In this document: piece by piece, positions 1 through 64,000 of the stretch
How the letters are laid out: each line of letters opens with the position of its first letter
How positions within the stretch are numbered: position 1 is the first letter of the stretch
Assembly: GCA_041651175.1 (NCBI GenBank)
Contig: JBAZJT010000002.1
Coordinates: 17,322 to 81,321, forward strand
DNA: 64,000 bases
Reading direction: 5' to 3'
Source of the DNA: Elusimicrobiales bacterium
GTDB lineage: Bacteria > Elusimicrobiota > Elusimicrobia > Elusimicrobiales > Elusimicrobiaceae
Notes under the pieces: model-generated
Databases searched by the model: none
Seen by the model: the letters and a program-made list of their open reading frames with translations, nothing else
Told to the model about the DNA's origin: nothing
Translations under genes and position numbers: made by a program

Positions 1-140
1 AGCTTTTGCGCCAGCCTGACGGCATGCCGCTCCTGCTTTACGTCCGCGCTGGAGGCGGAAACGGTGTCGCCGCCGCCAAAGCTGATCGCCAGCCGAAGCG
101 GCGTATCGGAGGAATCAACAGCCAGAATAGTTTTGCTCAT
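1..140 (-). CDS. tsaB: TsaB/YeaZ-like t6A biosynthesis protein, N-terminal fragment (gene runs off left edge)
   Basis: Not in ORF track because truncated. Manual minus-strand translation from ATG at 140 gives MSKTILAVDSSDTPLRLAISFGGGDTVSASSADVKQERHAVRLAQK. The ILAVDSS N-terminus is typical of TsaB. ATGA overlap with the tsaE stop (137-140). Confidence 0.5.
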   Translation of the reverse strand, partial: MSKTILAVDSSDTPLRLAISFGGGDTVSASSADVKQERHAVRLAQK

Positions 141-601
141 GAAAGCAGCCTCCCGGACAGCGGGCCGCGCGCGGCGGCGGTTATGCGCCGTTTGCCGCCG
201 GCCAGCAGCTTTATCTCAATCTCCAGCCTGTCCTGCGGCAGGAAATCGGCGGCGGGGTCCGGCCATTCGGCGGCGATTACAGCCGCCGGGTCCTCCAGCA
301 GCGTCTCCAGCCCCAGGTTGGCGGTTTCGCCGGAGTTCAGCCTGAACAAATCTATATGGAAAAGCCGCAGTTTCGGGGAGCGGTATTGGCGCATCAGGTT
401 GAAGCTGGCGCTGGAAGGCGCGGTTTTGACGCCCAGCGCCTTGGCCAGCCCCTGCACGAAAACGGTTTTGCCCGCGCCTATGGGGCCGCGCAGGAAAATT
501 ATCTCGCCGCCGCGCAGCCTGCGCGCAAGGCGCGCCGCCAGCCGCCGCGTCGCGGCGGCTGAATCAGAAATGCTCGAAACTTTCGGGGCGGCAGTTCGCA
601 T
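137..601 (-). CDS. tsaE: tRNA t6A biosynthesis ATPase TsaE (YjeE family)
   Basis: 154 aa. P-loop FLRGPIGAGKTVFVQGLAKALG, and size typical of TsaE. ATG at 601 overlaps the thiL 3' end. Confidence 0.8.
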   Translation of the reverse strand: MRTAAPKVSSISDSAAATRRLAARLARRLRGGEIIFLRGPIGAGKTVFVQGLAKALGVKTAPSSASFNLMRQYRSPKLRLFHIDLFRLNSGETANLGLETLLEDPAAVIAAEWPDPAADFLPQDRLEIEIKLLAGGKRRITAAARGPLSGRLLS

Positions 602-1511
602 GAATTGTTTTGCCTTTTGTCATCACGCCCAGCGCGCGGGCCCGGGGGAATGTTTTGATGAATTCCGCCGCGCGGCGCGGGGGGACCGCCATCACCAGCC
701 CGTAATCCTCCCCGCCGGAAAGAATATATTCCCGCCAGTCCTTTTTGCGCGCCTTGCAGTATCGCGCCAGCTCCGGCGACAGCGCGTCTTCGGTGATATC
801 AATGAACGCGCCGCAGCCGGAGGCGGCGGCAAGCGTTTTGACGCTTTTATAAAGCCCGTCAGAATTGTCCATCATGGCGGAGGCCAGCTTTTTTTTGCCG
901 ATAACCGCGCCCGCCTCCGGTTGAATGCGCGGCAGCCAGAAAGCTTCAACAAGTTTGCCGGTTTTATGGCCGGAGAGCACAAGCTCCAGCCCCGCCCTTG
1001 CCTGGCCCAGCGCGCCTATGCCGAATATCAGGTCCCCCGGCTTTGCGCCGCCGCGCCGGATGATTTCCGACGGCCTGGCCTCGCCGGTTACGGTAAGCGA
1101 AAAGTGCATTTTGTCCGAGCGGGCCAGATTCCCGCCCGCCAGCGACGCGCCGAAGCGGTTGAGCTCCTTCATCAGCGCGCGGACGAAGGTTTTGGTCCAT
1201 TCCCAACTGGCGTTGCGCGGCAGTCCCGCGCAGCACAGCGCGCAGACGGGTTTTACATTGCCCATCCCCGCCAGGTCGCTGAGATTTATGCGCGCCAGCT
1301 TGCGCCCCAGCAGCGCGGGCGGGCAGCCCGCCGGAAAATGGGTGCCTTCCGCCATCTCGTCGGCGGTCAGCGCCAGCGCATAGCCTGGCCGGGCGCGGAC
1401 CAGCGCGCAGTCGTCGCCGGGGCCAAGCAGGATGCGCGGGTCTTTCTGGCTGGCCGCAAGCCTGCCGATATGCTCCAGCATTCTGAATTCGCCGACGCGG
1501 GCTATGTCCAT
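564..1511 (-). CDS. thiL: thiamine-monophosphate kinase
   Basis: 315 aa. AIR-synthase-related architecture. GPGDDCALV and LTADEMAEGTHF motifs are characteristic of ThiL. Confidence 0.8.
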   Translation of the reverse strand: MDIARVGEFRMLEHIGRLAASQKDPRILLGPGDDCALVRARPGYALALTADEMAEGTHFPAGCPPALLGRKLARINLSDLAGMGNVKPVCALCCAGLPRNASWEWTKTFVRALMKELNRFGASLAGGNLARSDKMHFSLTVTGEARPSEIIRRGGAKPGDLIFGIGALGQARAGLELVLSGHKTGKLVEAFWLPRIQPEAGAVIGKKKLASAMMDNSDGLYKSVKTLAAASGCGAFIDITEDALSPELARYCKARKKDWREYILSGGEDYGLVMAVPPRRAAEFIKTFPRARALGVMTKGKTIHANCRPESFEHF

Positions 1512-1535
1512 GTGAATATGATATAAAATACTGCC

Positions 1536-2699
1536 ATGATTGACTTCATCGCCGCATTGCTGCTGGCCGGGCGGCTGGCCGCCGCGCAGGACAGCGTATG
1601 GGTGTCCCAGTCCGTGCCGGAGGCGACCGTGTACGGCTCCACCTGCGCGCTGAACCCGCAGCAGACATGGATAGACATGATAAACTCCTCCAGAAAATCG
1701 CTGGAGCTGGCGGCTTTCTACATAGAAAGCAAGAAAGGCCAGGCGCTGGAGCCGGTGCTTTACGCCATACGCTCCGCGGCGGAGCGCGGGGTGGACGTCA
1801 AAATACTGGCCGACCGCGCGTTCTACAAAAAGATGCCCTCAGAGCTGGACGCGCTGCGCGCCACCGGCGGCATAGCCGTGCGGATTATTGACTTTTCAAA
1901 GGCCGGCGGCGGGGTGATGCACGCCAAATATTTCATCGTGGACGGGGAGGATGTTTTCTGCGGCAGCCAGAATATGGACTGGCGCTCGCTGTCTCAGATT
2001 CACGAAATCGGGCTGCGAATCAAAAACGCCCGCATCGCGACCGTCTTCCGCCGCGTTTTCTACACGGACTGGGAGGAGGCCGGCGGCGACGTGCCCCGCC
2101 TGCCGGGGGCCGAGCCGCTTTCCGCCTCGTCCACGGAAACGTTGGTGATGGGCGGCGTCCGTGTGGGCGCCTACGCGGTTTTCGGCCCGCCGGATTTCCT
2201 GCCGCGCCATTTCGGCAGCGAGATAGACGAGTTGATGCGCCTTATAGACGGCGCGCGCAAATCCTTCAGCGCGCAGGTGATGACCTATTCGCTTTCCCGG
2301 CGCAAAGGCGGCAAATGGCGGCTGCTGGACGATGCGCTGCGCCGCGCCGGCGCGCGCGGGGTGTCCGTGCGGCTGATATTTGCGGACTGGAGCATGAAAG
2401 AACGCAACGCCGCCGACATCAAATCGCTTGCCCGCGCGCCCGGGGTGAAGGTTAAAATATCATCGCTGCCGCAGCTGCCGGCGGGGTACATTCCCTACGC
2501 CCGCGTGGAGCATTGCAAGTACGCCGTCATAGACGGCGCGGTATCGGTGGTCAGCACCTCCAACTGGGAGCACGATTATTTTTACGCCTCGCGCGACGCC
2601 GCCGTGGTGCTGCTGGGGGAGAGACCAGCGTATATCCTGGGCGGCATATTTGAAAAAGCCTGGAACGGGCCTTATGTGAAACCGGCGGAGAAACTGTGA
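1536..2699 (+). CDS. phospholipase D / cardiolipin-synthase-like protein with two HKD motifs, secreted
   Basis: 387 aa. N-terminal hydrophobic signal (IAALLLAGRLAAAQD). HKD motif 1 is HAKYFIVDGEDVFCGSQNMDWRS and HKD motif 2 is HCKYAVIDGAVSVVSTSNWEHDY. Confidence 0.8.
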   Translation: MIDFIAALLLAGRLAAAQDSVWVSQSVPEATVYGSTCALNPQQTWIDMINSSRKSLELAAFYIESKKGQALEPVLYAIRSAAERGVDVKILADRAFYKKMPSELDALRATGGIAVRIIDFSKAGGGVMHAKYFIVDGEDVFCGSQNMDWRSLSQIHEIGLRIKNARIATVFRRVFYTDWEEAGGDVPRLPGAEPLSASSTETLVMGGVRVGAYAVFGPPDFLPRHFGSEIDELMRLIDGARKSFSAQVMTYSLSRRKGGKWRLLDDALRRAGARGVSVRLIFADWSMKERNAADIKSLARAPGVKVKISSLPQLPAGYIPYARVEHCKYAVIDGAVSVVSTSNWEHDYFYASRDAAVVLLGERPAYILGGIFEKAWNGPYVKPAEKL

Positions 2700-3259
2700 G
2701 GGTGTTCCTGTTTTTGTCTTTTGCCGCGGCGGCGCTGGCTTTTTCCCCGGCGCAGAAGCTGGCGTCGCAGGCGAAAGCCGCCCGCAAACCCGCCGATAAA
2801 ATCCGGCTGTTTTCAAAGTCCATAAAGCTGGAGCCTTCCGCGCAGGCATACGCGGGCCGGGCGCTGGCGTGCCGCGCGCTGGGCGAAAACGAGGCCGCCC
2901 TGTCCGATTTTAATCATGCGGCGAAGCTGCTGCCGGGAGATTACTGGATTTACCTCCAGCGCGCACGCGCATTGGCCGCGTTGGGCAGGTTTGCCGCGGC
3001 GGAGGAGGATTTTTCCTCCGCAATCAGGCTTGACGCGGCCTGCTGGCCCGCCTACAACGGGCGCGCCGCCGCCCGCGCCGCCCGCGGCGCCTACGACGAG
3101 GCCGTGTCCGACTACAGCCGCGTCATAAACCATGCCTCCGGCGCGGACGCGCTTGAGGCTCGCAAGGGCCGTTCCGCCGCGTTTGCCAGGCTTGGAATGG
3201 CCAAACAGTCGCGCGAGGACGCCGCGCGCCTGAAGCCGGAAACGGGGAAAAAACGATGA
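2696..3259 (+). CDS. TPR-repeat protein with signal peptide
   Basis: 187 aa. GTG start in a GTGA overlap with the PLD stop. Signal-like N-terminus MRVFLFLSFAAAALAFSPA. Repeated A/Y/G-patterned 34-aa TPR-like units (AYAGRALACRALGENEAALSDFNHAAKL...). Confidence 0.65.
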   Translation: MRVFLFLSFAAAALAFSPAQKLASQAKAARKPADKIRLFSKSIKLEPSAQAYAGRALACRALGENEAALSDFNHAAKLLPGDYWIYLQRARALAALGRFAAAEEDFSSAIRLDAACWPAYNGRAAARAARGAYDEAVSDYSRVINHASGADALEARKGRSAAFARLGMAKQSREDAARLKPETGKKR

Positions 3260-4506
3260 CCAATCTTCCTGTTGATTCGTCTGCGCCGCTGCCGCATTTC
3301 CGCCGCTCTATTGACGCTGCCATGGTGGAGCACGAGGGCGAACCCATGCTCATGCTGCGCGACGCCGAAGGCATAACCGAGCATGTGATGCTGGTTTCCC
3401 CCTCCGCGCTGATGGTGATAACCCTGATGGATGGCAGGAACAGCCTCTCCGATATAAAGGCGCTGATAATGAAGCGCACGGGCGTCGCCCTGCCGGAGAT
3501 GGGGCTGGCCAGCCTTGTAAGCGAATTTCAGAAGCTGCATTTCATGGAGAACGAGGAGACCGCCGCGCTGCGGCGCGCCTCGCGCGAGGAGTTTTCGGCC
3601 AGCCCGGTCAGAAAGCCGGCGCTGGCGGGCATCTCCTACCCGCGCGACAGGGAGGGGGCGGAGCGTTTTATCGGAGAGGCGCTGAAAGCCGAAGGGGCGC
3701 CGCCGGATGACATGTCCGCGCCGTTTGCGGGCGCGCCCGCCGGGCTTGTGGCGCCGCATATAGACATAATGCGCGGCGCGCGCTGCTACGCCCGCGCATA
3801 TAAAACGTTGCAAAAATGCGCCAGGCCGGACGTGATAATCGCCGTCGGAGTGGCCCATGCCGGGCCGGACGCGCCCTGGGTCCTGACGGACAAGCGGTAT
3901 CAGACCCCGCTTGGCGAAATGCCGGCGGATGCGGATATGGTCCGGGCATTGTCCGGCTGCCTGTGGTACGACCGCAGGGCGGATGAGATGGTCCACAAAA
4001 CCGAGCATTCGCTTGAATACCAGGCCCTGTGGCTCAAACACATCTGGGGCGGCGACGCGCCGCCCTGGGTGCCGGTGCTGGCGTCGGATTTCACGCGGTT
4101 TGCGCCGGAGAGGCCGCCGGAAAGCGGCAGTTCCGCCGGCGCCGGGCTGGATAAAATGTGCGCCGTCCTTTCCGCCGAGGCGGCCAAAGGCCGGAAAATA
4201 ATGGTGCTGGCGGCTGTGGATTTGTCCCATGTGAATCTCAAGGAAGAGGGCAACTCGCCGGAGCAGACCGAGGGGCGGGACAAAGCCTCGCTGGAACTGG
4301 CCCTCAGGCCGGACCCGGACGGATTTTACCGCGACGTGTGCGCCGGCGGCAACCCGCGTTCGGTGTGCGGGCTTTCCGCGCTGTATACGGCGGCGCGGTT
4401 TATAGCCGCGGTTTCCCCTCAGGCGCGCGGCAAATTGCTGGATTACGCCGTTTCCCAGGACCCGGCGGGCGGCGCGGTCAGCTTCGCGGCGGCGATTTAT
4501 GGATAA
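3256..4506 (+). CDS. amrB: Memo-family protein (AmmeMemoRadiSam system protein B-like) with ~117-aa N-terminal extension
   Basis: 416 aa. The Memo core starts near RKPALAGISYPRD, followed by VAPHIDIMRGARCYARAY and IIAVGVAH. The N-terminal 117 aa is extra (see findings). ATGA overlap with the upstream TPR gene. Confidence 0.7.
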   Translation: MTNLPVDSSAPLPHFRRSIDAAMVEHEGEPMLMLRDAEGITEHVMLVSPSALMVITLMDGRNSLSDIKALIMKRTGVALPEMGLASLVSEFQKLHFMENEETAALRRASREEFSASPVRKPALAGISYPRDREGAERFIGEALKAEGAPPDDMSAPFAGAPAGLVAPHIDIMRGARCYARAYKTLQKCARPDVIIAVGVAHAGPDAPWVLTDKRYQTPLGEMPADADMVRALSGCLWYDRRADEMVHKTEHSLEYQALWLKHIWGGDAPPWVPVLASDFTRFAPERPPESGSSAGAGLDKMCAVLSAEAAKGRKIMVLAAVDLSHVNLKEEGNSPEQTEGRDKASLELALRPDPDGFYRDVCAGGNPRSVCGLSALYTAARFIAAVSPQARGKLLDYAVSQDPAGGAVSFAAAIYG

Positions 4507-4834
4507 ATATATTGAAGGGCTGGAAGCGGCGGTTACGGTGTGCGACGAAACCGGCGTCATAACCGCCATGAACGATAAGGCGGCGCAGGTGTTTGCCAAA
4601 GACGGCGGCAAAAATCTGATAGGCAAAAACTCGCTGGACTGCCATCCCGAGCCTGCCCGCTCCAAGCTGGCCGGTATGCTCAAAAACCCGCGCGCCAATG
4701 TCTACACGATTGAGAAAAAAGGCGTCAGGAAACTGATATATCAGGCTCCCTGGCGCGAGGACGGGAAATTCATGGGGTATGTGGAGCTGTCCTTTGAAAT
4801 CCCTGCGGAAATGCCTCACCACGTAAGGAAATGA
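4499..4834 (+). CDS. small single-domain PAS protein (PAS_10-like, conserved CHP motif)
   Basis: 111 aa. GVITAMNDKAAQVF...GKNSLDCHPEPARSKL...YQAPWREDGKFMGYVELSFEI resembles the stand-alone PAS domain associated with DUF438/hemerythrin proteins. 8-nt overlap with amrB. Confidence 0.55.
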   Translation: MDKYIEGLEAAVTVCDETGVITAMNDKAAQVFAKDGGKNLIGKNSLDCHPEPARSKLAGMLKNPRANVYTIEKKGVRKLIYQAPWREDGKFMGYVELSFEIPAEMPHHVRK

Positions 4835-4837
4835 CTT

Positions 4838-5239
4838 ATGCACGAATGGGCATTGGTTGACGCCGTTGCCGAAGCCGCCCGCCGCGCCGCAGAGGCGGAA
4901 AAAATGAAGCGGGTGGACACGGTGGCGGTGGTGCTTGGCGAGCTGCAGAACATAGACCGCGCCGCGGCGAAAAGCCTTTTTCTGGAAATACGCAAAGGCA
5001 AGGGCCCCGCGCTGCGCGGCGCGCGGCTGGCGGTCTCGTCCGAGAAGGCGGCTTTCAAATGCCGCAACTGCGGGCGGGTTTTCGGGATGGCGAAACTTGC
5101 CCATAACAAGGCGGAGGCCGTGCATTTTCTGCCGGAAATGGCGCATGTCTGGCTGCGCTGCCCGCGCTGCAAAAGCGCGGATTTTTCGGTTGAAAAGGGC
5201 CGCGGAATCTACATAAAAGAAATAACCGGAGAGAAATGA
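4838..5239 (+). CDS. hypA: [NiFe]-hydrogenase nickel metallochaperone HypA (long, archaeal-like form)
   Basis: 133 aa. N-terminal MHEW nickel-binding motif. Zinc site CRNC ... CPRC separated by a ~30-aa insert (HFLPEMAHVWLRCPRC). AAGGA Shine-Dalgarno ~9 nt upstream. Confidence 0.75.
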   Translation: MHEWALVDAVAEAARRAAEAEKMKRVDTVAVVLGELQNIDRAAAKSLFLEIRKGKGPALRGARLAVSSEKAAFKCRNCGRVFGMAKLAHNKAEAVHFLPEMAHVWLRCPRCKSADFSVEKGRGIYIKEITGEK

Positions 5240-5952
5240 AACTATCCGATTTCCGAGAATTGGGCGCGACGGCGCGGCTGTCCGAAGTGAAAAGGGTGCT
5301 GGTTGTAACCGGCTGGAAGGGCGGCATCGGCAAAAGCACGGTCGCCTGCTCGCTGGCGATGGCTTTGGCGAAAACCGGCGCGGAAACCGGATTGTTGGAC
5401 GCAGACATCACCGGCGCCTGCTGCCATTCGATACTTGGCGTAAAGCCGACTTTCCCGCAGGAGATTGAAGGACTGGAGCCGCGTCCGGTGGCCGGGGTTA
5501 AATTCATGTCCGCCGCGTTTTTCAGCGGGGGCGGGGCGGTGGCGCTTAGGGGGGGGGATGTGTCGCGGTCGCTGCTTGAACTGCTGGCCGTTACCCAGTG
5601 GCGGGAGCTGGATTTCCTGGTGATAGACATGCCGCCCGGCATTTCCGACGCAGGGCTGGAATTGCTGCGCCTTGTGCCCCGCGCGGAGCTTGTGATAGTC
5701 TCCGTTCCCGGCAAGCTGGCGCAGGGGGCGCTGCGCCGCTCGCTGAAGCTGTTCGGGGAATTCGGCGCGCCGGTGGCTGGAATAGTCGCCAACGCCGTCG
5801 TCCCCGGCCACCGGCCCGCGGAAAAAAATCTGCTGGGCGCGATTCCCCACGATCCGCGCTATGAGGCCGCCATCGGCAACCCCGCCGTCATCGCCAAAAC
5901 CCGCGTTTTCAAAGCCGCGCTGGACATAGCCGGCGCGCTGCGGCGTAATTGA
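5236..5952 (+). CDS. Mrp/NBP35/MinD-family P-loop ATPase (candidate HypB-type partner of HypA)
   Basis: 238 aa. Deviant Walker A VVTGWKGGIGKSTVACSLA. DFLVIDMPPGISD. ATGA-coupled to hypA. Confidence 0.8.
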   Translation: MKLSDFRELGATARLSEVKRVLVVTGWKGGIGKSTVACSLAMALAKTGAETGLLDADITGACCHSILGVKPTFPQEIEGLEPRPVAGVKFMSAAFFSGGGAVALRGGDVSRSLLELLAVTQWRELDFLVIDMPPGISDAGLELLRLVPRAELVIVSVPGKLAQGALRRSLKLFGEFGAPVAGIVANAVVPGHRPAEKNLLGAIPHDPRYEAAIGNPAVIAKTRVFKAALDIAGALRRN

Positions 5953-5964
5953 TATAATATTCCG

Positions 5965-8079
5965 ATGCTTCTTGAAATTTGGCGCGACAAGTACCGGCGC
6001 TGGCTGTATCTGGGCGCGCTGGCTGTTGTTGCCTGCTCGGTTTGCGCGGCGGCGGGGCTGCGGTATGTATTCTCCGGCCTGCCGTCAACCGTCGGGCTGG
6101 AGGAATACACCCCGTCGCTCACCACCCGCGTTTTTGACGCCAACGGCAAATCCATAGCCGAATTCTCCATGCAGCGGCGCGCGCTTATCCCGCTGGCGCA
6201 GATTCCGGTGGATTTGCAGAACGCCGTAATCGCCACCGAGGACACAAATTTCTTCCATCACTACGGCATCTCGCCAAAGGGCATTCTGCGCTCCCTGCTG
6301 CGCGACGTTTTGCACCGCCGGGCGGCGCAGGGCGCCTCCACCATAACCCAGCAGCTTGCCCGCCAGATTTTCCTCACGCCGGAAAAAACCATACTCCGCA
6401 AAATCCGCGAGGTGATAATAACCTTCCAGATAGAAAGCCGCTTCAGCAAGGAAGAGATTTTGCAGATGTACCTGAACCAGATTTATTTCGGCGAAAGCGC
6501 GCATGGCGCCTCGGCGGCGGCGCGGGTGTATTTCAACAAGGAAGTCTCGCAGCTTACGCTGCCGGAGTCCGCATTGCTTGCCGGGCTGATACAGCTGCCG
6601 GGCCGCTACTCGCCTTTTTCCAGCCCGGCGCGCGCCAAATGGCGCAGAAGCGTGGTGCTGGAGCGGATGGAGGAGGAAGGCTACATCACCGAAAAGGAGC
6701 GCACCTCCGCCAAGAACGCCCCGCTGCCGGTTGAAAAGCCGGCGTTTCTGGCCACGCACGCGCCCTATTTCGTGGAATACGTGCGGCAGTATCTGGAGCC
6801 TAAATACGGTGTGAACATGCTCTGGCAGGGCGGCCTCTACATCTACACCACCCTGGACCTGGACGCGCAGCTTGTGGCCGAAAAAGTGATGGACAAGGAC
6901 CTTTCCGCCATAGACGCCGACGTCGCCAAAACCATAGCCAAAGCGGAGCAGTCCGGCGATTACGAGGCGGATGTCTCCACAAGCGGCATGAAGCTGCAGG
7001 GCGCTTTCCTGATGATGGATGTCAAAAGCGGCGCAATCCGCGTGATGATAGGCGGCAGGGATTACAAGGAGACCAAGTTCAACCGCACGGCGCAGTCCAA
7101 CCGGCAGCCCGGCTCCACCTTCAAGCCTTTTGTCTGGATGACCGCGCTGCAGAACGGCTACACCCCCGCCTCCATGGTGCCGGATTCGCCGCTGGCGTAT
7201 TATTACGACGGGCGGGACTGGCGGCTTTTTGAGGGCGCCACCAGCCAGTATTCAATCGCCCTGGCCACGCAGCCTTTCGTGGGCAGCAAGGATTTCAAAA
7301 TCTGGGTGCCGGAAAATTTTGACCATAAAATGCTGGGCGACATAACTCTGCGCAAGGGGCTGGAACTCTCGCGCAACGTGGTGTCGGTGGGCCTGGTGGA
7401 CAAACTGGGGCCGACGCTGGTGGCCGAAACCGCCAGGAAGGCCGGCATCCGGCGCAAGCTGGACCCGGTGCCCTCGCTGGGGCTGGGAACCTCGGCGGTG
7501 TCGCTGCTGGAGATGGTCAACTCTTTTTCCACCTTCGCCAACGGCGGCATACGGACGGAGCCTTACGCCGTTGTCCGCGTGGAGGACCAGCAGCGCCGCG
7601 TGCTGGAAGAGCATATCCCATCCGAGACCGAGGTTTTCCCGCCCAATTATTCTTATGTGCTGGTGAACATGATGCGCGGCGTGGTGGACAGGGGAACCGG
7701 GCGCGCCGCCCATGTGCTCAACCGCCCGCTGGCCGGCAAAACCGGCACCAGTCAGGATCACCGCGACATGTGGTTTATCGGCATGACCCCCGATGTGGCC
7801 GCCGGCGCGTGGATGGGCTATGACGATTTCTCCTCCATAGAAAGCAAAGACTGGACCGGCGGCGGCACCGTCGTGCCCTGGTGGACGGAAATCATGGGCG
7901 GGCTGCTCAAAAACCAGCCGCCGCGCCCGTTCCCCGTGCCGGACGGCGTTACCTTCGCGCTGATAGATTCCGACAGCGGCAAGCTGGCCCTGCCCACCTG
8001 CCGCCGCAAATTCCTGGAAGCCTTCGTCAAAGGCACCGAACCCAAGGCTTTCTGCGAAATTGACCACGACGCAAATTGA
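5965..8079 (+). CDS. class A penicillin-binding protein (PBP1A-type transglycosylase/transpeptidase)
   Basis: 704 aa. N-terminal TM helix. GT51 motif ATEDTNFFHHYGISPKG. Transpeptidase motifs STFKPF (SxxK), SRN and KTGTS. Confidence 0.9.
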   Translation: MLLEIWRDKYRRWLYLGALAVVACSVCAAAGLRYVFSGLPSTVGLEEYTPSLTTRVFDANGKSIAEFSMQRRALIPLAQIPVDLQNAVIATEDTNFFHHYGISPKGILRSLLRDVLHRRAAQGASTITQQLARQIFLTPEKTILRKIREVIITFQIESRFSKEEILQMYLNQIYFGESAHGASAAARVYFNKEVSQLTLPESALLAGLIQLPGRYSPFSSPARAKWRRSVVLERMEEEGYITEKERTSAKNAPLPVEKPAFLATHAPYFVEYVRQYLEPKYGVNMLWQGGLYIYTTLDLDAQLVAEKVMDKDLSAIDADVAKTIAKAEQSGDYEADVSTSGMKLQGAFLMMDVKSGAIRVMIGGRDYKETKFNRTAQSNRQPGSTFKPFVWMTALQNGYTPASMVPDSPLAYYYDGRDWRLFEGATSQYSIALATQPFVGSKDFKIWVPENFDHKMLGDITLRKGLELSRNVVSVGLVDKLGPTLVAETARKAGIRRKLDPVPSLGLGTSAVSLLEMVNSFSTFANGGIRTEPYAVVRVEDQQRRVLEEHIPSETEVFPPNYSYVLVNMMRGVVDRGTGRAAHVLNRPLAGKTGTSQDHRDMWFIGMTPDVAAGAWMGYDDFSSIESKDWTGGGTVVPWWTEIMGGLLKNQPPRPFPVPDGVTFALIDSDSGKLALPTCRRKFLEAFVKGTEPKAFCEIDHDAN

Positions 8080-11000
8080 CGGTTCTTATGCCGGGCGACA
8101 TTCAAAACATACACGGCCTTCCCAACGCTGCCGCGAAGGCGCATTTTGCGCTGCGGCTGGGGCTGCCGCGCATTATTTATTGCGCGCCGGACGAGGAGGC
8201 GGTGTCGGAATTCCTGCTATCGGCGCGGGCGCTGCGCGGGCTTTCCGGCGGCGCGGATTTTTCTTCCGTGCAGATAGGCGAGGAAGTTTTGTCCCGCTGC
8301 GCCGCGCTGGGCGCGCTTTGCGCGGCGGGGGACGGGCCGGTCATCGCGGGGGCCAGTTTCGCCAGCCTGCTGCTGCCGGCGGATGATTTGGCCGCTTTCG
8401 CCGCCGCCTCAAGGAGCATACGGCGCGGCGGCGCGCTCAAGCGCGCCGAATTGCTGGACTGGCTGGAAAAATCCGGCTATCAGCGCGCGGAATTCGCCGA
8501 GCAGCCGGGCGAATACGCCGCGCGCGGCGCGGTGGCCGATATTTTCGCCCCGGGCGCGCCAAAACCCGCGCGGCTCTACCTCTCCGGCGACGGGGTGGAA
8601 AGCATACGGTTTTTTGACCCGGAAACGCAGGACTGCGGCGCGTTTGCGGACGCAATCGCGCTGCCGCCCTGCCGCGCCGCCTCCGGCGAAACGCCGCTGC
8701 TGCAAAGGCTGTCCGGCTTCCGTTTCATTACGGACCTGACGGAGCCGGCCCATGAGGCCGTCCCCGCGCCGGAAATACCCGGCGCAATCGCAATCACCCC
8801 GCTTTCCGGGGAAAATTACGGGGCGGGCAAAAACCTCTCCTTCAGCGGGAATGTGGAGCTGCTTGTCTCCGAGGTTGCGCGGCTGCGGGCGGGGGGGATA
8901 AATCCGGTTGTCTCCTGCCTCAACCGCGGCGAGCTGGAACGGATAGGCGAGCTTGCGCCGGGGCTGGATTTGCGCGTCTGCGCGCTGCGGGAGGGTTTTG
9001 TCCACCCGCCGTCGGGCTTTGCCGTCATAACATCGGGCGATATATTCTCGCGCAGGTATTCGGGCGGCTCGCTGCTTAAGAAGTTCGATTCCCCCGGCTC
9101 AAAGCGCGTCCGTTTCCGCGACCTCAAGCCGGGCGATTTCGTGGTGCATGAAACCTACGGCATAGGCCGCTACCTGGGCATGAGCGCCCTGCGCCACGAC
9201 GGGACGCCGGCCTCCCCCGATGATACCGACGCCGCGGACTGCCTGCGGCTGGAATACAAAAACTCCCACCGGCTTTTCGTGCCGTTGTTTGATTTTTCCA
9301 AGGTGCAGAAATACGTGGGCGCCGAGGGCAAAGCTCCCCGGCTGTCCGCGCTGGGCGGAAACGGCTGGGGCAATATAAAATCCCGCGTTAAAGAGGGGGT
9401 TGAAAAAGCCGCAAAGGAAATTCTGGCCATGGAGGCCGAGCGCGCCGCCGCCCAATCCCCCGCCCTGCCCGGCGACGAGCATATGGAGCGCGAATTCGCC
9501 GATTCTTTCCCCTACGAGGAGACGCCGGACCAGACAAAGGCCATCGCCGCCGTGGCCGCGCAACTGTCGCTGCCAAAGCCGATGGACGCCGTGATTGCGG
9601 GGGATGTGGGCTTTGGCAAAACCGAGGTCGCCATACGCGCCGCGCTGCGCTGCGTCCTCTCCGGCAGGCAGGCGGCGGTGGTCGTGCCCACCACGGTGCT
9701 GGCGGCGCAGCATTTCCGCACCTTCACGCAGCGGCTGGCGGGGTTTCCGGTCAAAACAGCCATGCTTTGCCGCTTCCAGTCAACGGCGGAACAGAAACAG
9801 ACGGTTTTGGATTTGCGCTCCGGGGCCTGCGATATAATCATAGGCACGCAGCGGCTTTTGTCCAAAGATGTGGCCTTTGCCAGGCTGGGGCTTTGCATTA
9901 TTGACGAGGAGCACCGCTTCGGCGTCCGCCAGAAGGAGAAAATACGCCGCATTTCCGCCGGCGCGCACACATTGCTGATGTCGGCCACGCCCATACCGCG
10001 CACTCTCTACCAGGCGATGTCCGGCCTGCGCGAGATAGCCGTCATAGAAACCCCGCCCGCCGGCAGAATGCCGATAGCCACCCGCGTCGCCCCCTGGGAC
10101 GAAAAAATAGCTGCCGCCGCCATACGGGAGGAGCTTGCCCGCGGCGGGCAGGTTTATTACGTGCACAACAGGGTGCGCACGCTGGCCTCCCGCGCCGCTT
10201 TCCTGAAATCCGCCGTGCCGGAGGCCGCCATAATCTCCGCCCACGGCCAGATGCCGGGAGGCGAGCTGGAGCGCGCGATGTGGGACTTTTTCAACCGCCG
10301 CTACAACGTGCTGGCGGCTTCCACAATCATAGAATCCGGGCTGGACATGCCCGATGTTAACACGCTTATAGTGGAAAACGCGCACGAATTCGGCCTTGCC
10401 CAGCTTTACCAGCTGCGCGGGCGCATAGGCCGGGGCGACAAAAAGGCGTACTGCTATCTGTTCTATCCGCCCTGGCTGGACAAAAAACCCCCGCCGCCGG
10501 ACCTCCCGGACGACGAGTATGAGCCGCCCCGCCGCCGCAGGCGGCACAAGGCCCCTCCCCGCCCGGCCATGACCGAGGACGCCGCCAAACGGCTTGCCGC
10601 GCTGACCGAGTTCGGCGAGCTTGGCTCCGGCTTCCGGCTGGCGATGCGCGACCTGGAAATACGCGGCGCGGGCGAGCTGCTGGGGCTGCGCCAGCACGGT
10701 TTCATAAACGAGGTGGGGCTGTCGCTTTACTGCGAATTGCTGGCGGCGGAGGTCAAAAGACTGCGCGGCGCGCCGGAAGAGGCCGCGCCGCTGGCCTATT
10801 TCGACGCGCCGGTTGCCGCCTATATCCCGCCCGATTATCTGCCGGACGAGGCCGCCCGGCTGGACTGGTACCGCCGTCTGCTGGGCGCGGACGAAAATTC
10901 CGCCCCGGGCGTGCTGTCCGGGCTGGAAGGGCTTTGCGGCCCCGCGCCGGAGAGCGTGCGCAACATAGCCGAAATAATGAAGCTGCGCCGCGCCGCCGCC

Positions 11001-11228
11001 CGGGCCGGCGCGCGCGCGCTGGAGATGCGCGACGGCGCGCTTGAAGTCTATTTCCGCAAAGACTCGCCCCCTTCGGCGGAGGCTGCGCGGCGGCTTGCCG
11101 CCCGCTACGGCGCAAGGCTGCGCTTTGTCCCCGCCTCGCTTGGCGACGGCGTGCGCATAGAATGCCCGGATGCGACGCCCCTGGCCTTCGCCCGGGAAGT
11201 CGTTTCCGCCATAGCATCAAATAAGTAG
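8076..11228 (+). CDS. mfd: transcription-repair coupling factor Mfd
   Basis: 1050 aa. GDFVVHETYGIGRYLG (CarD/TRCF domain). Helicase motifs GDVGFGKTEVA, DEEHRFGV and SATPIPRT. TRG-like LAMRDLEIRGAGELLG. The track start is TTG 8076 (TTGA overlap); an alternative ATG lies at 8088. Confidence 0.9.
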   Translation: MTVLMPGDIQNIHGLPNAAAKAHFALRLGLPRIIYCAPDEEAVSEFLLSARALRGLSGGADFSSVQIGEEVLSRCAALGALCAAGDGPVIAGASFASLLLPADDLAAFAAASRSIRRGGALKRAELLDWLEKSGYQRAEFAEQPGEYAARGAVADIFAPGAPKPARLYLSGDGVESIRFFDPETQDCGAFADAIALPPCRAASGETPLLQRLSGFRFITDLTEPAHEAVPAPEIPGAIAITPLSGENYGAGKNLSFSGNVELLVSEVARLRAGGINPVVSCLNRGELERIGELAPGLDLRVCALREGFVHPPSGFAVITSGDIFSRRYSGGSLLKKFDSPGSKRVRFRDLKPGDFVVHETYGIGRYLGMSALRHDGTPASPDDTDAADCLRLEYKNSHRLFVPLFDFSKVQKYVGAEGKAPRLSALGGNGWGNIKSRVKEGVEKAAKEILAMEAERAAAQSPALPGDEHMEREFADSFPYEETPDQTKAIAAVAAQLSLPKPMDAVIAGDVGFGKTEVAIRAALRCVLSGRQAAVVVPTTVLAAQHFRTFTQRLAGFPVKTAMLCRFQSTAEQKQTVLDLRSGACDIIIGTQRLLSKDVAFARLGLCIIDEEHRFGVRQKEKIRRISAGAHTLLMSATPIPRTLYQAMSGLREIAVIETPPAGRMPIATRVAPWDEKIAAAAIREELARGGQVYYVHNRVRTLASRAAFLKSAVPEAAIISAHGQMPGGELERAMWDFFNRRYNVLAASTIIESGLDMPDVNTLIVENAHEFGLAQLYQLRGRIGRGDKKAYCYLFYPPWLDKKPPPPDLPDDEYEPPRRRRRHKAPPRPAMTEDAAKRLAALTEFGELGSGFRLAMRDLEIRGAGELLGLRQHGFINEVGLSLYCELLAAEVKRLRGAPEEAAPLAYFDAPVAAYIPPDYLPDEAARLDWYRRLLGADENSAPGVLSGLEGLCGPAPESVRNIAEIMKLRRAAARAGARALEMRDGALEVYFRKDSPPSAEAARRLAARYGARLRFVPASLGDGVRIECPDATPLAFAREVVSAIASNK

Positions 11229-11313
11229 GTGTCTTTTGCGAGGGTTTGGGCCTTCCGGCCCATGCCCTCATGCCGGTCTTATGCGAGAATTGTAATTGTA
11301 CTGCTTGGGGGCA

Positions 11314-11334
11314 GTCCGCGGCGCGGCCGCGGAC
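11314..11334. other. GC-rich perfect stem-loop (9-bp stem GTCCGCGGC / GCCGCGGAC, 3-nt loop) in the mfd-downstream spacer
   Basis: Read directly: gtccgcggc-gcg-gccgcggac. No U-tract follows, so it is not a canonical intrinsic terminator. Function unknown. Confidence 0.4.
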
Positions 11335-11354
11335 CGGAAATCGCGGGAGTTGCT

Positions 11355-11963
11355 ATGCCGGAAGCCGGGAATGCTGTCCTTATATGCGGGGATGCCTGTC
11401 CGTCTTTTACCACCGCGCATACCGTTTGCGCCTACGCGGCGGAAAAGCTGGCCGCCGCCGGCTGGCGCGCGCGGGTGGTGTTTGCCGGCGACCTGCTGCG
11501 CGAGGGGAACTGCGTCCGCAATCTTAAAATCCTGCTGGAAGGGTCCTCGCTGCTTATGGTGGCTTTCGCGTCGGCGGGCGGCTCGCTGCCGGCGCCGCTT
11601 GTCAAGATTTTAGAGGCCATAGCCGCCGCCCGCTCCGCCGGGCAGGATACCGGCCTGCTGCGTCTGGCGGCGATAGGCTGCTTTCCCTGCGGCGGCGCCG
11701 ACGCAGAAAACGCGCTGGACATGTGCCGCTCTTTTGCCAAGGGCACGGGCATGGAATGGTCCGGCGGGCTGGCGGTGTGCGGTTGGTTCACCGGCGGCAA
11801 GCCTTTTGCCGCAACGGGCGCGGGCGCGGCCAGGCTGCGCAAAGGGCTGGACGCCGCGATGCAGTCGCTTGCCGCAGGCCAGGCCATCCCCGAATCCGCG
11901 ATGGAGCAGGTCTCCCAGCCGCCGGATTTGTCCAGCCTGAAATCTTCCGTTAAAAAGTTCTGA
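11355..11963 (+). CDS. hypothetical protein (possibly flavodoxin-like fold)
   Basis: The ORF track gives 11229..11963. I prefer the ATG at 11355 (MPEAGNAVLICGD...), which is preceded by GGGAG 8 nt upstream. No diagnostic motif recognised. Composition is protein-like compared with the Arg-rich antisense ORF. Confidence 0.4.
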   Translation: MPEAGNAVLICGDACPSFTTAHTVCAYAAEKLAAAGWRARVVFAGDLLREGNCVRNLKILLEGSSLLMVAFASAGGSLPAPLVKILEAIAAARSAGQDTGLLRLAAIGCFPCGGADAENALDMCRSFAKGTGMEWSGGLAVCGWFTGGKPFAATGAGAARLRKGLDAAMQSLAAGQAIPESAMEQVSQPPDLSSLKSSVKKF

Positions 11964-12006
11964 ATTCCCGTTCCGGCTGAGCCGGAGCCGTTTTCCGCCG
12001 GAAACC

Positions 12007-13044
12007 CTATCCTGCGGCAGGTCCGCTGAAAATCCCCGGTATCGCCGCGCCGCAGTGTTTGCAGGCGGCGGTTTTGCCGTCTTTTGAGGGGGCAAGTCCG
12101 GTTATTTTCGCGCCGTACCCCGCGCGTTCCACCAGCGTCTTTGAGCAGTCCGGGCAGACGGTGTTTTCGCTGCCGCCGGGGATATTGCCGGAATACACAT
12201 ATTTCAGCCCCGCCGCCCTGCCCGCGCGGGCGGCGCGCTCCAAATCCCGCGCGGCGGCGGGGCGGGAACCGGTCATCTTGTAATCGGGATGGAAGGCCGT
12301 AACATGCCACGGAATTTCCGGCGAGACCGACGCTATGAACCGCGCTGTTTGGGCAAGCCCGGCTTCCGAATCGTTGAAATCCGGCACGACCAGCGTTACA
12401 ATCTCCGTCCAGATGCCAAGGCTGTGAACCAGCTTTATCGTGTCCAGCACCGGCTGGAGCCTTCCGCCGATGATTTCGCGGTATTTGCCGTCGTCAAAGC
12501 ATTTGAGGTCTATTTTCCACGCCTCCAGCGCGGGGCGCATATATTCAACCGCCTTTTGCGAGGCAAAACCGTTGGAGACGAAAGCCCGGACAAGGCCTTT
12601 TTTGCCGGCCTCTTCAAAGACGGCTTTTGCCCATTCGGCGGAAATGAGCGGCTCGTTATAGGTGGCGGCCATTATGCGCGCGCCGCAGCCGGAGGCGGAG
12701 GCGGCCAGCTTTTCCGGGGAAATTTCCATGATTTCCGCGTTTTCGCAGGTCTGGGAAAGCTCCCAGTTCTGGCAGAAGCGGCAGCGGAAATTGCAGCCGG
12801 GCATGCCGAAAGAAAGCGCCTTTTCCCCCGGCAGCAGATGGAAAAACGGCTTTTTCTCCACCGGGTCGCAGGCCAGCGCGGACACATATCCCCAGGGCGC
12901 GAAAATCTCGCCGTCCCTGTTGAATCTCATGCCGCAGATCCCGCGCCCGCCGGAGGGGATTATGCAGTCGTGGGCGCAGGCATGGCATTGCCCCGCGCCG
13001 CCTTCGGTTTTGGAAAACAGTTCCGCGCGCCTTGAATAGTCCAT
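12007..13044 (-). CDS. amrS: AmmeMemoRadiSam system radical SAM enzyme
   Basis: Radical SAM cluster motif CNFRCRFCQNWELS. N-terminal Cys-rich segment QCHACAHDCIIPSGGRGICGMR. C-terminal CPDC...CKHC. Start taken at the internal ATG 13044 (MDYSRRAELF) rather than the track start 13209, which would overlap the divergent gene. Confidence 0.8.
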   Translation of the reverse strand: MDYSRRAELFSKTEGGAGQCHACAHDCIIPSGGRGICGMRFNRDGEIFAPWGYVSALACDPVEKKPFFHLLPGEKALSFGMPGCNFRCRFCQNWELSQTCENAEIMEISPEKLAASASGCGARIMAATYNEPLISAEWAKAVFEEAGKKGLVRAFVSNGFASQKAVEYMRPALEAWKIDLKCFDDGKYREIIGGRLQPVLDTIKLVHSLGIWTEIVTLVVPDFNDSEAGLAQTARFIASVSPEIPWHVTAFHPDYKMTGSRPAAARDLERAARAGRAAGLKYVYSGNIPGGSENTVCPDCSKTLVERAGYGAKITGLAPSKDGKTAACKHCGAAIPGIFSGPAAG

Positions 13045-13069
13045 GGTTTTTATATAGTCTCTTATCAGG

Positions 13070-13075
13070 ATTATA
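13070..13075 (-). promoter_or_regulatory. candidate -10 box TATAAT for amrS (33-nt AT-rich divergent spacer)
   Basis: Plus strand reads attata, which is TATAAT on the minus strand, 25 nt upstream of ATG 13044. The same spacer has TATATA (13051-13056) and AGGA (13067-13070) for the plus-strand gene. Confidence 0.3.
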
Positions 13076-13077
13076 CT

Positions 13078-14262
13078 ATGAAACTCGCCGCCGCTTTCCT
13101 TGCGATTTTCTGCTGCTGCTCCGCCGCGCAGGAACCGGAGCCGTCCGCGCCGGCGCAATTCAGCCTGGACGGGGACATAGACGCTGCCTGGCTTGCGGGG
13201 ATACGGCATATGTATTCGCTGGATTTCGCGAAAGCCCGCGCGGAGTTCGAGCGGCTTGCCGCCTCAAGGCCGGAGCATCCCGCGGGCGACCTGGCGCTGG
13301 CCGGGCTGCTGTGGTGGCAGTATTCGCAGGATTACGACATCCCCAAGCATCAGGTCAAGGCCACCGCCGCCGAATTTGAAAAATACGCCGGTTCCGCCAT
13401 TGAAAAATCCGAAAAATACCTCAAAACCCATCCCAAGGACGCCGGGACCTATTTCATCATGGGCACGGCCTACGGCCTGCTGGGCCGCTGGTGCGCGGTG
13501 GAGCGGCGCTGGTGGCGCGCGTACAGAAACGGCACCAAGGGACGAAAATATCTCAAAAAAGCTCTTGACCGGAACCCGGAAATATACGACGCCTATGCCG
13601 GGCTCGGAATATTTGACTATTATTCCGACACCGTGCCGGGCGTGCTGAAACTGCCGGAACTGCTGCTCATCCACGGCAGCAAAAAACGCGGTCTGGCGGA
13701 ACTGGAACAGGCTGTTACAAAAGGCAGGTTTTTCGTTACCGAATCCAAGCTGTTCAAGATAGCGATAGAGGTCGCTTTTGAGCATGACTGCAAAACCGCG
13801 CTGTCGCTGGCGCAGGAGCTGCGCGCCTCCGAGCCGGGCAACGTTTTCTTCCGCTTCACGGAATTTGCCACCAGATTTAACTGCAACGACTGGGAAGGCG
13901 CCATGCGCCAGGGCCGGGAGCTGCTGGCCGACAAGGCCGCCGCCTCCGCGCTTGACAGGCAGCTCGCGCTTATCTATCTCGCGATAGGCGATGCGTATAT
14001 GATGAGCGGCTCCTATACCCTGGCCATAAACGCATTCACGGAAGGCATTGCCACCCGCTACCCGGAAAAGGGCTGGGTTACCTACTGCTATATCCGGCGC
14101 GGCCAGTCCTACGAGCTGATGGGCGCGCGGGAGCGCGCGCTGGAGGACTACAAAACCGCCGCCTCGCGCGAGGATTTCTGGAGCACCATGGACGATGCCG
14201 AGCGGGGCCTGTCTAAACCCTATTCCAAAGCCGAAATAGAGGCCCAGCTTCAGGCGCACTGA
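13078..14262 (+). CDS. secreted TPR-like helical-repeat protein, function unknown
   Basis: 394 aa. Signal peptide MKLAAAFLAIFCCCSAAQEP. Helical-repeat-like composition (YFIMGTAYGLLGRW, IYDAYAGLGIFDYY, AIGDAYMMSGSYTLAINAF). Confidence 0.6.
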   Translation: MKLAAAFLAIFCCCSAAQEPEPSAPAQFSLDGDIDAAWLAGIRHMYSLDFAKARAEFERLAASRPEHPAGDLALAGLLWWQYSQDYDIPKHQVKATAAEFEKYAGSAIEKSEKYLKTHPKDAGTYFIMGTAYGLLGRWCAVERRWWRAYRNGTKGRKYLKKALDRNPEIYDAYAGLGIFDYYSDTVPGVLKLPELLLIHGSKKRGLAELEQAVTKGRFFVTESKLFKIAIEVAFEHDCKTALSLAQELRASEPGNVFFRFTEFATRFNCNDWEGAMRQGRELLADKAAASALDRQLALIYLAIGDAYMMSGSYTLAINAFTEGIATRYPEKGWVTYCYIRRGQSYELMGARERALEDYKTAASREDFWSTMDDAERGLSKPYSKAEIEAQLQAH

Positions 14263-14264
14263 CT

Positions 14265-15110
14265 ATGATAAAAACGCTGCCCGACAACGAGTTGAAAGCC
14301 CTTATAATTCTCGCGGGGGACGAGGAAGACTCCAACTCCGCCCTTCTGCGCGGGAAGCTGGCGCAGATAGCCGGCCGCGAGCCGGAGCGGCTAGAGGCTA
14401 TCGCCGAAGCCGAGTTTTCCGGCGGGCTGCCGCCGGCGGTGGCCTCGCTGCTTGAGGAAGCGCGCTGGGCGCTGCTGGAAAACCTGTTTAGCAAGATTGC
14501 CGCAAGCCCGTCGCCGGACCTGGAGGAGGGGCTTTTCCTGATTTCCAAATTCGCGTATCCGCGCCTGTCGCTGGCGGATATTTCCGCTCCCGCCGACGCG
14601 CTGGCGGCGGACATAAAAAAGACCGCTTCCTCCGCCGGCAGTCTGGAGGAATACATAGCCGCCTTCAATGAAACGGTGTTCAGGAACCGCTCGTTCTCCT
14701 GCTGCGACGGCGCGGGCGCGGGGCCGGAAAGCGCGTATCTCTACACCCTGCTGAAAACCCGCCGGGCCGCGGCGCCCGCGCTGGGCGCGCTTTACATCAT
14801 CGTGGGCAAAAGGCTGGAGGTGCCGGTGTGCGCCTCGGCCATGCCGGGGCATTTCATAGCGCAGTTCCGGGCCTGGGACGCGGAGGTTTTCGTGGATTTG
14901 TGCCGGGAGGGCAAAATAGTCTCCCGCCGGGAATGCCAGATGATGACGCTCTCGCGCGGGCTGCGCTGGGACGGCGATTATCTAAAGCCCGTGGATTCGC
15001 GCGCTCTGCTGTGCCATACTTTAAGCAGCCTCATCTACAACTACAACCGCGCCAAAGACGCCCGCCGCGCCACCCAGCTTACGCGCTACCTGCAAATTCT
15101 TCAGGGGTGA
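14265..15110 (+). CDS. SirB1-like / transglutaminase-like plus TPR (UPF0162-type) protein
   Basis: 281 aa. The segment YLYTLLKTRRAAAPALGALYIIVGKRLEVPVCASAMPGHFIAQF resembles the SirB1 N-terminal (transglutaminase-like) region. Confidence 0.5.
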   Translation: MIKTLPDNELKALIILAGDEEDSNSALLRGKLAQIAGREPERLEAIAEAEFSGGLPPAVASLLEEARWALLENLFSKIAASPSPDLEEGLFLISKFAYPRLSLADISAPADALAADIKKTASSAGSLEEYIAAFNETVFRNRSFSCCDGAGAGPESAYLYTLLKTRRAAAPALGALYIIVGKRLEVPVCASAMPGHFIAQFRAWDAEVFVDLCREGKIVSRRECQMMTLSRGLRWDGDYLKPVDSRALLCHTLSSLIYNYNRAKDARRATQLTRYLQILQG

Positions 15111-16090
15111 GTTTGCCCGCGCAGTTTCAGATACGCCTGCCAGACCTCGTCAACGGTTATGCCGCGCAGCGAATGCCAGTCTTTTGAGGCGACGGCTACG
15201 CCCTCTCCCTGAAGCGGTTTCCAGCATTTTTCGGTGTATCCGCTGTGCAGCGAAATCATGGGCGTTCCGGCGGCGGCTGCCAGATGCATGGTCCCCGTCG
15301 CGCTCACCACAAGCATGTTCATCTCGGATAAAATTCCCGCCATCAGCCCAAGCTCCGCCGGGGGGAGGATTGCGTCCACTCCCGCCATTTGCGCCGCGCG
15401 GCGGACCTGCGCCTCTTCTCCGGGGCCGCAGAGATATGCCACCCGCGCGCCGGAGGCGGAAATCCTTTTCGCCAGCTCCGCGAATTTCTCCTCCGGCCAG
15501 CGGTGGTCGAATTTCTTGTAATTGCCGGTGTGCATCGCGACTGTGAAATCGCCTTTTTTCACGCCGCAGGCGGCCAGAATTTCCCTGGCCCGGCGGCGGC
15601 GCTCCTCCGGGATTGAAATTTTCATTTCCGGCGCAAACGGCGCGCCGAAAAAATCCGCCAGACGGCGGTAGCGCTGCTGCATATGCTCGTCCTCGCGCGG
15701 CGCGGCCACTGTGGCGGTGTAGAACCAGCCTGCGCGGTATTTGTCAAAAGAGACGCGGCTTGCCGCGCCGCTCAGCCGGGTCAGCGCGCCCGACGCGCGG
15801 GAATAGGAGCAGTTCATGTCCACGCACAGGTCAAACTTTTTCAAAAGCAGGGTTTTTGCCAGCGCGGCGATATCGCGCGGCGCGGCGGAAAGGAAAACGG
15901 TTTCGTCAACAAAAGGCAGCAGTTCCCGCGCGCCGCGCACATAGCTCCGGGCAAGCAGCGTTATGCGCGCGTCCGGGTATTTTGCGCGCATCGCCGCCAT
16001 AAAAGGGGTTGACACCAGCAGGTCGCCCAGCCTGCCTATCCAAACCAGCAGAATATTCACACATTTATTATACAATTGAGCCATGCTCAA
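15101..16090 (-). CDS. glycosyltransferase family 9 (heptosyltransferase-like)
   Basis: 329 aa. ILLVWIGRLGDLLVSTPFMAAMRAKYPDARITLL is the typical GT9 N-terminus. C-terminal TGTMHLAAAAGTPMISL. The start is uncertain: TTG 16090, ATG 16084 or GTG 16060. Confidence 0.75.
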   Translation of the reverse strand: MSMAQLYNKCVNILLVWIGRLGDLLVSTPFMAAMRAKYPDARITLLARSYVRGARELLPFVDETVFLSAAPRDIAALAKTLLLKKFDLCVDMNCSYSRASGALTRLSGAASRVSFDKYRAGWFYTATVAAPREDEHMQQRYRRLADFFGAPFAPEMKISIPEERRRRAREILAACGVKKGDFTVAMHTGNYKKFDHRWPEEKFAELAKRISASGARVAYLCGPGEEAQVRRAAQMAGVDAILPPAELGLMAGILSEMNMLVVSATGTMHLAAAAGTPMISLHSGYTEKCWKPLQGEGVAVASKDWHSLRGITVDEVWQAYLKLRGQTHP

Positions 16091-17129
16091 AAAAACAGAC
16101 GCCAGGCTTGGGGAATTTCAGGCTTTTATGTCAAAAAACGGGGTGGAAGCTTATGTGGTTTCCAGCCCGGCGGACCAGTATTTTCTGACGGGTTTCAGGA
16201 TGGACGACTGGACTTTGCTTGTAACCCCCAAACACGCGCGCGGCTTCATGCCGGAAATGTTTGTTGGGCAGTTCCGGGACATAGCCCCGTTCTGCGATGC
16301 GGAGAAAGCGGTTTATCCGCACAAGGCGGTTGTCGCGGCGATTAAAGCCGCCAAAATAACCCGCGCCGCTTTTGACGGCGGAAACGAAACTTTCGTCTCC
16401 GGCATGTTCTGGCGCAAAAACGGGCTGCACGACCTGCCGGGCGCGGTGGCGCATCTGCGCCGCCGCAAGGACGCTTTTGAGGCCGGGCTTATCGCCAAAT
16501 CCTGCAAAATCGCGGTGAAGGCGTATAAAACCCTGCTGCCGGAAATCAAGCCCGGAATGACCGAGAATCAGGTCCGCGCGCGGCTTGAATACCTGATGGA
16601 CATGATGGGCGCCAAAGAGCCGTCTTTTTCCATAATCATCGGCTCCGGCCCCAATGCCGCGCTGCCGCATCACATCACCTCGGACAGAAAACTCAGGAAA
16701 AACGAGACGCTGCTGCTGGATTTCGGCTGCCGCTACAACGGGTACTGCTCGGATATAACCCGCACCATATTCCTGGGCAGGCCGACGGAAGAGTTCAGGA
16801 AAATCTACGCGATTGTGGACAAATCCCAGGAAGCCGGGGTGAAGGCGGTCAGGGCGGGCGTTATGACCGGCGATGTGGACAAAATCTGCCGCGGCATTAT
16901 CTCCGATGCCGGCTACGGCGACAAATTCACTCACGGCACCGGCCACGGGCTGGGGCTGGACATTCACGAGCCGCCCCGGCTCAATAACAACCCGGCGCTC
17001 AACGTCTCTCTTGAAACGGGCATGGCCGTTACGGTGGAGCCTGGCATTTACCTGCCGGGCAAATTCGGCGTAAGGATAGAAGACACCGTTCTTGTAACAA
17101 AAACCGGCTGCGATGTGCTGACGAGATAG
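16083..17129 (+). CDS. M24-family Xaa-Pro peptidase
   Basis: 348 aa. Pita-bread metal ligand motifs DFGCRYNGYCSDITRT, HGTGHGLGLDIHEPP and EPGIY. Confidence 0.85.
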   Translation: MLKKTDARLGEFQAFMSKNGVEAYVVSSPADQYFLTGFRMDDWTLLVTPKHARGFMPEMFVGQFRDIAPFCDAEKAVYPHKAVVAAIKAAKITRAAFDGGNETFVSGMFWRKNGLHDLPGAVAHLRRRKDAFEAGLIAKSCKIAVKAYKTLLPEIKPGMTENQVRARLEYLMDMMGAKEPSFSIIIGSGPNAALPHHITSDRKLRKNETLLLDFGCRYNGYCSDITRTIFLGRPTEEFRKIYAIVDKSQEAGVKAVRAGVMTGDVDKICRGIISDAGYGDKFTHGTGHGLGLDIHEPPRLNNNPALNVSLETGMAVTVEPGIYLPGKFGVRIEDTVLVTKTGCDVLTR

Positions 17130-17130
17130 C

Positions 17131-17658
17131 ATGGGCAATACAATGCCCGCAAGGGCGCTCAATCTGGAGCAGTCGGTAATAATGCTGCGCGGGCAGCGTG
17201 TCATGCTGGACGCAGACCTGGCTGTGTTATACGGTGTCGCCACCAGGGCCTTCAATCAGACTGTAAAGAGGAACCGGAAACGGTTCCCCGCCGATTTCAT
17301 GTTTAAGCTGACGCGGGCGGAAGTTGCCGGCTTGATGTCACAATTTGTGACCTCAAGTTCCGGTCATGGCGGAAGGCGGTATATCCCTTATGCTTTTACG
17401 GAGCATGGCGCGGTGATGGCGTCAATGTTGCTGAATTCGCCGCGCGTCGTTGAAATGAGCATACATGTGGTTCGCGCTTTTATCCGTTTCCGGCAGGTTT
17501 TGTCGGCGAATGCGGAACTGGCGGGGCGGCTGGAAATGCCGGAGCGGCGGGTGCATAAACACGATAAATCTCTGGCGCGGGTGTTTGAGGCGATGCGGTT
17601 GCTGCTGTCCGGGCCGGAAGCGGAGCCCGGGCGCAAGGTTATAGGATTTTGCGGATAG
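17131..17658 (+). CDS. ORF6N (KilA-N-related) DNA-binding domain protein
   Basis: 175 aa. IMLRGQRVMLDADLAVLYGVATRAFNQTVKRNRKRFPADFMFKLT ... PYAFTEHGAVMASMLLNS is the ORF6N signature. Mildly lower GC (about 52-55% in two hand-counted lines). Confidence 0.75.
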   Translation: MGNTMPARALNLEQSVIMLRGQRVMLDADLAVLYGVATRAFNQTVKRNRKRFPADFMFKLTRAEVAGLMSQFVTSSSGHGGRRYIPYAFTEHGAVMASMLLNSPRVVEMSIHVVRAFIRFRQVLSANAELAGRLEMPERRVHKHDKSLARVFEAMRLLLSGPEAEPGRKVIGFCG

Positions 17659-17712
17659 GCCGGAGTTTCCGCGCAGGATATTCCGGCAGATTGTTAAAAC
17701 ACGGAGGATGAT

Positions 17713-18279
17713 ATGGTGATATTCACGGTGGCTGTGGTTGTTGTGCTGTTGTGGGGGGCGGTTACATACAATGCGCTGATAACGTTGCGCAACAATGTGG
17801 CCAACGGCTTCCGCCAGATAGACGTGCAGCTCAAACGCCGCTACGACCTGATACCCAATCTGGTCAACGCGGTAAAAGGCGAGATGAAGTTTGAAAAAGA
17901 GACGCTGGAGCGCGTCATCGCCGCGCGCGGCGCCGCGCTGGCGGCCAATTCCACCGGCAATGTGTCCGACATCTCCAAAAAAGAGGGCGAACTGTCGTCC
18001 GCGCTGGGCAGGCTGCTGGCAATCTCGGAAAATTACCCCAACCTCAAGGCCAGCGAGAACGTAAAAACGCTCATGGAGGAGGTCGCCTCCACCGAGAATA
18101 AAATCGCCTTCGCCCGGCAGTTTTACAACGACATTGTAACCGCCTTCAACACCAAACAACAGGTGTTTCCCAGCAATTTCGTGGCGCAGTTCGGCGGTTT
18201 TAAGCCGGCGGATTTGTTTGCGATACCCGAGTCGTCGGCGGAGGAGCGTCAGGCCCCTAAAGTGGATCTTGCCGCGTAA
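17713..18279 (+). CDS. lemA: LemA family membrane protein
   Basis: 188 aa. N-terminal TM helix, then YNALITLRNNVANGFRQIDVQLKRRYDLIPNLV and FYNDIVTAFN. GGAGGA Shine-Dalgarno upstream. Confidence 0.85.
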   Translation: MVIFTVAVVVVLLWGAVTYNALITLRNNVANGFRQIDVQLKRRYDLIPNLVNAVKGEMKFEKETLERVIAARGAALAANSTGNVSDISKKEGELSSALGRLLAISENYPNLKASENVKTLMEEVASTENKIAFARQFYNDIVTAFNTKQQVFPSNFVAQFGGFKPADLFAIPESSAEERQAPKVDLAA

Positions 18280-20513
18280 ACCTGGCCCAGGGCGAGGCCT
18301 CCGTCGTTGGCGGGAACCTGCCGGTTGCAGTAAACCTCGTATCCGGCGCGGGCCAGCCGCCCGGTGCACAGACCCAGCAGCAGCCTGTTCTGAAATACTC
18401 CGCCGGAAAGCGCGATTTTTTTAGTCCCGCTTTCCGGCGATATTTTTTGAACCGCCGCCGCTGCCGCCGCGCACAGCGCGCCGTGGAAACGCCTCGCCGC
18501 CGCCGCGCGCGGAAGCGGATTTTCCAGCGCGGCGCGTATCAGCGGAGAAGGGTCCATAACCCAAAGCCCGTTTTCCTTGTAAATATCAAAATTCCAGCCG
18601 TCGTCCGCCCCGCCGCGGCAGAGCGATTCAAATTCCATTGCGGCCTGCGCCTCGTAGCCGGCTTTTGCCGGCCCGCCGCACAGGAAAGACATGGCGTCAA
18701 ACAGCCTGCCCATGCTTGTCGTATACGGCGAGTTGAAGCCGCTTTCAATCATGCGGGCGGCGGTGTCAACGCCGTCCAGACCGCCAAAGACGCGGCCCGC
18801 CTTGTCGCGCCAGTTGTTGCCGTAAACCGACATTATCCACGACAGCGCCATGCGCCATATTTCAACCGCCGCAACGTCGCCGCCGGGCAGGCGCACGGCT
18901 TTCAGCGCTCCGCGCCTTTCCCATTTGGCGCCTTCGCAGACCAGTATTTCCCCGCCCCAGATTGAGCCGTCCGGCCCCAGGCCGGTTCCGTCAAAAGCCA
19001 GCCCTATGACGGGGCCGTTTATATCATGCTCGGCCATTACCGAGGCGATATGCGCGTAATGATGCTGCACGGCGACAGTCTTTACGCCCAGGGATTTGGC
19101 TATGCGCGTGGCGGCGTAATCGGGGTGCAGGTCATGCGCGGCGGTTTCGGCTTTCACGCCCAGCAGCGCCTGCATTTTCTCCAGCGTTTCCAGATAAAAC
19201 GATTCGCAACCCGGCTCGTCCATCTCGCCGATATGCTGGGACAGGAAAGCCTCCGCCCCGCGCGCCAGGCAGAAAGCGCCCTTCATCTGCCCGCCCGCGC
19301 CCAGCGCGCAGCCGCCCCCGCGCCCGAGGCGCACGGACTGCGGAGTGTATCCCCGCGCCCGCCTTATAATACGCGGCTGCCCGTCCTGAACAAATGCCAC
19401 CGAGTCGTCGCAGCGGTTGTGTATGCCGCGGTTGTGGTCCAGCACGGCGCCGGCCAGGCCGGGCAGCCTTTGCAGGACTTGCTCCTTACTGATGCAGATA
19501 GGCTCGTCGCGCAGATTAGCGGATGTCATCACCAGCGGGCCGTCAAAGCCGCGCTTTGCCAGCTCCGCAAACAGCAGCCTGTGCAGCGGGGTGTAGGCCG
19601 CCATCACCGCCGCGGTCGCAAGCCCCGGCGACACCGCCGGCGCGTTTTCTTTTTTTCGCAGCATCACCGCGGGCGCGGCGGGCGAGTTGAAAAGCGCCTC
19701 CTCCTCCGCGCTCATTTCGCAGAATTTTTTGGCGGCTGCGGCGCAGGCGGCCATGAGGGCGAAGGGTTTTGCCGGCCTGTTTTTGGCCTTGCGCAATCTG
19801 TCCAGTGCGGCGGCATTGGCGGCGTCGCAGGCCAGTTGAAATCCGCCCAGGCTTTTTACCGCCGCTATCGCGCCGGATAAAATCAGCCTTGCGGCCTCCG
19901 GCAGGGCGGTCTCGCCGGAAAATGTCCGCGCGCCGCATTCCAGCGTTATATGCGGGCCGCAGACGGGGCAGCAGTTGGGCTGCGCGTGGAAGCGGCGGTT
20001 GTCCGGGTCGCCGAACTCGCGCGCGCAGTCCGCGCACATTTCAAATTCCGACATGGTGGTGTTGGCCCTGTCATAAGGCAGCGATTTGACTATGGTAAAG
20101 CGCGGCCCGCAGTCCGTGCAGTTTGCAAACGGATAATTGAAACGGCGGTTGTCCGGCTCCGCAATATCGCGCGCGCAGGCGGGGCATACCGCCAGGTCCG
20201 CCGGGATGATGGCCGCTCCCGCCTGGCCGGAGCGGCTTTGGCGGATTTCAAAAACGGCGTCCCCCGCGGCGGGCAGCGGCGACATTGTGATGGAATCTAT
20301 CCGGGACTGCGGCGGGCGGCGGGTTTTTAAATCCGCGGAGAAACGCTCCAGCTTTTCCGGTTCGCCCTCGGCCTCTATTATGACTCCGGCGGGGGTGTTG
20401 GCCGTCCAGCCGGTTATGCCGTGTTCTTTCGCCAGCCGGCTCACAAAAGGCCGAAACCCCACCCCCTGCACCACGCCTTCTATTTTTATACCGAGTCTGG
20501 TTTTGCCCGTCAT
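18249..20513 (-). CDS. hypF: [NiFe]-hydrogenase maturation carbamoyltransferase HypF
   Basis: 754 aa. Acylphosphatase-like GVVQGVGFRPFV. Paired CxxC zinc fingers (CPAC...CTDCGPRF, CADC...CPVCGP). YrdC-like and Kae1/ASKHA C-terminal domains. Confidence 0.9.
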   Translation of the reverse strand: MTGKTRLGIKIEGVVQGVGFRPFVSRLAKEHGITGWTANTPAGVIIEAEGEPEKLERFSADLKTRRPPQSRIDSITMSPLPAAGDAVFEIRQSRSGQAGAAIIPADLAVCPACARDIAEPDNRRFNYPFANCTDCGPRFTIVKSLPYDRANTTMSEFEMCADCAREFGDPDNRRFHAQPNCCPVCGPHITLECGARTFSGETALPEAARLILSGAIAAVKSLGGFQLACDAANAAALDRLRKAKNRPAKPFALMAACAAAAKKFCEMSAEEEALFNSPAAPAVMLRKKENAPAVSPGLATAAVMAAYTPLHRLLFAELAKRGFDGPLVMTSANLRDEPICISKEQVLQRLPGLAGAVLDHNRGIHNRCDDSVAFVQDGQPRIIRRARGYTPQSVRLGRGGGCALGAGGQMKGAFCLARGAEAFLSQHIGEMDEPGCESFYLETLEKMQALLGVKAETAAHDLHPDYAATRIAKSLGVKTVAVQHHYAHIASVMAEHDINGPVIGLAFDGTGLGPDGSIWGGEILVCEGAKWERRGALKAVRLPGGDVAAVEIWRMALSWIMSVYGNNWRDKAGRVFGGLDGVDTAARMIESGFNSPYTTSMGRLFDAMSFLCGGPAKAGYEAQAAMEFESLCRGGADDGWNFDIYKENGLWVMDPSPLIRAALENPLPRAAAARRFHGALCAAAAAAVQKISPESGTKKIALSGGVFQNRLLLGLCTGRLARAGYEVYCNRQVPANDGGLALGQVYAARSTLGA

Positions 20514-20520
20514 AAAATAA

Positions 20521-20530
20521 TGATATTATA
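20521..20530. promoter_or_regulatory. overlapping divergent -10-like boxes in the 25-nt hypF/queD spacer
   Basis: Plus strand has TGATATTAT (20521-20529), 9 nt before the queD-like ATG. Minus strand has TATAAT (20525-20530), 11 nt before the hypF ATG. No Shine-Dalgarno on either side. Confidence 0.3.
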
Positions 20531-20538
20531 TTGCGGGT

Positions 20539-20901
20539 ATGTTCCTCATAAAAACGTTCTCTTTTGACGCGGCGCATAACCTGGTTGAATACAAGGGAAA
20601 ATGCGAGCGGCTGCACGGCCACACCTACCGACTTGCCGTTACGGTGGAGGGAAAACCCTCAAAAAAAGACGGCATGGTGATGGATTTTGCGGAGCTTAAA
20701 GACATGGTCCGGGAGCTTGTGCTGGAAAAACTGGACCATGCCTATATAAACGACATAATTCCCCAGTCCACCGCCGAGAATATGGCGCGGTGGATATGGG
20801 ACAGGCTGTCCCCCGCGCTCAGGCGCAGAAAAGTCCGTCTTGCGCGGGTGGAGCTTTGGGAAACCCAAGACAGCGCCGCGGTTTATGAAGGCAAAGATTA
20901 A
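20539..20901 (+). CDS. queD: 6-carboxytetrahydropterin synthase / PTPS-family protein (QueD-like, Cys-Glu active-site variant)
   Basis: 120 aa. FSFDAAHNL...GKCERLHGHTYRL...MVMDFAELK...LDHAYIND aligns by eye with E. coli QueD (KCGRLHGH), but has Glu after the catalytic Cys. 17-nt overlap with folP. Confidence 0.8.
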   Translation: MFLIKTFSFDAAHNLVEYKGKCERLHGHTYRLAVTVEGKPSKKDGMVMDFAELKDMVRELVLEKLDHAYINDIIPQSTAENMARWIWDRLSPALRRRKVRLARVELWETQDSAAVYEGKD

Positions 20902-21763
20902 AATCCCGTCAACCGTTCTGGCCGGCGGCAGGGTCATCAAATACCCTTCCACCCGGATGATGGGCGTCATTAACGCCACGCCGGATTCGTTTTACGCCGG
21001 CTCGCGGTCGGAGAGCGTATCGGCCGTGCTGAAGTCGGCGGAGAAATTCCTCGCCTGCGGCGCGGATTTTCTGGACATAGGCGGCCAGTCCAGCCGGCCC
21101 TGGTCCCGTGAAACCGACGAGAAAACCGAGCGGCTGCGCCTTATCGCCGCCGTGGGCGCGGTGCGAAAGCGTTTTCCGAAAGCGGTCATTTCGGCAGACA
21201 CCTACCGGGCCTCCTGCGCGGCGGCGGCCATAGACTGCGGCGCGGACATCATAAACGACATCAGCGCGCTGACCTTTGACCCGGAGATGGTTTCTGTCGC
21301 CGCCCGGAGCAAAGTCCCCGTCATTTTGATGCACACGCGCGGCAAGCCGCGCGACATGCAGAAAAACACCGGGTATAAAGACGCCCCGTCCGAAGTGCTG
21401 GCCTGGCTGAAGTCCCGCGCGGATTTCGCGCGCGAAGGCGGCATACCGGCGCGCAAGATAATCATAGACCCCGGCATAGGCTTTGCCAAGCTGCCGGAGC
21501 ACAACTTCGCCCTTCTGCGCCGCATAGACGAATTTTTCCAGCCCGGCTATCCCGTGCTGGTGGGCCACTCGCGCAAGATATTCATAGGAATACTGCTCGG
21601 CTCCGAGGATGCGCCGCTTCCGCCGGACAGCCGGCTTTCCGGCACTCTGGCGGTAACCGCGTATCTGGCTTCGCGGGGGACGCATATAGTCCGCGTCCAC
21701 GACGCGGAGGAGAATGCCGCCGTCCTCAAGCTCTCGTCCGCGTTATGGCGGCAGTCTATTTAA
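20885..21763 (+). CDS. folP: dihydropteroate synthase
   Basis: MGVINATPDSFYAGSR, DIGGQSSRP, ISADTY, INDISAL and GHSRK motifs. I prefer ATG 20885 (MKAKIKI...) to the track start 20840. Confidence 0.85.
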   Translation: MKAKIKIPSTVLAGGRVIKYPSTRMMGVINATPDSFYAGSRSESVSAVLKSAEKFLACGADFLDIGGQSSRPWSRETDEKTERLRLIAAVGAVRKRFPKAVISADTYRASCAAAAIDCGADIINDISALTFDPEMVSVAARSKVPVILMHTRGKPRDMQKNTGYKDAPSEVLAWLKSRADFAREGGIPARKIIIDPGIGFAKLPEHNFALLRRIDEFFQPGYPVLVGHSRKIFIGILLGSEDAPLPPDSRLSGTLAVTAYLASRGTHIVRVHDAEENAAVLKLSSALWRQSI

Positions 21764-22230
21764 GCCTCGGCTCCAATCTGGGCGCGCGGGAGGAAAACAT
21801 CGCCGCCGCCGTCGCCGCGCTGGTAAAAAGCGGGGTGCGCGTGCTGAAAGCCTCGTCCGTCGTTGAAACCCGGCCCTATGGGCTGGCCGGCCAGCCGGAT
21901 TTCCTGAACTGCGCGCTGGAATGCGAAACGGAGCTTTCCCCGCCGGAACTGCTTGCCGCCGCCCTGCGCATAGAGGCCGGCCTGGGGAGGGAGCGGCGCG
22001 TCAGGTGGGGGCCGCGCACCGTGGACATAGATATTATTTTTTACGGCGGGGAAATCATAAATTCACCGGAACTAACGGTGCCGCATCCCGATATGGCCAA
22101 CAGGGAATTCGTCCTGGGCCCGCTTTGCGAGCTGGCGCCGGACCTGGCGCACCCGGTGTTGAAGCTCACCGTTTGCGAACTGCGCCGACGTCTTGCAAAG
22201 TCTCAAGAACCAGCCCGGCAAGATAAATAG
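21745..22230 (+). CDS. folK: 2-amino-4-hydroxy-6-hydroxymethyldihydropteridine diphosphokinase (HPPK)
   Basis: 161 aa. VYLSLGSNLG, RWGPRTVDIDIIFY, LTVPHP. Overlaps the folP end by 19 nt. Confidence 0.85.
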   Translation: MAAVYLSLGSNLGAREENIAAAVAALVKSGVRVLKASSVVETRPYGLAGQPDFLNCALECETELSPPELLAAALRIEAGLGRERRVRWGPRTVDIDIIFYGGEIINSPELTVPHPDMANREFVLGPLCELAPDLAHPVLKLTVCELRRRLAKSQEPARQDK

Positions 22231-23440
22231 AGCCTATCACCAGAACGAAATTCTTCTCCGCCGGTTTGGGGCCTATCAGCCGCCGGACAAGCGCGGCGCA
22301 ATCCTCCGTGCAATGCGCTCCGGTCTTTTTCAACTGCTCAAACGGCTTGGCGTGTCCCGGTATTTTAGCGGCGGTTATATCCGGGAAAGCCGCCGATACT
22401 TTTTTCAGGAAACCGGCGGCGTCCCTGTTGCCGGAGACGGCGAAGATGACTTTGCCCGGCGGCGGGATTATTTCAAGGCGGACCAGTTGTTTGATAACAG
22501 CCAAATCCGCGTCCAGAGACTGTTCGTTATGCGCGCAGGAAAACAGCGCGGGATTGCAGTTTTTGAGCCGGACGATTTCAAGCCTGCCCGCCCAGAAAGC
22601 CCCGGCCAGCGCTTTGGCCGCTTTTGGAAAACTGAAATTATTTCCAAGCAGGTATTGCGCGGCCTCCAGCGCGAGGCAGCCGTTTTCGGCGTAAATGCCG
22701 CCGAACATGGGGATGCGCAGGTTGTGCCCCCGGTATTCAAATTCCGTGCCGCGCACGGACAGCCGGACGCGGCGCGGCTTCGGCGAAAACGAAAGCTCCG
22801 CCCCAGCGCGCGCAGCGGTGTTTTTCAGGATTCTTCCGGCGGTTTGGGGCTGCCGGCAGGAAAACGCCCGGCGGCAGAATTTCAGCGGCGCGGCTTTTGT
22901 GCGCGCGATGGCTGACAGCGAATTTCCCAGCACGTCGCGGTGTTCAAGCGATATGGTGGTAAACACCAGGCAGGGGGAGCGGAATGCGCTTACCGCATCA
23001 TGCTCGCCGCCAAGTCCTGTCTCCAGCACGGTAAAACCTGTTTTCTGCCGTTTGAAAAAATCGCAGGCCATCAGAGTAAGCCTTTCAAAATGGGTGAGGC
23101 CGTGTTTTTCAAAAACCGGTTTCAGAGTGAAATACAGTCGCCCGAATTGCGCGGGGGTTATGGCCTTGCCGCCGACGGCAATCCGTTCGCATGGCGAGAC
23201 CAGATGCGGCGAGGTGTAGAGGCCGCACCGTATCCCGTGCGCCGCGATTATGCGCGAGACGAAAAAGGAGGTGGAGCCTTTGCCGTTGCTGCCTATTATC
23301 TGCGCCCGCCCGCAGCCAAGCCCGCCGGTCTCGGCCAGCGCGGCCTCCATGCAGGCGGTGTTGAGCCTGCCGGGCGGCGGGAAGCGCGGAATGGCGTCAA
23401 GCTCCGCGACGGCTTTGCCATAGAGATTCATTATGTACAA
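22166..23440 (-). CDS. folC: dihydrofolate synthase / folylpolyglutamate synthase
   Basis: 424 aa. Mur-ligase P-loop IIGSNGKGSTSFF. The track start is TTG 23440; ATG at 23431 is an alternative. The 3' end overlaps folK convergently by 65 nt. Confidence 0.8.
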   Translation of the reverse strand: MYIMNLYGKAVAELDAIPRFPPPGRLNTACMEAALAETGGLGCGRAQIIGSNGKGSTSFFVSRIIAAHGIRCGLYTSPHLVSPCERIAVGGKAITPAQFGRLYFTLKPVFEKHGLTHFERLTLMACDFFKRQKTGFTVLETGLGGEHDAVSAFRSPCLVFTTISLEHRDVLGNSLSAIARTKAAPLKFCRRAFSCRQPQTAGRILKNTAARAGAELSFSPKPRRVRLSVRGTEFEYRGHNLRIPMFGGIYAENGCLALEAAQYLLGNNFSFPKAAKALAGAFWAGRLEIVRLKNCNPALFSCAHNEQSLDADLAVIKQLVRLEIIPPPGKVIFAVSGNRDAAGFLKKVSAAFPDITAAKIPGHAKPFEQLKKTGAHCTEDCAALVRRLIGPKPAEKNFVLVIGSIYLAGLVLETLQDVGAVRKR

Positions 23441-23451
23441 TTATATTACAG

Positions 23452-25326
23452 ATGGAGAGAACCGGCTGGAACAAATTTCTGCCTTTATTGCTGGCCGCGC
23501 TGACGGCGGCGGCTTTTCTGCCGTCGCTGTCCAACGGGTTCACCAACTGGGACGACCAGCTCTATCTCACCGCCAATACGGCGGTGCGCTCGCTTTCCCC
23601 GGCGGGGGTGGCGGATATTTTCTCGCATTTCCACAGGGGGCTTTACAAGCCGCTGGTTTTTCTTAGCTTTGCGGTTGAATATCATTTTTTCGGGCTTAAC
23701 CCGGTTGTTTATCACGCGACAAACCTGCTGTTCCATGTCTGCAACGCGCTGCTGGTTTTCTGGTTCCTGTTTCTGGTTACGGAGCGGCGCGGGCTGGCCT
23801 TCTGCGCCGCGCTGCTGTTCTCGGTCCATCCGCTGCGCGTGGAATCCGTGGCCTGGATTGCCGAGAGAAAGGACATGCTCTCCTCTTTTTTCGCGCTGCT
23901 GGCGCTGGTTTTTCATGTATTGCGCCGCAGGCGGGGACAACCGGTGTTTGCTGTCCTGTCCGGCGTTATGCTGGCATTGTCGCTGCTGGCCAATGCCAAG
24001 GCGGTGATGCTGCCCTTCATCATGGCGGTTACGGATATTTATATGGGAACGCCGGTCCGCAAAAGTCTGCGGGACTGCCTGCCGTATCTGGGCGTAACCG
24101 TGATGCTGGGCCTGGTCAACCTGTTCGCGCTGCGCTCGGCGGATGCCGGGGCGCGGCTGCCTTCGTTTGCAAGCCCGCTGATAGCGTCTTACGGGTTTCT
24201 GCTCTACATCGCCAAGACGCTGCTGCCGGTCCATCTGTCGGTGCTATACCCGTATCCCAAAGGCTATCCCGCGAGCCTGCCGCCGGAATATTGGCTTGCG
24301 CCTTTGGCCGCGGCGGTTGCTGTCTGGCTTTTTATCCGCGTTACGCGCGCTGACGCCGCGGCCCGCTACGGCGGCGCGTTTTACGCAGTGTATATTTTCC
24401 CTTTTCTGCAATGGATGCCCGTCCAGCCCGGCGTGGCGATGGAGCATCTGAGCTATTTCCCGTCCATAGGGCTTTCGCTTGCGCTGGCGGCGGTGTTTGC
24501 CCGCTGGCGCAGCCGCGCCATGCCCGCCGTTTTCGCCGCCGCCATTGCGATGCTTTGCGTTCTCACCTGGCAGAGAAACAAGGTATGGAAGGACAGTTTT
24601 TCGCTCTGGAACGACAGAATCGCCGCCTATCCCGATTCAACGGTGGGCTATCTCAACCGGGGCATGGCCTGGTACGAAGCGGGCGACGCCGCCCGCGCCA
24701 TCGCCGATTTCACCAAAACGGCGGAGCTAAACCCCAAATTCCGCTCCGCTTATGTAAAACGCGGCGAGGCGTATTTCGCCATTGGCGATTACGGCAAGGC
24801 GCTGGCCGACGCGCGGCTGGCGGTGGAGCTTTCCGCCTCCGCTGACGATACCGCGCCCAGCCGCGCCGTGCTGGCGGAAGCGCATTTTCTGGAAGGCAGC
24901 GTGCTTGCGCTCAACGGCGGCGGCAAAGCCGCCGAGGCCGCCTTTGACGCCGCGCTGGCCCTGGAGCCGGAACATCCGCAGTCGCTGGCCGCCAAGGCGC
25001 GCTTTGTGCTGGAGCGCGGCGAAACCGCGCGCGCGGCGGAGATGTTTGCAAAAGCGGCGGGAATATCCCCGCTTTCGCCGGATTTGTGGAACGGGCTGGG
25101 CGCGGCGCGCTCGGCCTGCGGGGATTACGCGGCGGCTGCCGCAAGTTACGGGCGCGCGCTGGAAATAAACCCGGCCTATGCCGACGCCTGGGCCAACTGG
25201 GCGGTAACCTGCCTCAATTCCGGAGATTTAGCCTGCGCCGGCGAGAAGCTGCGCAGGGCGCAAAGCCTGGGCTACAGGCCCGCGCCGGATTTGATAAAAG
25301 CCATGCGCGCCGCGGGGGTTAAATAA
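23452..25326 (+). CDS. polytopic membrane protein with C-terminal TPR repeats (TMTC/PMT-like GT-C glycosyltransferase candidate)
   Basis: 624 aa. About 10 predicted TM segments. N-terminal loop motif FTNWDDQLYLTAN. C-terminal ~200 aa of TPR units (YLNRGMAWYEAGDAARAIADFTKTAELNP ...). Confidence 0.65.
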   Translation: MERTGWNKFLPLLLAALTAAAFLPSLSNGFTNWDDQLYLTANTAVRSLSPAGVADIFSHFHRGLYKPLVFLSFAVEYHFFGLNPVVYHATNLLFHVCNALLVFWFLFLVTERRGLAFCAALLFSVHPLRVESVAWIAERKDMLSSFFALLALVFHVLRRRRGQPVFAVLSGVMLALSLLANAKAVMLPFIMAVTDIYMGTPVRKSLRDCLPYLGVTVMLGLVNLFALRSADAGARLPSFASPLIASYGFLLYIAKTLLPVHLSVLYPYPKGYPASLPPEYWLAPLAAAVAVWLFIRVTRADAAARYGGAFYAVYIFPFLQWMPVQPGVAMEHLSYFPSIGLSLALAAVFARWRSRAMPAVFAAAIAMLCVLTWQRNKVWKDSFSLWNDRIAAYPDSTVGYLNRGMAWYEAGDAARAIADFTKTAELNPKFRSAYVKRGEAYFAIGDYGKALADARLAVELSASADDTAPSRAVLAEAHFLEGSVLALNGGGKAAEAAFDAALALEPEHPQSLAAKARFVLERGETARAAEMFAKAAGISPLSPDLWNGLGAARSACGDYAAAAASYGRALEINPAYADAWANWAVTCLNSGDLACAGEKLRRAQSLGYRPAPDLIKAMRAAGVK

Positions 25327-27143
25327 TGTGCGGATTTTGCGGACTTGTGCCGCTTGACGGAAAAGCGCGCGATGCCGCGCCGGTGAAAGCCATGCGCGCC
25401 GCTCTGGCGCATCGCGGGCCCGACGACGAGGGCGAGCTTTCCCTTCCGGGCGGCGCGCTGGGTTTTAGACGTTTGTCCATACTGGACATTGAGGGCGGGC
25501 ATCAGCCCATGGTCTCCGATGACGGGGCCGCCGCCATAGTCTTCAACGGCGAGATTTACAATCATCCCGCGCTGAAATCGGAGCTGGAAGCCAAAGGCGA
25601 AAAATTCCTCACCCGCTCGGATACCGAAACCATACTGCGCCTGTATCTGCGCGAGGGGGAGGGGGCAATCGCCCGGCTGCGCGGCATGTTCGCCTTCGCC
25701 ATAGCCGATACCCGGCGCAAAAAACTGATTCTGGCGCGCGACCATATCGGCATAAAGCCGCTTTATTACTGCGTTCGCGGCGGCGCGCTGTATTTTTCGT
25801 CGGAGCTGCGTTCCCTGCTTAAAGCCGGAATTCCGGCGGATTTCGACCCGGCGGGGCTGCGGGATTATCTGGAAAATAATTTCGTCCGCGCGCCGCGCAC
25901 TGTCATCTCCGGCGTGTTCAAGCTGCCCGCCGGGCATAAGCTGGTCTTTGATTTGGAAGGCGGCAAAACCCCGCAGCCGGAGCGGTTTTACGCGCTGAAA
26001 ACCTCGGATGACGGGATACGGGACGGCAATGAGGCGCTGGAAAGGCTGGACGCGCTGCTAAACGACAGCGTGAAGGCGCACCTTTTAAGCGATGTCCCCG
26101 TGGGCGCGTTCCTGAGCGGCGGGGTGGATTCCAGCCTTCTGACCGCGCTGATGTGCCGCCATTATCCGGGCAAGGTGAAGACTTTTTCCATAGGATTTTC
26201 CGGCGCGCGCGCCGGCATGGACGAGTCCCGCTGGGCGAAGAAGGCGGCTCTGCATCTGGGAACCGAGCATAACGAGATTATGCTGCCGGCGGACGTCCTG
26301 GGCCGCATACCGGAACTGCTGCTGGCGCTGGACGAGCCGCTGGGTGATTCGGCTGTGCTGCCGGTTTTCCTGCTCTCTCAATACGCGGCAAAGCAGGTGA
26401 AGGTGGCATTGTCCGGCGAAGGGGCGGACGAATTGTTTGCCGGCTACAACCGCTACAAGGCCGCGTATCTGACATATCTTGCCGCGAAGAATCCGGCCTG
26501 GCGGGCGGTTATGGCGGCGCGCGGGAATTTTTCCTCGGACGCATTTTACCGCGCCATGCCGCTGGACAGTCAGGACAAATGGATGGAAGCCTCCCGCCAT
26601 TCGCGCCCGGAGGACGCCGCATATTTTATGAAAGCCGCCGGCGGCGCGGAGTTCTGGCGCGATTATACAGAGCGCGCCGAAGGCTTCAACGGCATGCTGC
26701 TGGCCGATTTCAGGACCATAATGGCCGACTGCCTGCTTATGAAAGTGGACAAAGCCGCCATGGCCGCCTCGCTGGAGACGCGCGTGCCTTTCCTGACGCC
26801 GGAACTGGCGGAATTCGCCTTCAACCTTTCGCCGGAGCTTAAATCGCGCCGGTTCAAGAGCAAATGGCTGTTGCGGAAACTGGCGGAGAAGTATCTGCCG
26901 TCCGATATAGTCTGGCGGCGCAAGCACGGTTTCTGGTCGCCGTGGGAGGAGTGGATAAAATCCGGCCCGCCGGAGGTTTTTGACGCGCTTTCCTCTGGCG
27001 CGCTGGGCGGGGACCCTGTTTTTGATTTCAAAAAGCTGGAGGCGGAGCTGTCCGCGCTCCGGTCCGGCGGGAAAACGCGGGACACGGGGCTTGTTTTCAG
27101 GGCGGCGGTGCTGGCGTTGTGGAAGCGCGCTTTGAGTTTGTAA
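25326..27143 (+). CDS. asnB: asparagine synthase (glutamine-hydrolysing)
   Basis: 605 aa. N-terminal MCGF Ntn-amidotransferase nucleophile. PP-loop FLSGGVDSS. Confidence 0.9.
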   Translation: MCGFCGLVPLDGKARDAAPVKAMRAALAHRGPDDEGELSLPGGALGFRRLSILDIEGGHQPMVSDDGAAAIVFNGEIYNHPALKSELEAKGEKFLTRSDTETILRLYLREGEGAIARLRGMFAFAIADTRRKKLILARDHIGIKPLYYCVRGGALYFSSELRSLLKAGIPADFDPAGLRDYLENNFVRAPRTVISGVFKLPAGHKLVFDLEGGKTPQPERFYALKTSDDGIRDGNEALERLDALLNDSVKAHLLSDVPVGAFLSGGVDSSLLTALMCRHYPGKVKTFSIGFSGARAGMDESRWAKKAALHLGTEHNEIMLPADVLGRIPELLLALDEPLGDSAVLPVFLLSQYAAKQVKVALSGEGADELFAGYNRYKAAYLTYLAAKNPAWRAVMAARGNFSSDAFYRAMPLDSQDKWMEASRHSRPEDAAYFMKAAGGAEFWRDYTERAEGFNGMLLADFRTIMADCLLMKVDKAAMAASLETRVPFLTPELAEFAFNLSPELKSRRFKSKWLLRKLAEKYLPSDIVWRRKHGFWSPWEEWIKSGPPEVFDALSSGALGGDPVFDFKKLEAELSALRSGGKTRDTGLVFRAAVLALWKRALSL

Positions 27144-27161
27144 AATTCAGGCGGAGGCATC

Positions 27162-28724
27162 ATGCGAAACAAATTTTTCTTATGGCTGCTGGCGGCGCTG
27201 CTGCTGCCCGCCGCTTCAAGCGGCAAAACCATAGTGATTTACCATACCGGCGACGTGCACGGCCATTACCGGGCGCAGGCCGTGGACGGCTCCACCTCCG
27301 CAGCCGGCGGGTTCGCGGTGCTGTCCGCGCTGGTCAAAAAAGAAAAAAATCCCTGTATACTGCTTGACGGCGGCGACTGGTATCAGGGAACCCCGGAGGG
27401 CAATTTCACAAAAGGGATGGCCTCGGTGCAGATGATGAACATGCTGGGCTACAAGGCTTCCGTCATCGGCAATCACGAGTACGATTACGGGGAGGAGAAT
27501 TTGAAAATGCTGGTCTCCTCGGCCAGTTTCGCGGTGCTGGGCGGGAATATAAAGAACAAGGCGGACGGCTCACAGGTCTCTTACGCCAAGCCTTATACGA
27601 TGGTGGAGATAGACGGCGTCAAATTGGGCATAATCGGAATTGCCAACGAGAGGACGCCCTCCTCCACCCTGCCGCATAATGTGGAAAACCTGATTTTCAC
27701 GGACCAGGCGCAGACCGCCGCCGCGCTTGCCGACGAGGTGAAAAAGCTGGGCGTCAACGCGGCAATCGCGTTGGTGCATGACGGCGGCACCTTCAGATAC
27801 GGCCCCAGGTTTGACGGCGCGCAGTGGATTGCTTCCGATAAGGATGAGGCTTCAGGCACTCTGGCCGTGGCGCGCGCGGCCAAAGGCGATCTGGCCGTGG
27901 TTTTCGGAGCGCATTATCACGTGCTGATGGACAACGGCCACCGCGACGGCATCAGCGGCGCGCTGCTGGCCGAAAGCGGCAGCAACCTGCGCGCGGTAAG
28001 CCGGGTGGAGATGAATTTTGACGACGCGACTGGCAAATTCACCGGCGCAACGGACCGTGTTATAGACCTGCGCGCCGCCGAAATCGGCGAGGACGCGGCG
28101 GTGAACGCCGCGCTTGAGCCGGTGGAAAAGCGCGTCAGCGAGTTAGTGGACAGGCAGATTGCCGTCGCAGCCGAGCGCATTCCGCTGGCGGCCCGCCCGC
28201 CGGATTCGGATTCGCCGCTTGGCGATTTGGTCTGCGACATTATCCGCCGGCATTCCGGCAGCGAGATAGTTTTCCAGAACACGTACGGCATGCGGGCTTC
28301 GCTGCCGCAGGGGCCGGTAACGTTGCGCATGGTCTACGAGGTTCTGCCGTTTGAGAATACGCTTATAAGCATGACGCTTTCCGGCGCGCAGCTTGAGGAC
28401 GTCATGCGCGAAAACCTCAGGGCGGGCCATTCCGTGGTCCAGGCGTCCGGCATGGAGGCGGAGTATGCCGTGGACAGGATGGGCAAAATTTCCTCCCTCA
28501 AAATCAGTGTTGGCGGCAGGCCGGTGGAAAAGGACCGCCGTTACACAGTAACCACAAACAGCTTCCTGTCGGAAGGCGGCAGCGGCGGCGAGGCTATTTC
28601 CCGCGGCCTGGGCAAAAAAGACACCGGCGTCACCATACGGGACGCTTTTCTGGAAGAGCTTAAAAAAACACCCGCACTTGATTTCCCGAAAACCGGCAGG
28701 CTCAGGAGGATAAAACAGGGATGA
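27162..28724 (+). CDS. secreted 5'-nucleotidase / UshA-like metallophosphatase (motifs intact)
   Basis: 520 aa. Signal peptide. Calcineurin-like motifs YHTGDVHGH, DGGDWYQGTPEG, GNHEYDYG, LVHDG and GAHYH. C-terminal 5'-nucleotidase substrate domain. GGAGG Shine-Dalgarno. Confidence 0.8.
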   Translation: MRNKFFLWLLAALLLPAASSGKTIVIYHTGDVHGHYRAQAVDGSTSAAGGFAVLSALVKKEKNPCILLDGGDWYQGTPEGNFTKGMASVQMMNMLGYKASVIGNHEYDYGEENLKMLVSSASFAVLGGNIKNKADGSQVSYAKPYTMVEIDGVKLGIIGIANERTPSSTLPHNVENLIFTDQAQTAAALADEVKKLGVNAAIALVHDGGTFRYGPRFDGAQWIASDKDEASGTLAVARAAKGDLAVVFGAHYHVLMDNGHRDGISGALLAESGSNLRAVSRVEMNFDDATGKFTGATDRVIDLRAAEIGEDAAVNAALEPVEKRVSELVDRQIAVAAERIPLAARPPDSDSPLGDLVCDIIRRHSGSEIVFQNTYGMRASLPQGPVTLRMVYEVLPFENTLISMTLSGAQLEDVMRENLRAGHSVVQASGMEAEYAVDRMGKISSLKISVGGRPVEKDRRYTVTTNSFLSEGGSGGEAISRGLGKKDTGVTIRDAFLEELKKTPALDFPKTGRLRRIKQG

Positions 28725-30154
28725 ATTCGCGCCGCGCCGCCGTCTGGCTGCTTGCCGCTTCAGTTCTTGGCTGCGGCTGCGCCAGGACCGACGATATCGC
28801 CGTCTATTACGCTGGTGGCGCGCATGGCCGCTTCTGGTCCGAGAAAGACGCCGCCTCCGGCGCGGAGACCGGCGGCTTCGCCGCGCTTAAAAAAATGGTC
28901 GCCGCGGAAAAAAAGCCGCATATCCTGCTCTCCGGCGGGGACTGGTCCGCCGGCACACCCGAAGGCGCGCTTACCAGGGGCGAGGCCGCCGTGCAGCTTA
29001 TGAACATGGCGGGCTACGCCGCCGCCGTCCCCGGCGCGGGGGAGTTTGCGCTGGGCGCCGCGCAGCTTGAGGCCGTGCTGCCGCGCGCGCGGTTTCCGGT
29101 GCTGTGCGCCAATGTCTACGACGGCGCCAAGGGCGGGCGCGCGTCTTTCTGCAAGCCGTATGTCATAACCCGGGTCGGGCCGGTTAAGGCGGGCATTATA
29201 GGGCTGGTGGGGCCTTCCGCCGCGCGGGCCGTGCCGCGCGAGCTTATGCGCGGCCTTTCCATACGCAATCCCGCCGACGAGGCCAGAAGGCAGGCCGCCG
29301 CGCTGGCGCGGGAAAACGTCAAATTCATCATCGCGCTGGTTCAGTTTTCTCCGGAGGAGGACGAGGACGCGCTGCGCGCCGCCGCCCCCGGCATCTCGCT
29401 TATCGTCGGCGGCAGGCCGGCGTTGGAGGCGGGCGGGCTTTCCCGCGTGCTGCGCTACGACGCGGCGGTAGGCTCGGTTTCCGGCGCGCTGCGGCGCGCC
29501 AGCCGCAGCAGTATCGCGCTGGACGCGCGCCGCTGGGGCAAGGACCCCGCCGTTTCGGCGGAGGCCGGGCGCGTGCGTCGCTCGCTTGAAAAAACGCTGT
29601 CCCGCGTTGTGGGGTCGGCGGAGGCGCCGCTGCCGCATTCCGGCTGGCCGGATTCCGCCGCCGCCAATTGGGCGGCGGACTGTCTGCGCCGCTGGGGCCG
29701 CGCCGACATGGGCATAATAGCCGAGGATGATGTCGCCTCCGGCCTGGACCAGGGGCGCATAACGCTGCGCCGCCTCTACGAATTATACCCGCGCGACGAG
29801 AGCGCGGTGTTTTTCAAAATGCGCGGGGCGGATTTGCAGGCCGCGCTTGGAGAATCCCTGTCTCATAAAGGGCGGCGGCTGTTTATAAGCGGGGCCCGTG
29901 CCCGGCTGGATGAAAATGGCGGAAAGCTCGTTTCGCTGGAAATAGACGGCAAGCCTGTTTCGGCAAACAAAATATACCGCGTCTGCGCGCCCGACGGGAT
30001 GCTGCCCGGCGGCGGCGCGGCGGGTTTTTCGCGCGTGGTGGAATTCGCCAATTCGTGCGAACTCGTGCGTGACAAGCTGCGCTGGTGCATGGGCCGCCAG
30101 CGCGGCATGCTCCCGCCGGAGGCGGGCCGCTGGGGGAAGGGGAAAAGTGATTGA
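28721..30154 (+). CDS. 5'-nucleotidase-like lipoprotein paralogue with degenerate metal-binding motifs
   Basis: 477 aa. Lipobox-like LLAASVLGCGC. Collinear with the upstream paralogue, but YYAGGAHGRF replaces YHTGDVHGH, VPGAGEFALG replaces GNHEYDYG and LVQFS replaces LVHDG. ATGA overlap. Confidence 0.7.
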   Translation: MNSRRAAVWLLAASVLGCGCARTDDIAVYYAGGAHGRFWSEKDAASGAETGGFAALKKMVAAEKKPHILLSGGDWSAGTPEGALTRGEAAVQLMNMAGYAAAVPGAGEFALGAAQLEAVLPRARFPVLCANVYDGAKGGRASFCKPYVITRVGPVKAGIIGLVGPSAARAVPRELMRGLSIRNPADEARRQAAALARENVKFIIALVQFSPEEDEDALRAAAPGISLIVGGRPALEAGGLSRVLRYDAAVGSVSGALRRASRSSIALDARRWGKDPAVSAEAGRVRRSLEKTLSRVVGSAEAPLPHSGWPDSAAANWAADCLRRWGRADMGIIAEDDVASGLDQGRITLRRLYELYPRDESAVFFKMRGADLQAALGESLSHKGRRLFISGARARLDENGGKLVSLEIDGKPVSANKIYRVCAPDGMLPGGGAAGFSRVVEFANSCELVRDKLRWCMGRQRGMLPPEAGRWGKGKSD

Positions 30155-31193
30155 GTCTTATCTGCCCGTAGTGGCGCTGTCGTTGGTGATGGCGGCGGTG
30201 CTGCTGCTGCCGTTTTCCGTCAAAAAAATTGAAGAGGAACTGGAGATTTTCCTGCTGATAATGGGCGTGGCGGCGGTAACCGTTTCCGGGCAGTGGAGCC
30301 GCCATCTGCTGGCGGAATCTTTGCGCGAGCCGCTGCTTATCTCCTGCGCGGTGCTGGCGGCGGGGTTCGCATTCCGGGGGCTGCGCGCGGGACTGCATTC
30401 GGCGGCGGCGCTGATGATAGAGAAGCTGGGGCTTCCCGCCGCGGCGTTTATCATTGTGCTGGCTCTGGGGATGTGTTCCAGCGGCGTAACCGCCATAATC
30501 GCCGCGCTGGCGCTGTCGGAGGCGATATGCGCCTTCGGATTGGACAGGGACGGCGAGGCCGCCGTCGCCGTTTACGGCTGTTACGCGATAGGCCTGGGCG
30601 CCGCGTTGTCGCCGATAGGGGAGCCGCTTTCCGCCATAACCGTGGCCAAATTGAAAGGCCCGCCGCATTTTGCGGACTCGGGCTGGCTGTTTTCAACGCT
30701 GGGGGCGTGGATATTGCCGGGGGTGGCCGTGTGCGCTTTCATGGCCGCGCGCGCGGCGCGCCGCTGCGGCGTTTCGGGGCGCGAGCATTCGTCCGGGCGT
30801 GAATCCTCCGGCGGCATAATACTGCGCGCGCTTAAAATATATGTGTTTGTCGCCGCGCTGGTGCTGCTGGGCGCGGGGCTTGGGCCGCTTGCGGAAATTT
30901 CCACAGGCAAACTGGCGCACTGGCAGCTTTACTGGATAAACTCGCTTTCCGCGGTGCTGGATAACGCCACTCTGGCGGCGGCGGAGATAGTCCCCTCCAT
31001 GACGCGGCAGCAGATACAGTTCCTGCTTATGGGGCTGCTTGTGGCCGGAGGAATGCTTATACCGGGCAATATCCCCAACATAATATGCGCCTCCAAGCTG
31101 GGCATTTCAAGCCGCCGCTGGGCGGCGCTGGCGCTGCCGCCGGGCATTGCGCTGATGGCGGTTTATTTCGCGCTTTTGTCGCTGGCGCGGTAA
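30147..31193 (+). CDS. polytopic membrane protein (DUF1646-like putative ion transporter)
   Basis: The ORF track starts at 30069. I prefer the GTG at 30147 (VIESYLPVVALSLVMAAVLLL), which overlaps the upstream stop. About 10 hydrophobic segments. The family assignment is from memory only. Confidence 0.5.
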   Translation: MIESYLPVVALSLVMAAVLLLPFSVKKIEEELEIFLLIMGVAAVTVSGQWSRHLLAESLREPLLISCAVLAAGFAFRGLRAGLHSAAALMIEKLGLPAAAFIIVLALGMCSSGVTAIIAALALSEAICAFGLDRDGEAAVAVYGCYAIGLGAALSPIGEPLSAITVAKLKGPPHFADSGWLFSTLGAWILPGVAVCAFMAARAARRCGVSGREHSSGRESSGGIILRALKIYVFVAALVLLGAGLGPLAEISTGKLAHWQLYWINSLSAVLDNATLAAAEIVPSMTRQQIQFLLMGLLVAGGMLIPGNIPNIICASKLGISSRRWAALALPPGIALMAVYFALLSLAR

Positions 31194-31214
31194 AAAGATA
31201 CAATCTTGCCGGGT

Positions 31215-31240
31215 CCGGGAGCGGTTTCCCGGAGGTTTTT
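31215..31240 (+). terminator. candidate intrinsic terminator after the membrane-transporter gene
   Basis: CCGGGA-gcggtt-TCCCGG stem-loop followed by aggTTTTT, about 22 nt after the stop at 31193. Confidence 0.4.
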
Positions 31241-31308
31241 GTGATGGTCGGGCCGCCATCCGCAATTATTCCGGGCGGTTTTGCCGCCGTCCGGCAACGG
31301 AGGCGGTT

Positions 31309-32790
31309 ATGTGGACAAAAAGCGGGCTTCAGAAACTCACCAGGGAAAAACTGTCGGATTATGTGTTTGTTACGGCGTCCAACCGGCAGCCCTACGTTCA
31401 TAACAACAAATTCGGAAAAGTAACGGTCAGCCGCGGCTCAGGCGGCGTCATCACCGCGCTGGACCCTGTAATGCAGGCCTGCAACGGCGTCTGGGTCGCC
31501 TGGGGCAACGGCGACGCCGATAAAAAAGCGGCGGATGCCTCTGGCCGGCTGGCTGTTCCGCCGGACAACCCGGCATACACGTTAAAACGGATATGGCTCT
31601 CCAAAGCCGATGAAATCGGCTATTATTATGGGTTTTCCAACGAGGCGATATGGCCGCTGTGCCATACCGTGTTCAACCGCCCCGCCTTCCGGCAGGAGGA
31701 CTGGGACAGCTACGTCAAGGTGAACCGGAAATTCGCAGACGCCATCGCCGCCGAGTTGCAGGGGCGCAAGGCCTTTGTGTGGATTCAGGATTACCATCTG
31801 TGCCTGCTGCCAGCCATGCTCAAGGAAAAGCTGCCGAACCAGATTATCTCGGCCCATTTCTGGCATATTCCATGGCCGGCGCACGAGGTGTTCCGCATTT
31901 TCCCCAGGAAAAAAGAGATACTGGAGGGGCTGCTGGCCAACGACATGCTGGGCTTCCACATCCGCCTGCATTGCAGCAATTTCCTGGATGTCGTGGACCG
32001 CGAGCTGGAATGCAAGATAGACCGGGAGCGCCACTCCGTAGTGCGCGGCGGGCGCGAGACGCTGGTGCGCCCCTTCCCGATAAGCGTGGATTATGCCGAT
32101 ATACGCAAATCCCTCTCCCTCCAGAAAATAAAGGAGCTTAAGCAGCAGATAACCGAGGAATTCCCTATCGGCGGCAAAAAGCTGCTGCTGGGGCTGGACC
32201 GGATTGATTACACCAAGGGAATACCGGAGCGGCTGCTGGCGGTGGACAGAATGCTGGAAAAGCACCCCGAGCTTGCCGAGCAGTTCGTGTTCCTGCAGAT
32301 GGGCGAGCTCAGCCGCCTCCACATCCCGCGCTACAAGCAGCTCAACGACGAGATAAACTCGCTGGTTGAGCAGATAAACTGGAAGCACTCCACCGATTCG
32401 TGGAAGCCCATCATCCTCATCCGCCGGCATCTGAATTACCCGGAGCCGCTGGCCTTCTACGACTTGGGCGATGTCTGCGTGGTAAGCTCGCTGCACGACG
32501 GGATGAATCTTGTCGCCAAGGAATATGTGGCCGCCGCCGGCGAAGACAAGGGCATGCTGGTGCTGAGCCGCTTCACCGGCGCGTCCAGGGAACTGACAGA
32601 CGCCGTGCTGATAAACCCCTACGACCGGGAGCAGTTCGCCGAGGCGCTCTACTCCGCCGTTACAATGCCGCAGGAGGAGCGCCGCCGCCGCATGCTTAAA
32701 ATGAAGCAGGTGGTGGAGGAAAACAACATCTACCGCTGGGCGGGAAAAATAATATCGGAGCTGCTGAAACTGGATTTCGCCGAGCAATGA
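31309..32790 (+). CDS. otsA: alpha,alpha-trehalose-phosphate synthase (UDP-forming)
   Basis: 493 aa. GT20 motifs FSNEAIWPLCH, VWIQDYHL, GLDRIDYTKGI and LHDGMNLVAKEY. GGAGG Shine-Dalgarno. Confidence 0.9.
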   Translation: MWTKSGLQKLTREKLSDYVFVTASNRQPYVHNNKFGKVTVSRGSGGVITALDPVMQACNGVWVAWGNGDADKKAADASGRLAVPPDNPAYTLKRIWLSKADEIGYYYGFSNEAIWPLCHTVFNRPAFRQEDWDSYVKVNRKFADAIAAELQGRKAFVWIQDYHLCLLPAMLKEKLPNQIISAHFWHIPWPAHEVFRIFPRKKEILEGLLANDMLGFHIRLHCSNFLDVVDRELECKIDRERHSVVRGGRETLVRPFPISVDYADIRKSLSLQKIKELKQQITEEFPIGGKKLLLGLDRIDYTKGIPERLLAVDRMLEKHPELAEQFVFLQMGELSRLHIPRYKQLNDEINSLVEQINWKHSTDSWKPIILIRRHLNYPEPLAFYDLGDVCVVSSLHDGMNLVAKEYVAAAGEDKGMLVLSRFTGASRELTDAVLINPYDREQFAEALYSAVTMPQEERRRRMLKMKQVVEENNIYRWAGKIISELLKLDFAEQ

Positions 32791-33563
32791 GAAACCTCCT
32801 TAAGGCGTGGCCGCATCTGGCCCGGCGGCTGTCCGGGAAAAAGCTGCTGCTTATGCTGGATTATGACGGCACGTTGGCCCCCATACGCGCCGTGCCCGGC
32901 AAGGCCGCGCTGCCCGCGCGCACGAGAAAACTGCTTGAGCATCTGGCGGCCAGGCCGTCGGTGATGATAGCCATAGTCAGCGGGCGGGACCTGCGCTATC
33001 TGCGCAAAGCCATAGGGCTGAAAAACATCATATATGCGTCAAACCACGGCTTCCGGATATCGGGCCGGGGCATGAAATTTTCCGTGCGCGTCCGGCGCGG
33101 GCCGCTGGCGGCCTTCCGCCGGGAGCTGGCGGCAGCGGCGGCGGGAACGCGCGGCGCGCTTGTGGAGAACAAGGAATTTTCCGCCGCGCTGCATTACCGC
33201 CGCGCCCGCCCTTCGGACGCCAGGCGGCTGCGGGCGGTTTTTATGAGGCTGCTGGCCCGGCATCCGGGGCTTGAGGCCGGGCGCGGTAAAAAAGTGCTGG
33301 AGGCCGCGCCCGTTTTAAGATGGGATAAAGGCCGGGCGGTTTTGTATATTATAGAGAAGGTCCGGGCGGAGGAAGGCGCAATCGTCCCTCTGTATATAGG
33401 CGACGACCGCACCGACGAGAACGCTTTCCGCGCGCTCGCCGGCAGGGGCGTTGCGGCCAGGGTGGGCAGGAAAAAAAACACCCGCGCCCGGTATTATCTT
33501 GAAAACACCGCAAAGGTGGCGGAACTGCTGGCCGCTGTTGCGCGCGCCGCGGAGGCGACATGA
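32787..33563 (+). CDS. otsB: trehalose-6-phosphate phosphatase
   Basis: 258 aa. HAD motif LLMLDYDGTLAP. C-terminal YIGDDRTDENAF. ATGA overlap with otsA. Confidence 0.85.
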   Translation: MRNLLKAWPHLARRLSGKKLLLMLDYDGTLAPIRAVPGKAALPARTRKLLEHLAARPSVMIAIVSGRDLRYLRKAIGLKNIIYASNHGFRISGRGMKFSVRVRRGPLAAFRRELAAAAAGTRGALVENKEFSAALHYRRARPSDARRLRAVFMRLLARHPGLEAGRGKKVLEAAPVLRWDKGRAVLYIIEKVRAEEGAIVPLYIGDDRTDENAFRALAGRGVAARVGRKKNTRARYYLENTAKVAELLAAVARAAEAT

Positions 33564-34654
33564 CATATAAACATATTCTGGGTTATGCCGTTATGGGCAA
33601 TGCCGTGCAGCAGTGGCTTATCTGCGCGGCGGCGCTGCTGTCTGCGCTGCTGGCGCTGCATGTTTTCAAGATGTCGGTGATGGCCTTTCTGCGCAAGCTC
33701 GCCGAGAAAACCGAGACAACGCTGGATGATTTGCTGCTGGAGGTCTTTGACAGCCGGGTTTACCCGTATTTCTATTTCCTGGCGGTATATTTCTCCGCAA
33801 AGTCCCTGACCCTGACACTGCGCATGCACCACGCGCTGGACATGGCCGCGAAAGTGGCTCTTTCGCTGATGATTGTGGTGGCGGTTTCGGACATAGTGTC
33901 GCATATATTCAAGGAATATGTTTTCAAGGGAAGGGGCGAGGGCGAGCGCAAACAATTCTCCGGCATCATACTGCTGGTGAAGGCCGCCGTCTGGTGTTTC
34001 GGCGGCATACTGATACTGGACAACCTGGGCGTCAAGATATCCGCGCTGGTAGCCGGCATGGGCATCAGCGGCGTGGCCGTCGCCCTGGCCGCGCAGACGG
34101 TGCTAAAGGATTTGTTCAGCTATTTCGCCATACTCTTTGACAGGCCTTTCGCCGTCGGCGACTTCGTCATCGTCGGCGCGGAGATGGGAACCATAGAGCA
34201 TATCGGCATAAAGACCACCCGCCTGCGCAGTTTGAGCGGCGAGGAGATAATCTGCTCCAACAGCGACCTTGTTGAAAACCGGCTGCACAATTACAAGCGC
34301 ATGTCCCGCAGGCGCGTGGTGCTGCGTTTCGGCATTCCCTATGAAAGCCCTTCCGCGGCGATGAAGCAGCTGCCGGAGGCCATAAAACGCATTGTCGGCG
34401 GCGTTTCCGGCGCAACCTTTGACCGGGCCCATTTCGCCGAATTCGGGGATTTCAGCCTCATACACGAAGTTGTCTATTACGTGGAGGACCCGGATTATGC
34501 CGTGTTCATGGACAGGCAGCAGGAAATAAACCTGAAGGTCAGGGAAGAGCTTGAGCGGCTGGGCCTGCGCCTGGCGTATCCGACGCGGACTCTGCATGTG
34601 CCGCCCGGCGGCTTATCAGCTCAAGATACCGCTGCTCGGTCTTTGCGACCATAG
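33560..34654 (+). CDS. MscS-family mechanosensitive ion channel
   Basis: 364 aa. TM helices followed by FDRPFAVGDFVIVGAEMGTIEHIGIKTTRLRS, the MscS beta-domain signature. ATGA overlap with otsB. Confidence 0.85.
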   Translation: MTYKHILGYAVMGNAVQQWLICAAALLSALLALHVFKMSVMAFLRKLAEKTETTLDDLLLEVFDSRVYPYFYFLAVYFSAKSLTLTLRMHHALDMAAKVALSLMIVVAVSDIVSHIFKEYVFKGRGEGERKQFSGIILLVKAAVWCFGGILILDNLGVKISALVAGMGISGVAVALAAQTVLKDLFSYFAILFDRPFAVGDFVIVGAEMGTIEHIGIKTTRLRSLSGEEIICSNSDLVENRLHNYKRMSRRRVVLRFGIPYESPSAAMKQLPEAIKRIVGGVSGATFDRAHFAEFGDFSLIHEVVYYVEDPDYAVFMDRQQEINLKVREELERLGLRLAYPTRTLHVPPGGLSAQDTAARSLRP

Positions 34655-35723
34655 CCGCCGCTGTAAGGTTGGCGAGCGCGAAGTCCAGCGCCTTGCCCGC
34701 CATTTGCAGCGCGTCGGCCCGTTTGGACACGGACTCGCGCATAATTTCCGCCAGCCGGCTGGCGTTTCCCGCCGGAAAAATCCTGCCGGAAAAGCCGTCT
34801 TTTATTATTTCGCGGTGGCCGCCAATGTCGCTGGCTATCACCGGCACGCCCATCGCCATTGATTCGCGCAGCGAGCCGGAAACCGCCTCCCCCGCGATTG
34901 CGGCGTTGACGCTTGCCGACAGGACCGAAATTATTTCCGGCACATCCTCCCGGAACCCCAGCAGGCGCAGACGCTGTTCGCCCAGGCCGAGCTTGCGCGC
35001 CTCGCCCTTTATCCATTCCCCGTCGGTGTCCCTGCCGGCGCAGACGAAAGCCGCCTTTACGTTCTGCTTCAGCAGTCCTGCGGCTGCGGCAAGGAAAATG
35101 TGCTGGCCCTTGTCGCGGCTGCAATTGCCGATAAGCCCTATTATCGGCATGCCGTCGGGAAAGCCCAGTTCCCCCAGCACGGCCCAGTCCGGCTTGCGTG
35201 GCGCAAAGCGCGTTTCGTCCACGCCGCTGTAGACGACGGTTATTTTTTCGCGGGCTATGCCGTAATCGGCCAGTATTTGCGCCACCGCTTCCGCCACGGC
35301 GATATAGCCGCTCACGCGCGGGCTTTTGTACTTGAACCGGCTGAACAGGTTGCGCCGCAGCGGATGCGACACCCTGCGCGAAACGATAAACGGCGCGCGG
35401 TGCGCCGCTATGTAACAGGCCGCCAGTCCCGCCGCGTGCGCCATGGGATGATGCGCGTGTATTATGTCCGGCTTTTCGGCGTCTATCAGCCTTGCCAGCT
35501 TGAGCGCCGCGGCTATGTCGTAATCCTGAAAAGGCTGCCAGTTGATGGTTCTGACCCCGCAGCACGATGCGCGGGCGAAAAGCGTGCCGTTCCGGGGGCA
35601 GATGGCCACCACCTCCCAGCCGTGCCTTGCCAGCCCCTGCGCCAGCATCAGCATCTGCGTCGCGCCGCCGGACCAGCCGACGCTTTCGCTTATAAGGAAG
35701 ATCTTGCCGCGCGAGTTGTCCAT
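34539..35723 (-). CDS. glycosyltransferase family 4 (GT-B, RfaG-like)
   Basis: 394 aa. SVGWSGGATQMLMLAQGL N-terminus. C-terminal GEAVSGSLRESMAMGVPVIASDIGGHREII (EX7E-like region). The 3' end overlaps the mscS-family gene convergently by 116 nt. Confidence 0.8.
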   Translation of the reverse strand: MDNSRGKIFLISESVGWSGGATQMLMLAQGLARHGWEVVAICPRNGTLFARASCCGVRTINWQPFQDYDIAAALKLARLIDAEKPDIIHAHHPMAHAAGLAACYIAAHRAPFIVSRRVSHPLRRNLFSRFKYKSPRVSGYIAVAEAVAQILADYGIAREKITVVYSGVDETRFAPRKPDWAVLGELGFPDGMPIIGLIGNCSRDKGQHIFLAAAAGLLKQNVKAAFVCAGRDTDGEWIKGEARKLGLGEQRLRLLGFREDVPEIISVLSASVNAAIAGEAVSGSLRESMAMGVPVIASDIGGHREIIKDGFSGRIFPAGNASRLAEIMRESVSKRADALQMAGKALDFALANLTAAAMVAKTEQRYLELISRRAAHAESASDTPGAGPAAQALP

Positions 35724-35770
35724 ATAGAATTAACGCCGCGCCGCGCGCCTTTATTGCCGCCGCGGAAATT

Positions 35771-35779
35771 TGCTAGATT
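35771..35779 (+). promoter_or_regulatory. extended -10-like box TGCTAGATT upstream of guaA / pur operon
   Basis: Lies 59 nt upstream of the guaA ATG (35839) in the 112-nt divergent spacer. Same core as the boxes at 53753-53761 and 62408-62416. Confidence 0.35.
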
Positions 35780-35835
35780 AAATTGTACCAAGGTGCTGTC
35801 CGTTATCCGAAAAAATTTCCGTCGCGGAGGCCCCA

Positions 35836-37383
35836 TTGATGAGCGGAGCCGGAACGATAATTGTGCTGGACTTCGGTAGCCAGTACACCCAGCTTATAGC
35901 GCGCAGGCTGCGCGAGCGGGGGGTTTATGCCGAGATACTGCCTTTTCACGCGCCGGCGGGGGAGATAAAAGCCAAAAACCCCGCCGGCCTTGTCTTTTCC
36001 GGCGGGCCGGCCAGCGTGCACCAGGCCAAATCCCCCAGGCCGGACCCGGCGGTATACTCAATGGGGCTGCCGGTGCTGGGGATATGCTACGGCATGCAGC
36101 TTCTGGCCAGCGAAAGCGGCGGCAAAGTCGCCCCCGCCGGAAAGCGGGAATATGGTTTTGCGGAAGTTTCCGTTTCGCTCAAAAATTGCCCGCTTTTCGC
36201 GGGGGTCAAACCGCGCTTCAAGGCGTGGATGAGCCACGGCGACGCCGTTGAAAACACCGGCGCGGGCTTCCGCTCCGCCGCGAAAACCGCCGATTCCGGT
36301 TTTGCCGCCGCCGTGGACGCAAAACGCGGTTGGTATGCGGTGCAGTTCCATCCCGAAGTCGCGCATACCGGCGAAGGCGCCAAAATACTGGATAATTTTG
36401 CCCGCAAAATCTGCGGCGTGAAAGGCCGGTGGACGCCGGCCTCCATGATTGAGGAATCCGTCGCCCGCATAAAAGAGCAGGCCGGCGGGGACAGCGTCAT
36501 ATGCGGCCTCTCTGGCGGGGTGGATTCGTCGGTGGTGGCCGCGCTTGCCCAGCGCGCGGTCGGCGACCGGCTTTTCTGCATTTTCGTGGACACCGGCCTG
36601 CTGCGCGCCGGAGACAGGGAGCGCGTTGAAAAGCACCTTGGCCGCGAGCTGGGGCTGCGCGTCAAAACCGTGGACGCCTCCGCGCTGTTTCTCAAGCGGC
36701 TTTCCGGTGTGGAAGAGCCGGAAAAAAAGCGCAAAATAATCGGCAAAACCTTCATAGAGGTCTTTGAGCGCGAGGCCCGCCGCGTCAAAAACGCCAAATT
36801 CCTGGCACAGGGGACGCTGTATCCCGATGTTATAGAGTCGGTTTCCGTGCTGGGGCCTTCGGCGGCGATAAAAAGCCATCATAATGTGGGCGGCCTGCCG
36901 GAGAAAATGAAGCTAAAGCTCATAGAGCCGCTGCGCTTCCTGTTCAAGGACGAGGTGCGCGCGCTGGGCCGCAGCATGGGCATTTCAGACGAGATTCTGG
37001 AAATACAGCCTTTTCCCGGACCCGGCCTTGCCATACGGATACTGGGCGAAGTTACGCCCCAGCGGCTGGCGCTGGTCCGCGCGGCGGACGCCATCGCGCG
37101 CGAGGAATTGCGGCGCGACGGCTGGCACAGGAAGGCGTGGCAGTCTTTTGCCGCGCTGCTGCCGGTTAAATCGGTGGGTGTGATGGGCGACGAGCGCACC
37201 TACGAAAACGTAATCGCGCTGCGCTCGGTGGACAGTTCCGACGGCATGACCGCGGACTGGACCCGCCTCCCGCACGAACTGCTGCGGCGCATATCCAGCC
37301 GCATAGTAAGCGAACTTAGGGGAATAAACAGGGTTGTCTATGACATCACTTCAAAACCGCCCGCAACAATTGAATGGGAATGA
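35836..37383 (+). CDS. guaA: GMP synthase (glutamine-hydrolysing)
   Basis: 515 aa. GATase ICYGMQL. PP-loop GLSGGVDSSV. C-terminal dimerisation domain ending TIEWE. The track start is TTG 35836, with ATG at 35839. GGAGG Shine-Dalgarno. Confidence 0.95.
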   Translation: MMSGAGTIIVLDFGSQYTQLIARRLRERGVYAEILPFHAPAGEIKAKNPAGLVFSGGPASVHQAKSPRPDPAVYSMGLPVLGICYGMQLLASESGGKVAPAGKREYGFAEVSVSLKNCPLFAGVKPRFKAWMSHGDAVENTGAGFRSAAKTADSGFAAAVDAKRGWYAVQFHPEVAHTGEGAKILDNFARKICGVKGRWTPASMIEESVARIKEQAGGDSVICGLSGGVDSSVVAALAQRAVGDRLFCIFVDTGLLRAGDRERVEKHLGRELGLRVKTVDASALFLKRLSGVEEPEKKRKIIGKTFIEVFEREARRVKNAKFLAQGTLYPDVIESVSVLGPSAAIKSHHNVGGLPEKMKLKLIEPLRFLFKDEVRALGRSMGISDEILEIQPFPGPGLAIRILGEVTPQRLALVRAADAIAREELRRDGWHRKAWQSFAALLPVKSVGVMGDERTYENVIALRSVDSSDGMTADWTRLPHELLRRISSRIVSELRGINRVVYDITSKPPATIEWE

Positions 37384-38236
37384 GCTGCCTCTGCCGCTTC
37401 TGCGCCGCGGCAAGGTAAGGGACGTCTACGATTTGGGCGATAAGCTGCTGCTGCTAGCCACGGACCGCCTGTCGGCCTTTGACTGGGTGCTGCCGACTCC
37501 GGTCCCGGAAAAAGGCGCGCTGCTTACCGCCATCAGCGAATTCTGGTTCGGCAAAACCGCGCATATCGCGCCCAATCATTTCATCTCCCGCCCTAAGGAA
37601 ATCGGCGGCGTGAAACTTTCCGATTGGCAGGCCGCGCGCGCCACGCTGGTTAAAAAGGCCAAACGCATAGATTATGAATGCGTTGTGCGCGGCTGGCTGT
37701 CCGGCTCCGGCTGGAGCGAGTATGAGAAAACCGGCGCGGTTTGCGGCGAGAAGCTGCCGCCCGGGCTGCATGAATCCGAGAGGCTGCCCGTCCCGATATT
37801 CACCCCCGCCGCCAAAAACGACACCGGCCATGACGAGAACGTCAGCTTCGCCCGCATGGCTGCGGACTTGGGCGCGGAAAAAGCCGCCGCTTTGCGCGAT
37901 TTAAGCCTCGCCCTTTACAATTTCGGCGCGCAATGGCTGGAGCCGCGCGGCATAATCCTTGCCGACACCAAATTTGAGTTCGGCGAAATAGACGGCGAAA
38001 TAACCGTCATAGACGAGCTGCTGACGCCGGATTCCTCGCGTTTCTGGGACAAGACTTTCTGGAAGCCCGGCGGCTCGCCGCCCAGTTTTGACAAGCAGTT
38101 CGCGCGCGATTACCTGAGCGGCTGCGGCTGGGACAAAAACTCCCCGCCTCCGCCGCTTCCGCCGGAGATAACGGAAAAAACGGCGGCCAGATACAGGGAG
38201 GCTTTCTCCCGGATAACGGAGCGGACATGGAAATAG
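37340..38236 (+). CDS. purC: phosphoribosylaminoimidazole-succinocarboxamide (SAICAR) synthase
   Basis: GKVRDVYDLGDKLLLLATDRLSAFD, ECVVRGWLSGSGW, ILADTKFEFG. The track start 37334 is TTG, and the first ATG is 37340. Overlaps the guaA 3' end. Confidence 0.9.
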   Translation: MTSLQNRPQQLNGNELPLPLLRRGKVRDVYDLGDKLLLLATDRLSAFDWVLPTPVPEKGALLTAISEFWFGKTAHIAPNHFISRPKEIGGVKLSDWQAARATLVKKAKRIDYECVVRGWLSGSGWSEYEKTGAVCGEKLPPGLHESERLPVPIFTPAAKNDTGHDENVSFARMAADLGAEKAAALRDLSLALYNFGAQWLEPRGIILADTKFEFGEIDGEITVIDELLTPDSSRFWDKTFWKPGGSPPSFDKQFARDYLSGCGWDKNSPPPPLPPEITEKTAARYREAFSRITERTWK

Positions 38237-38673
38237 AGGTTTGCCTTAAACCGCAGTTCATGGACGCCGGCGCCGCCGGCGCGATGCACGAGTTAAACCT
38301 GGCGGGGGAGGCGGAAATCTCCGCCGCCAGAACCGCCAGGATTTACTCATTTTCCGGCGATATTCCCCGCGCGCGGCTGGGCGAAATCGCGGGAAAGCTG
38401 CTCTGCGACCCTGTAACCGAAAGCTGGGGTTTTTCGCCTTACCTTTTGCCGGAAAAGGGCTGGAAGCGGGTGGAGGTTCGGTTCAAAAATTCCGTTACCG
38501 ACCCCGCCGGCGAAAGCGTGGAGGAGGCCCTTGCCGGGAAACTGCCGCCGGGCTGCCGGGTGCGCTGCGCCGACGTGTATCTGTTCAAGACCGCCGCCGG
38601 GGCGCAAAAGCTGGAGCGCGCCGTGCTGGATACCCTCGCAAACGAGCTTGTGTGCGCCGTAAAGGTGATATAA
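38227..38673 (+). CDS. purS: PurS-like FGAM synthase subunit, double length (two PurS-like halves)
   Basis: 148 aa versus ~80 aa for typical PurS. The second half, RVEVRFKNSVTDPAGESVEEAL..VRCADVYLF, is PurS-like. Position between purC and purL. Confidence 0.65.
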   Translation: MEIEVCLKPQFMDAGAAGAMHELNLAGEAEISAARTARIYSFSGDIPRARLGEIAGKLLCDPVTESWGFSPYLLPEKGWKRVEVRFKNSVTDPAGESVEEALAGKLPPGCRVRCADVYLFKTAAGAQKLERAVLDTLANELVCAVKVI

Positions 38674-38675
38674 CC

Positions 38676-41090
38676 ATGCCAACCCTTGCAAAACCCCTTC
38701 CCGTAAAAGCGGAACTTGAGGATTTCCTGAAACTCTCCGGCTCGTCGCTCTTGGCCCTGAGCAAAGAATACGGCTGGTCGCTCAACCGGCCTGAGATGGA
38801 GTTGGCGCAAAAGTATTTCGGAAAGCTGGGCCGTCCGCCCTCGCGCGGCGAGATGGAGACCATAGCCCAGACCTGGTCCGAGCATTGCAAGCACAAGACG
38901 TTCTCCGGCCCCGTGAAATTCACAAGCGGCGGCAGAACCGAGCGCATCCCCAATCTTTTCAAGGAAACCATAGTAAAGGCCACGCGCGAACTGGACAAGA
39001 AATGGTGCCTGTCGGTTTTTGAAGACAATGCCGGCGTGGTGGAATTCGGCAAAGGCGGCAAATGGGCGCTGGCCTTCAAGGCCGAAACCCACAACCACCC
39101 CTGCGCGCTGGAGCCGTACGGCGGCTCGGAAACCGGCGTGGGCGGCGTTATCCGCGACGTGTTGGGAGTGGGGCTTGGCGCAAAACCGGTGCTTAACACC
39201 GATATTTTCTGCTTCGCGCCGCCGGGACTGCGCGAAAACCTGCCGCAAAGCGCGCTTGCGCCGGAGCGGGTGCTGCGCGGCGTCGTAACCGGCGTGCGCG
39301 ATTACGGCAACCGCATGGGCATACCGACTGCGGCGGGCGCGGTGTGCTTTGACAAGGGGTATATGCTCAACCCGCTGGTGTTTGTGGGCACCGTCGGCAT
39401 AATGCCGCGCAAGGCGGTGCATAAGGAAGTCCGCCCTGGCGACCTTATAGTCTGCGCCGGCGGCAGGACAGGCCGGGACGGCATTCACGGCGCGACATTC
39501 TCCTCCGCGGATATAGACGAGGATTCGCCGGCGTCGGCTGTGCAGATAGGCCATCCCCTTAACGAAAAGCGGGTGCTGGACGCGCAGCTTAAAGCGCGCG
39601 ACCGCAGCCTTTACCGCGGGGTTACGGATTGCGGCGCGGGCGGGTTTTCCTCGGCAATCGGCGAACTGGGCGCGGAAACCGGCGCGCGGGTGTATCTGGA
39701 GCGCGCGCCGCTCAAGGACGCCGCCGTGCTGGACTGGGAAATCTGGGTTTCCGAATCCCAGGAGCGCATGATATACGCCGTCCCTCCGGGAAAACTGCGC
39801 GAGTTTGAGAATGTTTTCGCGGGCGAGGGCTGCCAGACCGCCGTGCTGGGCGAGTTTTCCGGCAAAAGGCTTTGCGTAACCTATAACGGAAAAACAGTGG
39901 TTGACCTGGATATGGAATTCCTGCACGGCGCCTGCCCCAAAATAGAAAAACCCGCCGTCTGGAAGCCGGCAAAGCCGCGCCGCGCAAAACTTCGCAAAAC
40001 CGGCGCCCGGTTTTTAGAGGACATGCTGGCAAACCTCAATATTTGCAGCCGGGAGTTCATGATACGCCAGTACGACCACGAGGTGCAGGGCGGCACGGTC
40101 TTAAAGCCGCTTTCCGGCGCAAACGGCGGCCCGCAGGACGGCTGCGTCATCTGGCCGCATGCCGCCACCGGCGACACCCGCGATTATTGCGGCTTTGCCG
40201 CGGCGCACGGCATCAACCCCGCCGCCGGCAAAATAGACCCCTACGAGATGGCCCTCCAGTGCGCCGACGAGGCGATGCGCGGCCTGGCCTGCATGGGCGC
40301 GGACGTCTCCCGCGCGGCTTTGCTGGACAATTTCTGCTGGGGCAGCCCGGAGAACAAAACGCTCATGGGCGCGCTGGTGCTGGCCGCGCGCGGCTGCTAC
40401 GACGCCGCAAAGGCGTATCAGGCGCCGTTTATATCGGGCAAGGACAGTTTTTACAACCAGGCCAAAGACGCGCGCGGCAGGAATTTGGCCATTCCCTGCA
40501 CTCTGCTGGTTTCGGCTGTGGCGCCGGTGGAGGATGTGCGGCGCACAATCAGCTCGGATTTGAAGCGCGACGGCTCCGCGCTCTATATTCTGGGCGCGAC
40601 GCGCGACGATATCGGCCCCTCGGTATACCGCGAGATGACGGGGATAAGCTGCAACAGCCTTTCAAAGACCGATGCCGCCGGGAATTTCGCGCTCTACAAG
40701 GCGCTGGCAAAGGCGATGGGCAGGGGGCTGGTCCTGTCGGCGCATGACTGTTCTCAGGGCGGGCTTGCCGTCTGCGCGGCGGAAATGGCTTTTGCCGGCG
40801 GCATCGGCGCGGAAATAGTGCTGGACGCCGCGCCTTATGAAGGCCCCGGCCTTTCGCCGGAGATGCTGCTGTATTCCGAAACCTCCGGCAGAATACTGCT
40901 TGAAGTTTCTCCGCAGGACGAGAAAAAATTCCTCGCCGCCATGAAGGGCTTTGCCGCCGCGCGCATAGGCCGCACAGGCGGGAAGGAGCTGGGCTTTGTC
41001 TGGCAGGGCGCGCCGTATCTGGCGGCGGATATTGAAAGGCTGCGGCTGCGCTGGCAAAACGGCCTGGTGGCCGCGCTGGAGGGAAAATGA
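38676..41090 (+). CDS. purL: phosphoribosylformylglycinamidine synthase II
   Basis: WSEHCKHKTF, KAETHNHPCALEPYGGSETGVGGVIRD, duplicated AIRS-like domains. I prefer ATG 38676 to the track GTG 38652. Confidence 0.9.
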   Translation: MPTLAKPLPVKAELEDFLKLSGSSLLALSKEYGWSLNRPEMELAQKYFGKLGRPPSRGEMETIAQTWSEHCKHKTFSGPVKFTSGGRTERIPNLFKETIVKATRELDKKWCLSVFEDNAGVVEFGKGGKWALAFKAETHNHPCALEPYGGSETGVGGVIRDVLGVGLGAKPVLNTDIFCFAPPGLRENLPQSALAPERVLRGVVTGVRDYGNRMGIPTAAGAVCFDKGYMLNPLVFVGTVGIMPRKAVHKEVRPGDLIVCAGGRTGRDGIHGATFSSADIDEDSPASAVQIGHPLNEKRVLDAQLKARDRSLYRGVTDCGAGGFSSAIGELGAETGARVYLERAPLKDAAVLDWEIWVSESQERMIYAVPPGKLREFENVFAGEGCQTAVLGEFSGKRLCVTYNGKTVVDLDMEFLHGACPKIEKPAVWKPAKPRRAKLRKTGARFLEDMLANLNICSREFMIRQYDHEVQGGTVLKPLSGANGGPQDGCVIWPHAATGDTRDYCGFAAAHGINPAAGKIDPYEMALQCADEAMRGLACMGADVSRAALLDNFCWGSPENKTLMGALVLAARGCYDAAKAYQAPFISGKDSFYNQAKDARGRNLAIPCTLLVSAVAPVEDVRRTISSDLKRDGSALYILGATRDDIGPSVYREMTGISCNSLSKTDAAGNFALYKALAKAMGRGLVLSAHDCSQGGLAVCAAEMAFAGGIGAEIVLDAAPYEGPGLSPEMLLYSETSGRILLEVSPQDEKKFLAAMKGFAAARIGRTGGKELGFVWQGAPYLAADIERLRLRWQNGLVAALEGK

Positions 41091-41821
41091 GCAAAGCGAA
41101 AGTCCTTGTGGTGCGCGCCCCCGGCACCAACTGCGACTGCGAGACGGCGGATTCCTTCCGCCACCTAGGCGCGGCGGCGCAGGCGGTTGTTATCGGCGAT
41201 ATAGTCTCCGGCAAAACCGCGTTTTCGGATTTTGACATCGCCGCTTTCCCCGGCGGGTTTTCCTACGGCGATTATATCGCCGCCGGCAGAATTCACGCCG
41301 CCGCGCTGGATAAAGTGCGCGGCGAACTTGAGCGTTTCATAAAATCCGGCAGGCCGGTAATCGGGATATGCAACGGCTTCCAGATCCTTGTGAAGGCCGG
41401 TCTGCTGCCTTTTGCCGGCGGGCAGAGCGCGAGCTTTACCTTCAACGACAACGGGCGCTTCACCGCCAGATGGGTGCGGCTGAAGGTCAACCCCAAAAGC
41501 CGCTGCCTGTTCACCCAAAACCTGCCGGCGGAGATTGACCTGCCCATCGCCCACGGCGAGGGGAAATTCGTAACGCGGTCCGCCGCGGTGTTGTCCGAAA
41601 TACGGGCGGGGCATTGCGCCGCGCTGCAATATGTTGAAAACCCCAACGGCGCGCAGGACGATATCGCCGGGCTTTGCAACCCGGAAGGCAACTGTTTCGG
41701 GCTTATGCCGCATCCGGAGCGGTTCGCCTTCCCGTTCCAGCATCCGGGCTGGCGCAAAAACCGCTCCTCCCGCGCCGACGGGATGGATATACTGGCCAAC
41801 GCGGTCAGATACGTCAACTAG
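41087..41821 (+). CDS. purQ: phosphoribosylformylglycinamidine synthase I (glutaminase)
   Basis: 244 aa. PGTNCDCE, GGFSYGDY, catalytic GICNGFQ, MPHPER. ATGA overlap with purL. Confidence 0.9.
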   Translation: MSKAKVLVVRAPGTNCDCETADSFRHLGAAAQAVVIGDIVSGKTAFSDFDIAAFPGGFSYGDYIAAGRIHAAALDKVRGELERFIKSGRPVIGICNGFQILVKAGLLPFAGGQSASFTFNDNGRFTARWVRLKVNPKSRCLFTQNLPAEIDLPIAHGEGKFVTRSAAVLSEIRAGHCAALQYVENPNGAQDDIAGLCNPEGNCFGLMPHPERFAFPFQHPGWRKNRSSRADGMDILANAVRYVN

Positions 41822-41829
41822 GAAAAAAT

Positions 41830-43182
41830 ATGTGCGGAATATTTGCGATAGCCAATCATAAAGACAGCGCGAGGCTGGCCCACCTGGGGCTTTTCTCGCT
41901 TCAGCACCGCGGGCAGGAAAGCGCGGGGATTGTCGTGGATAACGGAGGCAAACTCTCCGCCTGCGTGGGGATGGGGCTGGTCGCCAATGTGTTTTCCGAC
42001 GAGATTCTGGCGCATATGCCCGGAACCGGCGCGGTGGGGCATGTGCGCTACTCCACCGCCGGGGCCAGTATGATAAAAAACGCCCAGCCGCTTTTATACA
42101 GCCACATTCACGGGCAGGTGTCCATCGCGCATAACGGCACACTCACCAACGCGCTCGCCCTGCGCCGCGAACTGGAGAAAAAGGGCGCCATTTTCCAGTC
42201 CTCCACCGACAGCGAGATAATAGTCCATCTCATGGCGCGCGAAAAAGGCCCGCTGGAAAACGCGGTGGTCAAAAGCCTGCCCAAACTCTGCGGCTCTTAT
42301 TCCTTTATTTTTCTTGCGCCGGGGAAAATCATCGCGGCGCGCGACCCGCTGGGGTTCCGCCCGCTGGTGCTGGGCCGGGCGGGAAAGTCGTACATTCTCG
42401 CCTCCGAAACTCCGGCCATAGAAACCGCCGGCGGCAAAATAGTGCGCGAGATTGAGCCGGGGGAGGTAATCTCCATTTCCGGCGGGGTTTGCAAGACGGT
42501 GCACAGGTTCAAAAGCCCCGGAAAAACCGCAATCTGCATTTTTGAGAGGATTTATTTCGCCAGGCCGGACGCAATAGTGGAGGGCAAAAGCATACAGTCC
42601 TGCCGTTACGACATGGGCCGGCGGCTGGCGCGCGAGATGAAGGGAATCAAAGCGGACATGGTTGTGCCGGTCCCGGATTCCGGCACTCACGCGGCGTTCG
42701 GGTTCTCCAAGGAATCGGGCATACCGCTTAAAATGGCGCTGATGCGGAATCATTACATGGGCCGCTCCTTCATAAACTTCACCCAGTCCATAAGGGAGCT
42801 GACGGTGCGCCTCAAGCTTTCCCCCATCACGGATCTGGTGAAGGGAAAGGACATAATCCTCTGCGACGATTCCATAGTGCGCGGCACCACCTCGCGCAAA
42901 ATAGTCGCGGGGCTGCGCCGGGCGGGCGCGCGGAAAATTTATATGGCCATCTCCTCGCCGCCCATCATCTCGCCCTGCTATTACGGAATAGACACTCCCA
43001 CAAAAGAAGAGCTTATCGCCAACCGTATGAATGTGGAGGAGACGCGCCGCTACCTCGGCGCGGACGGCCTGCACTACCTGAGCGAGGCCAGCCTGCTGGA
43101 AGCCGCCGGCGGGACGGAAAACGTCTTCTGCACGGCCTGCTTCACGGGAAAATATCCGGCAAAGAACCCGGATTTCGCATGA
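41830..43182 (+). CDS. purF: amidophosphoribosyltransferase
   Basis: Ntn start MCGIFAI. LQHRGQESAGI. PRT motif DIILCDDSIVRGTT. The track ORF begins upstream at 41674 inside purQ, which I rejected as the start. Confidence 0.9.
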   Translation: MCGIFAIANHKDSARLAHLGLFSLQHRGQESAGIVVDNGGKLSACVGMGLVANVFSDEILAHMPGTGAVGHVRYSTAGASMIKNAQPLLYSHIHGQVSIAHNGTLTNALALRRELEKKGAIFQSSTDSEIIVHLMAREKGPLENAVVKSLPKLCGSYSFIFLAPGKIIAARDPLGFRPLVLGRAGKSYILASETPAIETAGGKIVREIEPGEVISISGGVCKTVHRFKSPGKTAICIFERIYFARPDAIVEGKSIQSCRYDMGRRLAREMKGIKADMVVPVPDSGTHAAFGFSKESGIPLKMALMRNHYMGRSFINFTQSIRELTVRLKLSPITDLVKGKDIILCDDSIVRGTTSRKIVAGLRRAGARKIYMAISSPPIISPCYYGIDTPTKEELIANRMNVEETRRYLGADGLHYLSEASLLEAAGGTENVFCTACFTGKYPAKNPDFA

Positions 43183-44441
43183 ACATACTTTTAATCGGCT
43201 CCGGCGGAAGGGAACATGCGGTAGCGTGGAAGCTGGCGCAAAGCCCGTCGCTGGGAACATTATATTGCGCGCCCTCCTCCGCCGCGATAGCGGAGCTGGC
43301 GCAGACCGCCCCGGTTGACGCGGAGGATTTCGCCGCCGTCGCGGACTTCTGCGCCGGCAAATCGGTTGATTTGGTTTTCGTGGGGCCGGAGGCGCCGCTT
43401 GCCGCCGGAATCGCCGATTTCCTGCGCGCGCGCGGCATTGCCGTGTTCGGGCCGGGCAGGGAGGGGGCGCTGCTGGAAGCCTCCAAAAGCCGGGCCAAGC
43501 AGTTCATGCTCAGATACGGCATTCCCACCGCCGCGGCGCGGACTTTCGACGACGCCGCCGCGGCAAAGGCTGCGGTGATGGAATCCCCGCTGCCGGTTGT
43601 GGTCAAAGCCGACGGGCTTGCCGCCGGAAAAGGCGTGCGGGTGTGCTTTACCCGCGAAGACGCGCTTGCCGCCGTATCCGATTTCATGGAGAAGAAAATT
43701 TTCGGCGGCGCGGGCGCGCGCGCGGTGCTGGAGGAGTTCATGACGGGAAGCGAAGCCTCCGCCATGGCTTTCTGCGACGGCAAAAAATGCCTGCCGCTTC
43801 CCCTTGCGCGCGACCACAAACGGCTGCTGGACGGCGACAAGGGCCCCAACACCGGCGGCATGGGCGCCTGCTGCCCGCTGCCGGATGTTGACTCAAAAAC
43901 CAAAGCCGCCATCGCCTCCATTTTTGACGGTTTCCTGCGCGGCATAGCCGGAGACGGGATTGATTACCGCGGCGTCATATACGCCGGGCTGATGCTGACG
44001 CCTCAGGGGCCCAAGGTGGTGGAATTCAACTGCCGGCTGGGCGACCCGGAAACGCAATGCCTGCTGCCAATGCTGGACTGCGACCTGGCGGCAGCCGCAA
44101 AAGCCTGCGCCGACGGCAATCTTCCCGCCGGCGCAATCCCCGTCAAAAGCGGGGCCTGCGCCGCCGTGGTGCTGGCCGCGCGCGGCTATCCCGATTCGCC
44201 GGAGAAGGGAAAAATAATCTCCGGCCTTGAAAACGCGGCGCGGCTGGAAAACACCGCGCTGTTCCACGCCGGGACCGCAAAAACCGCCGACGGCTGGGTT
44301 ACAGCTGGCGGGCGGGTGCTGGCGGCAAGCGCGCTGGGCGCGGATTTGCCCGCCGCAATCGCGGCGGCCTACAGGGCCGCCGCTGAAATCCGTTTTGACG
44401 GAATGCAATACCGCGGGGACATAGGATTATGGAAAAAATAA
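43179..44441 (+). CDS. purD: phosphoribosylamine-glycine ligase
   Basis: 420 aa. MNILLIGSGGREHA, VVKADGLAAGKGV, EFNCRLGDPE. Confidence 0.9.
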   Translation: MNILLIGSGGREHAVAWKLAQSPSLGTLYCAPSSAAIAELAQTAPVDAEDFAAVADFCAGKSVDLVFVGPEAPLAAGIADFLRARGIAVFGPGREGALLEASKSRAKQFMLRYGIPTAAARTFDDAAAAKAAVMESPLPVVVKADGLAAGKGVRVCFTREDALAAVSDFMEKKIFGGAGARAVLEEFMTGSEASAMAFCDGKKCLPLPLARDHKRLLDGDKGPNTGGMGACCPLPDVDSKTKAAIASIFDGFLRGIAGDGIDYRGVIYAGLMLTPQGPKVVEFNCRLGDPETQCLLPMLDCDLAAAAKACADGNLPAGAIPVKSGACAAVVLAARGYPDSPEKGKIISGLENAARLENTALFHAGTAKTADGWVTAGGRVLAASALGADLPAAIAAAYRAAAEIRFDGMQYRGDIGLWKK

Positions 44442-44917
44442 AAGTCGCCGTTGTGATGGGAAGCGAAAGCGATCTGCCGGTCATGCGCAAGGCCTGCGAC
44501 ACTCTCAAAACGCTTGGCATAGCGCATAAAACATTCATCGCCTCGGCGCACAGGACGCCGGAGCTGTTGGCTGCTATCGTCGCCCGCTGCGAGCGCGCGG
44601 GCGCGCTGGTCTACATCGCCGGCGCGGGCGGCGCGGCGCATTTGCCCGGCGTAATCGCCAGCATGACGCTGCGTCCTGTTATAGGCGTGCCGGTCAATTC
44701 AAAGCTCTCCGGACTGGATTCGCTGCTGTCTATCGCCCAAATGCCCTCCGGCGTGCCGGTGGCGGCGATGGCGGTGGACGGTTCAGCCAACGCCGCCATA
44801 CTAGCCGCGCAGATTCTGGCGGCGGCGGATAAAAACATTCACAAAAAACTGGCGCTGCTGCGCCGGGGCGCGGCTGAAAAAATTTCGCAGGCTAACGACA
44901 GGCTCAATAAGGAGTGA
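44429..44917 (+). CDS. purE: 5-(carboxyamino)imidazole ribonucleotide mutase
   Basis: 162 aa. VAVVMGSESDLPVM, SAHRTP, AGGAAHLPGV. Confidence 0.9.
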   Translation: MEKIKVAVVMGSESDLPVMRKACDTLKTLGIAHKTFIASAHRTPELLAAIVARCERAGALVYIAGAGGAAHLPGVIASMTLRPVIGVPVNSKLSGLDSLLSIAQMPSGVPVAAMAVDGSANAAILAAQILAAADKNIHKKLALLRRGAAEKISQANDRLNKE

Positions 44918-44918
44918 T

Positions 44919-45902
44919 ATGGCCATAACTTACAAAAAATCCGGCGTTGACATCGCCGCCGGCGACGCGCTGGTTGAATACATACAGAAAAAAGCCCCCG
45001 CCGTGGGCGGTTTTGCGGGGCTGTTCCCGCTGGAGTTGGGCGGCAAGCAGTATAACATCGTCGGCTGCACCGACGGCGTGGGCACCAAGCTGAAACTGGC
45101 GTTTCTGACCGGGCGGCATAGCACCGTGGGCATAGACCTTGTCGCCATGAATGTAAACGACCTGATAACCTGCGGCGCGAAACCGCTTTTTTTCCTGGAT
45201 TATTACGCGACCTCCAGACTGGACCCCAAAACCTCGCGCGCCGTCATAGACGGCATACTGGAAGGCTGCCGGCAGGGGGAAATGGCGCTCCTCGGCGGCG
45301 AGACCGCCGAAATGCCCGGCTTCTACGGCAAAGGCGAATACGACCTGGCGGGGTTCGCGGTGGGCATAGTGGAAAGCGGGCGTGTCATAGACGGCAGCCG
45401 CATCATGCCCGGCGACGCGCTGATAGGGCTGCCCTCCACGGGTTTTCATTCCAACGGCTATTCGCTGATACGCGGGGTGTACAGGGACGCCGAGCTTAAA
45501 AAGCGCGCCGCCCGGCTGCTGGCGCCTACGAAAATCTATGTGAAAGACATCGCCGCGCTGCGCGGCGCCGCCATTGCCGCCGGAGCCGACATCCTGGGCA
45601 TGGCGCATATCACAGGCGGCGGCATTGTGGAGAATGTGCCCAGATTCCTGCCCGGAAACTGCGCCGCCGTCATAGACGCGGCCTCGTGGAAGCGGCCCAA
45701 AATCATGAGGGATATCGCAAAAGGCGGCGATATACCCGCAGGCGACATGTGGCGCACCTTTAACATGGGAATAGGGATGGTAATCGCGTTAAGGCCGCAG
45801 GCCGTTGAAGCCGCGCTGAAAACGCTGCCGGAGGCCGTGGTTCTCGGGCGTGTGGAGCGCGGCGAAAACAAGGTAATTCTCCAGAACGCGGAGCGGCTAT
45901 GA
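44919..45902 (+). CDS. purM: phosphoribosylformylglycinamidine cyclo-ligase (AIR synthetase)
   Basis: 327 aa. YKKSGVDIAAGD, CTDGVGTK, VAMNVNDL, HITGGG. AAGGAG Shine-Dalgarno. Confidence 0.9.
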   Translation: MAITYKKSGVDIAAGDALVEYIQKKAPAVGGFAGLFPLELGGKQYNIVGCTDGVGTKLKLAFLTGRHSTVGIDLVAMNVNDLITCGAKPLFFLDYYATSRLDPKTSRAVIDGILEGCRQGEMALLGGETAEMPGFYGKGEYDLAGFAVGIVESGRVIDGSRIMPGDALIGLPSTGFHSNGYSLIRGVYRDAELKKRAARLLAPTKIYVKDIAALRGAAIAAGADILGMAHITGGGIVENVPRFLPGNCAAVIDAASWKRPKIMRDIAKGGDIPAGDMWRTFNMGIGMVIALRPQAVEAALKTLPEAVVLGRVERGENKVILQNAERL

Positions 45903-48049
45903 AAATAGCGGTTCTTGCCTCCGGCGGGGGGACCACTTTTCAGGCTTTATACGACGCGCAGAAAGCCGGCTCGCTGGGCGGGGGGGAGATAGTTCTTGTA
46001 ATCTCAAGCCGCCCGGACGCGGGCGTTGCGGCCCGCGCGAAAGCCGCGGGCGTGCGCGCCGAAACCGCCGACCCGAAAGACGACGCTCTGCTCTGCCGCC
46101 TCTGCGCGGAGGCGGGGGTGCGGCTTGTCTGCATGGCAGGCTACATGCACAAGCTGGGGCCGGAAATGCTTAAACGCTATGCCGGCGCGGTGCTGAATAT
46201 CCATCCCGCGCTGCTGCCCGCTTTCGGCGGGAAAGGGATGTACGGGCGGCATGTGCACGAGGCCGTCATCGCCTCCGGCGCGAAATTCAGCGGCTGCACC
46301 GTCCATTTCGCCGACGGAAATTATGACGCCGGGCCGGTCGCGCTTCAGCAGGCGGTTGCGGTGGCCGAAGACGATACCGCAGAAACATTGTCCGAAAAAG
46401 TCCGCGCGGCGGAGCGCATATTGTACCCCCGCGCGGTGCGGCTGTTTTGCCAGGGCAGGCTGAAAATCAGCGGCGGCAAAGTCTCCGTCCTGCCGGAGAA
46501 AACAGAGGCCGGAAAAATCCGCCGCGCGCTTATTTCCGTTTACGACAAAACGGGGCTGGCCGAATTCGCCAAAGGGCTGGACGGGCTTGGCGTGGAAATA
46601 ATCAGCACCTCCGGCACGGCCAAATTCCTGTCGGAAAACGGCGTTCCCGTGCGAATGCTGGAGACGCTTACCGGGTTTCCCGAAATTCTGGGCGGGCGGG
46701 TGAAAACGCTGCACCCCATGGTTCACGGCGCGATACTCATGCGCCGCGGCGACGCGGGGCAGGTTGCCCAGGCGCAGGTTCACGGCATTGAGCCGATAGA
46801 CATGCTGGTTGTCAACCTCTATCCCTTTGCGCAAACGCTGGCGGGGCATTCCTCCGTCCACGAGCAGGAAGTGATAGAGCAGATAGACATAGGCGGCGTC
46901 GCGCTTATACGCGCCGGCTCCAAAAATTACGAGGATGTGGCTGTTCTGACCGAGCCTGCCGATTACCCGTCAGTTCTGGAGGAAATGCAAAAATCCTCCG
47001 CGCTTTCTGCGGACACCAAGCGGCGGCTTGCCGCCAGGGGCTTTGCCCACACCGCTGCCTACGACGGCGATATTTCCGGCGCGTTCGCGCGCGCGCAGGC
47101 CGGCGGCGGGCCGCCGCAAACGCTGAACCTGAATTTGAAGCTGGCGCAGCCCATGCGCTACGGCGAAAATCCCCATCAGCAGGCCGCGCTTTATTCTCCG
47201 GACGGGAAGCTTTCGTTTGAGCAGCTGCACGGCAAGGAGCTTTCCTACAACAATATTTTGGACGCGCATGGCTCCTGGGAGGCTGTCTGCGACTTCGGGC
47301 AGACCGCCGCCGTGATATTCAAGCATATCACCCCCTGCGGCGCGGCGACCGGCGCGACCGCCGAGGAGGCGTTCTCCCGCGCCTGGGAGTGCGACCCGCT
47401 GTCGGCCTTCGGCGGGGTGATTGCGTTCAACTGCAAAGTTTCGCCCAAAGCGGCGGAGATGGTGAACTCGTTTTTTGTGGAGATAATCATTGCGCCGGAT
47501 TACGAAGATGCCGCGCTGGATATCCTGCGCGCCAAGAAAAACATCCGCATACTGAGCCGCGCCGCCGGGAAAAATTCCGGCTGGGTGATACGCTCGGCGG
47601 GGCGGGAAATACTGGCGGGCGAGGCGGATTCCGCGGTTTCCGCCGGGCAGTGGAAACAGGCGTCAAAACGCGCGCCCTCCGGCGAGGAAATGCGCGCGCT
47701 GGAATTTGCGTGGATTGTCTGCAAGCATGTGCGCTCCAACGCGATAGCCTTGTGCGCGCCGGACAGGACCGTAGGTATTGGCGCGGGCCAGATGTCGCGC
47801 GTTGACGCGGTGAAAACGGCGGAGATGAAATTTTCGCAGTATCTGGCCAAAAACCCGCGCCCCAAAACGCTGGTTCTGGCTTCCGACGCTTTTTTCCCGT
47901 TCCGGGACGCGGTTGACGAGGCGGCCCGGCTGGGCGCAAGCGCGATAGTCCAGCCCGGCGGCTCTCAACGCGACGCGGAATCAATTCAGGCGGCGGACGA
48001 GCGCGGGCTGGCGATGATGTTTACCGGCATGCGCCATTTCCGGCACTGA
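45899..48049 (+). CDS. purH: fused GAR formyltransferase (PurN) - AICAR transformylase/IMP cyclohydrolase (PurH)
   Basis: 716 aa single ORF. Residues ~1-200 are PurN-like (KIAVLASGGGT, VLNIHPALLPAFGG, SGCTVHF). From ~207 onward it is PurH-like (RRALISVYDKTGLAEFAKGL, RVKTLHP, C-terminal FTGMRHFRH). Confidence 0.85.
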   Translation: MKIAVLASGGGTTFQALYDAQKAGSLGGGEIVLVISSRPDAGVAARAKAAGVRAETADPKDDALLCRLCAEAGVRLVCMAGYMHKLGPEMLKRYAGAVLNIHPALLPAFGGKGMYGRHVHEAVIASGAKFSGCTVHFADGNYDAGPVALQQAVAVAEDDTAETLSEKVRAAERILYPRAVRLFCQGRLKISGGKVSVLPEKTEAGKIRRALISVYDKTGLAEFAKGLDGLGVEIISTSGTAKFLSENGVPVRMLETLTGFPEILGGRVKTLHPMVHGAILMRRGDAGQVAQAQVHGIEPIDMLVVNLYPFAQTLAGHSSVHEQEVIEQIDIGGVALIRAGSKNYEDVAVLTEPADYPSVLEEMQKSSALSADTKRRLAARGFAHTAAYDGDISGAFARAQAGGGPPQTLNLNLKLAQPMRYGENPHQQAALYSPDGKLSFEQLHGKELSYNNILDAHGSWEAVCDFGQTAAVIFKHITPCGAATGATAEEAFSRAWECDPLSAFGGVIAFNCKVSPKAAEMVNSFFVEIIIAPDYEDAALDILRAKKNIRILSRAAGKNSGWVIRSAGREILAGEADSAVSAGQWKQASKRAPSGEEMRALEFAWIVCKHVRSNAIALCAPDRTVGIGAGQMSRVDAVKTAEMKFSQYLAKNPRPKTLVLASDAFFPFRDAVDEAARLGASAIVQPGGSQRDAESIQAADERGLAMMFTGMRHFRH

Positions 48050-49334
48050 CATTCGCGGCGGCTTTGCCGTCAAGAACCGCCTCTTCCATAAAGGAATACT
48101 TCCAGCCGCCGTAGCGGCCCGTGCTGAGGCAGCCTTTCTTTTCCAGCCAGGGGAGTATGCGGGACAGCGCATGTGAGCGGTTTGCGTCGTATACCGCGTA
48201 GGCGCAGGGGATGGCGATATGCATGCGCGCGGCGGGGGGGGCGGAAATCAGGCCGCAGCGGCGCAGGCCGGAGAGCATTTGCCGCTCCAGCGCGGCGGTG
48301 TCCGGTTTTGACGACGGCGGGCTTGCCGTCTCTGTATAAAACGATGAGTAGCCCGCCGGAGAGACATGCCGCGAAAAATGCGAGGCTATGCCGGCGCGGT
48401 AGAACGCGAACTTATCCTCCGGGAAATACGCCCAGTGCAGCTTTCGCCGGGCCGGAGCGCGGAAGCCGAAATTGAACACGTCCACCCGGTTATGCCGCAG
48501 CAGTTTTGCGCTTTCGCGCACGGCGGCGGGCGCGTCCTCTATTATGCCGCAGAAATCTTTAAGCGGCATGGTGTTTACCAGCCTTGAAAATTCCACTTCT
48601 CCGAGATTGTTTATCAGCGCCGTCTTTTTTGAGAGGTTGACGCGCAATACCCCGCAGCCGGGCATAAAGCCGTTGCCCAGCCCGTCCGCAATGGCGGCGC
48701 ACAGCGCGCCCGCGCCGCCTTGTGACGGATAGTAAAATTCCGTATTGTAGCCGAAGCTGGCGCGCTGCGGGCCGTATGCCCCGGCGATAACCTCTTCCGG
48801 CCCCGGGCGCGGCACAAAGGGGGCGCACCAGTCCGCCCTCAGCTGCGGGAGCGGGACGCGCCACAGCTTGCGGTTATAGGGAAACATGAAATGCCGGCAT
48901 ATCCCCTCGCCGAAAACGGACATTGCCCAGCGGTCGAAAGGCGAATCAAAGGGCGGGGTTTTGTTCTCGCGCCAGGCTTTGAGGAAACCGGACACGCAGT
49001 CGCTGACCACCCTGTCCGGCAGGCCGCAGAGCGCGGCCTGAAAGGGATAGGGGGTGTAGACGCCGCTGGAATATATCTCCGCGCGGCGGCGCAGCTTTTC
49101 CAGATTGCCGCGCAGCATGCGGAAAATGAAACTTTTGCCGTAACCGCTGTGCAGATGCAGCAAATGGCCCGAACAGTCAAAAGAGAAGCCGTTTTGCGAA
49201 AACGAGGCGCAAAGCCCGCCGGGATAGTCGTTTTTTTCGGCAAGGATATAGCGCGGCGCGCCCAGCCGCTCCAGATGCCAGGCGCAGGAAAGCCCGGTAA
49301 GTCCGGCGCCGATTATAAGGGTGTCGGTTCTCAC
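48021..49334 (-). CDS. FAD-dependent oxidoreductase, UDP-galactopyranose-mutase/amine-oxidase-like
   Basis: Rossmann dinucleotide motif TLIIGAGLTGLSCAWHL..AEKNDYPGGL. C-terminal GRYGGWKYSFMEEAV resembles the Glf C-terminus. I prefer the GTG at 49334 (GTGA overlap with the upstream stop) to the track start 49442. Confidence 0.6.
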   Translation of the reverse strand: MRTDTLIIGAGLTGLSCAWHLERLGAPRYILAEKNDYPGGLCASFSQNGFSFDCSGHLLHLHSGYGKSFIFRMLRGNLEKLRRRAEIYSSGVYTPYPFQAALCGLPDRVVSDCVSGFLKAWRENKTPPFDSPFDRWAMSVFGEGICRHFMFPYNRKLWRVPLPQLRADWCAPFVPRPGPEEVIAGAYGPQRASFGYNTEFYYPSQGGAGALCAAIADGLGNGFMPGCGVLRVNLSKKTALINNLGEVEFSRLVNTMPLKDFCGIIEDAPAAVRESAKLLRHNRVDVFNFGFRAPARRKLHWAYFPEDKFAFYRAGIASHFSRHVSPAGYSSFYTETASPPSSKPDTAALERQMLSGLRRCGLISAPPAARMHIAIPCAYAVYDANRSHALSRILPWLEKKGCLSTGRYGGWKYSFMEEAVLDGKAAANVSAGNGACR

Positions 49335-50356
49335 ATTTCCACCCGTGCTATTTTGACGCTCATCAGCGCGAACGCCGCCGCGTCCGCCGCGTACACCACC
49401 AGCGCGGGCCATATGGGCAACTGCGTAGCCGAAAACGCGCACAGCACCAGGCCCATGGTAACAACCGCGCTCCAGGCCACTATCTCGTGGCGGGAAAAAC
49501 CCATTTTCTCAAGCCGCAGGGCGTAATGGTCCTTGCTGCCCGCAAACGGGGAATTGCCGCGCCTTATGCGCAGGAAAGAGACGAAAAACGTGTCGTAAAT
49601 CGGAACGGCCAGTATAAGCAGCGGCGCGTACACGCCAAGCGGGTTGGTATGCGAGTACTGCGTGCTTACCGACAATGCCGCCAGGGTGTATCCCATGAAA
49701 AGGCTGCCGCAGTCGCCCGCGAAAATTTTCCGGCGGCGCGAGAAATTGTGCGGCAAAAACCCCGCCGCCGCGCCCAGCAGCGCAGCGGCGGCGAAATTGA
49801 CATACAGGTCTTCCGACGGCAGCGCTATCAGCAGAAACCCCAGCGAGGCGGCGGCGGCCTGGCTGGCGCAGAGGCCGTCCATGATATCTATTATGTTGAA
49901 GGCATTGGCCACCCCCACCACCCAGACGACCGTCAGCGCGACCGCCAGATAATCGGGCTGTATGAACCTGATGCGCACCCCGTAATGCACCAGCACCAGC
50001 GCGGCGGCTATCTGGAAGGCGAACTTTGTCGCCACGGAAAGGCCGGAGGGTTTTTTTATATCGTCCACCAGCCCCAGCAGCAGCATTATCACCGCCCCGG
50101 CGAAAAATCCGCGCAGCGTGTGCAGCGTTCCTGTGGGAAAGCTGGTGAAAAGCCTTACCGCCGACAGCGAGATTATAAAAGCCGCCGCTATCGCCAGCCC
50201 GCCCAGCAGCGGGGTGGGGTTCTTGTGGGTTTTTACGCCGCCGGAGGGCGTGTCCAGCACGAATCTGAGGCCCAGGGCGCGCGCCAGCGGCGTCAGCGCC
50301 AGCGAGGCCGCGAAAGCGGCCGCCGCCGTTATCAGATAGAGTTTCCAGGGGCTCAT
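49331..50356 (-). CDS. polyprenyl-phosphate N-acetylhexosamine-1-phosphate transferase (WecA/MraY family, GT4 membrane)
   Basis: 341 aa, about 10 TM segments. NAFNIIDIMDGL motif, DDIKK loop, HHxxL-like C-terminal region. Confidence 0.8.
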   Translation of the reverse strand: MSPWKLYLITAAAAFAASLALTPLARALGLRFVLDTPSGGVKTHKNPTPLLGGLAIAAAFIISLSAVRLFTSFPTGTLHTLRGFFAGAVIMLLLGLVDDIKKPSGLSVATKFAFQIAAALVLVHYGVRIRFIQPDYLAVALTVVWVVGVANAFNIIDIMDGLCASQAAAASLGFLLIALPSEDLYVNFAAAALLGAAAGFLPHNFSRRRKIFAGDCGSLFMGYTLAALSVSTQYSHTNPLGVYAPLLILAVPIYDTFFVSFLRIRRGNSPFAGSKDHYALRLEKMGFSRHEIVAWSAVVTMGLVLCAFSATQLPIWPALVVYAADAAAFALMSVKIARVEM

Positions 50357-52338
50357 AACCTGTAGAGCGCGCAGCTTTCAGCCGCGAAAGCCGGCTGTAC
50401 GGAAAGCATCTCCTCCCAGTTTTTAAGGCCGTTCTCCGAGAAATTCAGCGTGCCGTAAGGATGAAGCCGCCGCATTTCCCCCGGAACATATATAACCCAG
50501 TCGTAATCGCGGGCGAGGGTTTGCGCCAGTTCAAGCGGCGAGGCCGCCGCATTGGCCGCCGTAACGAAACCGTTTTGCGCTGTCAGGGCGGTGGCCGCAA
50601 CATTCCGGCGGACGTAGTACGAGCGCTGCTCCCCTGCCATCAGCACGCGCGCGCCGGGCGGGGACATGGCGTTTACGGCGGCGGCGCACGGATAATAGCG
50701 CAGGGTTGCCGACAAATGCTCCGCCCGGCCCGCTTTGCCGAAAAGGTAATTCCAGTTATACGCTAAATCGTTCATGCCGGCCCATAAAACCGCCCGTTCC
50801 GCCGCAAATGCCAGCAGCGCCGCGGCCAGGACTATTCCGGCCAGCCGCCCGCCCTCGCGCCGCGCCGCCATGAAACCCTCAGCCGCCAGAATGGAGCCCA
50901 AAGGCACTATAACCACCAGAAACCGCAGCACCTTCGCCGTAAAAAACCAGACCGCGAAATGCAGCAGAATATACGCCCCGCACCAGCGCAGTTCCCGGGA
51001 GCGCAGCGCGGCCAGCGCCATCAGCGGGGTCGCGGCGAAAAACAGGTTCCAGCCCAGTGTTCCCAGAGCGTCCATCCCGCCGCCGAAATGCGAAGGGGCG
51101 GTAAACAGCGTATAAGGGAACATGATGAGCTCGCGCAGCGGGCGGCCCTGTCCGCCGTATTCCGTCAGCATGGAGAAATAGGCCTGTGCCTGGCCCGCAA
51201 GGGCCGTGTCCGCATTCAGCAGCCTGTACAGGAACGGGTAGACCGGATTTCCGGTTTCGGCGGCGTTTTTAACCAGCCACGGCGCGCAAACAAGGCAGCA
51301 GGCCGCGGCGAATATCAGAACGTCAACGACGCGGGCTCTGCGTTCGCTGAATCGCTGGACGCTGTAGCAGTGGCGCAGCGCCAGCATAAGCAGCGCGGCG
51401 GCGGTTATGCCGGCATAGTACTTGGTTCCGAACGCGAGTCCGCAGAAAACGCCGCCCGCAGCGGCCCACAGCCGGGATTGCGGCCCCGCGTTGCGCCGCC
51501 ACATTGCCAGCGATAAGACTGCGGCGGTGATGAAAAGGCAGGCCGCCGTCTCCGCATAGCTTGCCGACGCCAGAAGCGCGAAAGAGGTGTGCGACAGCGC
51601 CAGAAAAAGCGCCAGCCCGCTCGCGCCGGGAGAGGCTTCGCCGGAATTCTCCAGCGTCCTGAGATAGCCGTAAACCCATAACCCCGACAATGCGGCGCAC
51701 AGCCAGGAGAACAATTGCGCCGCCGTGTCAGAGCCCAGAAGCAGCGCGGCGGTGAAAAGCATCTCGCTGTTTTGCGGAAAATGGCTGTAGACGCTGCCGG
51801 GAACCGGCGCTATCGCGTGGTTAAGAGCATAAGCCTGCGGCAGCGCAAGATGGTACACCAGCGAGTCATAGTGCGGCGGCGGCGCAAAGCAGACCAGAAA
51901 GGCCCCTGCCAGCGGCAGAAGGGCTGCCAGCTCCCAGCCGGTGCGCGCAACCATGCCCGGCACGGGGAACGGAACAAGCCTTTTCCTGCCGGACCACAAA
52001 AACGCGCCAAGCAGCAGAACTATTGACGTCGGGTACAGCAGCTTCATCTCGCCAAGCGCGAAAACCGCCAGCGCCAGCGCGCCCAGCCCCAACGTGGCCG
52101 CCGCCGGAACGCGCAGGCCGGGAAAACTGTCCCATTCAAAACCGCAGGATTCAAGCGCGCGCGCGCCGAAGGCGAATGCCGCGGCGGCGGCAATCGCGAA
52201 AATTATCACGGAACAGGCCGCGAAAACAATTCCGCTTCCCAGAGCCGCGCGCAGGCCGTATAACGCCGCAGACAGCAGCAGCGCGGCGGCGGCCAGCGCA
52301 TAAAAAAAAGATGTTTTCGCCGCGGCTCCGGCTGTCAT
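50353..52338 (-). CDS. large polytopic membrane protein, GT-C (ArnT/PMT-like) glycosyltransferase candidate
   Basis: 661 aa, more than 12 hydrophobic segments. First-loop motif PPPHYDSLVYHLALPQAY. Soluble C-terminal ~150 aa. ATGA overlaps on both sides. Confidence 0.55.
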   Translation of the reverse strand: MTAGAAAKTSFFYALAAAALLLSAALYGLRAALGSGIVFAACSVIIFAIAAAAAFAFGARALESCGFEWDSFPGLRVPAAATLGLGALALAVFALGEMKLLYPTSIVLLLGAFLWSGRKRLVPFPVPGMVARTGWELAALLPLAGAFLVCFAPPPHYDSLVYHLALPQAYALNHAIAPVPGSVYSHFPQNSEMLFTAALLLGSDTAAQLFSWLCAALSGLWVYGYLRTLENSGEASPGASGLALFLALSHTSFALLASASYAETAACLFITAAVLSLAMWRRNAGPQSRLWAAAGGVFCGLAFGTKYYAGITAAALLMLALRHCYSVQRFSERRARVVDVLIFAAACCLVCAPWLVKNAAETGNPVYPFLYRLLNADTALAGQAQAYFSMLTEYGGQGRPLRELIMFPYTLFTAPSHFGGGMDALGTLGWNLFFAATPLMALAALRSRELRWCGAYILLHFAVWFFTAKVLRFLVVIVPLGSILAAEGFMAARREGGRLAGIVLAAALLAFAAERAVLWAGMNDLAYNWNYLFGKAGRAEHLSATLRYYPCAAAVNAMSPPGARVLMAGEQRSYYVRRNVAATALTAQNGFVTAANAAASPLELAQTLARDYDWVIYVPGEMRRLHPYGTLNFSENGLKNWEEMLSVQPAFAAESCALYRL

Positions 52339-53744
52339 GCCGGGGTTCCGGTTTCAGGCGGCGCGGACCGTCCTGTCTGCGAAGGCGAAGGCGGGGGCGG
52401 AGCAACGGCCCGTCCAGTCTGCCCCGGAGGGGGCGGCGCGGCGCGTCCTGTCTGCGAAGGCGAAGGCGGGGGTGGCGCGGCATGACCGGTCCGGGACGGG
52501 GGCGCGGGAGCAGCACGTCCGGTCTGTCCCGGGGGCGGCGGTGCGGCGCGTCCCGTTTGGGAAGGGGATGGCGGCGGCGGAGGGGCAGCCCGTCCGGTCT
52601 GTCCCGGAAGCGGCGGCACGGCGCGTCCGGTCTGCGCCGGAGAGGGCGGAGAGGGGGCGGGGCTGTCTGCGCGGGGCGGCGCGTCTGGCGCGTTCCGCTC
52701 TGTCCCGGGCGGCGCCTCTTTTTCTGTTCGGAAAGGCGGTTTCCCCGCCGTTTCCGGTTGAGTCTCGGATTGTCCGGCGGTTCTTGCTGTTTGCGAAACC
52801 GCGTCCGCGGACTGAGCCACTGCACCGTCCGTGCCCGGCGGCTGCGCCGCATCGGGTCTGGCGGAGGCGGCCCTGCGTTTTTTCTGGGCGATGCCGTCGC
52901 GCGCCACGGAAAGCGCGTGCACGGGATTCATCATGGCATAACCGGTTTCATCCAGCAGTTTTTTGCTGACAAGGCCGGCAAGCCTGGGGCGGGGGGCTTT
53001 TTGACCGGGCTGCGCGTTTACCGGCGTTATCATGTCAGCCGGAATGCCGAGCCGCTGGCAGGCTATCTGCGCGAATTCATACCGGCTCACAAAATCCGGC
53101 CCGGCGGCGTGGTAGAGCCCGGTTTTCTCCTTTAGAACAAGCAGCAGGACGGCGGCCGCCAGGTCGGGGGCGAAAGTCGGGGTGCAATACTCGGTTGAGG
53201 ATAGTTCCATCCGCTCGTTTTTTCCGGCTTTATCCATTATCTGCGTCAGCAAATTAGGCGAATCCGCTCCATAGACCCCGCTACTGCGTATGATGACGGA
53301 GCCGAACGAGGCGCCGGCACAGATTTTCTCCGCCTTGAGTTTGGTCTGGCCGTAGACGTTTACGGGATTTGGTTTGGCTGTTTCGTCGTAGGGGCCGCGG
53401 GCGCCGTCAAAGACATTATCGGTTGAAAGGCAGGCCAGCCGCGTTTTGTGCAGGTCGCACAGCCGGAGTATGTTGCGCGCGCCCTCTACGTTTACCTGCT
53501 CCGCCTGGCGCTCGTTTTCCTGGCATAAATCCGGGTCTGTCATGGCGGCGCAGAGTATGGCGGCATCCGGCTTGAACGATTCAAAAATTTCCTCAAAAGC
53601 ATGGGACAGCCGTATATCCGCCTTGAGCAGGCCGCCGGCATCGCTTTTAGCGGAGGTGCCTTTGGCTTCAATGGAGTAATTCCCGCATTCGCGCAGAATG
53701 GCCCCGCCCACCTGCCCGGAAGCGCCTATGACCAGTATTTTCAT
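52335..53744 (-). CDS. RmlD-like NAD(P)-dependent sugar-nucleotide reductase with ~180-aa Pro-rich repeat C-terminal tail
   Basis: Start taken at ATG 53744 (MKILVIGASGQVGGAIL). CAAMTDPDLCQ, STDNVFDG, NVYGQTKLKAE (YxxxK) match dTDP-4-dehydrorhamnose reductase by eye. The same ORF continues into the QTGRAAPPPP(SPS/G) repeats. Confidence 0.7.
   Translation of the reverse strand: MKILVIGASGQVGGAILRECGNYSIEAKGTSAKSDAGGLLKADIRLSHAFEEIFESFKPDAAILCAAMTDPDLCQENERQAEQVNVEGARNILRLCDLHKTRLACLSTDNVFDGARGPYDETAKPNPVNVYGQTKLKAEKICAGASFGSVIIRSSGVYGADSPNLLTQIMDKAGKNERMELSSTEYCTPTFAPDLAAAVLLLVLKEKTGLYHAAGPDFVSRYEFAQIACQRLGIPADMITPVNAQPGQKAPRPRLAGLVSKKLLDETGYAMMNPVHALSVARDGIAQKKRRAASARPDAAQPPGTDGAVAQSADAVSQTARTAGQSETQPETAGKPPFRTEKEAPPGTERNAPDAPPRADSPAPSPPSPAQTGRAVPPLPGQTGRAAPPPPPSPSQTGRAAPPPPGQTGRAAPAPPSRTGHAAPPPPSPSQTGRAAPPPPGQTGRAVAPPPPSPSQTGRSAPPETGTPA
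52338..52645 (-). repeat. in-frame imperfect tandem repeat, 75-nt (25-codon) period, ~4 copies
   Basis: tcctgtctgcgaaggcgaaggcggggg recurs exactly 75 nt apart (about 52371 and 52446). The encoded units alternate between QTGRAAPPPPSPS and QTGRAAPPPPG. Confidence 0.8.
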
Positions 53745-53752
53745 CCGTGAAA

Positions 53753-53761
53753 ATTCTAGCA
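53753..53761 (-). promoter_or_regulatory. extended -10 box TGCTAGAAT, 8 nt upstream of the rmlD-like ATG
   Basis: The minus strand reads caattttGCTAGAATtttcacggATG. No Shine-Dalgarno lies between the box and the ATG, which suggests a leaderless or near-leaderless transcript. Confidence 0.35.
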
Positions 53762-53865
53762 AAATTGCCCCTTGCCAGGCGAAGCGCCCCATGCGTCCCT
53801 GCTGTTCGGTAAAACGCGCGCGGAAACATGCGTTTGCAGGTTTCGGCGCAAGCGCGGGGCCGGCG

Positions 53866-54849
53866 TTACCGTGAAACTTTTTCCGCCGCGCCTGAAAACA
53901 CCTTGTCCATGGCTGATTTGATGCCGGAGCGCACCGCTTCCGTGGCGGCGCCGTTCCATTGCTTGGGGTCGGCGCGCAGAAAGCTGGTTTTATCCACGCG
54001 GTTGTCAAAACGGCCTATGGGCAGGTAAAAAGTCCTGCTGCGGGTTTCCACGGAGATTGCGCCCGGGCGGGGGGAATGCTGCTCCAGCCAGTCCATGTCG
54101 TCGCAGCCGTAATCGCCCAGCATGACGGCTTCGGGCACGCCGTGGTGGAGTATGGAGCCGGGGTCGTCCGGGTTGGCGCGCGCGGCGTTTTTGCGGCGGG
54201 ATTCCTCCGGCGTTACCCAGATATAAAGTATCACGGCTTTTTTGAGAATTTCATCCGACAACAGCGCCAGCGAATGCCTGTAGCCGAACGGCGACTTCAG
54301 CGGCATGGGAGAGCCCTGCGCCCCGCCGCGCGCAAATTCTATCACCACCGTTTTCCCTTCAAGCGGGGCATAGGCGGCGGTTTTTTCCCTGATAAGCTTG
54401 GCCGATTCCGCTTCAAGCGCGGCGCAGATTTTGGATTGCGCCGCCGCGTCCAGCCGGGAGAATCTTCCCGAAATGCCGCATTTGCCGGCGGCGCGCTCTA
54501 TGCGCGCCAGCGTCCGGGCGGCGGCATCGCCCGCCGGATAGCTTTTTTGCGCCGCAAGGTCGGCATAATCCTCGTTAATAAGCTCTATAAGCGTTCCCCA
54601 GTCGCGCGGGTCGGCGAAGGGTTTGTCCGGCGCGGAAAAAAACATGCGCGGCTTGCCCAGTGCGGCGGCCTCGTCGTCCGCGCGGCGCATGATATGCACA
54701 TACGGGAAATCGTCCAGCTGGACGGTCGGTCCCATGTGAAAACTGTCGCGGCAGGTTTGCGGGGTCTGGAATTCCAGATACCGCCGCACCTCCGATTTGC
54801 CCGAAGCCGGCAGCGCCAGCAGCAACACGATGTCCAGAGTGTCTTTCAT
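53866..54849 (-). CDS. uncharacterised P-loop protein (Walker A LPASGKS, PFK-2/kinase-like?)
   Basis: 327 aa. DIVLLLALPASGKSEVRRYL resembles the GLPARGKT P-loop of 6-phosphofructo-2-kinase-type kinases. VVIEFARGG is a possible Walker B strand. Host-like high GC. ATGA overlap with the HNH gene stop. Confidence 0.5.
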   Translation of the reverse strand: MKDTLDIVLLLALPASGKSEVRRYLEFQTPQTCRDSFHMGPTVQLDDFPYVHIMRRADDEAAALGKPRMFFSAPDKPFADPRDWGTLIELINEDYADLAAQKSYPAGDAAARTLARIERAAGKCGISGRFSRLDAAAQSKICAALEAESAKLIREKTAAYAPLEGKTVVIEFARGGAQGSPMPLKSPFGYRHSLALLSDEILKKAVILYIWVTPEESRRKNAARANPDDPGSILHHGVPEAVMLGDYGCDDMDWLEQHSPRPGAISVETRSRTFYLPIGRFDNRVDKTSFLRADPKQWNGAATEAVRSGIKSAMDKVFSGAAEKVSR

Positions 54850-55472
54850 AGTGGTTTCTCCTCTCGTCTACCGATAAAAGCGCATGTGACGGAATAATGC
54901 GGTTTAAGTTTTCCGTTTTCTGGTTTTAAGTAAGAATCCTCAATAAATCGGTATCCTTCGGCTTTGTTCGGAAAACCTTTCAATATATTATCCAGCGTTA
55001 TCCAGTGGGTTTTTCTGCGCCCACATAATTTGAAGTCGTCGCGCAGGTTTAGCAACTTTATCATATACTGGCTGTTGCCACCATTCGGCGACACTTTGCC
55101 ATTACTCAAGTACATGAATATTTTGCTGTCATAGGTGCTGGAATGAGGATCTGTAAATTTCGCTGCGTCGTAGTTATTGCTTTTGTGGTGGCCGCAATGC
55201 TCTTTTGTGTTGCATGAGTAAGCAAGGTTGCTATATTCGTATTTGGCATCGGGATAAGTTGAGCGAGGTTTCATATGCTCAATATGCCCATCTTGTGTTG
55301 ATGGCACAGCCGATTCGCAATAGCAACATAAAAAATGCTGCTCACTAATCAATGACTCTCCAACTTTTTGGTGACAGGCCCCATTCGTTTGCGCAAAAAC
55401 CCCCCATTCTTGACCTGATGGTTGGCTGCCAAGACAAGATGGCGGAGATGGCGTCCTAGTGATTTTCTTCAT
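54846..55472 (-). CDS. ptuB: small HNH endonuclease, PtuB-like (TIGR02646-type)
   Basis: 208 aa. CCYCES-x8-GHIEHMKPRS ... NLAYSCNTKEHCGHHKSN is the C-x-Y-C-E / H-I-E-H / C..CG..K pattern of the HNH partner of Septu/retron ATPases. Low GC. 17-nt overlap with the ATPase gene. Confidence 0.75.
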   Translation of the reverse strand: MKKITRTPSPPSCLGSQPSGQEWGVFAQTNGACHQKVGESLISEQHFLCCYCESAVPSTQDGHIEHMKPRSTYPDAKYEYSNLAYSCNTKEHCGHHKSNNYDAAKFTDPHSSTYDSKIFMYLSNGKVSPNGGNSQYMIKLLNLRDDFKLCGRRKTHWITLDNILKGFPNKAEGYRFIEDSYLKPENGKLKPHYSVTCAFIGRREEKPL

Positions 55473-56808
55473 TCTTCTTGGCTAAATAGTCCAACTGTTT
55501 TATTCGCATTGCGGCATATTGCAAATCTTTATCGCCTGTTCCCAGTTCGTTCTGCAATTCTTCCAGCAACCTGATGGCTTCATCTGTATTATGTTGACGC
55601 TTCTCCACCAACCCAAGATATTGAGTCAGTTTTTCTTCCTGTACCGGCGGGCGCGGGGGAACGTCAAAAATTTCCGCCAAAACTCTATTGCTTTCGCTGC
55701 CGAGGGTTCCCATGTCATCTGCAATATCGGACAATGCCCCATCCTCATTGATGATTCTTATATGCTTTTTATGCACAGACGTAATCACCTGCGGGGAATG
55801 GGTGGTAACGATAAATTGTATTGATGGGAATGCCCTGGTCAGGGAAGGCAGAATTGTTTGCTGCCATTTCGGATGCAGGTGCATATCAATTTCATCAATC
55901 AGCACAATGCCTTGAGTGGTTTTGATGGCTTCCTGGGCTGGCAAATGAGAGTTAAGTCTTATCGCGCGGTGGGCAATATCCGCGGTCAGCGCCACCATAT
56001 TTCTGACACCGTCGCTGAGCCAGTCCACCGGCAGGGTTATGCCGGTAGACGCCTGTTCCATGATAATGCCGTCCTTGGATCCCTTGAAGTCAATGTTTTT
56101 CCAGTCCAAAGGCTCAATAATAGCGTTCACGGCTGTTTTGAAAGCTTGCAAAGAGGCTTGTATTTTCTCCAATTGCAGGGGATTGTCTCGTTCGTCAAAT
56201 GCCGCGCGGTGAAATCTCTCAAACCATTCCGCGAAAATTTTGTAACTAGACATCCCTGACAGACAAAGCATATACCCGGCGGTGCGGGACAAGTTTTCTT
56301 TTCTTTTTGTGAAAAACCGCATGTCGCCCCACAAGCGTCCTGTCCCGTAATAGGAGATTAAAGGCAAAGCGACAGACACGGAAGCTGTTTGGACTTGTTT
56401 CTGCAAATGTTTGCCAAAATTTATAAGTGGTCTGCTTCCGCCATATGTTGTATGAGACTTGTCTCCGGACAACATTCTTTCCCATTTTTCCTGATTGCCA
56501 TCTATAATTCCATCAGCAAACATCTTCACGGGAAATTGTTTTTCTGATTCTCTCATGCCTGCGGATGATTCCAAGAGTTTGCGCCTGACATCAGACGTGT
56601 GGAATTGAGCGCTTTGCACTGTGCCAAAAACGCCGACAAATGGTCCCAGCGCAATGGCCACAGCATCAAGAACCGCTGTTTTCCCGCAACCGTTTTTCGC
56701 CACAAGAACAGTCAGCTTTTCATCAAAAGCAATCGCCAGTTTTTCAAAGCGGCGGTAGTTGTGTAATTCCAGACTTCTTATTTGTAACAGCTTCTTGTCA
56801 TCGCTCAT
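55456..56808 (-). CDS. ptuA: ABC/SMC-like AAA_15/AAA_21-type ATPase, PtuA-like
   Basis: 450 aa. Walker A LTVLVAKNGCGKTAVLDA. LSDGVRNM signature-like. Walker B GIVLIDEIDMHLHPKWQ. FIVTTHSPQV. Low GC (23/60 and 26/60 in hand-counted lines). GAAGGGGA Shine-Dalgarno 4 nt upstream. Confidence 0.75.
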   Translation of the reverse strand: MSDDKKLLQIRSLELHNYRRFEKLAIAFDEKLTVLVAKNGCGKTAVLDAVAIALGPFVGVFGTVQSAQFHTSDVRRKLLESSAGMRESEKQFPVKMFADGIIDGNQEKWERMLSGDKSHTTYGGSRPLINFGKHLQKQVQTASVSVALPLISYYGTGRLWGDMRFFTKRKENLSRTAGYMLCLSGMSSYKIFAEWFERFHRAAFDERDNPLQLEKIQASLQAFKTAVNAIIEPLDWKNIDFKGSKDGIIMEQASTGITLPVDWLSDGVRNMVALTADIAHRAIRLNSHLPAQEAIKTTQGIVLIDEIDMHLHPKWQQTILPSLTRAFPSIQFIVTTHSPQVITSVHKKHIRIINEDGALSDIADDMGTLGSESNRVLAEIFDVPPRPPVQEEKLTQYLGLVEKRQHNTDEAIRLLEELQNELGTGDKDLQYAAMRIKQLDYLAKKNEENH

Positions 56809-56833
56809 AAAGTCCCCTTCACACGCCGCCCAT

Positions 56834-56841
56834 ATATTACA
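56834..56841 (-). promoter_or_regulatory. weak -10-like element TG+TAATAT in the 39-nt spacer upstream of the ATPase gene
   Basis: The minus strand reads cgatttTGTAATATatgggcggcgtgtGAAGGGGActttATG. This would give the cassette its own promoter and Shine-Dalgarno. Very tentative. Confidence 0.2.
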
Positions 56842-56847
56842 AAATCG

Positions 56848-58104
56848 TCAAAGGCTATTTCCGCCGGATATGGTTTGCCTGGCAGCCGCGTCGGCTTTCA
56901 GGATGGCGGAAAACTCTTTTCCGCAGTTGAAAAATTCCGCAACCAGCAGGCCTGCGGATGCGAGCGTTTTCATGTTTGCGGGCTTTGGCGCGGGGCCGCC
57001 TGAAACTTTCGCCAGCAAAGGCAGCGGTTCCCGGTTGTGATAGCCGTAGTCCGCGCGGTGGGCCATGCCGTGGTCCGCCGTTATTATAAGCAGGTCGCCT
57101 CTGGCGAGGCTGCGCATGATTTCGCCCAGCATGGCGTCGGCGGCCTCCAGGCAGCGCAACGCGCCTTCCGCGTCGCGGGTATGGCCGTAAAGACTGTCCG
57201 TATCCACGAAATTGGAGAAAATGAAGGTTCCGTTCGGGCGGTAAACGGTTTTGGAGGCGGCAACCGCGTTATATGTCCCCTGCGCCGACAGTGGATTTGT
57301 ATCCTTGCCCTGCGGATGGATAAAGCCGCGGACAAACTGCGGGGAGACGAAGGCTTTGTCGGCCAGCTTTACTCTCTCGTGCCAGCCGGCGTTCACCAGC
57401 TCCGCCGTTTTGCCGACGGCGCAGGCCCATACGCCTCGCACCGCAAGAATGTCCGGCAGGGTTTTGCCCTGCAGCGGCAGCACGGCGTCGTGGCGGTTGG
57501 CGGTGCGTATTATCTCGCCGCCGGGGCCGCGTCTGTAGGCGCGCGCTATCGCGCGGGTAACGGGAATGCCCATCTCCTTGGCAAGCGCAAACGCGGCGTC
57601 GGCTATGGAGTGCTGCTCGCGCACGGGAATAACGGCCTCGCTCATGGCGATTTGGATGAGCGGGTCGCATTTGCTGGCATAGACTATGGGATGTCCGGTT
57701 GTTTCATGCTCCAGCGCGTTAAGCTCTATCGCCTCCATGCCGCCGGCCATTTTGTTGAATATCGTTTTGCGGCCCACAAGCAGCTCCAGCGCGCGTATAT
57801 AGTTTTCCGGGAAACCGTCCGGGAAAAGGCTGAAGGTGCGGTTATCCACCACGCCCATCATCTCGCGGTGGCCCACCACGCTGTCGGCTGAGGCGGAGGC
57901 CTGCTCAACGCGCGCGGCAAAGGAGTCCGCGTCCGTTTTCGCGCCGATTTGGGCTTTGTGCTCCGGGGAAACTATTTCGCCAAGCCCAAGCGCGGCCAGA
58001 TTTGGAATGTTCAGCGGCCCGGGATGTTTTGAAAGCAGATAATCCAGAGTGTCCAGCCCGACGGCATCTATGACAAGCAGCAGGGCTGTCTTGGAATTGG
58101 ACAT
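56848..58104 (-). CDS. deoB: phosphopentomutase-like metalloenzyme (DeoB / alkaline-phosphatase superfamily)
   Basis: ALLLVIDAVGLDT, NIPNLAALGL, DSVVGHRE, IFSNFVDTDSLYGHTRD, LLIITADHGMAHRADYGYHNREPLPLL are collinear with E. coli DeoB motifs. I prefer ATG 58104 (GGAG 6 nt upstream) to the track GTG 58119. Confidence 0.7.
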   Translation of the reverse strand: MSNSKTALLLVIDAVGLDTLDYLLSKHPGPLNIPNLAALGLGEIVSPEHKAQIGAKTDADSFAARVEQASASADSVVGHREMMGVVDNRTFSLFPDGFPENYIRALELLVGRKTIFNKMAGGMEAIELNALEHETTGHPIVYASKCDPLIQIAMSEAVIPVREQHSIADAAFALAKEMGIPVTRAIARAYRRGPGGEIIRTANRHDAVLPLQGKTLPDILAVRGVWACAVGKTAELVNAGWHERVKLADKAFVSPQFVRGFIHPQGKDTNPLSAQGTYNAVAASKTVYRPNGTFIFSNFVDTDSLYGHTRDAEGALRCLEAADAMLGEIMRSLARGDLLIITADHGMAHRADYGYHNREPLPLLAKVSGGPAPKPANMKTLASAGLLVAEFFNCGKEFSAILKADAAARQTISGGNSL

Positions 58105-58137
58105 GGGGAACTCCGTCACTTATGCCTGCCTCGATAG

Positions 58138-58875
58138 CTACCAGCCGTTGCCGATACGCTCCACCAGCAGTTCGGGCAGGCCGGCGGAACGCATCATTTT
58201 CTGGGTGGCGGCTATTGGATATTCCAGCCGGAATAACTGGAACGCGCGCTCCTGTGAATCATAGAGCGCGCAGGAGACGCGCGGGTTTCTGTCCCGCGGC
58301 TGGCCGACGGAACCGGGATTGAATATATACCTGTGTCCGTCCAGCATTGTGATTTTCTGGCGGTGCGTAAGCCCTTCCATCAGCGGAAAGCGCACGCCCA
58401 TGCAGCTCATCACGAAAGGCACATGGCTGTGGCCCACTATGCAGGCCCGGGTATGCCAGACCTCCATGCTTTCCAGGAATTGCTCGCCGGTAAGCAGATA
58501 TTCCTCCGCCGGGTTTTTCGGCGAACCGTGGACTATGGTGATGTCTTCAACCTCCAGCGTTTTGGGCAGGGATTCAAGAAATTGGACGGATTCGTCCGAC
58601 AGAATGGCGCGGGTAAGCCCCAGCGCCTGCGCCGCGCAGGAGTTGAACCAGCTTACCGGCAGCTGGCCTATGGCCGCCATGTCGTGGTTGCCGATGACGC
58701 AATGCAGCCCTTTGAGAGAGCGCACCATCTCCACGCATTCGTTGGGCTGGGGGCCGTAGCCCACCAGGTCGCCGCAGCAGAAGTAGCCGTCCGGCGAAAA
58801 CTCCTCCAGGAAATTCAGCGCCGCCGCCAGCGCCTCGTAATTGCCGTGAATGTCCGAAATCACTCCGTACTTCAT
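58138..58875 (-). CDS. calcineurin-like metallophosphoesterase (YfcE/Metallophos_2-type)
   Basis: 245 aa. ISDIHGN, CCGDLVGYGP, GNHD, GHSH, NPGSVGQPRD. ATGA overlap with the smc stop. Confidence 0.8.
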   Translation of the reverse strand: MKYGVISDIHGNYEALAAALNFLEEFSPDGYFCCGDLVGYGPQPNECVEMVRSLKGLHCVIGNHDMAAIGQLPVSWFNSCAAQALGLTRAILSDESVQFLESLPKTLEVEDITIVHGSPKNPAEEYLLTGEQFLESMEVWHTRACIVGHSHVPFVMSCMGVRFPLMEGLTHRQKITMLDGHRYIFNPGSVGQPRDRNPRVSCALYDSQERAFQLFRLEYPIAATQKMMRSAGLPELLVERIGNGW

Positions 58876-61800
58876 TGCGCAGCCGCCAGAAGGGGCGCTT
58901 CCTCGCCGGAGGAGACGGCGGCCACGGGCCGCCCGTCGCGCGAGAGCGAGACCGAAATCACCTTGGAAACGCCCTGCTCTTCCATGGTGACGCCGTAGAG
59001 CACGTCTGCGGCTTCCATGGTGCGCTTGTTGTGGGTGATGATGATGAACTGGGTTTTGGAGGCGAATTCCTTTATAAGGCCCACGAAACGCTCCACATTA
59101 GCCTCGTCCAGCGGGGCGTCGGCCTCGTCCATGATGCAGAAGGGCGACGGGTTGACGCAGAAAAATCCGAACAGCAGCGCCAGCGCGGTAAGCGCCTTTT
59201 CCCCGCCGGAAAGGGCGGAGATGCTCTGGAGCTTCTTGCCCGGCGGCTGGGCCATTATCTCAACGCCGGTTTCCAGCAGGTTTTCCGGCTGGGTCAGAAT
59301 CAGGTCCGCCTCGCCGCCCACGAAAAGGGTCTGGTAAATGCGGCGGAAATGCTCCCGCACTGCGTCGTAGGTGTGGCGGAAATTCTCGCGCGTGGCGGCG
59401 TTTATGCGCGCTATGGCGGATTTGAGGTCTTCGCGCGCGCGCTCCAGGTCGCCTATCTGGCTGCGCAGGAAATCCCCGCGCTGCGACAGCGCGTCGTATT
59501 CCTCCGGCGCGGTCATGTTGACGGCGCCCATGCTCTCCAGCCGGCGGCGGAGCATTTTAACGCGCTCTATATCCACCTCTACGCCGCCGTACTTCATGCG
59601 GGCTTCCTCTATGGTGGTCTGCCACTCGTCGGCCAGTTTGCGGGCTATTTCGTCGCGCTGGGCGGAGCGCTGGCTTACCTGCGCGCTCAGGTCGTGCGCC
59701 TCCAGCTCCAGAACGGAGAGTTCTTTCCTGAAATTGTCGGCGATTCTGGATTTTTCCTCGTACTCGCCGCGCATGGCGGCAAGTTCCTCGCGCAGGGCGG
59801 CCTGGCAGGTTTCCAGTTCGGCCAGTTCGGTTCTGCGGGAGGACAGGCGGGCCTGCGCCTGCTCTTTTTCGGCGGCGCACTGCTCTATCTTGGCGCGGGC
59901 GCCGCCGCGCTGGGCGGCGCGCTTTTCAAAATTGCGGGTTATCTCCTCCAGGGAGGAGGCCGTCATTCTCAGGTCGGCTTCCAGCCCGTTGATGTTAAAG
60001 CGCAGTTCGGACAGCCTGGAGCCGGATTCATCGCGGCGGGATTTAAATGCGGCGGCCTGCTCCACCAACGCCTGCCGTCTTGACCTGACCGCCTCTATCG
60101 CGCTTTTAAGCTCCGTCTGGCGGGCGCGGCGGGATTGCAGCCCCTCCTCCGCGGCGGCAAGGGCGGCGCGGCTTTCCTCGCGCTTTGCGGCGATGCCGGT
60201 TTTCTCTTTTTCCACGAGGCCAAGCTCCTCCTCGTGATTGGCGCGGGCCTGTTTTTTCGCCTCAAGCGCAGCGGAGAGAATGCTTTCGCGCGAGGTTTCC
60301 TCCCCCAGCGCGGCGCGGGCGGCGGCAAGCTCCTCTTCCGCGGCGCGGACTTCGCCCGCCACGGATTCGGACTGGGCGGCCAGCGCGGTTTCCTGCGCGG
60401 CGGCGGCCTCAAGGGCTTTGCGGACCTCCTCCTGCCGGCCCCAGTACTGCTGAACGGGGGACACGGAATCCGCCCCGGCCACAAGCCAGAACGGGCCTTC
60501 GGTATTGGAGCCCTGTCCCGTGCAGCCCGAAAGCAGCGCGCAAAGCAGATTTTCCAGTTCCGGCGGATAAGACAGCCGGGATTTCACCTCATCCGGCAGC
60601 GGCTGCGCGGGCTGAGACACTGCGTTCAGCGCCAGGAAACGGCAGCGGGCATTGCCCTGCGCGCGCACCTGCTCCGCCATTTTCCGGGCGGCATCCAAAG
60701 AATCGCAGAGTATCGCGTCCATGAAGGGGCCCAGCGCCTCTTCCGCGAAAAGCTTGTTTTCATCTGAAAATGAAAGGTGCTTGCGCAGCGGGCCTTTGGA
60801 GCCTTCGGCCTCCGCTACAGCGCGCGCGCCCAGCCAGTAGGGGTCTTTTTCGGCCTGGGCGCATAGAGTTTCAAGAGTGGCGTTGAGCGCCGCCTTCTCG
60901 CTGCGGCAGGCGGATATTTTTTCAGCGGTCTGGGCCGAAAGCGCGCCAAGCACGGATTTTTTGGAATCAAGCAACTGGACATTGTTGCGCGTCTGCTCCA
61001 GTTTGGCGCGCAGGGCCGCCAGCTCGGCTTCCGCGGCCTCTATATCCCTGGCGCCTTGCGCGGCGCGCTCGCCAAGCTGCTGCGTTTCCCTGTCCAGCAC
61101 GGACAAATCCGCGTCGTAATGGCTGATAGCCGACTGCGCCAGCGCCACCCGGTTGGAGCATTCCAGCTCCGCGCGGGAGGCTTCCACAAGCCCGGCATTG
61201 GCGGCATCCAGTTCGTTTATGGCGGAGGTTATATCGGTTTCGGCGGTTTCCAGCGCGGCTGAAATTTCGTCGTATTCCTTTTGCAGCGGGGCCGCGCTTT
61301 CCGCCGCCGCCGCTATTTGCGCGCGCAGCCTTTCCACCGCCGGTTCCAACTCGGCCTTCCGGGCGGCGGAGGAGGCGTCCTCGTTGTCCCAGTCGCCGAT
61401 TTGCCGGGAGAGTATGGCGGCGGAGGAATCGCATGCCGCGATTTCGCCTTCCAGCTTGCCCGTGTCGTATTTCGCGCCGGAGATTTTGCCGGCGAACTCC
61501 GTGTCCTGCGCCTGCTTGTGTGTCAAATTAAGGTTTAGCGCGGCGACCTCGCCTTCCAGCGCGGAAACACGGCCCTGCTTTTCCGACACCGCCTCATTAA
61601 TCGGATGCAGTTTCGCCGTCGCGGCGGAGGCTGCCTCGCCGTGGCGGTCCGCCTCGGAAACCGCCAGCGCGATTTCGCTTTCCCGCAGCTCCTCGCGGTT
61701 TTTCTGATAGAGGCGGGCCTTTCTGGCCTCGGAATCCAGCTTTTTAATCTGTTCGTCAATAAGGACCACGGCGTCCATCAGGCGGGCCAGATCCTGGTCC

Positions 61801-62351
61801 ACCTTTTCCAGCTTGCGCTGCGCCTCGTCGCGGCGGGACTTGTATTTGGAAACGCCGGCAGCCTCTTCAAAAAGCTCGCGCCGCATCTCCGGCGTGGCGG
61901 AAAGCACGAATTCCACGCCGCCCTGGTCTATTATGGCGTAGCCCTCGCCGCCGATGCCGGTATCCAGGAACAAATCGCGCACGTCGCGCAGCCGGCACTG
62001 CGTCTTATTAAGGAAATATTCGGATTCGCCGCTGCGGAATATGCGGCGCGTTACCGCTATCTCGCTGAAATCCAGCGGCAGGCGGCGGGCCTCGTTGTCG
62101 AAAATCATGTTGACTTCGGACATGCCGGTGGGCTGGCGCTTGGCGGTGCCGTTGAAAATTATGTCCACCATGGAGGCCGAGCGCAGCGATTTCCACGACA
62201 TTTCGCCTATGCACCAGCGTATGGAATCGACCACATTGGACTTTCCGCAGCCGTTGGGGCCGATGACGCAGGTGATGCCGGGCTTGAAATCCAGCCGGGC
62301 CTTGTCCGCAAAGGATTTGAAACCGGATATTTCTATAGCTTTAAGGTACAT
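58872..62351 (-). CDS. smc: chromosome partition protein Smc
   Basis: MYLKAIEISGFKSF..GPNGCGKSN Walker A, long coiled coils, central hinge, LSGGEKALTALALLF signature, CIMDEADAPLD Walker B. I prefer ATG 62351 to the track TTG 62381. Confidence 0.93.
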   Translation of the reverse strand: MYLKAIEISGFKSFADKARLDFKPGITCVIGPNGCGKSNVVDSIRWCIGEMSWKSLRSASMVDIIFNGTAKRQPTGMSEVNMIFDNEARRLPLDFSEIAVTRRIFRSGESEYFLNKTQCRLRDVRDLFLDTGIGGEGYAIIDQGGVEFVLSATPEMRRELFEEAAGVSKYKSRRDEAQRKLEKVDQDLARLMDAVVLIDEQIKKLDSEARKARLYQKNREELRESEIALAVSEADRHGEAASAATAKLHPINEAVSEKQGRVSALEGEVAALNLNLTHKQAQDTEFAGKISGAKYDTGKLEGEIAACDSSAAILSRQIGDWDNEDASSAARKAELEPAVERLRAQIAAAAESAAPLQKEYDEISAALETAETDITSAINELDAANAGLVEASRAELECSNRVALAQSAISHYDADLSVLDRETQQLGERAAQGARDIEAAEAELAALRAKLEQTRNNVQLLDSKKSVLGALSAQTAEKISACRSEKAALNATLETLCAQAEKDPYWLGARAVAEAEGSKGPLRKHLSFSDENKLFAEEALGPFMDAILCDSLDAARKMAEQVRAQGNARCRFLALNAVSQPAQPLPDEVKSRLSYPPELENLLCALLSGCTGQGSNTEGPFWLVAGADSVSPVQQYWGRQEEVRKALEAAAAQETALAAQSESVAGEVRAAEEELAAARAALGEETSRESILSAALEAKKQARANHEEELGLVEKEKTGIAAKREESRAALAAAEEGLQSRRARQTELKSAIEAVRSRRQALVEQAAAFKSRRDESGSRLSELRFNINGLEADLRMTASSLEEITRNFEKRAAQRGGARAKIEQCAAEKEQAQARLSSRRTELAELETCQAALREELAAMRGEYEEKSRIADNFRKELSVLELEAHDLSAQVSQRSAQRDEIARKLADEWQTTIEEARMKYGGVEVDIERVKMLRRRLESMGAVNMTAPEEYDALSQRGDFLRSQIGDLERAREDLKSAIARINAATRENFRHTYDAVREHFRRIYQTLFVGGEADLILTQPENLLETGVEIMAQPPGKKLQSISALSGGEKALTALALLFGFFCVNPSPFCIMDEADAPLDEANVERFVGLIKEFASKTQFIIITHNKRTMEAADVLYGVTMEEQGVSKVISVSLSRDGRPVAAVSSGEEAPLLAAAQ

Positions 62352-62361
62352 GTTTCCCAAG

Positions 62362-62391
62362 ATGGTATCATTTGCCGCCAAGTCTAGTCAA
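62362..62391 (-). promoter_or_regulatory. candidate sigma70-type promoter for smc (TTGACT-N18-TACCAT)
   Basis: On the minus strand, TTGACT lies at 62391-62386 and TACCAT at 62367-62362. The -10 ends 10 nt before ATG 62351, and there is no clear Shine-Dalgarno. Confidence 0.3.
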
Positions 62392-62407
62392 AAAGGCGGC
62401 GCAATAA

Positions 62408-62416
62408 TGCTAGAAT
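62408..62416 (+). promoter_or_regulatory. extended -10 box TGCTAGAAT upstream of the PIN-PhoH gene
   Basis: caataaTGCTAGAATtatcc lies 37 nt before ATG 62454, followed by a GGGGAG Shine-Dalgarno. It is embedded in a 16-nt near-palindrome, ATAATgCTAGaATTAT. Confidence 0.4.
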
Positions 62417-62453
62417 TATCCGCGATGCCAAACCACAGCCTTCAAGGGGAGCT

Positions 62454-63776
62454 ATGCCCAAAACATTCATAATAGACACCAACGTGCTCATACACGACGT
62501 CAACGCGCTTAACAACTTCCGCGACAACAACGTGGTAATCCCCATAGCGGTCATCGAAGAGCTGGACCATTTCAAAACCAACGGAGACGAGCGCGGCAAG
62601 AACGCCCGCCTGATTTCCCGCCGGCTGGACAAGCTGCGCCTGAAGGGCAGGCTCAATGACGGCGTGAAGCTGGAAAACGGCGGCACGATCAGAATAGCGC
62701 TGGATGCGGAGCGTGCCCTTCCCCAGCATTTCATGATGCGCGAGTCCGACAACCGCATTCTCAATATGGCCTACGCGCTGTCAAAAAACAAAAGCGCGCG
62801 GGTGATTATAGTTTCAAAGGACATAAACCTGCGGCTGAAGGCGGAGGCCGTGGGCCTTGAAGCCGAGGATTACGAGACCGGCAAGGTCAAGGTTGACGAG
62901 CTTTATTCGGGAATGCGCGAGCTGGAGGCGGACACCGGCATGGTGGACGCGCTTTACAAGGACAAAACGCTGGACGCCAGAAAGCTGGACGACGCGCTGC
63001 ACCCCAACGAATTCGTGATACTGCGCGACGCCGCAAACCCCAAGCATTCCGCGATAGGCCGCGTATTCGCCAGCGCCCAGGGCGACAAGCTGACAATACA
63101 GCCCGCCAGCCAGCAGGACCCCGCGCCGTGGGGGATACACCCGCTTAACAAGGAGCAGCGCTTTGCCATGGAGCTGCTGCTGGACGATTCCATAAGCCTC
63201 GTTACCCTTGTCGGCAATGCCGGCACGGGAAAAACCCTCATCTCCCTTGCCGCCGGAATGCAGAAAGCGGTGGAGGACAGCGTGTACCGCCGTCTCATAA
63301 TCTGCCGCTCCACCGTGCCCGTGGGCAAGGACATCGGGTTTCTGCCCGGCACCAAGGAGGAGAAGCTGGGCGTCTGGATGGGCGCGATTTACGACAATCT
63401 GGAGTTCCTCTCGGAGAAAAAACACCCCGAGGAGGGGCTGGAGCATTCCGATTACCTGGTTGAAAGCGGCAAGGTGGAGATCGCCTCCGTAACGCATATC
63501 CGGGGCCGCACGCTGCCCAAGCAGTACATGATTGTGGACGACGCGCAGAACCTCACCCCGCACGAGGTGAAAACAATTTTAAGCCGCGCCGGCGAGGGAA
63601 CCAAGGTGGTCGTAACCGGCGACCCGCATCAGATAGACAGCCCGTATCTGGACATAGAGTCCAACGGGCTGACATACATAGTGGACCGCTTCAAGGGCCA
63701 GAAAATATACGGGCATATCACCTTCACCAAGACAGAGCGCAGCCCGCTTGCCGCCCTTGTTGCCGAATTGCTGTAG
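62454..63776 (+). CDS. PIN-domain / PhoH-like ATPase fusion (YlaK family)
   Basis: 440 aa. N-terminal PIN (FIIDTNVLIHD ... SDNRIL). C-terminal PhoH P-loop LVGNAGTGKTL, DDAQNLTP, GDPHQID. Confidence 0.85.
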   Translation: MPKTFIIDTNVLIHDVNALNNFRDNNVVIPIAVIEELDHFKTNGDERGKNARLISRRLDKLRLKGRLNDGVKLENGGTIRIALDAERALPQHFMMRESDNRILNMAYALSKNKSARVIIVSKDINLRLKAEAVGLEAEDYETGKVKVDELYSGMRELEADTGMVDALYKDKTLDARKLDDALHPNEFVILRDAANPKHSAIGRVFASAQGDKLTIQPASQQDPAPWGIHPLNKEQRFAMELLLDDSISLVTLVGNAGTGKTLISLAAGMQKAVEDSVYRRLIICRSTVPVGKDIGFLPGTKEEKLGVWMGAIYDNLEFLSEKKHPEEGLEHSDYLVESGKVEIASVTHIRGRTLPKQYMIVDDAQNLTPHEVKTILSRAGEGTKVVVTGDPHQIDSPYLDIESNGLTYIVDRFKGQKIYGHITFTKTERSPLAALVAELL

Positions 63777-63799
63777 CGGAGCCGGATGCGGGGAGCGCA

Positions 63800-63830
63800 T
63801 TTTTCCGCCGCGCGGCGCGCGGCGGAAAAA
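63800..63830. repeat. perfect 14-bp inverted repeat / stem-loop downstream of the PhoH-like gene
   Basis: TTTTTCCGCCGCGC-ggc-GCGCGGCGGAAAAA. The polarity (T-run 5', A-run 3' on both strands) is the reverse of a canonical intrinsic terminator, but a T-rich run (tagtattatttt) follows. Confidence 0.45.
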
Positions 63831-63868
63831 TAGTATTATTTTCGGGAGCGCAGTTTCGGGGTAATTGA

Positions 63869-64000
63869 ATGACAGTATTATGGCTGCTGCTGGCTGTGTC
63901 CGCAACGGCGACGATTGTCATACCGTCAGCCGGGGCGTGGCTTATGCTTTTGCGCCCGCTCATAGTGGCTACGGGCGCGGCGTTCGCCGTCTGGGTTTAT
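63869..64000 (+). CDS. 5' fragment of a membrane protein gene (runs off right edge)
   Basis: Manual translation gives MTVLWLLLAVSATATIVIPSAGAWLMLLRPLIVATGAAFAVWVY. It is open to the window end and strongly hydrophobic. No family assignment possible. Confidence 0.3.
   Translation, partial: MTVLWLLLAVSATATIVIPSAGAWLMLLRPLIVATGAAFAVWVY

What the first reader, a model, noticed from the sequence alone, without database searches (positions are those of the whole stretch)
54846..56847. Low-GC ATPase + HNH two-gene cassette (Septu PtuA/PtuB-like) inserted into a high-GC host gene array without any mobility genes
Seen in sequence:
- Hand GC counts of single 60-nt lines are 26/60 (55441-55500) and 23/60 (56401-56460) inside. 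They are 39/60 (54781-54840) and 36/60 (57001-57060) immediately outside.
- So composition drops by about 20 points exactly between the ATG of the downstream gene (54849) and the stop of the upstream gene (56848).
- Two overlapping minus-strand genes fill the interval.
- The first is a 450-aa ABC/SMC-like ATPase with Walker A VAKNGCGKT, LSDG, Walker B VLIDEIDMHLHP and TTHSPQ.
- The second is a 208-aa HNH protein with CCYCES...GHIEHMKPRS...CNTKEHCGHHKSN.

Established knowledge: an AAA_15/21-type ATPase plus a TIGR02646-type HNH nuclease is the Septu (PtuA/PtuB) anti-phage architecture. The same pair also serves as the effector module of some retrons.

Inference:
- This is a horizontally acquired defence cassette.
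- No integrase, transposase, tRNA or flanking direct repeats are present.
- Only 39 nt separate it from the upstream host gene, and there is a 4-nt ATGA overlap downstream.
- It therefore sits inside a >14-kb co-directional array (smc ... glf-like), as if expressed with host genes.
- At 450 aa the ATPase looks short for PtuA.
- Whether it is a diverged or new subtype cannot be judged without a search.
Basis: partly seen in the sequence, partly recalled or inferred. Interest (0 to 1): 0.72.

Follow-up and report, generated by a model that had tools for sequence, protein, structure and literature searches.

The report
Acquired Septu anti-phage gene pair
This is an ordinary, intact two-gene Septu anti-phage system (PtuA ATPase plus PtuB HNH nuclease) that an uncultured Elusimicrobiales bacterium picked up by horizontal transfer; it is a new host for a well-known system, not a new system.

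Summary
Two overlapping minus-strand genes (55456-56808, 450 aa; 54846-55472, 208 aa) fill a 2-kb segment of 45.6% GC. The rest of the window is 62% GC, and this segment is its strongest compositional outlier.

Both proteins match stand-alone (type I) Septu PtuA and PtuB profiles over their full length. The closest solved structures are the E. coli Septu PtuA and PtuB. A length of 450 aa is normal (family median 447 aa), so this is not a short or new subtype. No reverse transcriptase or ncRNA is adjacent, so it is not a retron.

Horizontal acquisition is well supported:
- Relatives keep the same two flanking genes but carry a TPR gene, with or without a transporter, between them. None carries ptuAB.
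- A sibling lineage has the cassette at the same left junction. Synonymous divergence there is 0.09, against about 1.1 in the adjacent host gene.
- Two independent assemblies are identical across both junctions, so it is not a chimera.

No mobility gene, tRNA or flanking repeat is present. The downstream P-loop gene is a conserved host gene, not a third component. NCBI already annotates the pair. Ordinary; low interest.

The parts
55456..56808 (-). ptuA: a 450-aa ABC/SMC-type ATPase of stand-alone (type I) Septu. Walker A is G40-T44 (K43), the signature motif is LSDG 264-267, Walker B is VLIDE 302-306 (D305/E306), and the H-loop is TTHSP 335-339.
   Evidence: PADLOC PDLC00310 PtuA1 scores E=6e-138, covering residues 8-445 against profile positions 1-440 of 443. 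Pfam AAA_15, AAA_21, AAA_23 and SMC_N all match. PDB 8ee4 PtuA scores E=8e-72 in a single stretch, residues 9-432. All 89 positions that are at least 95% conserved are retained.
54846..55472 (-). ptuB: a 208-aa HNH nuclease of the TIGR02646 type. It has C49/C50/C52, the H63-x-x-H66 motif, N82, C87, C93 and H95/H96. It overlaps ptuA by 17 nt.
   Evidence: PADLOC PDLC00332 PtuB1 scores E=1e-37 over residues 1-199. TIGR02646 scores 67.6 bits against a cut-off of 52.15. PDB 8ee7_C PtuB scores E=6e-14.
56809..56847 (-). The 39-nt spacer between the stop of the deoB-like gene and the ptuA ATG. It carries a purine-rich ribosome-binding stretch (GAAGGGGA) but no predicted promoter or terminator on this strand.
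   Evidence: The sequence is. The promoter/terminator scan found nothing on the minus strand here. The RNA fold of 56780-56960 is not more stable than shuffles (z=-1.1). The spacer is 97% identical to the sibling allele L009.
56848..56950 (-). The last ~33 codons of the host deoB-like gene. They belong to the same young, nearly identical tract as the cassette when compared with the sibling lineage, so the left recombination breakpoint probably lies here. The C-terminal tail after '...KEF' is not conserved in more distant relatives.
   Evidence: dS is 0.04 here, against 1.13 in the preceding 70 codons.
54846..54870 (-). The right-hand junction. The ptuB reading frame runs ~7 codons (RREEKPL) past its relatives' C-termini and through the host gene's Shine-Dalgarno sequence (GAGAGGAGA). 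It ends at a TGA that overlaps the ATG of the P-loop gene (ATGA).
   Evidence: The PtuB alignment and the upstream regions of P-loop genes in relatives are.
56848..58119 (-). The upstream flanking host gene: a phosphopentomutase-like metalloenzyme (deoB-like) with host composition.
   Evidence: Pfam Metalloenzyme matches at 2.6e-18. NF003766 scores 224 bits, below its cut-off of 256. GC3 is 0.72. Relatives at 62-69% identity are syntenic.
53866..54849 (-). The downstream flanking host gene: a conserved 327-aa P-loop kinase-like protein of unknown function. It is not part of the defence cassette.
   Evidence: It has host-like GC. There are 3641 homologues, at about 55-69% identity in Elusimicrobiota and other phyla, and none of those inspected sits next to ptuAB. 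It has no PADLOC, Pfam or NCBIfam hit. The AF2 model has pLDDT 92.8 and only weak matches to nucleoside and dephospho-CoA kinases.

Best explanation
The segment 54846-56808 encodes a complete, intact stand-alone (type I) Septu anti-phage system. ptuA encodes an ABC-type ATPase and ptuB encodes an HNH nuclease.

Mechanism, by homology to characterised Septu systems (inferred, not shown here). PtuA oligomerises and holds PtuB through the PtuA C-terminal extension. In E. coli this is a 6:2 PtuA:PtuB complex. ATP-bound PtuA keeps the nuclease in check. Phage infection, through phage proteins and/or ATP depletion, releases the nuclease. The nuclease then nicks DNA and/or cleaves tRNA-Tyr in the variable loop, arresting the infected cell and stopping phage propagation.

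Origin (shown by comparison). The pair is foreign DNA in an Elusimicrobiales chromosome. It occupies a slot between two conserved, co-directional host genes, a deoB-like metalloenzyme and a P-loop kinase-like gene. In relatives that slot holds a TPR gene, with or without a radical-SAM gene and an ABC transporter.

Spread and expression (inferred). The cassette most likely spread between related Elusimicrobiales lineages by homologous recombination through the flanking genes, which explains the lack of any integrase, transposase, tRNA or repeat. It is probably transcribed by read-through of the host array. The ptuB stop is translationally coupled to the downstream host gene.
For: Identity:
- PtuA1 and PtuB1 profiles are matched over their full length.
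- TIGR02646 scores above its cut-off.
- The best PDB matches are Septu PtuA 8ee4 (E=8e-72, one stretch) and PtuB 8ee7_C.
- The Walker A lysine is K43, as in the tested Septu EcB88 (PMC13096335).
- All 89 family-conserved PtuA positions are kept.
- ptuA dN/dS is 0.35 against the sibling allele, which indicates purifying selection.
- The nearest relatives (52-53% identity) all have an adjacent PtuB of about 200 aa. Some sit in obvious defence islands.

Not a retron:
- The neighbours are a metalloenzyme and a P-loop gene.
- There is no Rfam hit nearby.
- The retron Ec78 PtuA equivalog scores 262 bits against a cut-off of 500. The retron N-terminal extension is absent.

Foreign origin:
- GC is 0.456 against 0.621 +/- 0.020, and the cassette is the top tetranucleotide outlier.
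- GC3 is 0.50/0.44 against 0.72.
- At least five distinct relatives' loci (L010/L011/L015, L012, L016, L017, L018) keep deoB-like and P-loop in synteny with a TPR gene (+/- others) between them, and no ptuAB.
- Against the sibling lineage L009, dS is 1.13 in the deoB-like body, 0.04 in its last 33 codons and 0.089 in ptuA.

Real, not chimeric: the ENA and Logan assemblies are 100% identical to the window across both junctions.

Mechanism from the literature: PMC12819146, PMC13096335 and PMC12640716.
Against: - No functional data exist for this locus. The trigger, substrate (DNA or tRNA) and stoichiometry are extrapolated from E. coli systems that are only distantly related (PtuA E=8e-72, PtuB E=6e-14).
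- No truly empty site (deoB-like directly abutting P-loop) was found. The closest syntenic relatives are only 65-69% identical.
- The sibling-lineage comparison rests on one 1.8-kb contig and only 103 codons of host gene. The right-hand junction of that lineage was not recovered.
- Read-through expression is inferred only from spacing and a consensus sigma-70 scan, which may not apply to Elusimicrobiota.
Confidence: 0.88

Rival explanations
1. The pair is the effector module of a type I-A retron (Ec78/Eco7- or Ec83/Eco4-like). Its reverse transcriptase and ncRNA would be missed or encoded elsewhere.
For: NCBI names the PtuB 'retron system putative HNH endonuclease'. PADLOC HNH_I-A scores as well as PtuB1 (127.6 against 128 bits). 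The retron PtuA structures are significant PDB hits (E=1e-40).
Against: - The immediate neighbours are a metalloenzyme and a P-loop gene, and no RVT domain lies within about 10 kb.
- Only 39 nt lie upstream of ptuA, with no stable structure (z=-1.1), and Rfam finds nothing.
- NF041760 scores 262 bits against a cut-off of 500, and NF041761 scores 97 against 150.
- PtuA matches stand-alone PtuA in one stretch, but matches retron PtuA only in pieces that start at retron residue 65. The retron N-terminal extension is therefore absent.
- The literature says PtuB does not separate by retron association whereas PtuA does (PMC12819146).
Confidence: 0.02
2. The two genes are an inactive or decaying remnant of a once-acquired Septu system and no longer provide defence.
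For: The cassette stands alone rather than in a defence island. It has no recognisable promoter of its own. The ptuB C-terminus is extended into host sequence.
Against: Both ORFs are full length against their profiles. All 89 conserved PtuA positions and the HNH/Cys motifs are intact. dN/dS is 0.35 between the two alleles.
Confidence: 0.06
3. It is a non-defence ABC-ATPase/HNH pair, for example a DNA-repair module, an OLD/Gabija-like module or an AbiEii/toxin-antitoxin-like module, that merely resembles Septu.
For: Pfam sees only generic AAA_15, AAA_21, AAA_23 and SMC_N domains, and the HNH hit is below threshold. There are weak hits to RecF/Rad50 N-termini, AriA and OLD.
Against: The Septu-specific profiles score 300-450 bits over the full length, while the alternatives score 15-45 bits and cover only the Walker A region. 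There is no Toprim domain. The PtuA-upstream-of-PtuB pairing is conserved in all the nearest relatives.
Confidence: 0.03
4. The low-GC segment is native, vertically inherited DNA with atypical composition, or an artefact of metagenome assembly (a chimeric contig).
For: The source is a MAG. No mobility gene, tRNA or repeat marks the borders.
Against: Independent assemblies from different runs are 100% identical across both junctions. A third, divergent contig shows the same left junction. Relatives with the same flanks lack the genes. dS is more than 10-fold lower in the cassette than in the flanking host gene. GC3, not just amino-acid composition, is shifted.
Confidence: 0.01

Closest known systems
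E. coli stand-alone Septu PtuAB (PDB 8EE4/8EE7/8EEA; Li et al. 2024 NSMB, cited in PMC12640716 and PMC13096335)
   Same: - It has the same two-gene architecture.
- PtuA aligns end to end (E=8e-72), with Walker A, the LSDG signature, Walker B and the TTHSPQ H-loop conserved.
- PtuB aligns over residues 19-205, with the CCYxE...HIEH...N motifs conserved.
- The lengths are similar (450 against 465 aa, and 208 against 243 aa).
   Different: - The sequences are distant, and PtuB scores only E=6e-14.
- The host is Elusimicrobiales rather than Enterobacteria.
- The 6:2 assembly and ATP inhibition are not verified here.
- Here the system is embedded in a housekeeping gene array rather than carried on a recognisable mobile element.
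Septu EcB88 (PMC13096335)
   Same: It is a stand-alone PtuAB. The Walker A lysine is at the same position (K43). The paper shows that the ATPase and H-N-H residues are required for immunity, and those residues are conserved here.
   Different: Cleavage of tRNA-Tyr in the variable loop was shown only for the E. coli system. The substrate of this homologue is unknown.
Retron type I-A (Ec78/Eco7, Ec83/Eco4) PtuAB effector module
   Same: It has a homologous ATPase core, PtuA C-terminal region and PtuB.
   Different: There is no RT and no ncRNA. PtuA lacks the retron-specific N-terminal extension and matches only in pieces. The NCBIfam equivalog cut-offs are not reached.
Defence systems in core-gene-flanked chromosomal slots with no identifiable means of mobilisation (P. 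aeruginosa core defence hotspots, PMC10250203; noted in PMC10121019)
   Same: The accessory cassette lies between conserved flanking genes whose intervening content varies between relatives. No integrase or transposase is present.
   Different: In the relatives sampled, the other occupants of the slot are not defence genes (TPR, radical SAM, ABC sugar transporter). This is therefore not shown to be a dedicated defence hotspot.

Membership tests
Septu, stand-alone / type I (PtuA + PtuB) | PtuA: an ABC/SMC-type ATPase that matches PtuA profiles over its full length | tested here: met
   PADLOC PDLC00310 scores E=6e-138 (residues 8-445 on profile positions 1-440 of 443), and PDLC00278 scores E=2e-135. 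PDB 8ee4 PtuA scores E=8e-72.
Septu, stand-alone / type I (PtuA + PtuB) | Intact nucleotide-binding motifs (Walker A lysine, signature, Walker B, H-loop) | tested here: met
   G40-CGK43-T44, LSDG264-267, VLIDE302-306 and TTHSP335-339 are present. All 89 columns that are at least 95% conserved among 117 homologues are retained.
Septu, stand-alone / type I (PtuA + PtuB) | PtuB: an HNH nuclease of the TIGR02646 family with the H-N-H and Cys motifs | tested here: met
   TIGR02646 scores 67.6 bits against a cut-off of 52.15. PtuB1 PDLC00332 scores E=1e-37. H63/H66, N82, H95/H96 and C49/50/52/87/93 are conserved in the alignment. Pfam HNH alone is below its cut-off (17.7 against 21.4 bits).
Septu, stand-alone / type I (PtuA + PtuB) | ptuA lies immediately upstream of ptuB on the same strand, as one operon | tested here: met
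   The genes overlap by 17 nt on the minus strand. The same order is found in the nearest relatives L095, L096 and L097.
Septu, stand-alone / type I (PtuA + PtuB) | PtuA6:PtuB2 assembly with ATP-inhibited nuclease activity | not testable with these tools
   This is known only from the E. coli complex (PMC12640716 and PMC12819146). It needs biochemistry or cryo-EM.
Septu, stand-alone / type I (PtuA + PtuB) | Confers resistance to phage infection | not testable with these tools
Retron type I-A (Ec78/Ec83-like, 'type II Septu') | A reverse transcriptase gene adjacent to ptuAB | tested here: not met
   The neighbours are a metalloenzyme and a P-loop protein. No RVT family appears among the Pfam hits for genes within about 10 kb.
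Retron type I-A (Ec78/Ec83-like, 'type II Septu') | An msr/msd ncRNA upstream | tested here: not met
   The only Rfam gathering-level hit in the window is nhaA-I at 31211. The spacer is only 39 nt. The fold of 56780-56960 has z=-1.1.
Retron type I-A (Ec78/Ec83-like, 'type II Septu') | PtuA carries the retron-specific N-terminal extension and helical flap and reaches the equivalog score | tested here: not met
   NF041760 scores 262 bits against a cut-off of 500. The alignment to Ec78 PtuA begins at its residue 65 and is broken into three pieces.
OLD / Gabija GajA / PARIS AriA ABC-ATPase defence families | A family-specific profile match beyond the shared P-loop, and a Toprim domain for OLD/GajA | tested here: not met
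   AriA scores E=2e-6 and OLD scores E=4.5e-4, each over only about 50 residues. No Toprim domain appears in Pfam.
Chromosomal defence hotspot between core genes | Conserved flanking genes with variable content, and recurrent occupancy by defence systems | tested here: inconclusive
   The flanks are syntenic and the content is variable in L010-L018. The other occupants are not defence genes, and no other PADLOC hits were found among the window's neighbours.

The most novel reading that the evidence does not exclude
The cassette spreads among diverged Elusimicrobiales lineages purely by homologous recombination through the flanking core genes, with a breakpoint about 100 nt inside the deoB-like gene. 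In doing so it displaced an ancestral TPR gene and became hard-wired into a host smc-to-glycosylation operon. It would have no promoter of its own, and ptuB would be translationally coupled to a highly conserved kinase-like host gene. Expression of the defence system and of an essential-looking host gene would then be mutually dependent.
Probability: 0.3. Interest if true: 0.35.

Novelty: new member of a known kind. Interest (0 to 1): 0.2.

Why it matters
It adds a Septu system to a poorly studied, uncultured phylum (Elusimicrobiota). It also gives a clean small example of a defence cassette moving between related lineages without any mobility gene: synonymous divergence is more than 10-fold lower than in the adjoining host gene. 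Neither point changes what is known about Septu or about the mobility of defence systems. The practical value is limited to annotation: the NCBI name 'retron system putative HNH endonuclease' is misleading here, because there is no retron.

Tried and rejected
- Genome-collection scan with the deoB-like protein. It returned only distant Elusimicrobiota or Clostridia loci with different GC and no synteny, so it was useless for finding an empty site.
- PtuB homologue search. It gave only the protein itself and one hit at 49% identity. The sibling lineage's right junction could not be recovered.
- Search for an exact empty site. None was found; the closest syntenic relatives (65-69% identity) carry a TPR gene in the slot.
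- Flanking direct and inverted repeats. Only short chance-level matches turned up, none bracketing the cassette.
- tRNA scan and Rfam scan. Neither found anything near the locus.
- Promoter/terminator scan. No minus-strand promoter lies upstream of ptuA and no minus-strand terminator follows ptuB. The plus-strand hits are irrelevant.
- RNA fold upstream of ptuA. It was not significant.
- First TPR search. I extracted the deoB-like ORF by mistake. I corrected this.
- Li et al. 2024 (PMC12318543). The paper is not held, so its findings are cited second-hand from PMC12640716, PMC12819146 and PMC13096335.
- The P-loop gene as a third Septu component. Rejected: it has host GC, thousands of homologues occur without ptuAB, it has no PADLOC hit, and its fold is kinase-like.


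Full report
**1. The observation**

The two minus-strand ORFs exist exactly as described: 55456-56808 (450 aa) and 54846-55472 (208 aa). All quoted motifs are present (sequence).
- The genes overlap each other by 17 nt.
- The ptuA ATG lies 39 nt after the stop of the upstream gene.
- The ptuB stop shares ATGA with the start of the downstream gene.

The composition break is real and strong.
- The cassette is 45.6% GC. All other 2-kb windows give 62.1 +/- 2.0% (minimum 56.4%).
- It is the lowest-GC 2 kb in the window and the largest tetranucleotide outlier.
- Third-position GC is 0.50 and 0.44, against 0.72 +/- 0.06 for 42 other ORFs. The shift is therefore in codon choice and not only in amino-acid content.

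Other context checks:
- The co-directional array from smc to the amino-oxidase-type gene spans about 14.3 kb.
- There is no tRNA, no bracketing repeat and no mobility-gene domain within about 10 kb.
- None of the neighbouring genes hits a defence model. The pair is solitary and not part of a defence island.

**2. What it is**

The evidence for PtuA:
- It matches PADLOC PtuA1 profiles end to end (PDLC00310, E=6e-138, residues 8-445 on 440 of 443 profile positions).
- In the PDB it matches the stand-alone E. coli Septu PtuA (8ee4, 465 aa) in one stretch, at E=8e-72.

The evidence for PtuB:
- It matches PtuB1 (E=1e-37).
- It passes the curated TIGR02646 cut-off (67.6 against 52.15 bits).
- It matches the Septu PtuB chain 8ee7_C (E=6e-14).

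More than 4000 PtuA homologues were found. The listed ones have a median length of 447 aa, so 450 aa is typical and not short.

The window protein keeps every one of the 89 alignment columns that are at least 95% conserved in 117 homologues. These include K43 in Walker A, the LSDG signature, D305/E306 and the TTHSP H-loop. K43 is the residue whose mutation abolishes immunity in Septu EcB88 (PMC13096335). PtuB keeps the Cys cluster and the H-N-H residues.

The nearest non-self relatives (52-53% identity) all carry an adjacent PtuB of about 200 aa. One sits beside a DpnII restriction-modification system, GmrSD and a transposase, and another sits beside SNF2 and AAA_15 genes.

**3. Not a retron**

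NCBI names this PtuB 'retron system putative HNH endonuclease', after the TIGR02646 family name. The evidence is against a retron.
- The neighbours are a metalloenzyme and a P-loop protein.
- Only 39 nt precede ptuA, with no significant structure. Rfam finds nothing nearby.
- The retron Ec78 PtuA and PtuB equivalog models score far below their cut-offs (262 against 500 bits, and 97 against 150).
- The alignment to Ec78 PtuA starts at retron residue 65 and is fragmented. This fits the published finding that retron PtuA gained an N-terminal extension and a helical flap that stand-alone PtuA lacks (PMC12819146).

**4. Origin**

The window is from an Elusimicrobiales MAG. The contig was assembled independently by ENA and by Logan, from a different run. 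Both assemblies are 100% identical to the window across both junctions, which rules out a chimera.

The downstream 327-aa P-loop gene belongs to a large conserved family: 3641 homologues, at 55-69% identity. I inspected relatives that contain both flanking genes (L010/L011/L015, L012, L016, L017 and L018). L013 and L014 carry the same TPR-to-P-loop arrangement as L016, but their contigs lack the deoB-like body.
- In all of them the deoB-like gene is followed by a TPR gene.
- The TPR gene stands alone (L016), or is followed by ABC sugar-transporter genes (L017, L018), preceded by a radical-SAM gene in L010/L011/L012/L015. The P-loop gene comes after that.
- None of them has ptuAB.
- The window has no orthologue of that TPR gene.

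The slot is therefore variable, and ptuAB occupies the position of the TPR gene. No strictly empty site was found.

**5. A sibling lineage**

A 1.8-kb contig from another sample (L009) carries the same left junction. Nucleotide identity to the window is 60-86% in the body of the deoB-like gene. It rises to 92-98% over the last ~100 nt of that gene and stays near 96% through the spacer and ptuA.

| Region | Nei-Gojobori dS |
|---|---|
| deoB-like, first 70 available codons | 1.13 |
| deoB-like, last 33 codons | 0.04 |
| ptuA (dN/dS 0.35) | 0.089 |
| ptuB, first 53 codons | 0.175 |

The cassette alleles are more than ten times younger than their host backgrounds. The switch inside a host-composition gene points to homologous recombination between related Elusimicrobiales, not independent insertions. 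The caveat is that this rests on one short contig and 103 host codons.

**6. The junctions**

On the left, the deoB-like C-terminal tail after '...KEF' is unlike that of relatives. It lies within the young tract.

On the right, PtuB runs ~7 residues (RREEKPL) beyond the C-termini of its closest homologues. It reads through the host gene's Shine-Dalgarno sequence (GAGAGGAGA, compare the relatives' upstream regions) to the TGA of the ATGA overlap. I infer that the foreign/host boundary lies about 20-25 nt upstream of the P-loop ATG and that the host gene's own ribosome-binding site was preserved.

The consensus scan predicts no minus-strand promoter upstream of ptuA and no terminator after ptuB. 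Co-transcription with the host array is therefore plausible but untested.

**7. How it most likely works**

This section is inferred by homology. In E. coli, PtuA and PtuB form a 6:2 complex in which a pair of PtuA C-terminal extensions clamps each PtuB. ATP binding suppresses nuclease activity. Phage infection, through phage proteins and/or falling ATP, activates the nuclease. [quoted passage not shown] All the residues needed for this are present here. The trigger and the substrate in Elusimicrobiales are unknown.

**8. The downstream P-loop gene**

It is a host gene.
- Its GC is host-like.
- It is conserved without ptuAB in every other genome examined.
- It has no defence-model, Pfam, NCBIfam or PDB sequence hit.
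- A confident AF2 model (pLDDT 92.8) resembles nucleoside and dephospho-CoA kinases only weakly (best Foldseek E=2.8e-3, TM about 0.3).

It is an uncharacterised kinase-like family, interesting in its own right but unrelated to Septu.

**9. Verdict**

The worries about a short or novel PtuA are unfounded. This is a canonical type I Septu system in a new host, acquired laterally into a variable slot between conserved genes. Such mobility-gene-free placement between core genes has been described before (PMC10250203; noted in PMC10121019). Novelty: a new member of a known kind. Interest is low.

Noticed in passing
window 53866-54849 (-): This is a 327-aa P-loop protein (Walker A LALPASGKSE) from a very large, highly conserved family. 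There are 3641 homologues at 55-69% identity across Elusimicrobiota and Myxococcota-type MAGs. The family has no Pfam, NCBIfam, PADLOC or PDB sequence match. A confident AF2 model (pLDDT 92.8) has only weak similarity to dephospho-CoA, deoxynucleoside and thymidylate kinases (Foldseek E>=2.8e-3, TM about 0.3). It looks like an uncharacterised kinase-like family.
   Followed up: partly
L010-L018 (relatives), between the deoB-like and P-loop genes: The interval between the two conserved genes varies among Elusimicrobiota relatives. It holds a TPR gene alone (L016; the partial contigs L013/L014 show the same TPR-to-P-loop arrangement), a TPR gene plus a four-gene ABC sugar transporter (L017, L018), or a TPR gene, a radical-SAM gene and that transporter (L010/L011/L012/L015). 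The window lineage has lost the TPR gene entirely.
   Followed up: partly
window 52357-52714 (-), the C-terminal part of ORF 52335-53792/54008: A GC-rich (72-75%) imperfect tandem repeat, with periods of about 33-39 and 75 nt, encodes a proline-rich repeat (…PPPPSPSQTGRAAPPPPGQTGRAA…). It is appended to an RmlD/epimerase-like enzyme, which is an unusual low-complexity tail for a sugar-nucleotide enzyme.
   Followed up: no
window 31211-31261 (+): An nhaA-I riboswitch (Rfam RF03057, 52.9 bits against a gathering score of 37) lies just upstream of a 493-aa ORF at 31309-32790. It was the only Rfam family found in the window.
   Followed up: no
window 56848-56911 (-); L009 1-312: The last ~20 residues of the deoB-like protein (SAILKADAAARQTISGGNSL) are unrelated to the C-termini of its relatives. 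The tail is shared almost identically with the sibling lineage, so it may have been remodelled when the cassette arrived.
   Followed up: partly
L095, L096, L097 (nearest PtuA relatives): The closest Septu cassettes also deviate in GC from their own flanks (0.52 against 0.65, 0.55 against 0.48, and 0.59 against 0.64). This PtuAB clade therefore appears to be transferred frequently between hosts of different composition. L096 is a compact defence island (DpnII R-M, GmrSD, Septu and a DDE transposase).
   Followed up: partly
L021 2711-3670 and 5540-6595: One relative carries two copies of the P-loop kinase-like gene about 2 kb apart (62% and 50% identity to the window protein).
   Followed up: no
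window 55313-55472 (-) vs L009 1688-1847: The N-terminal ~35 residues of PtuB are the most divergent part of the cassette between the two alleles (GSQPSGQE against DNQPPDQK, and 9 non-synonymous against 5 synonymous differences in 53 codons). This hints at faster evolution of that segment.
   Followed up: no
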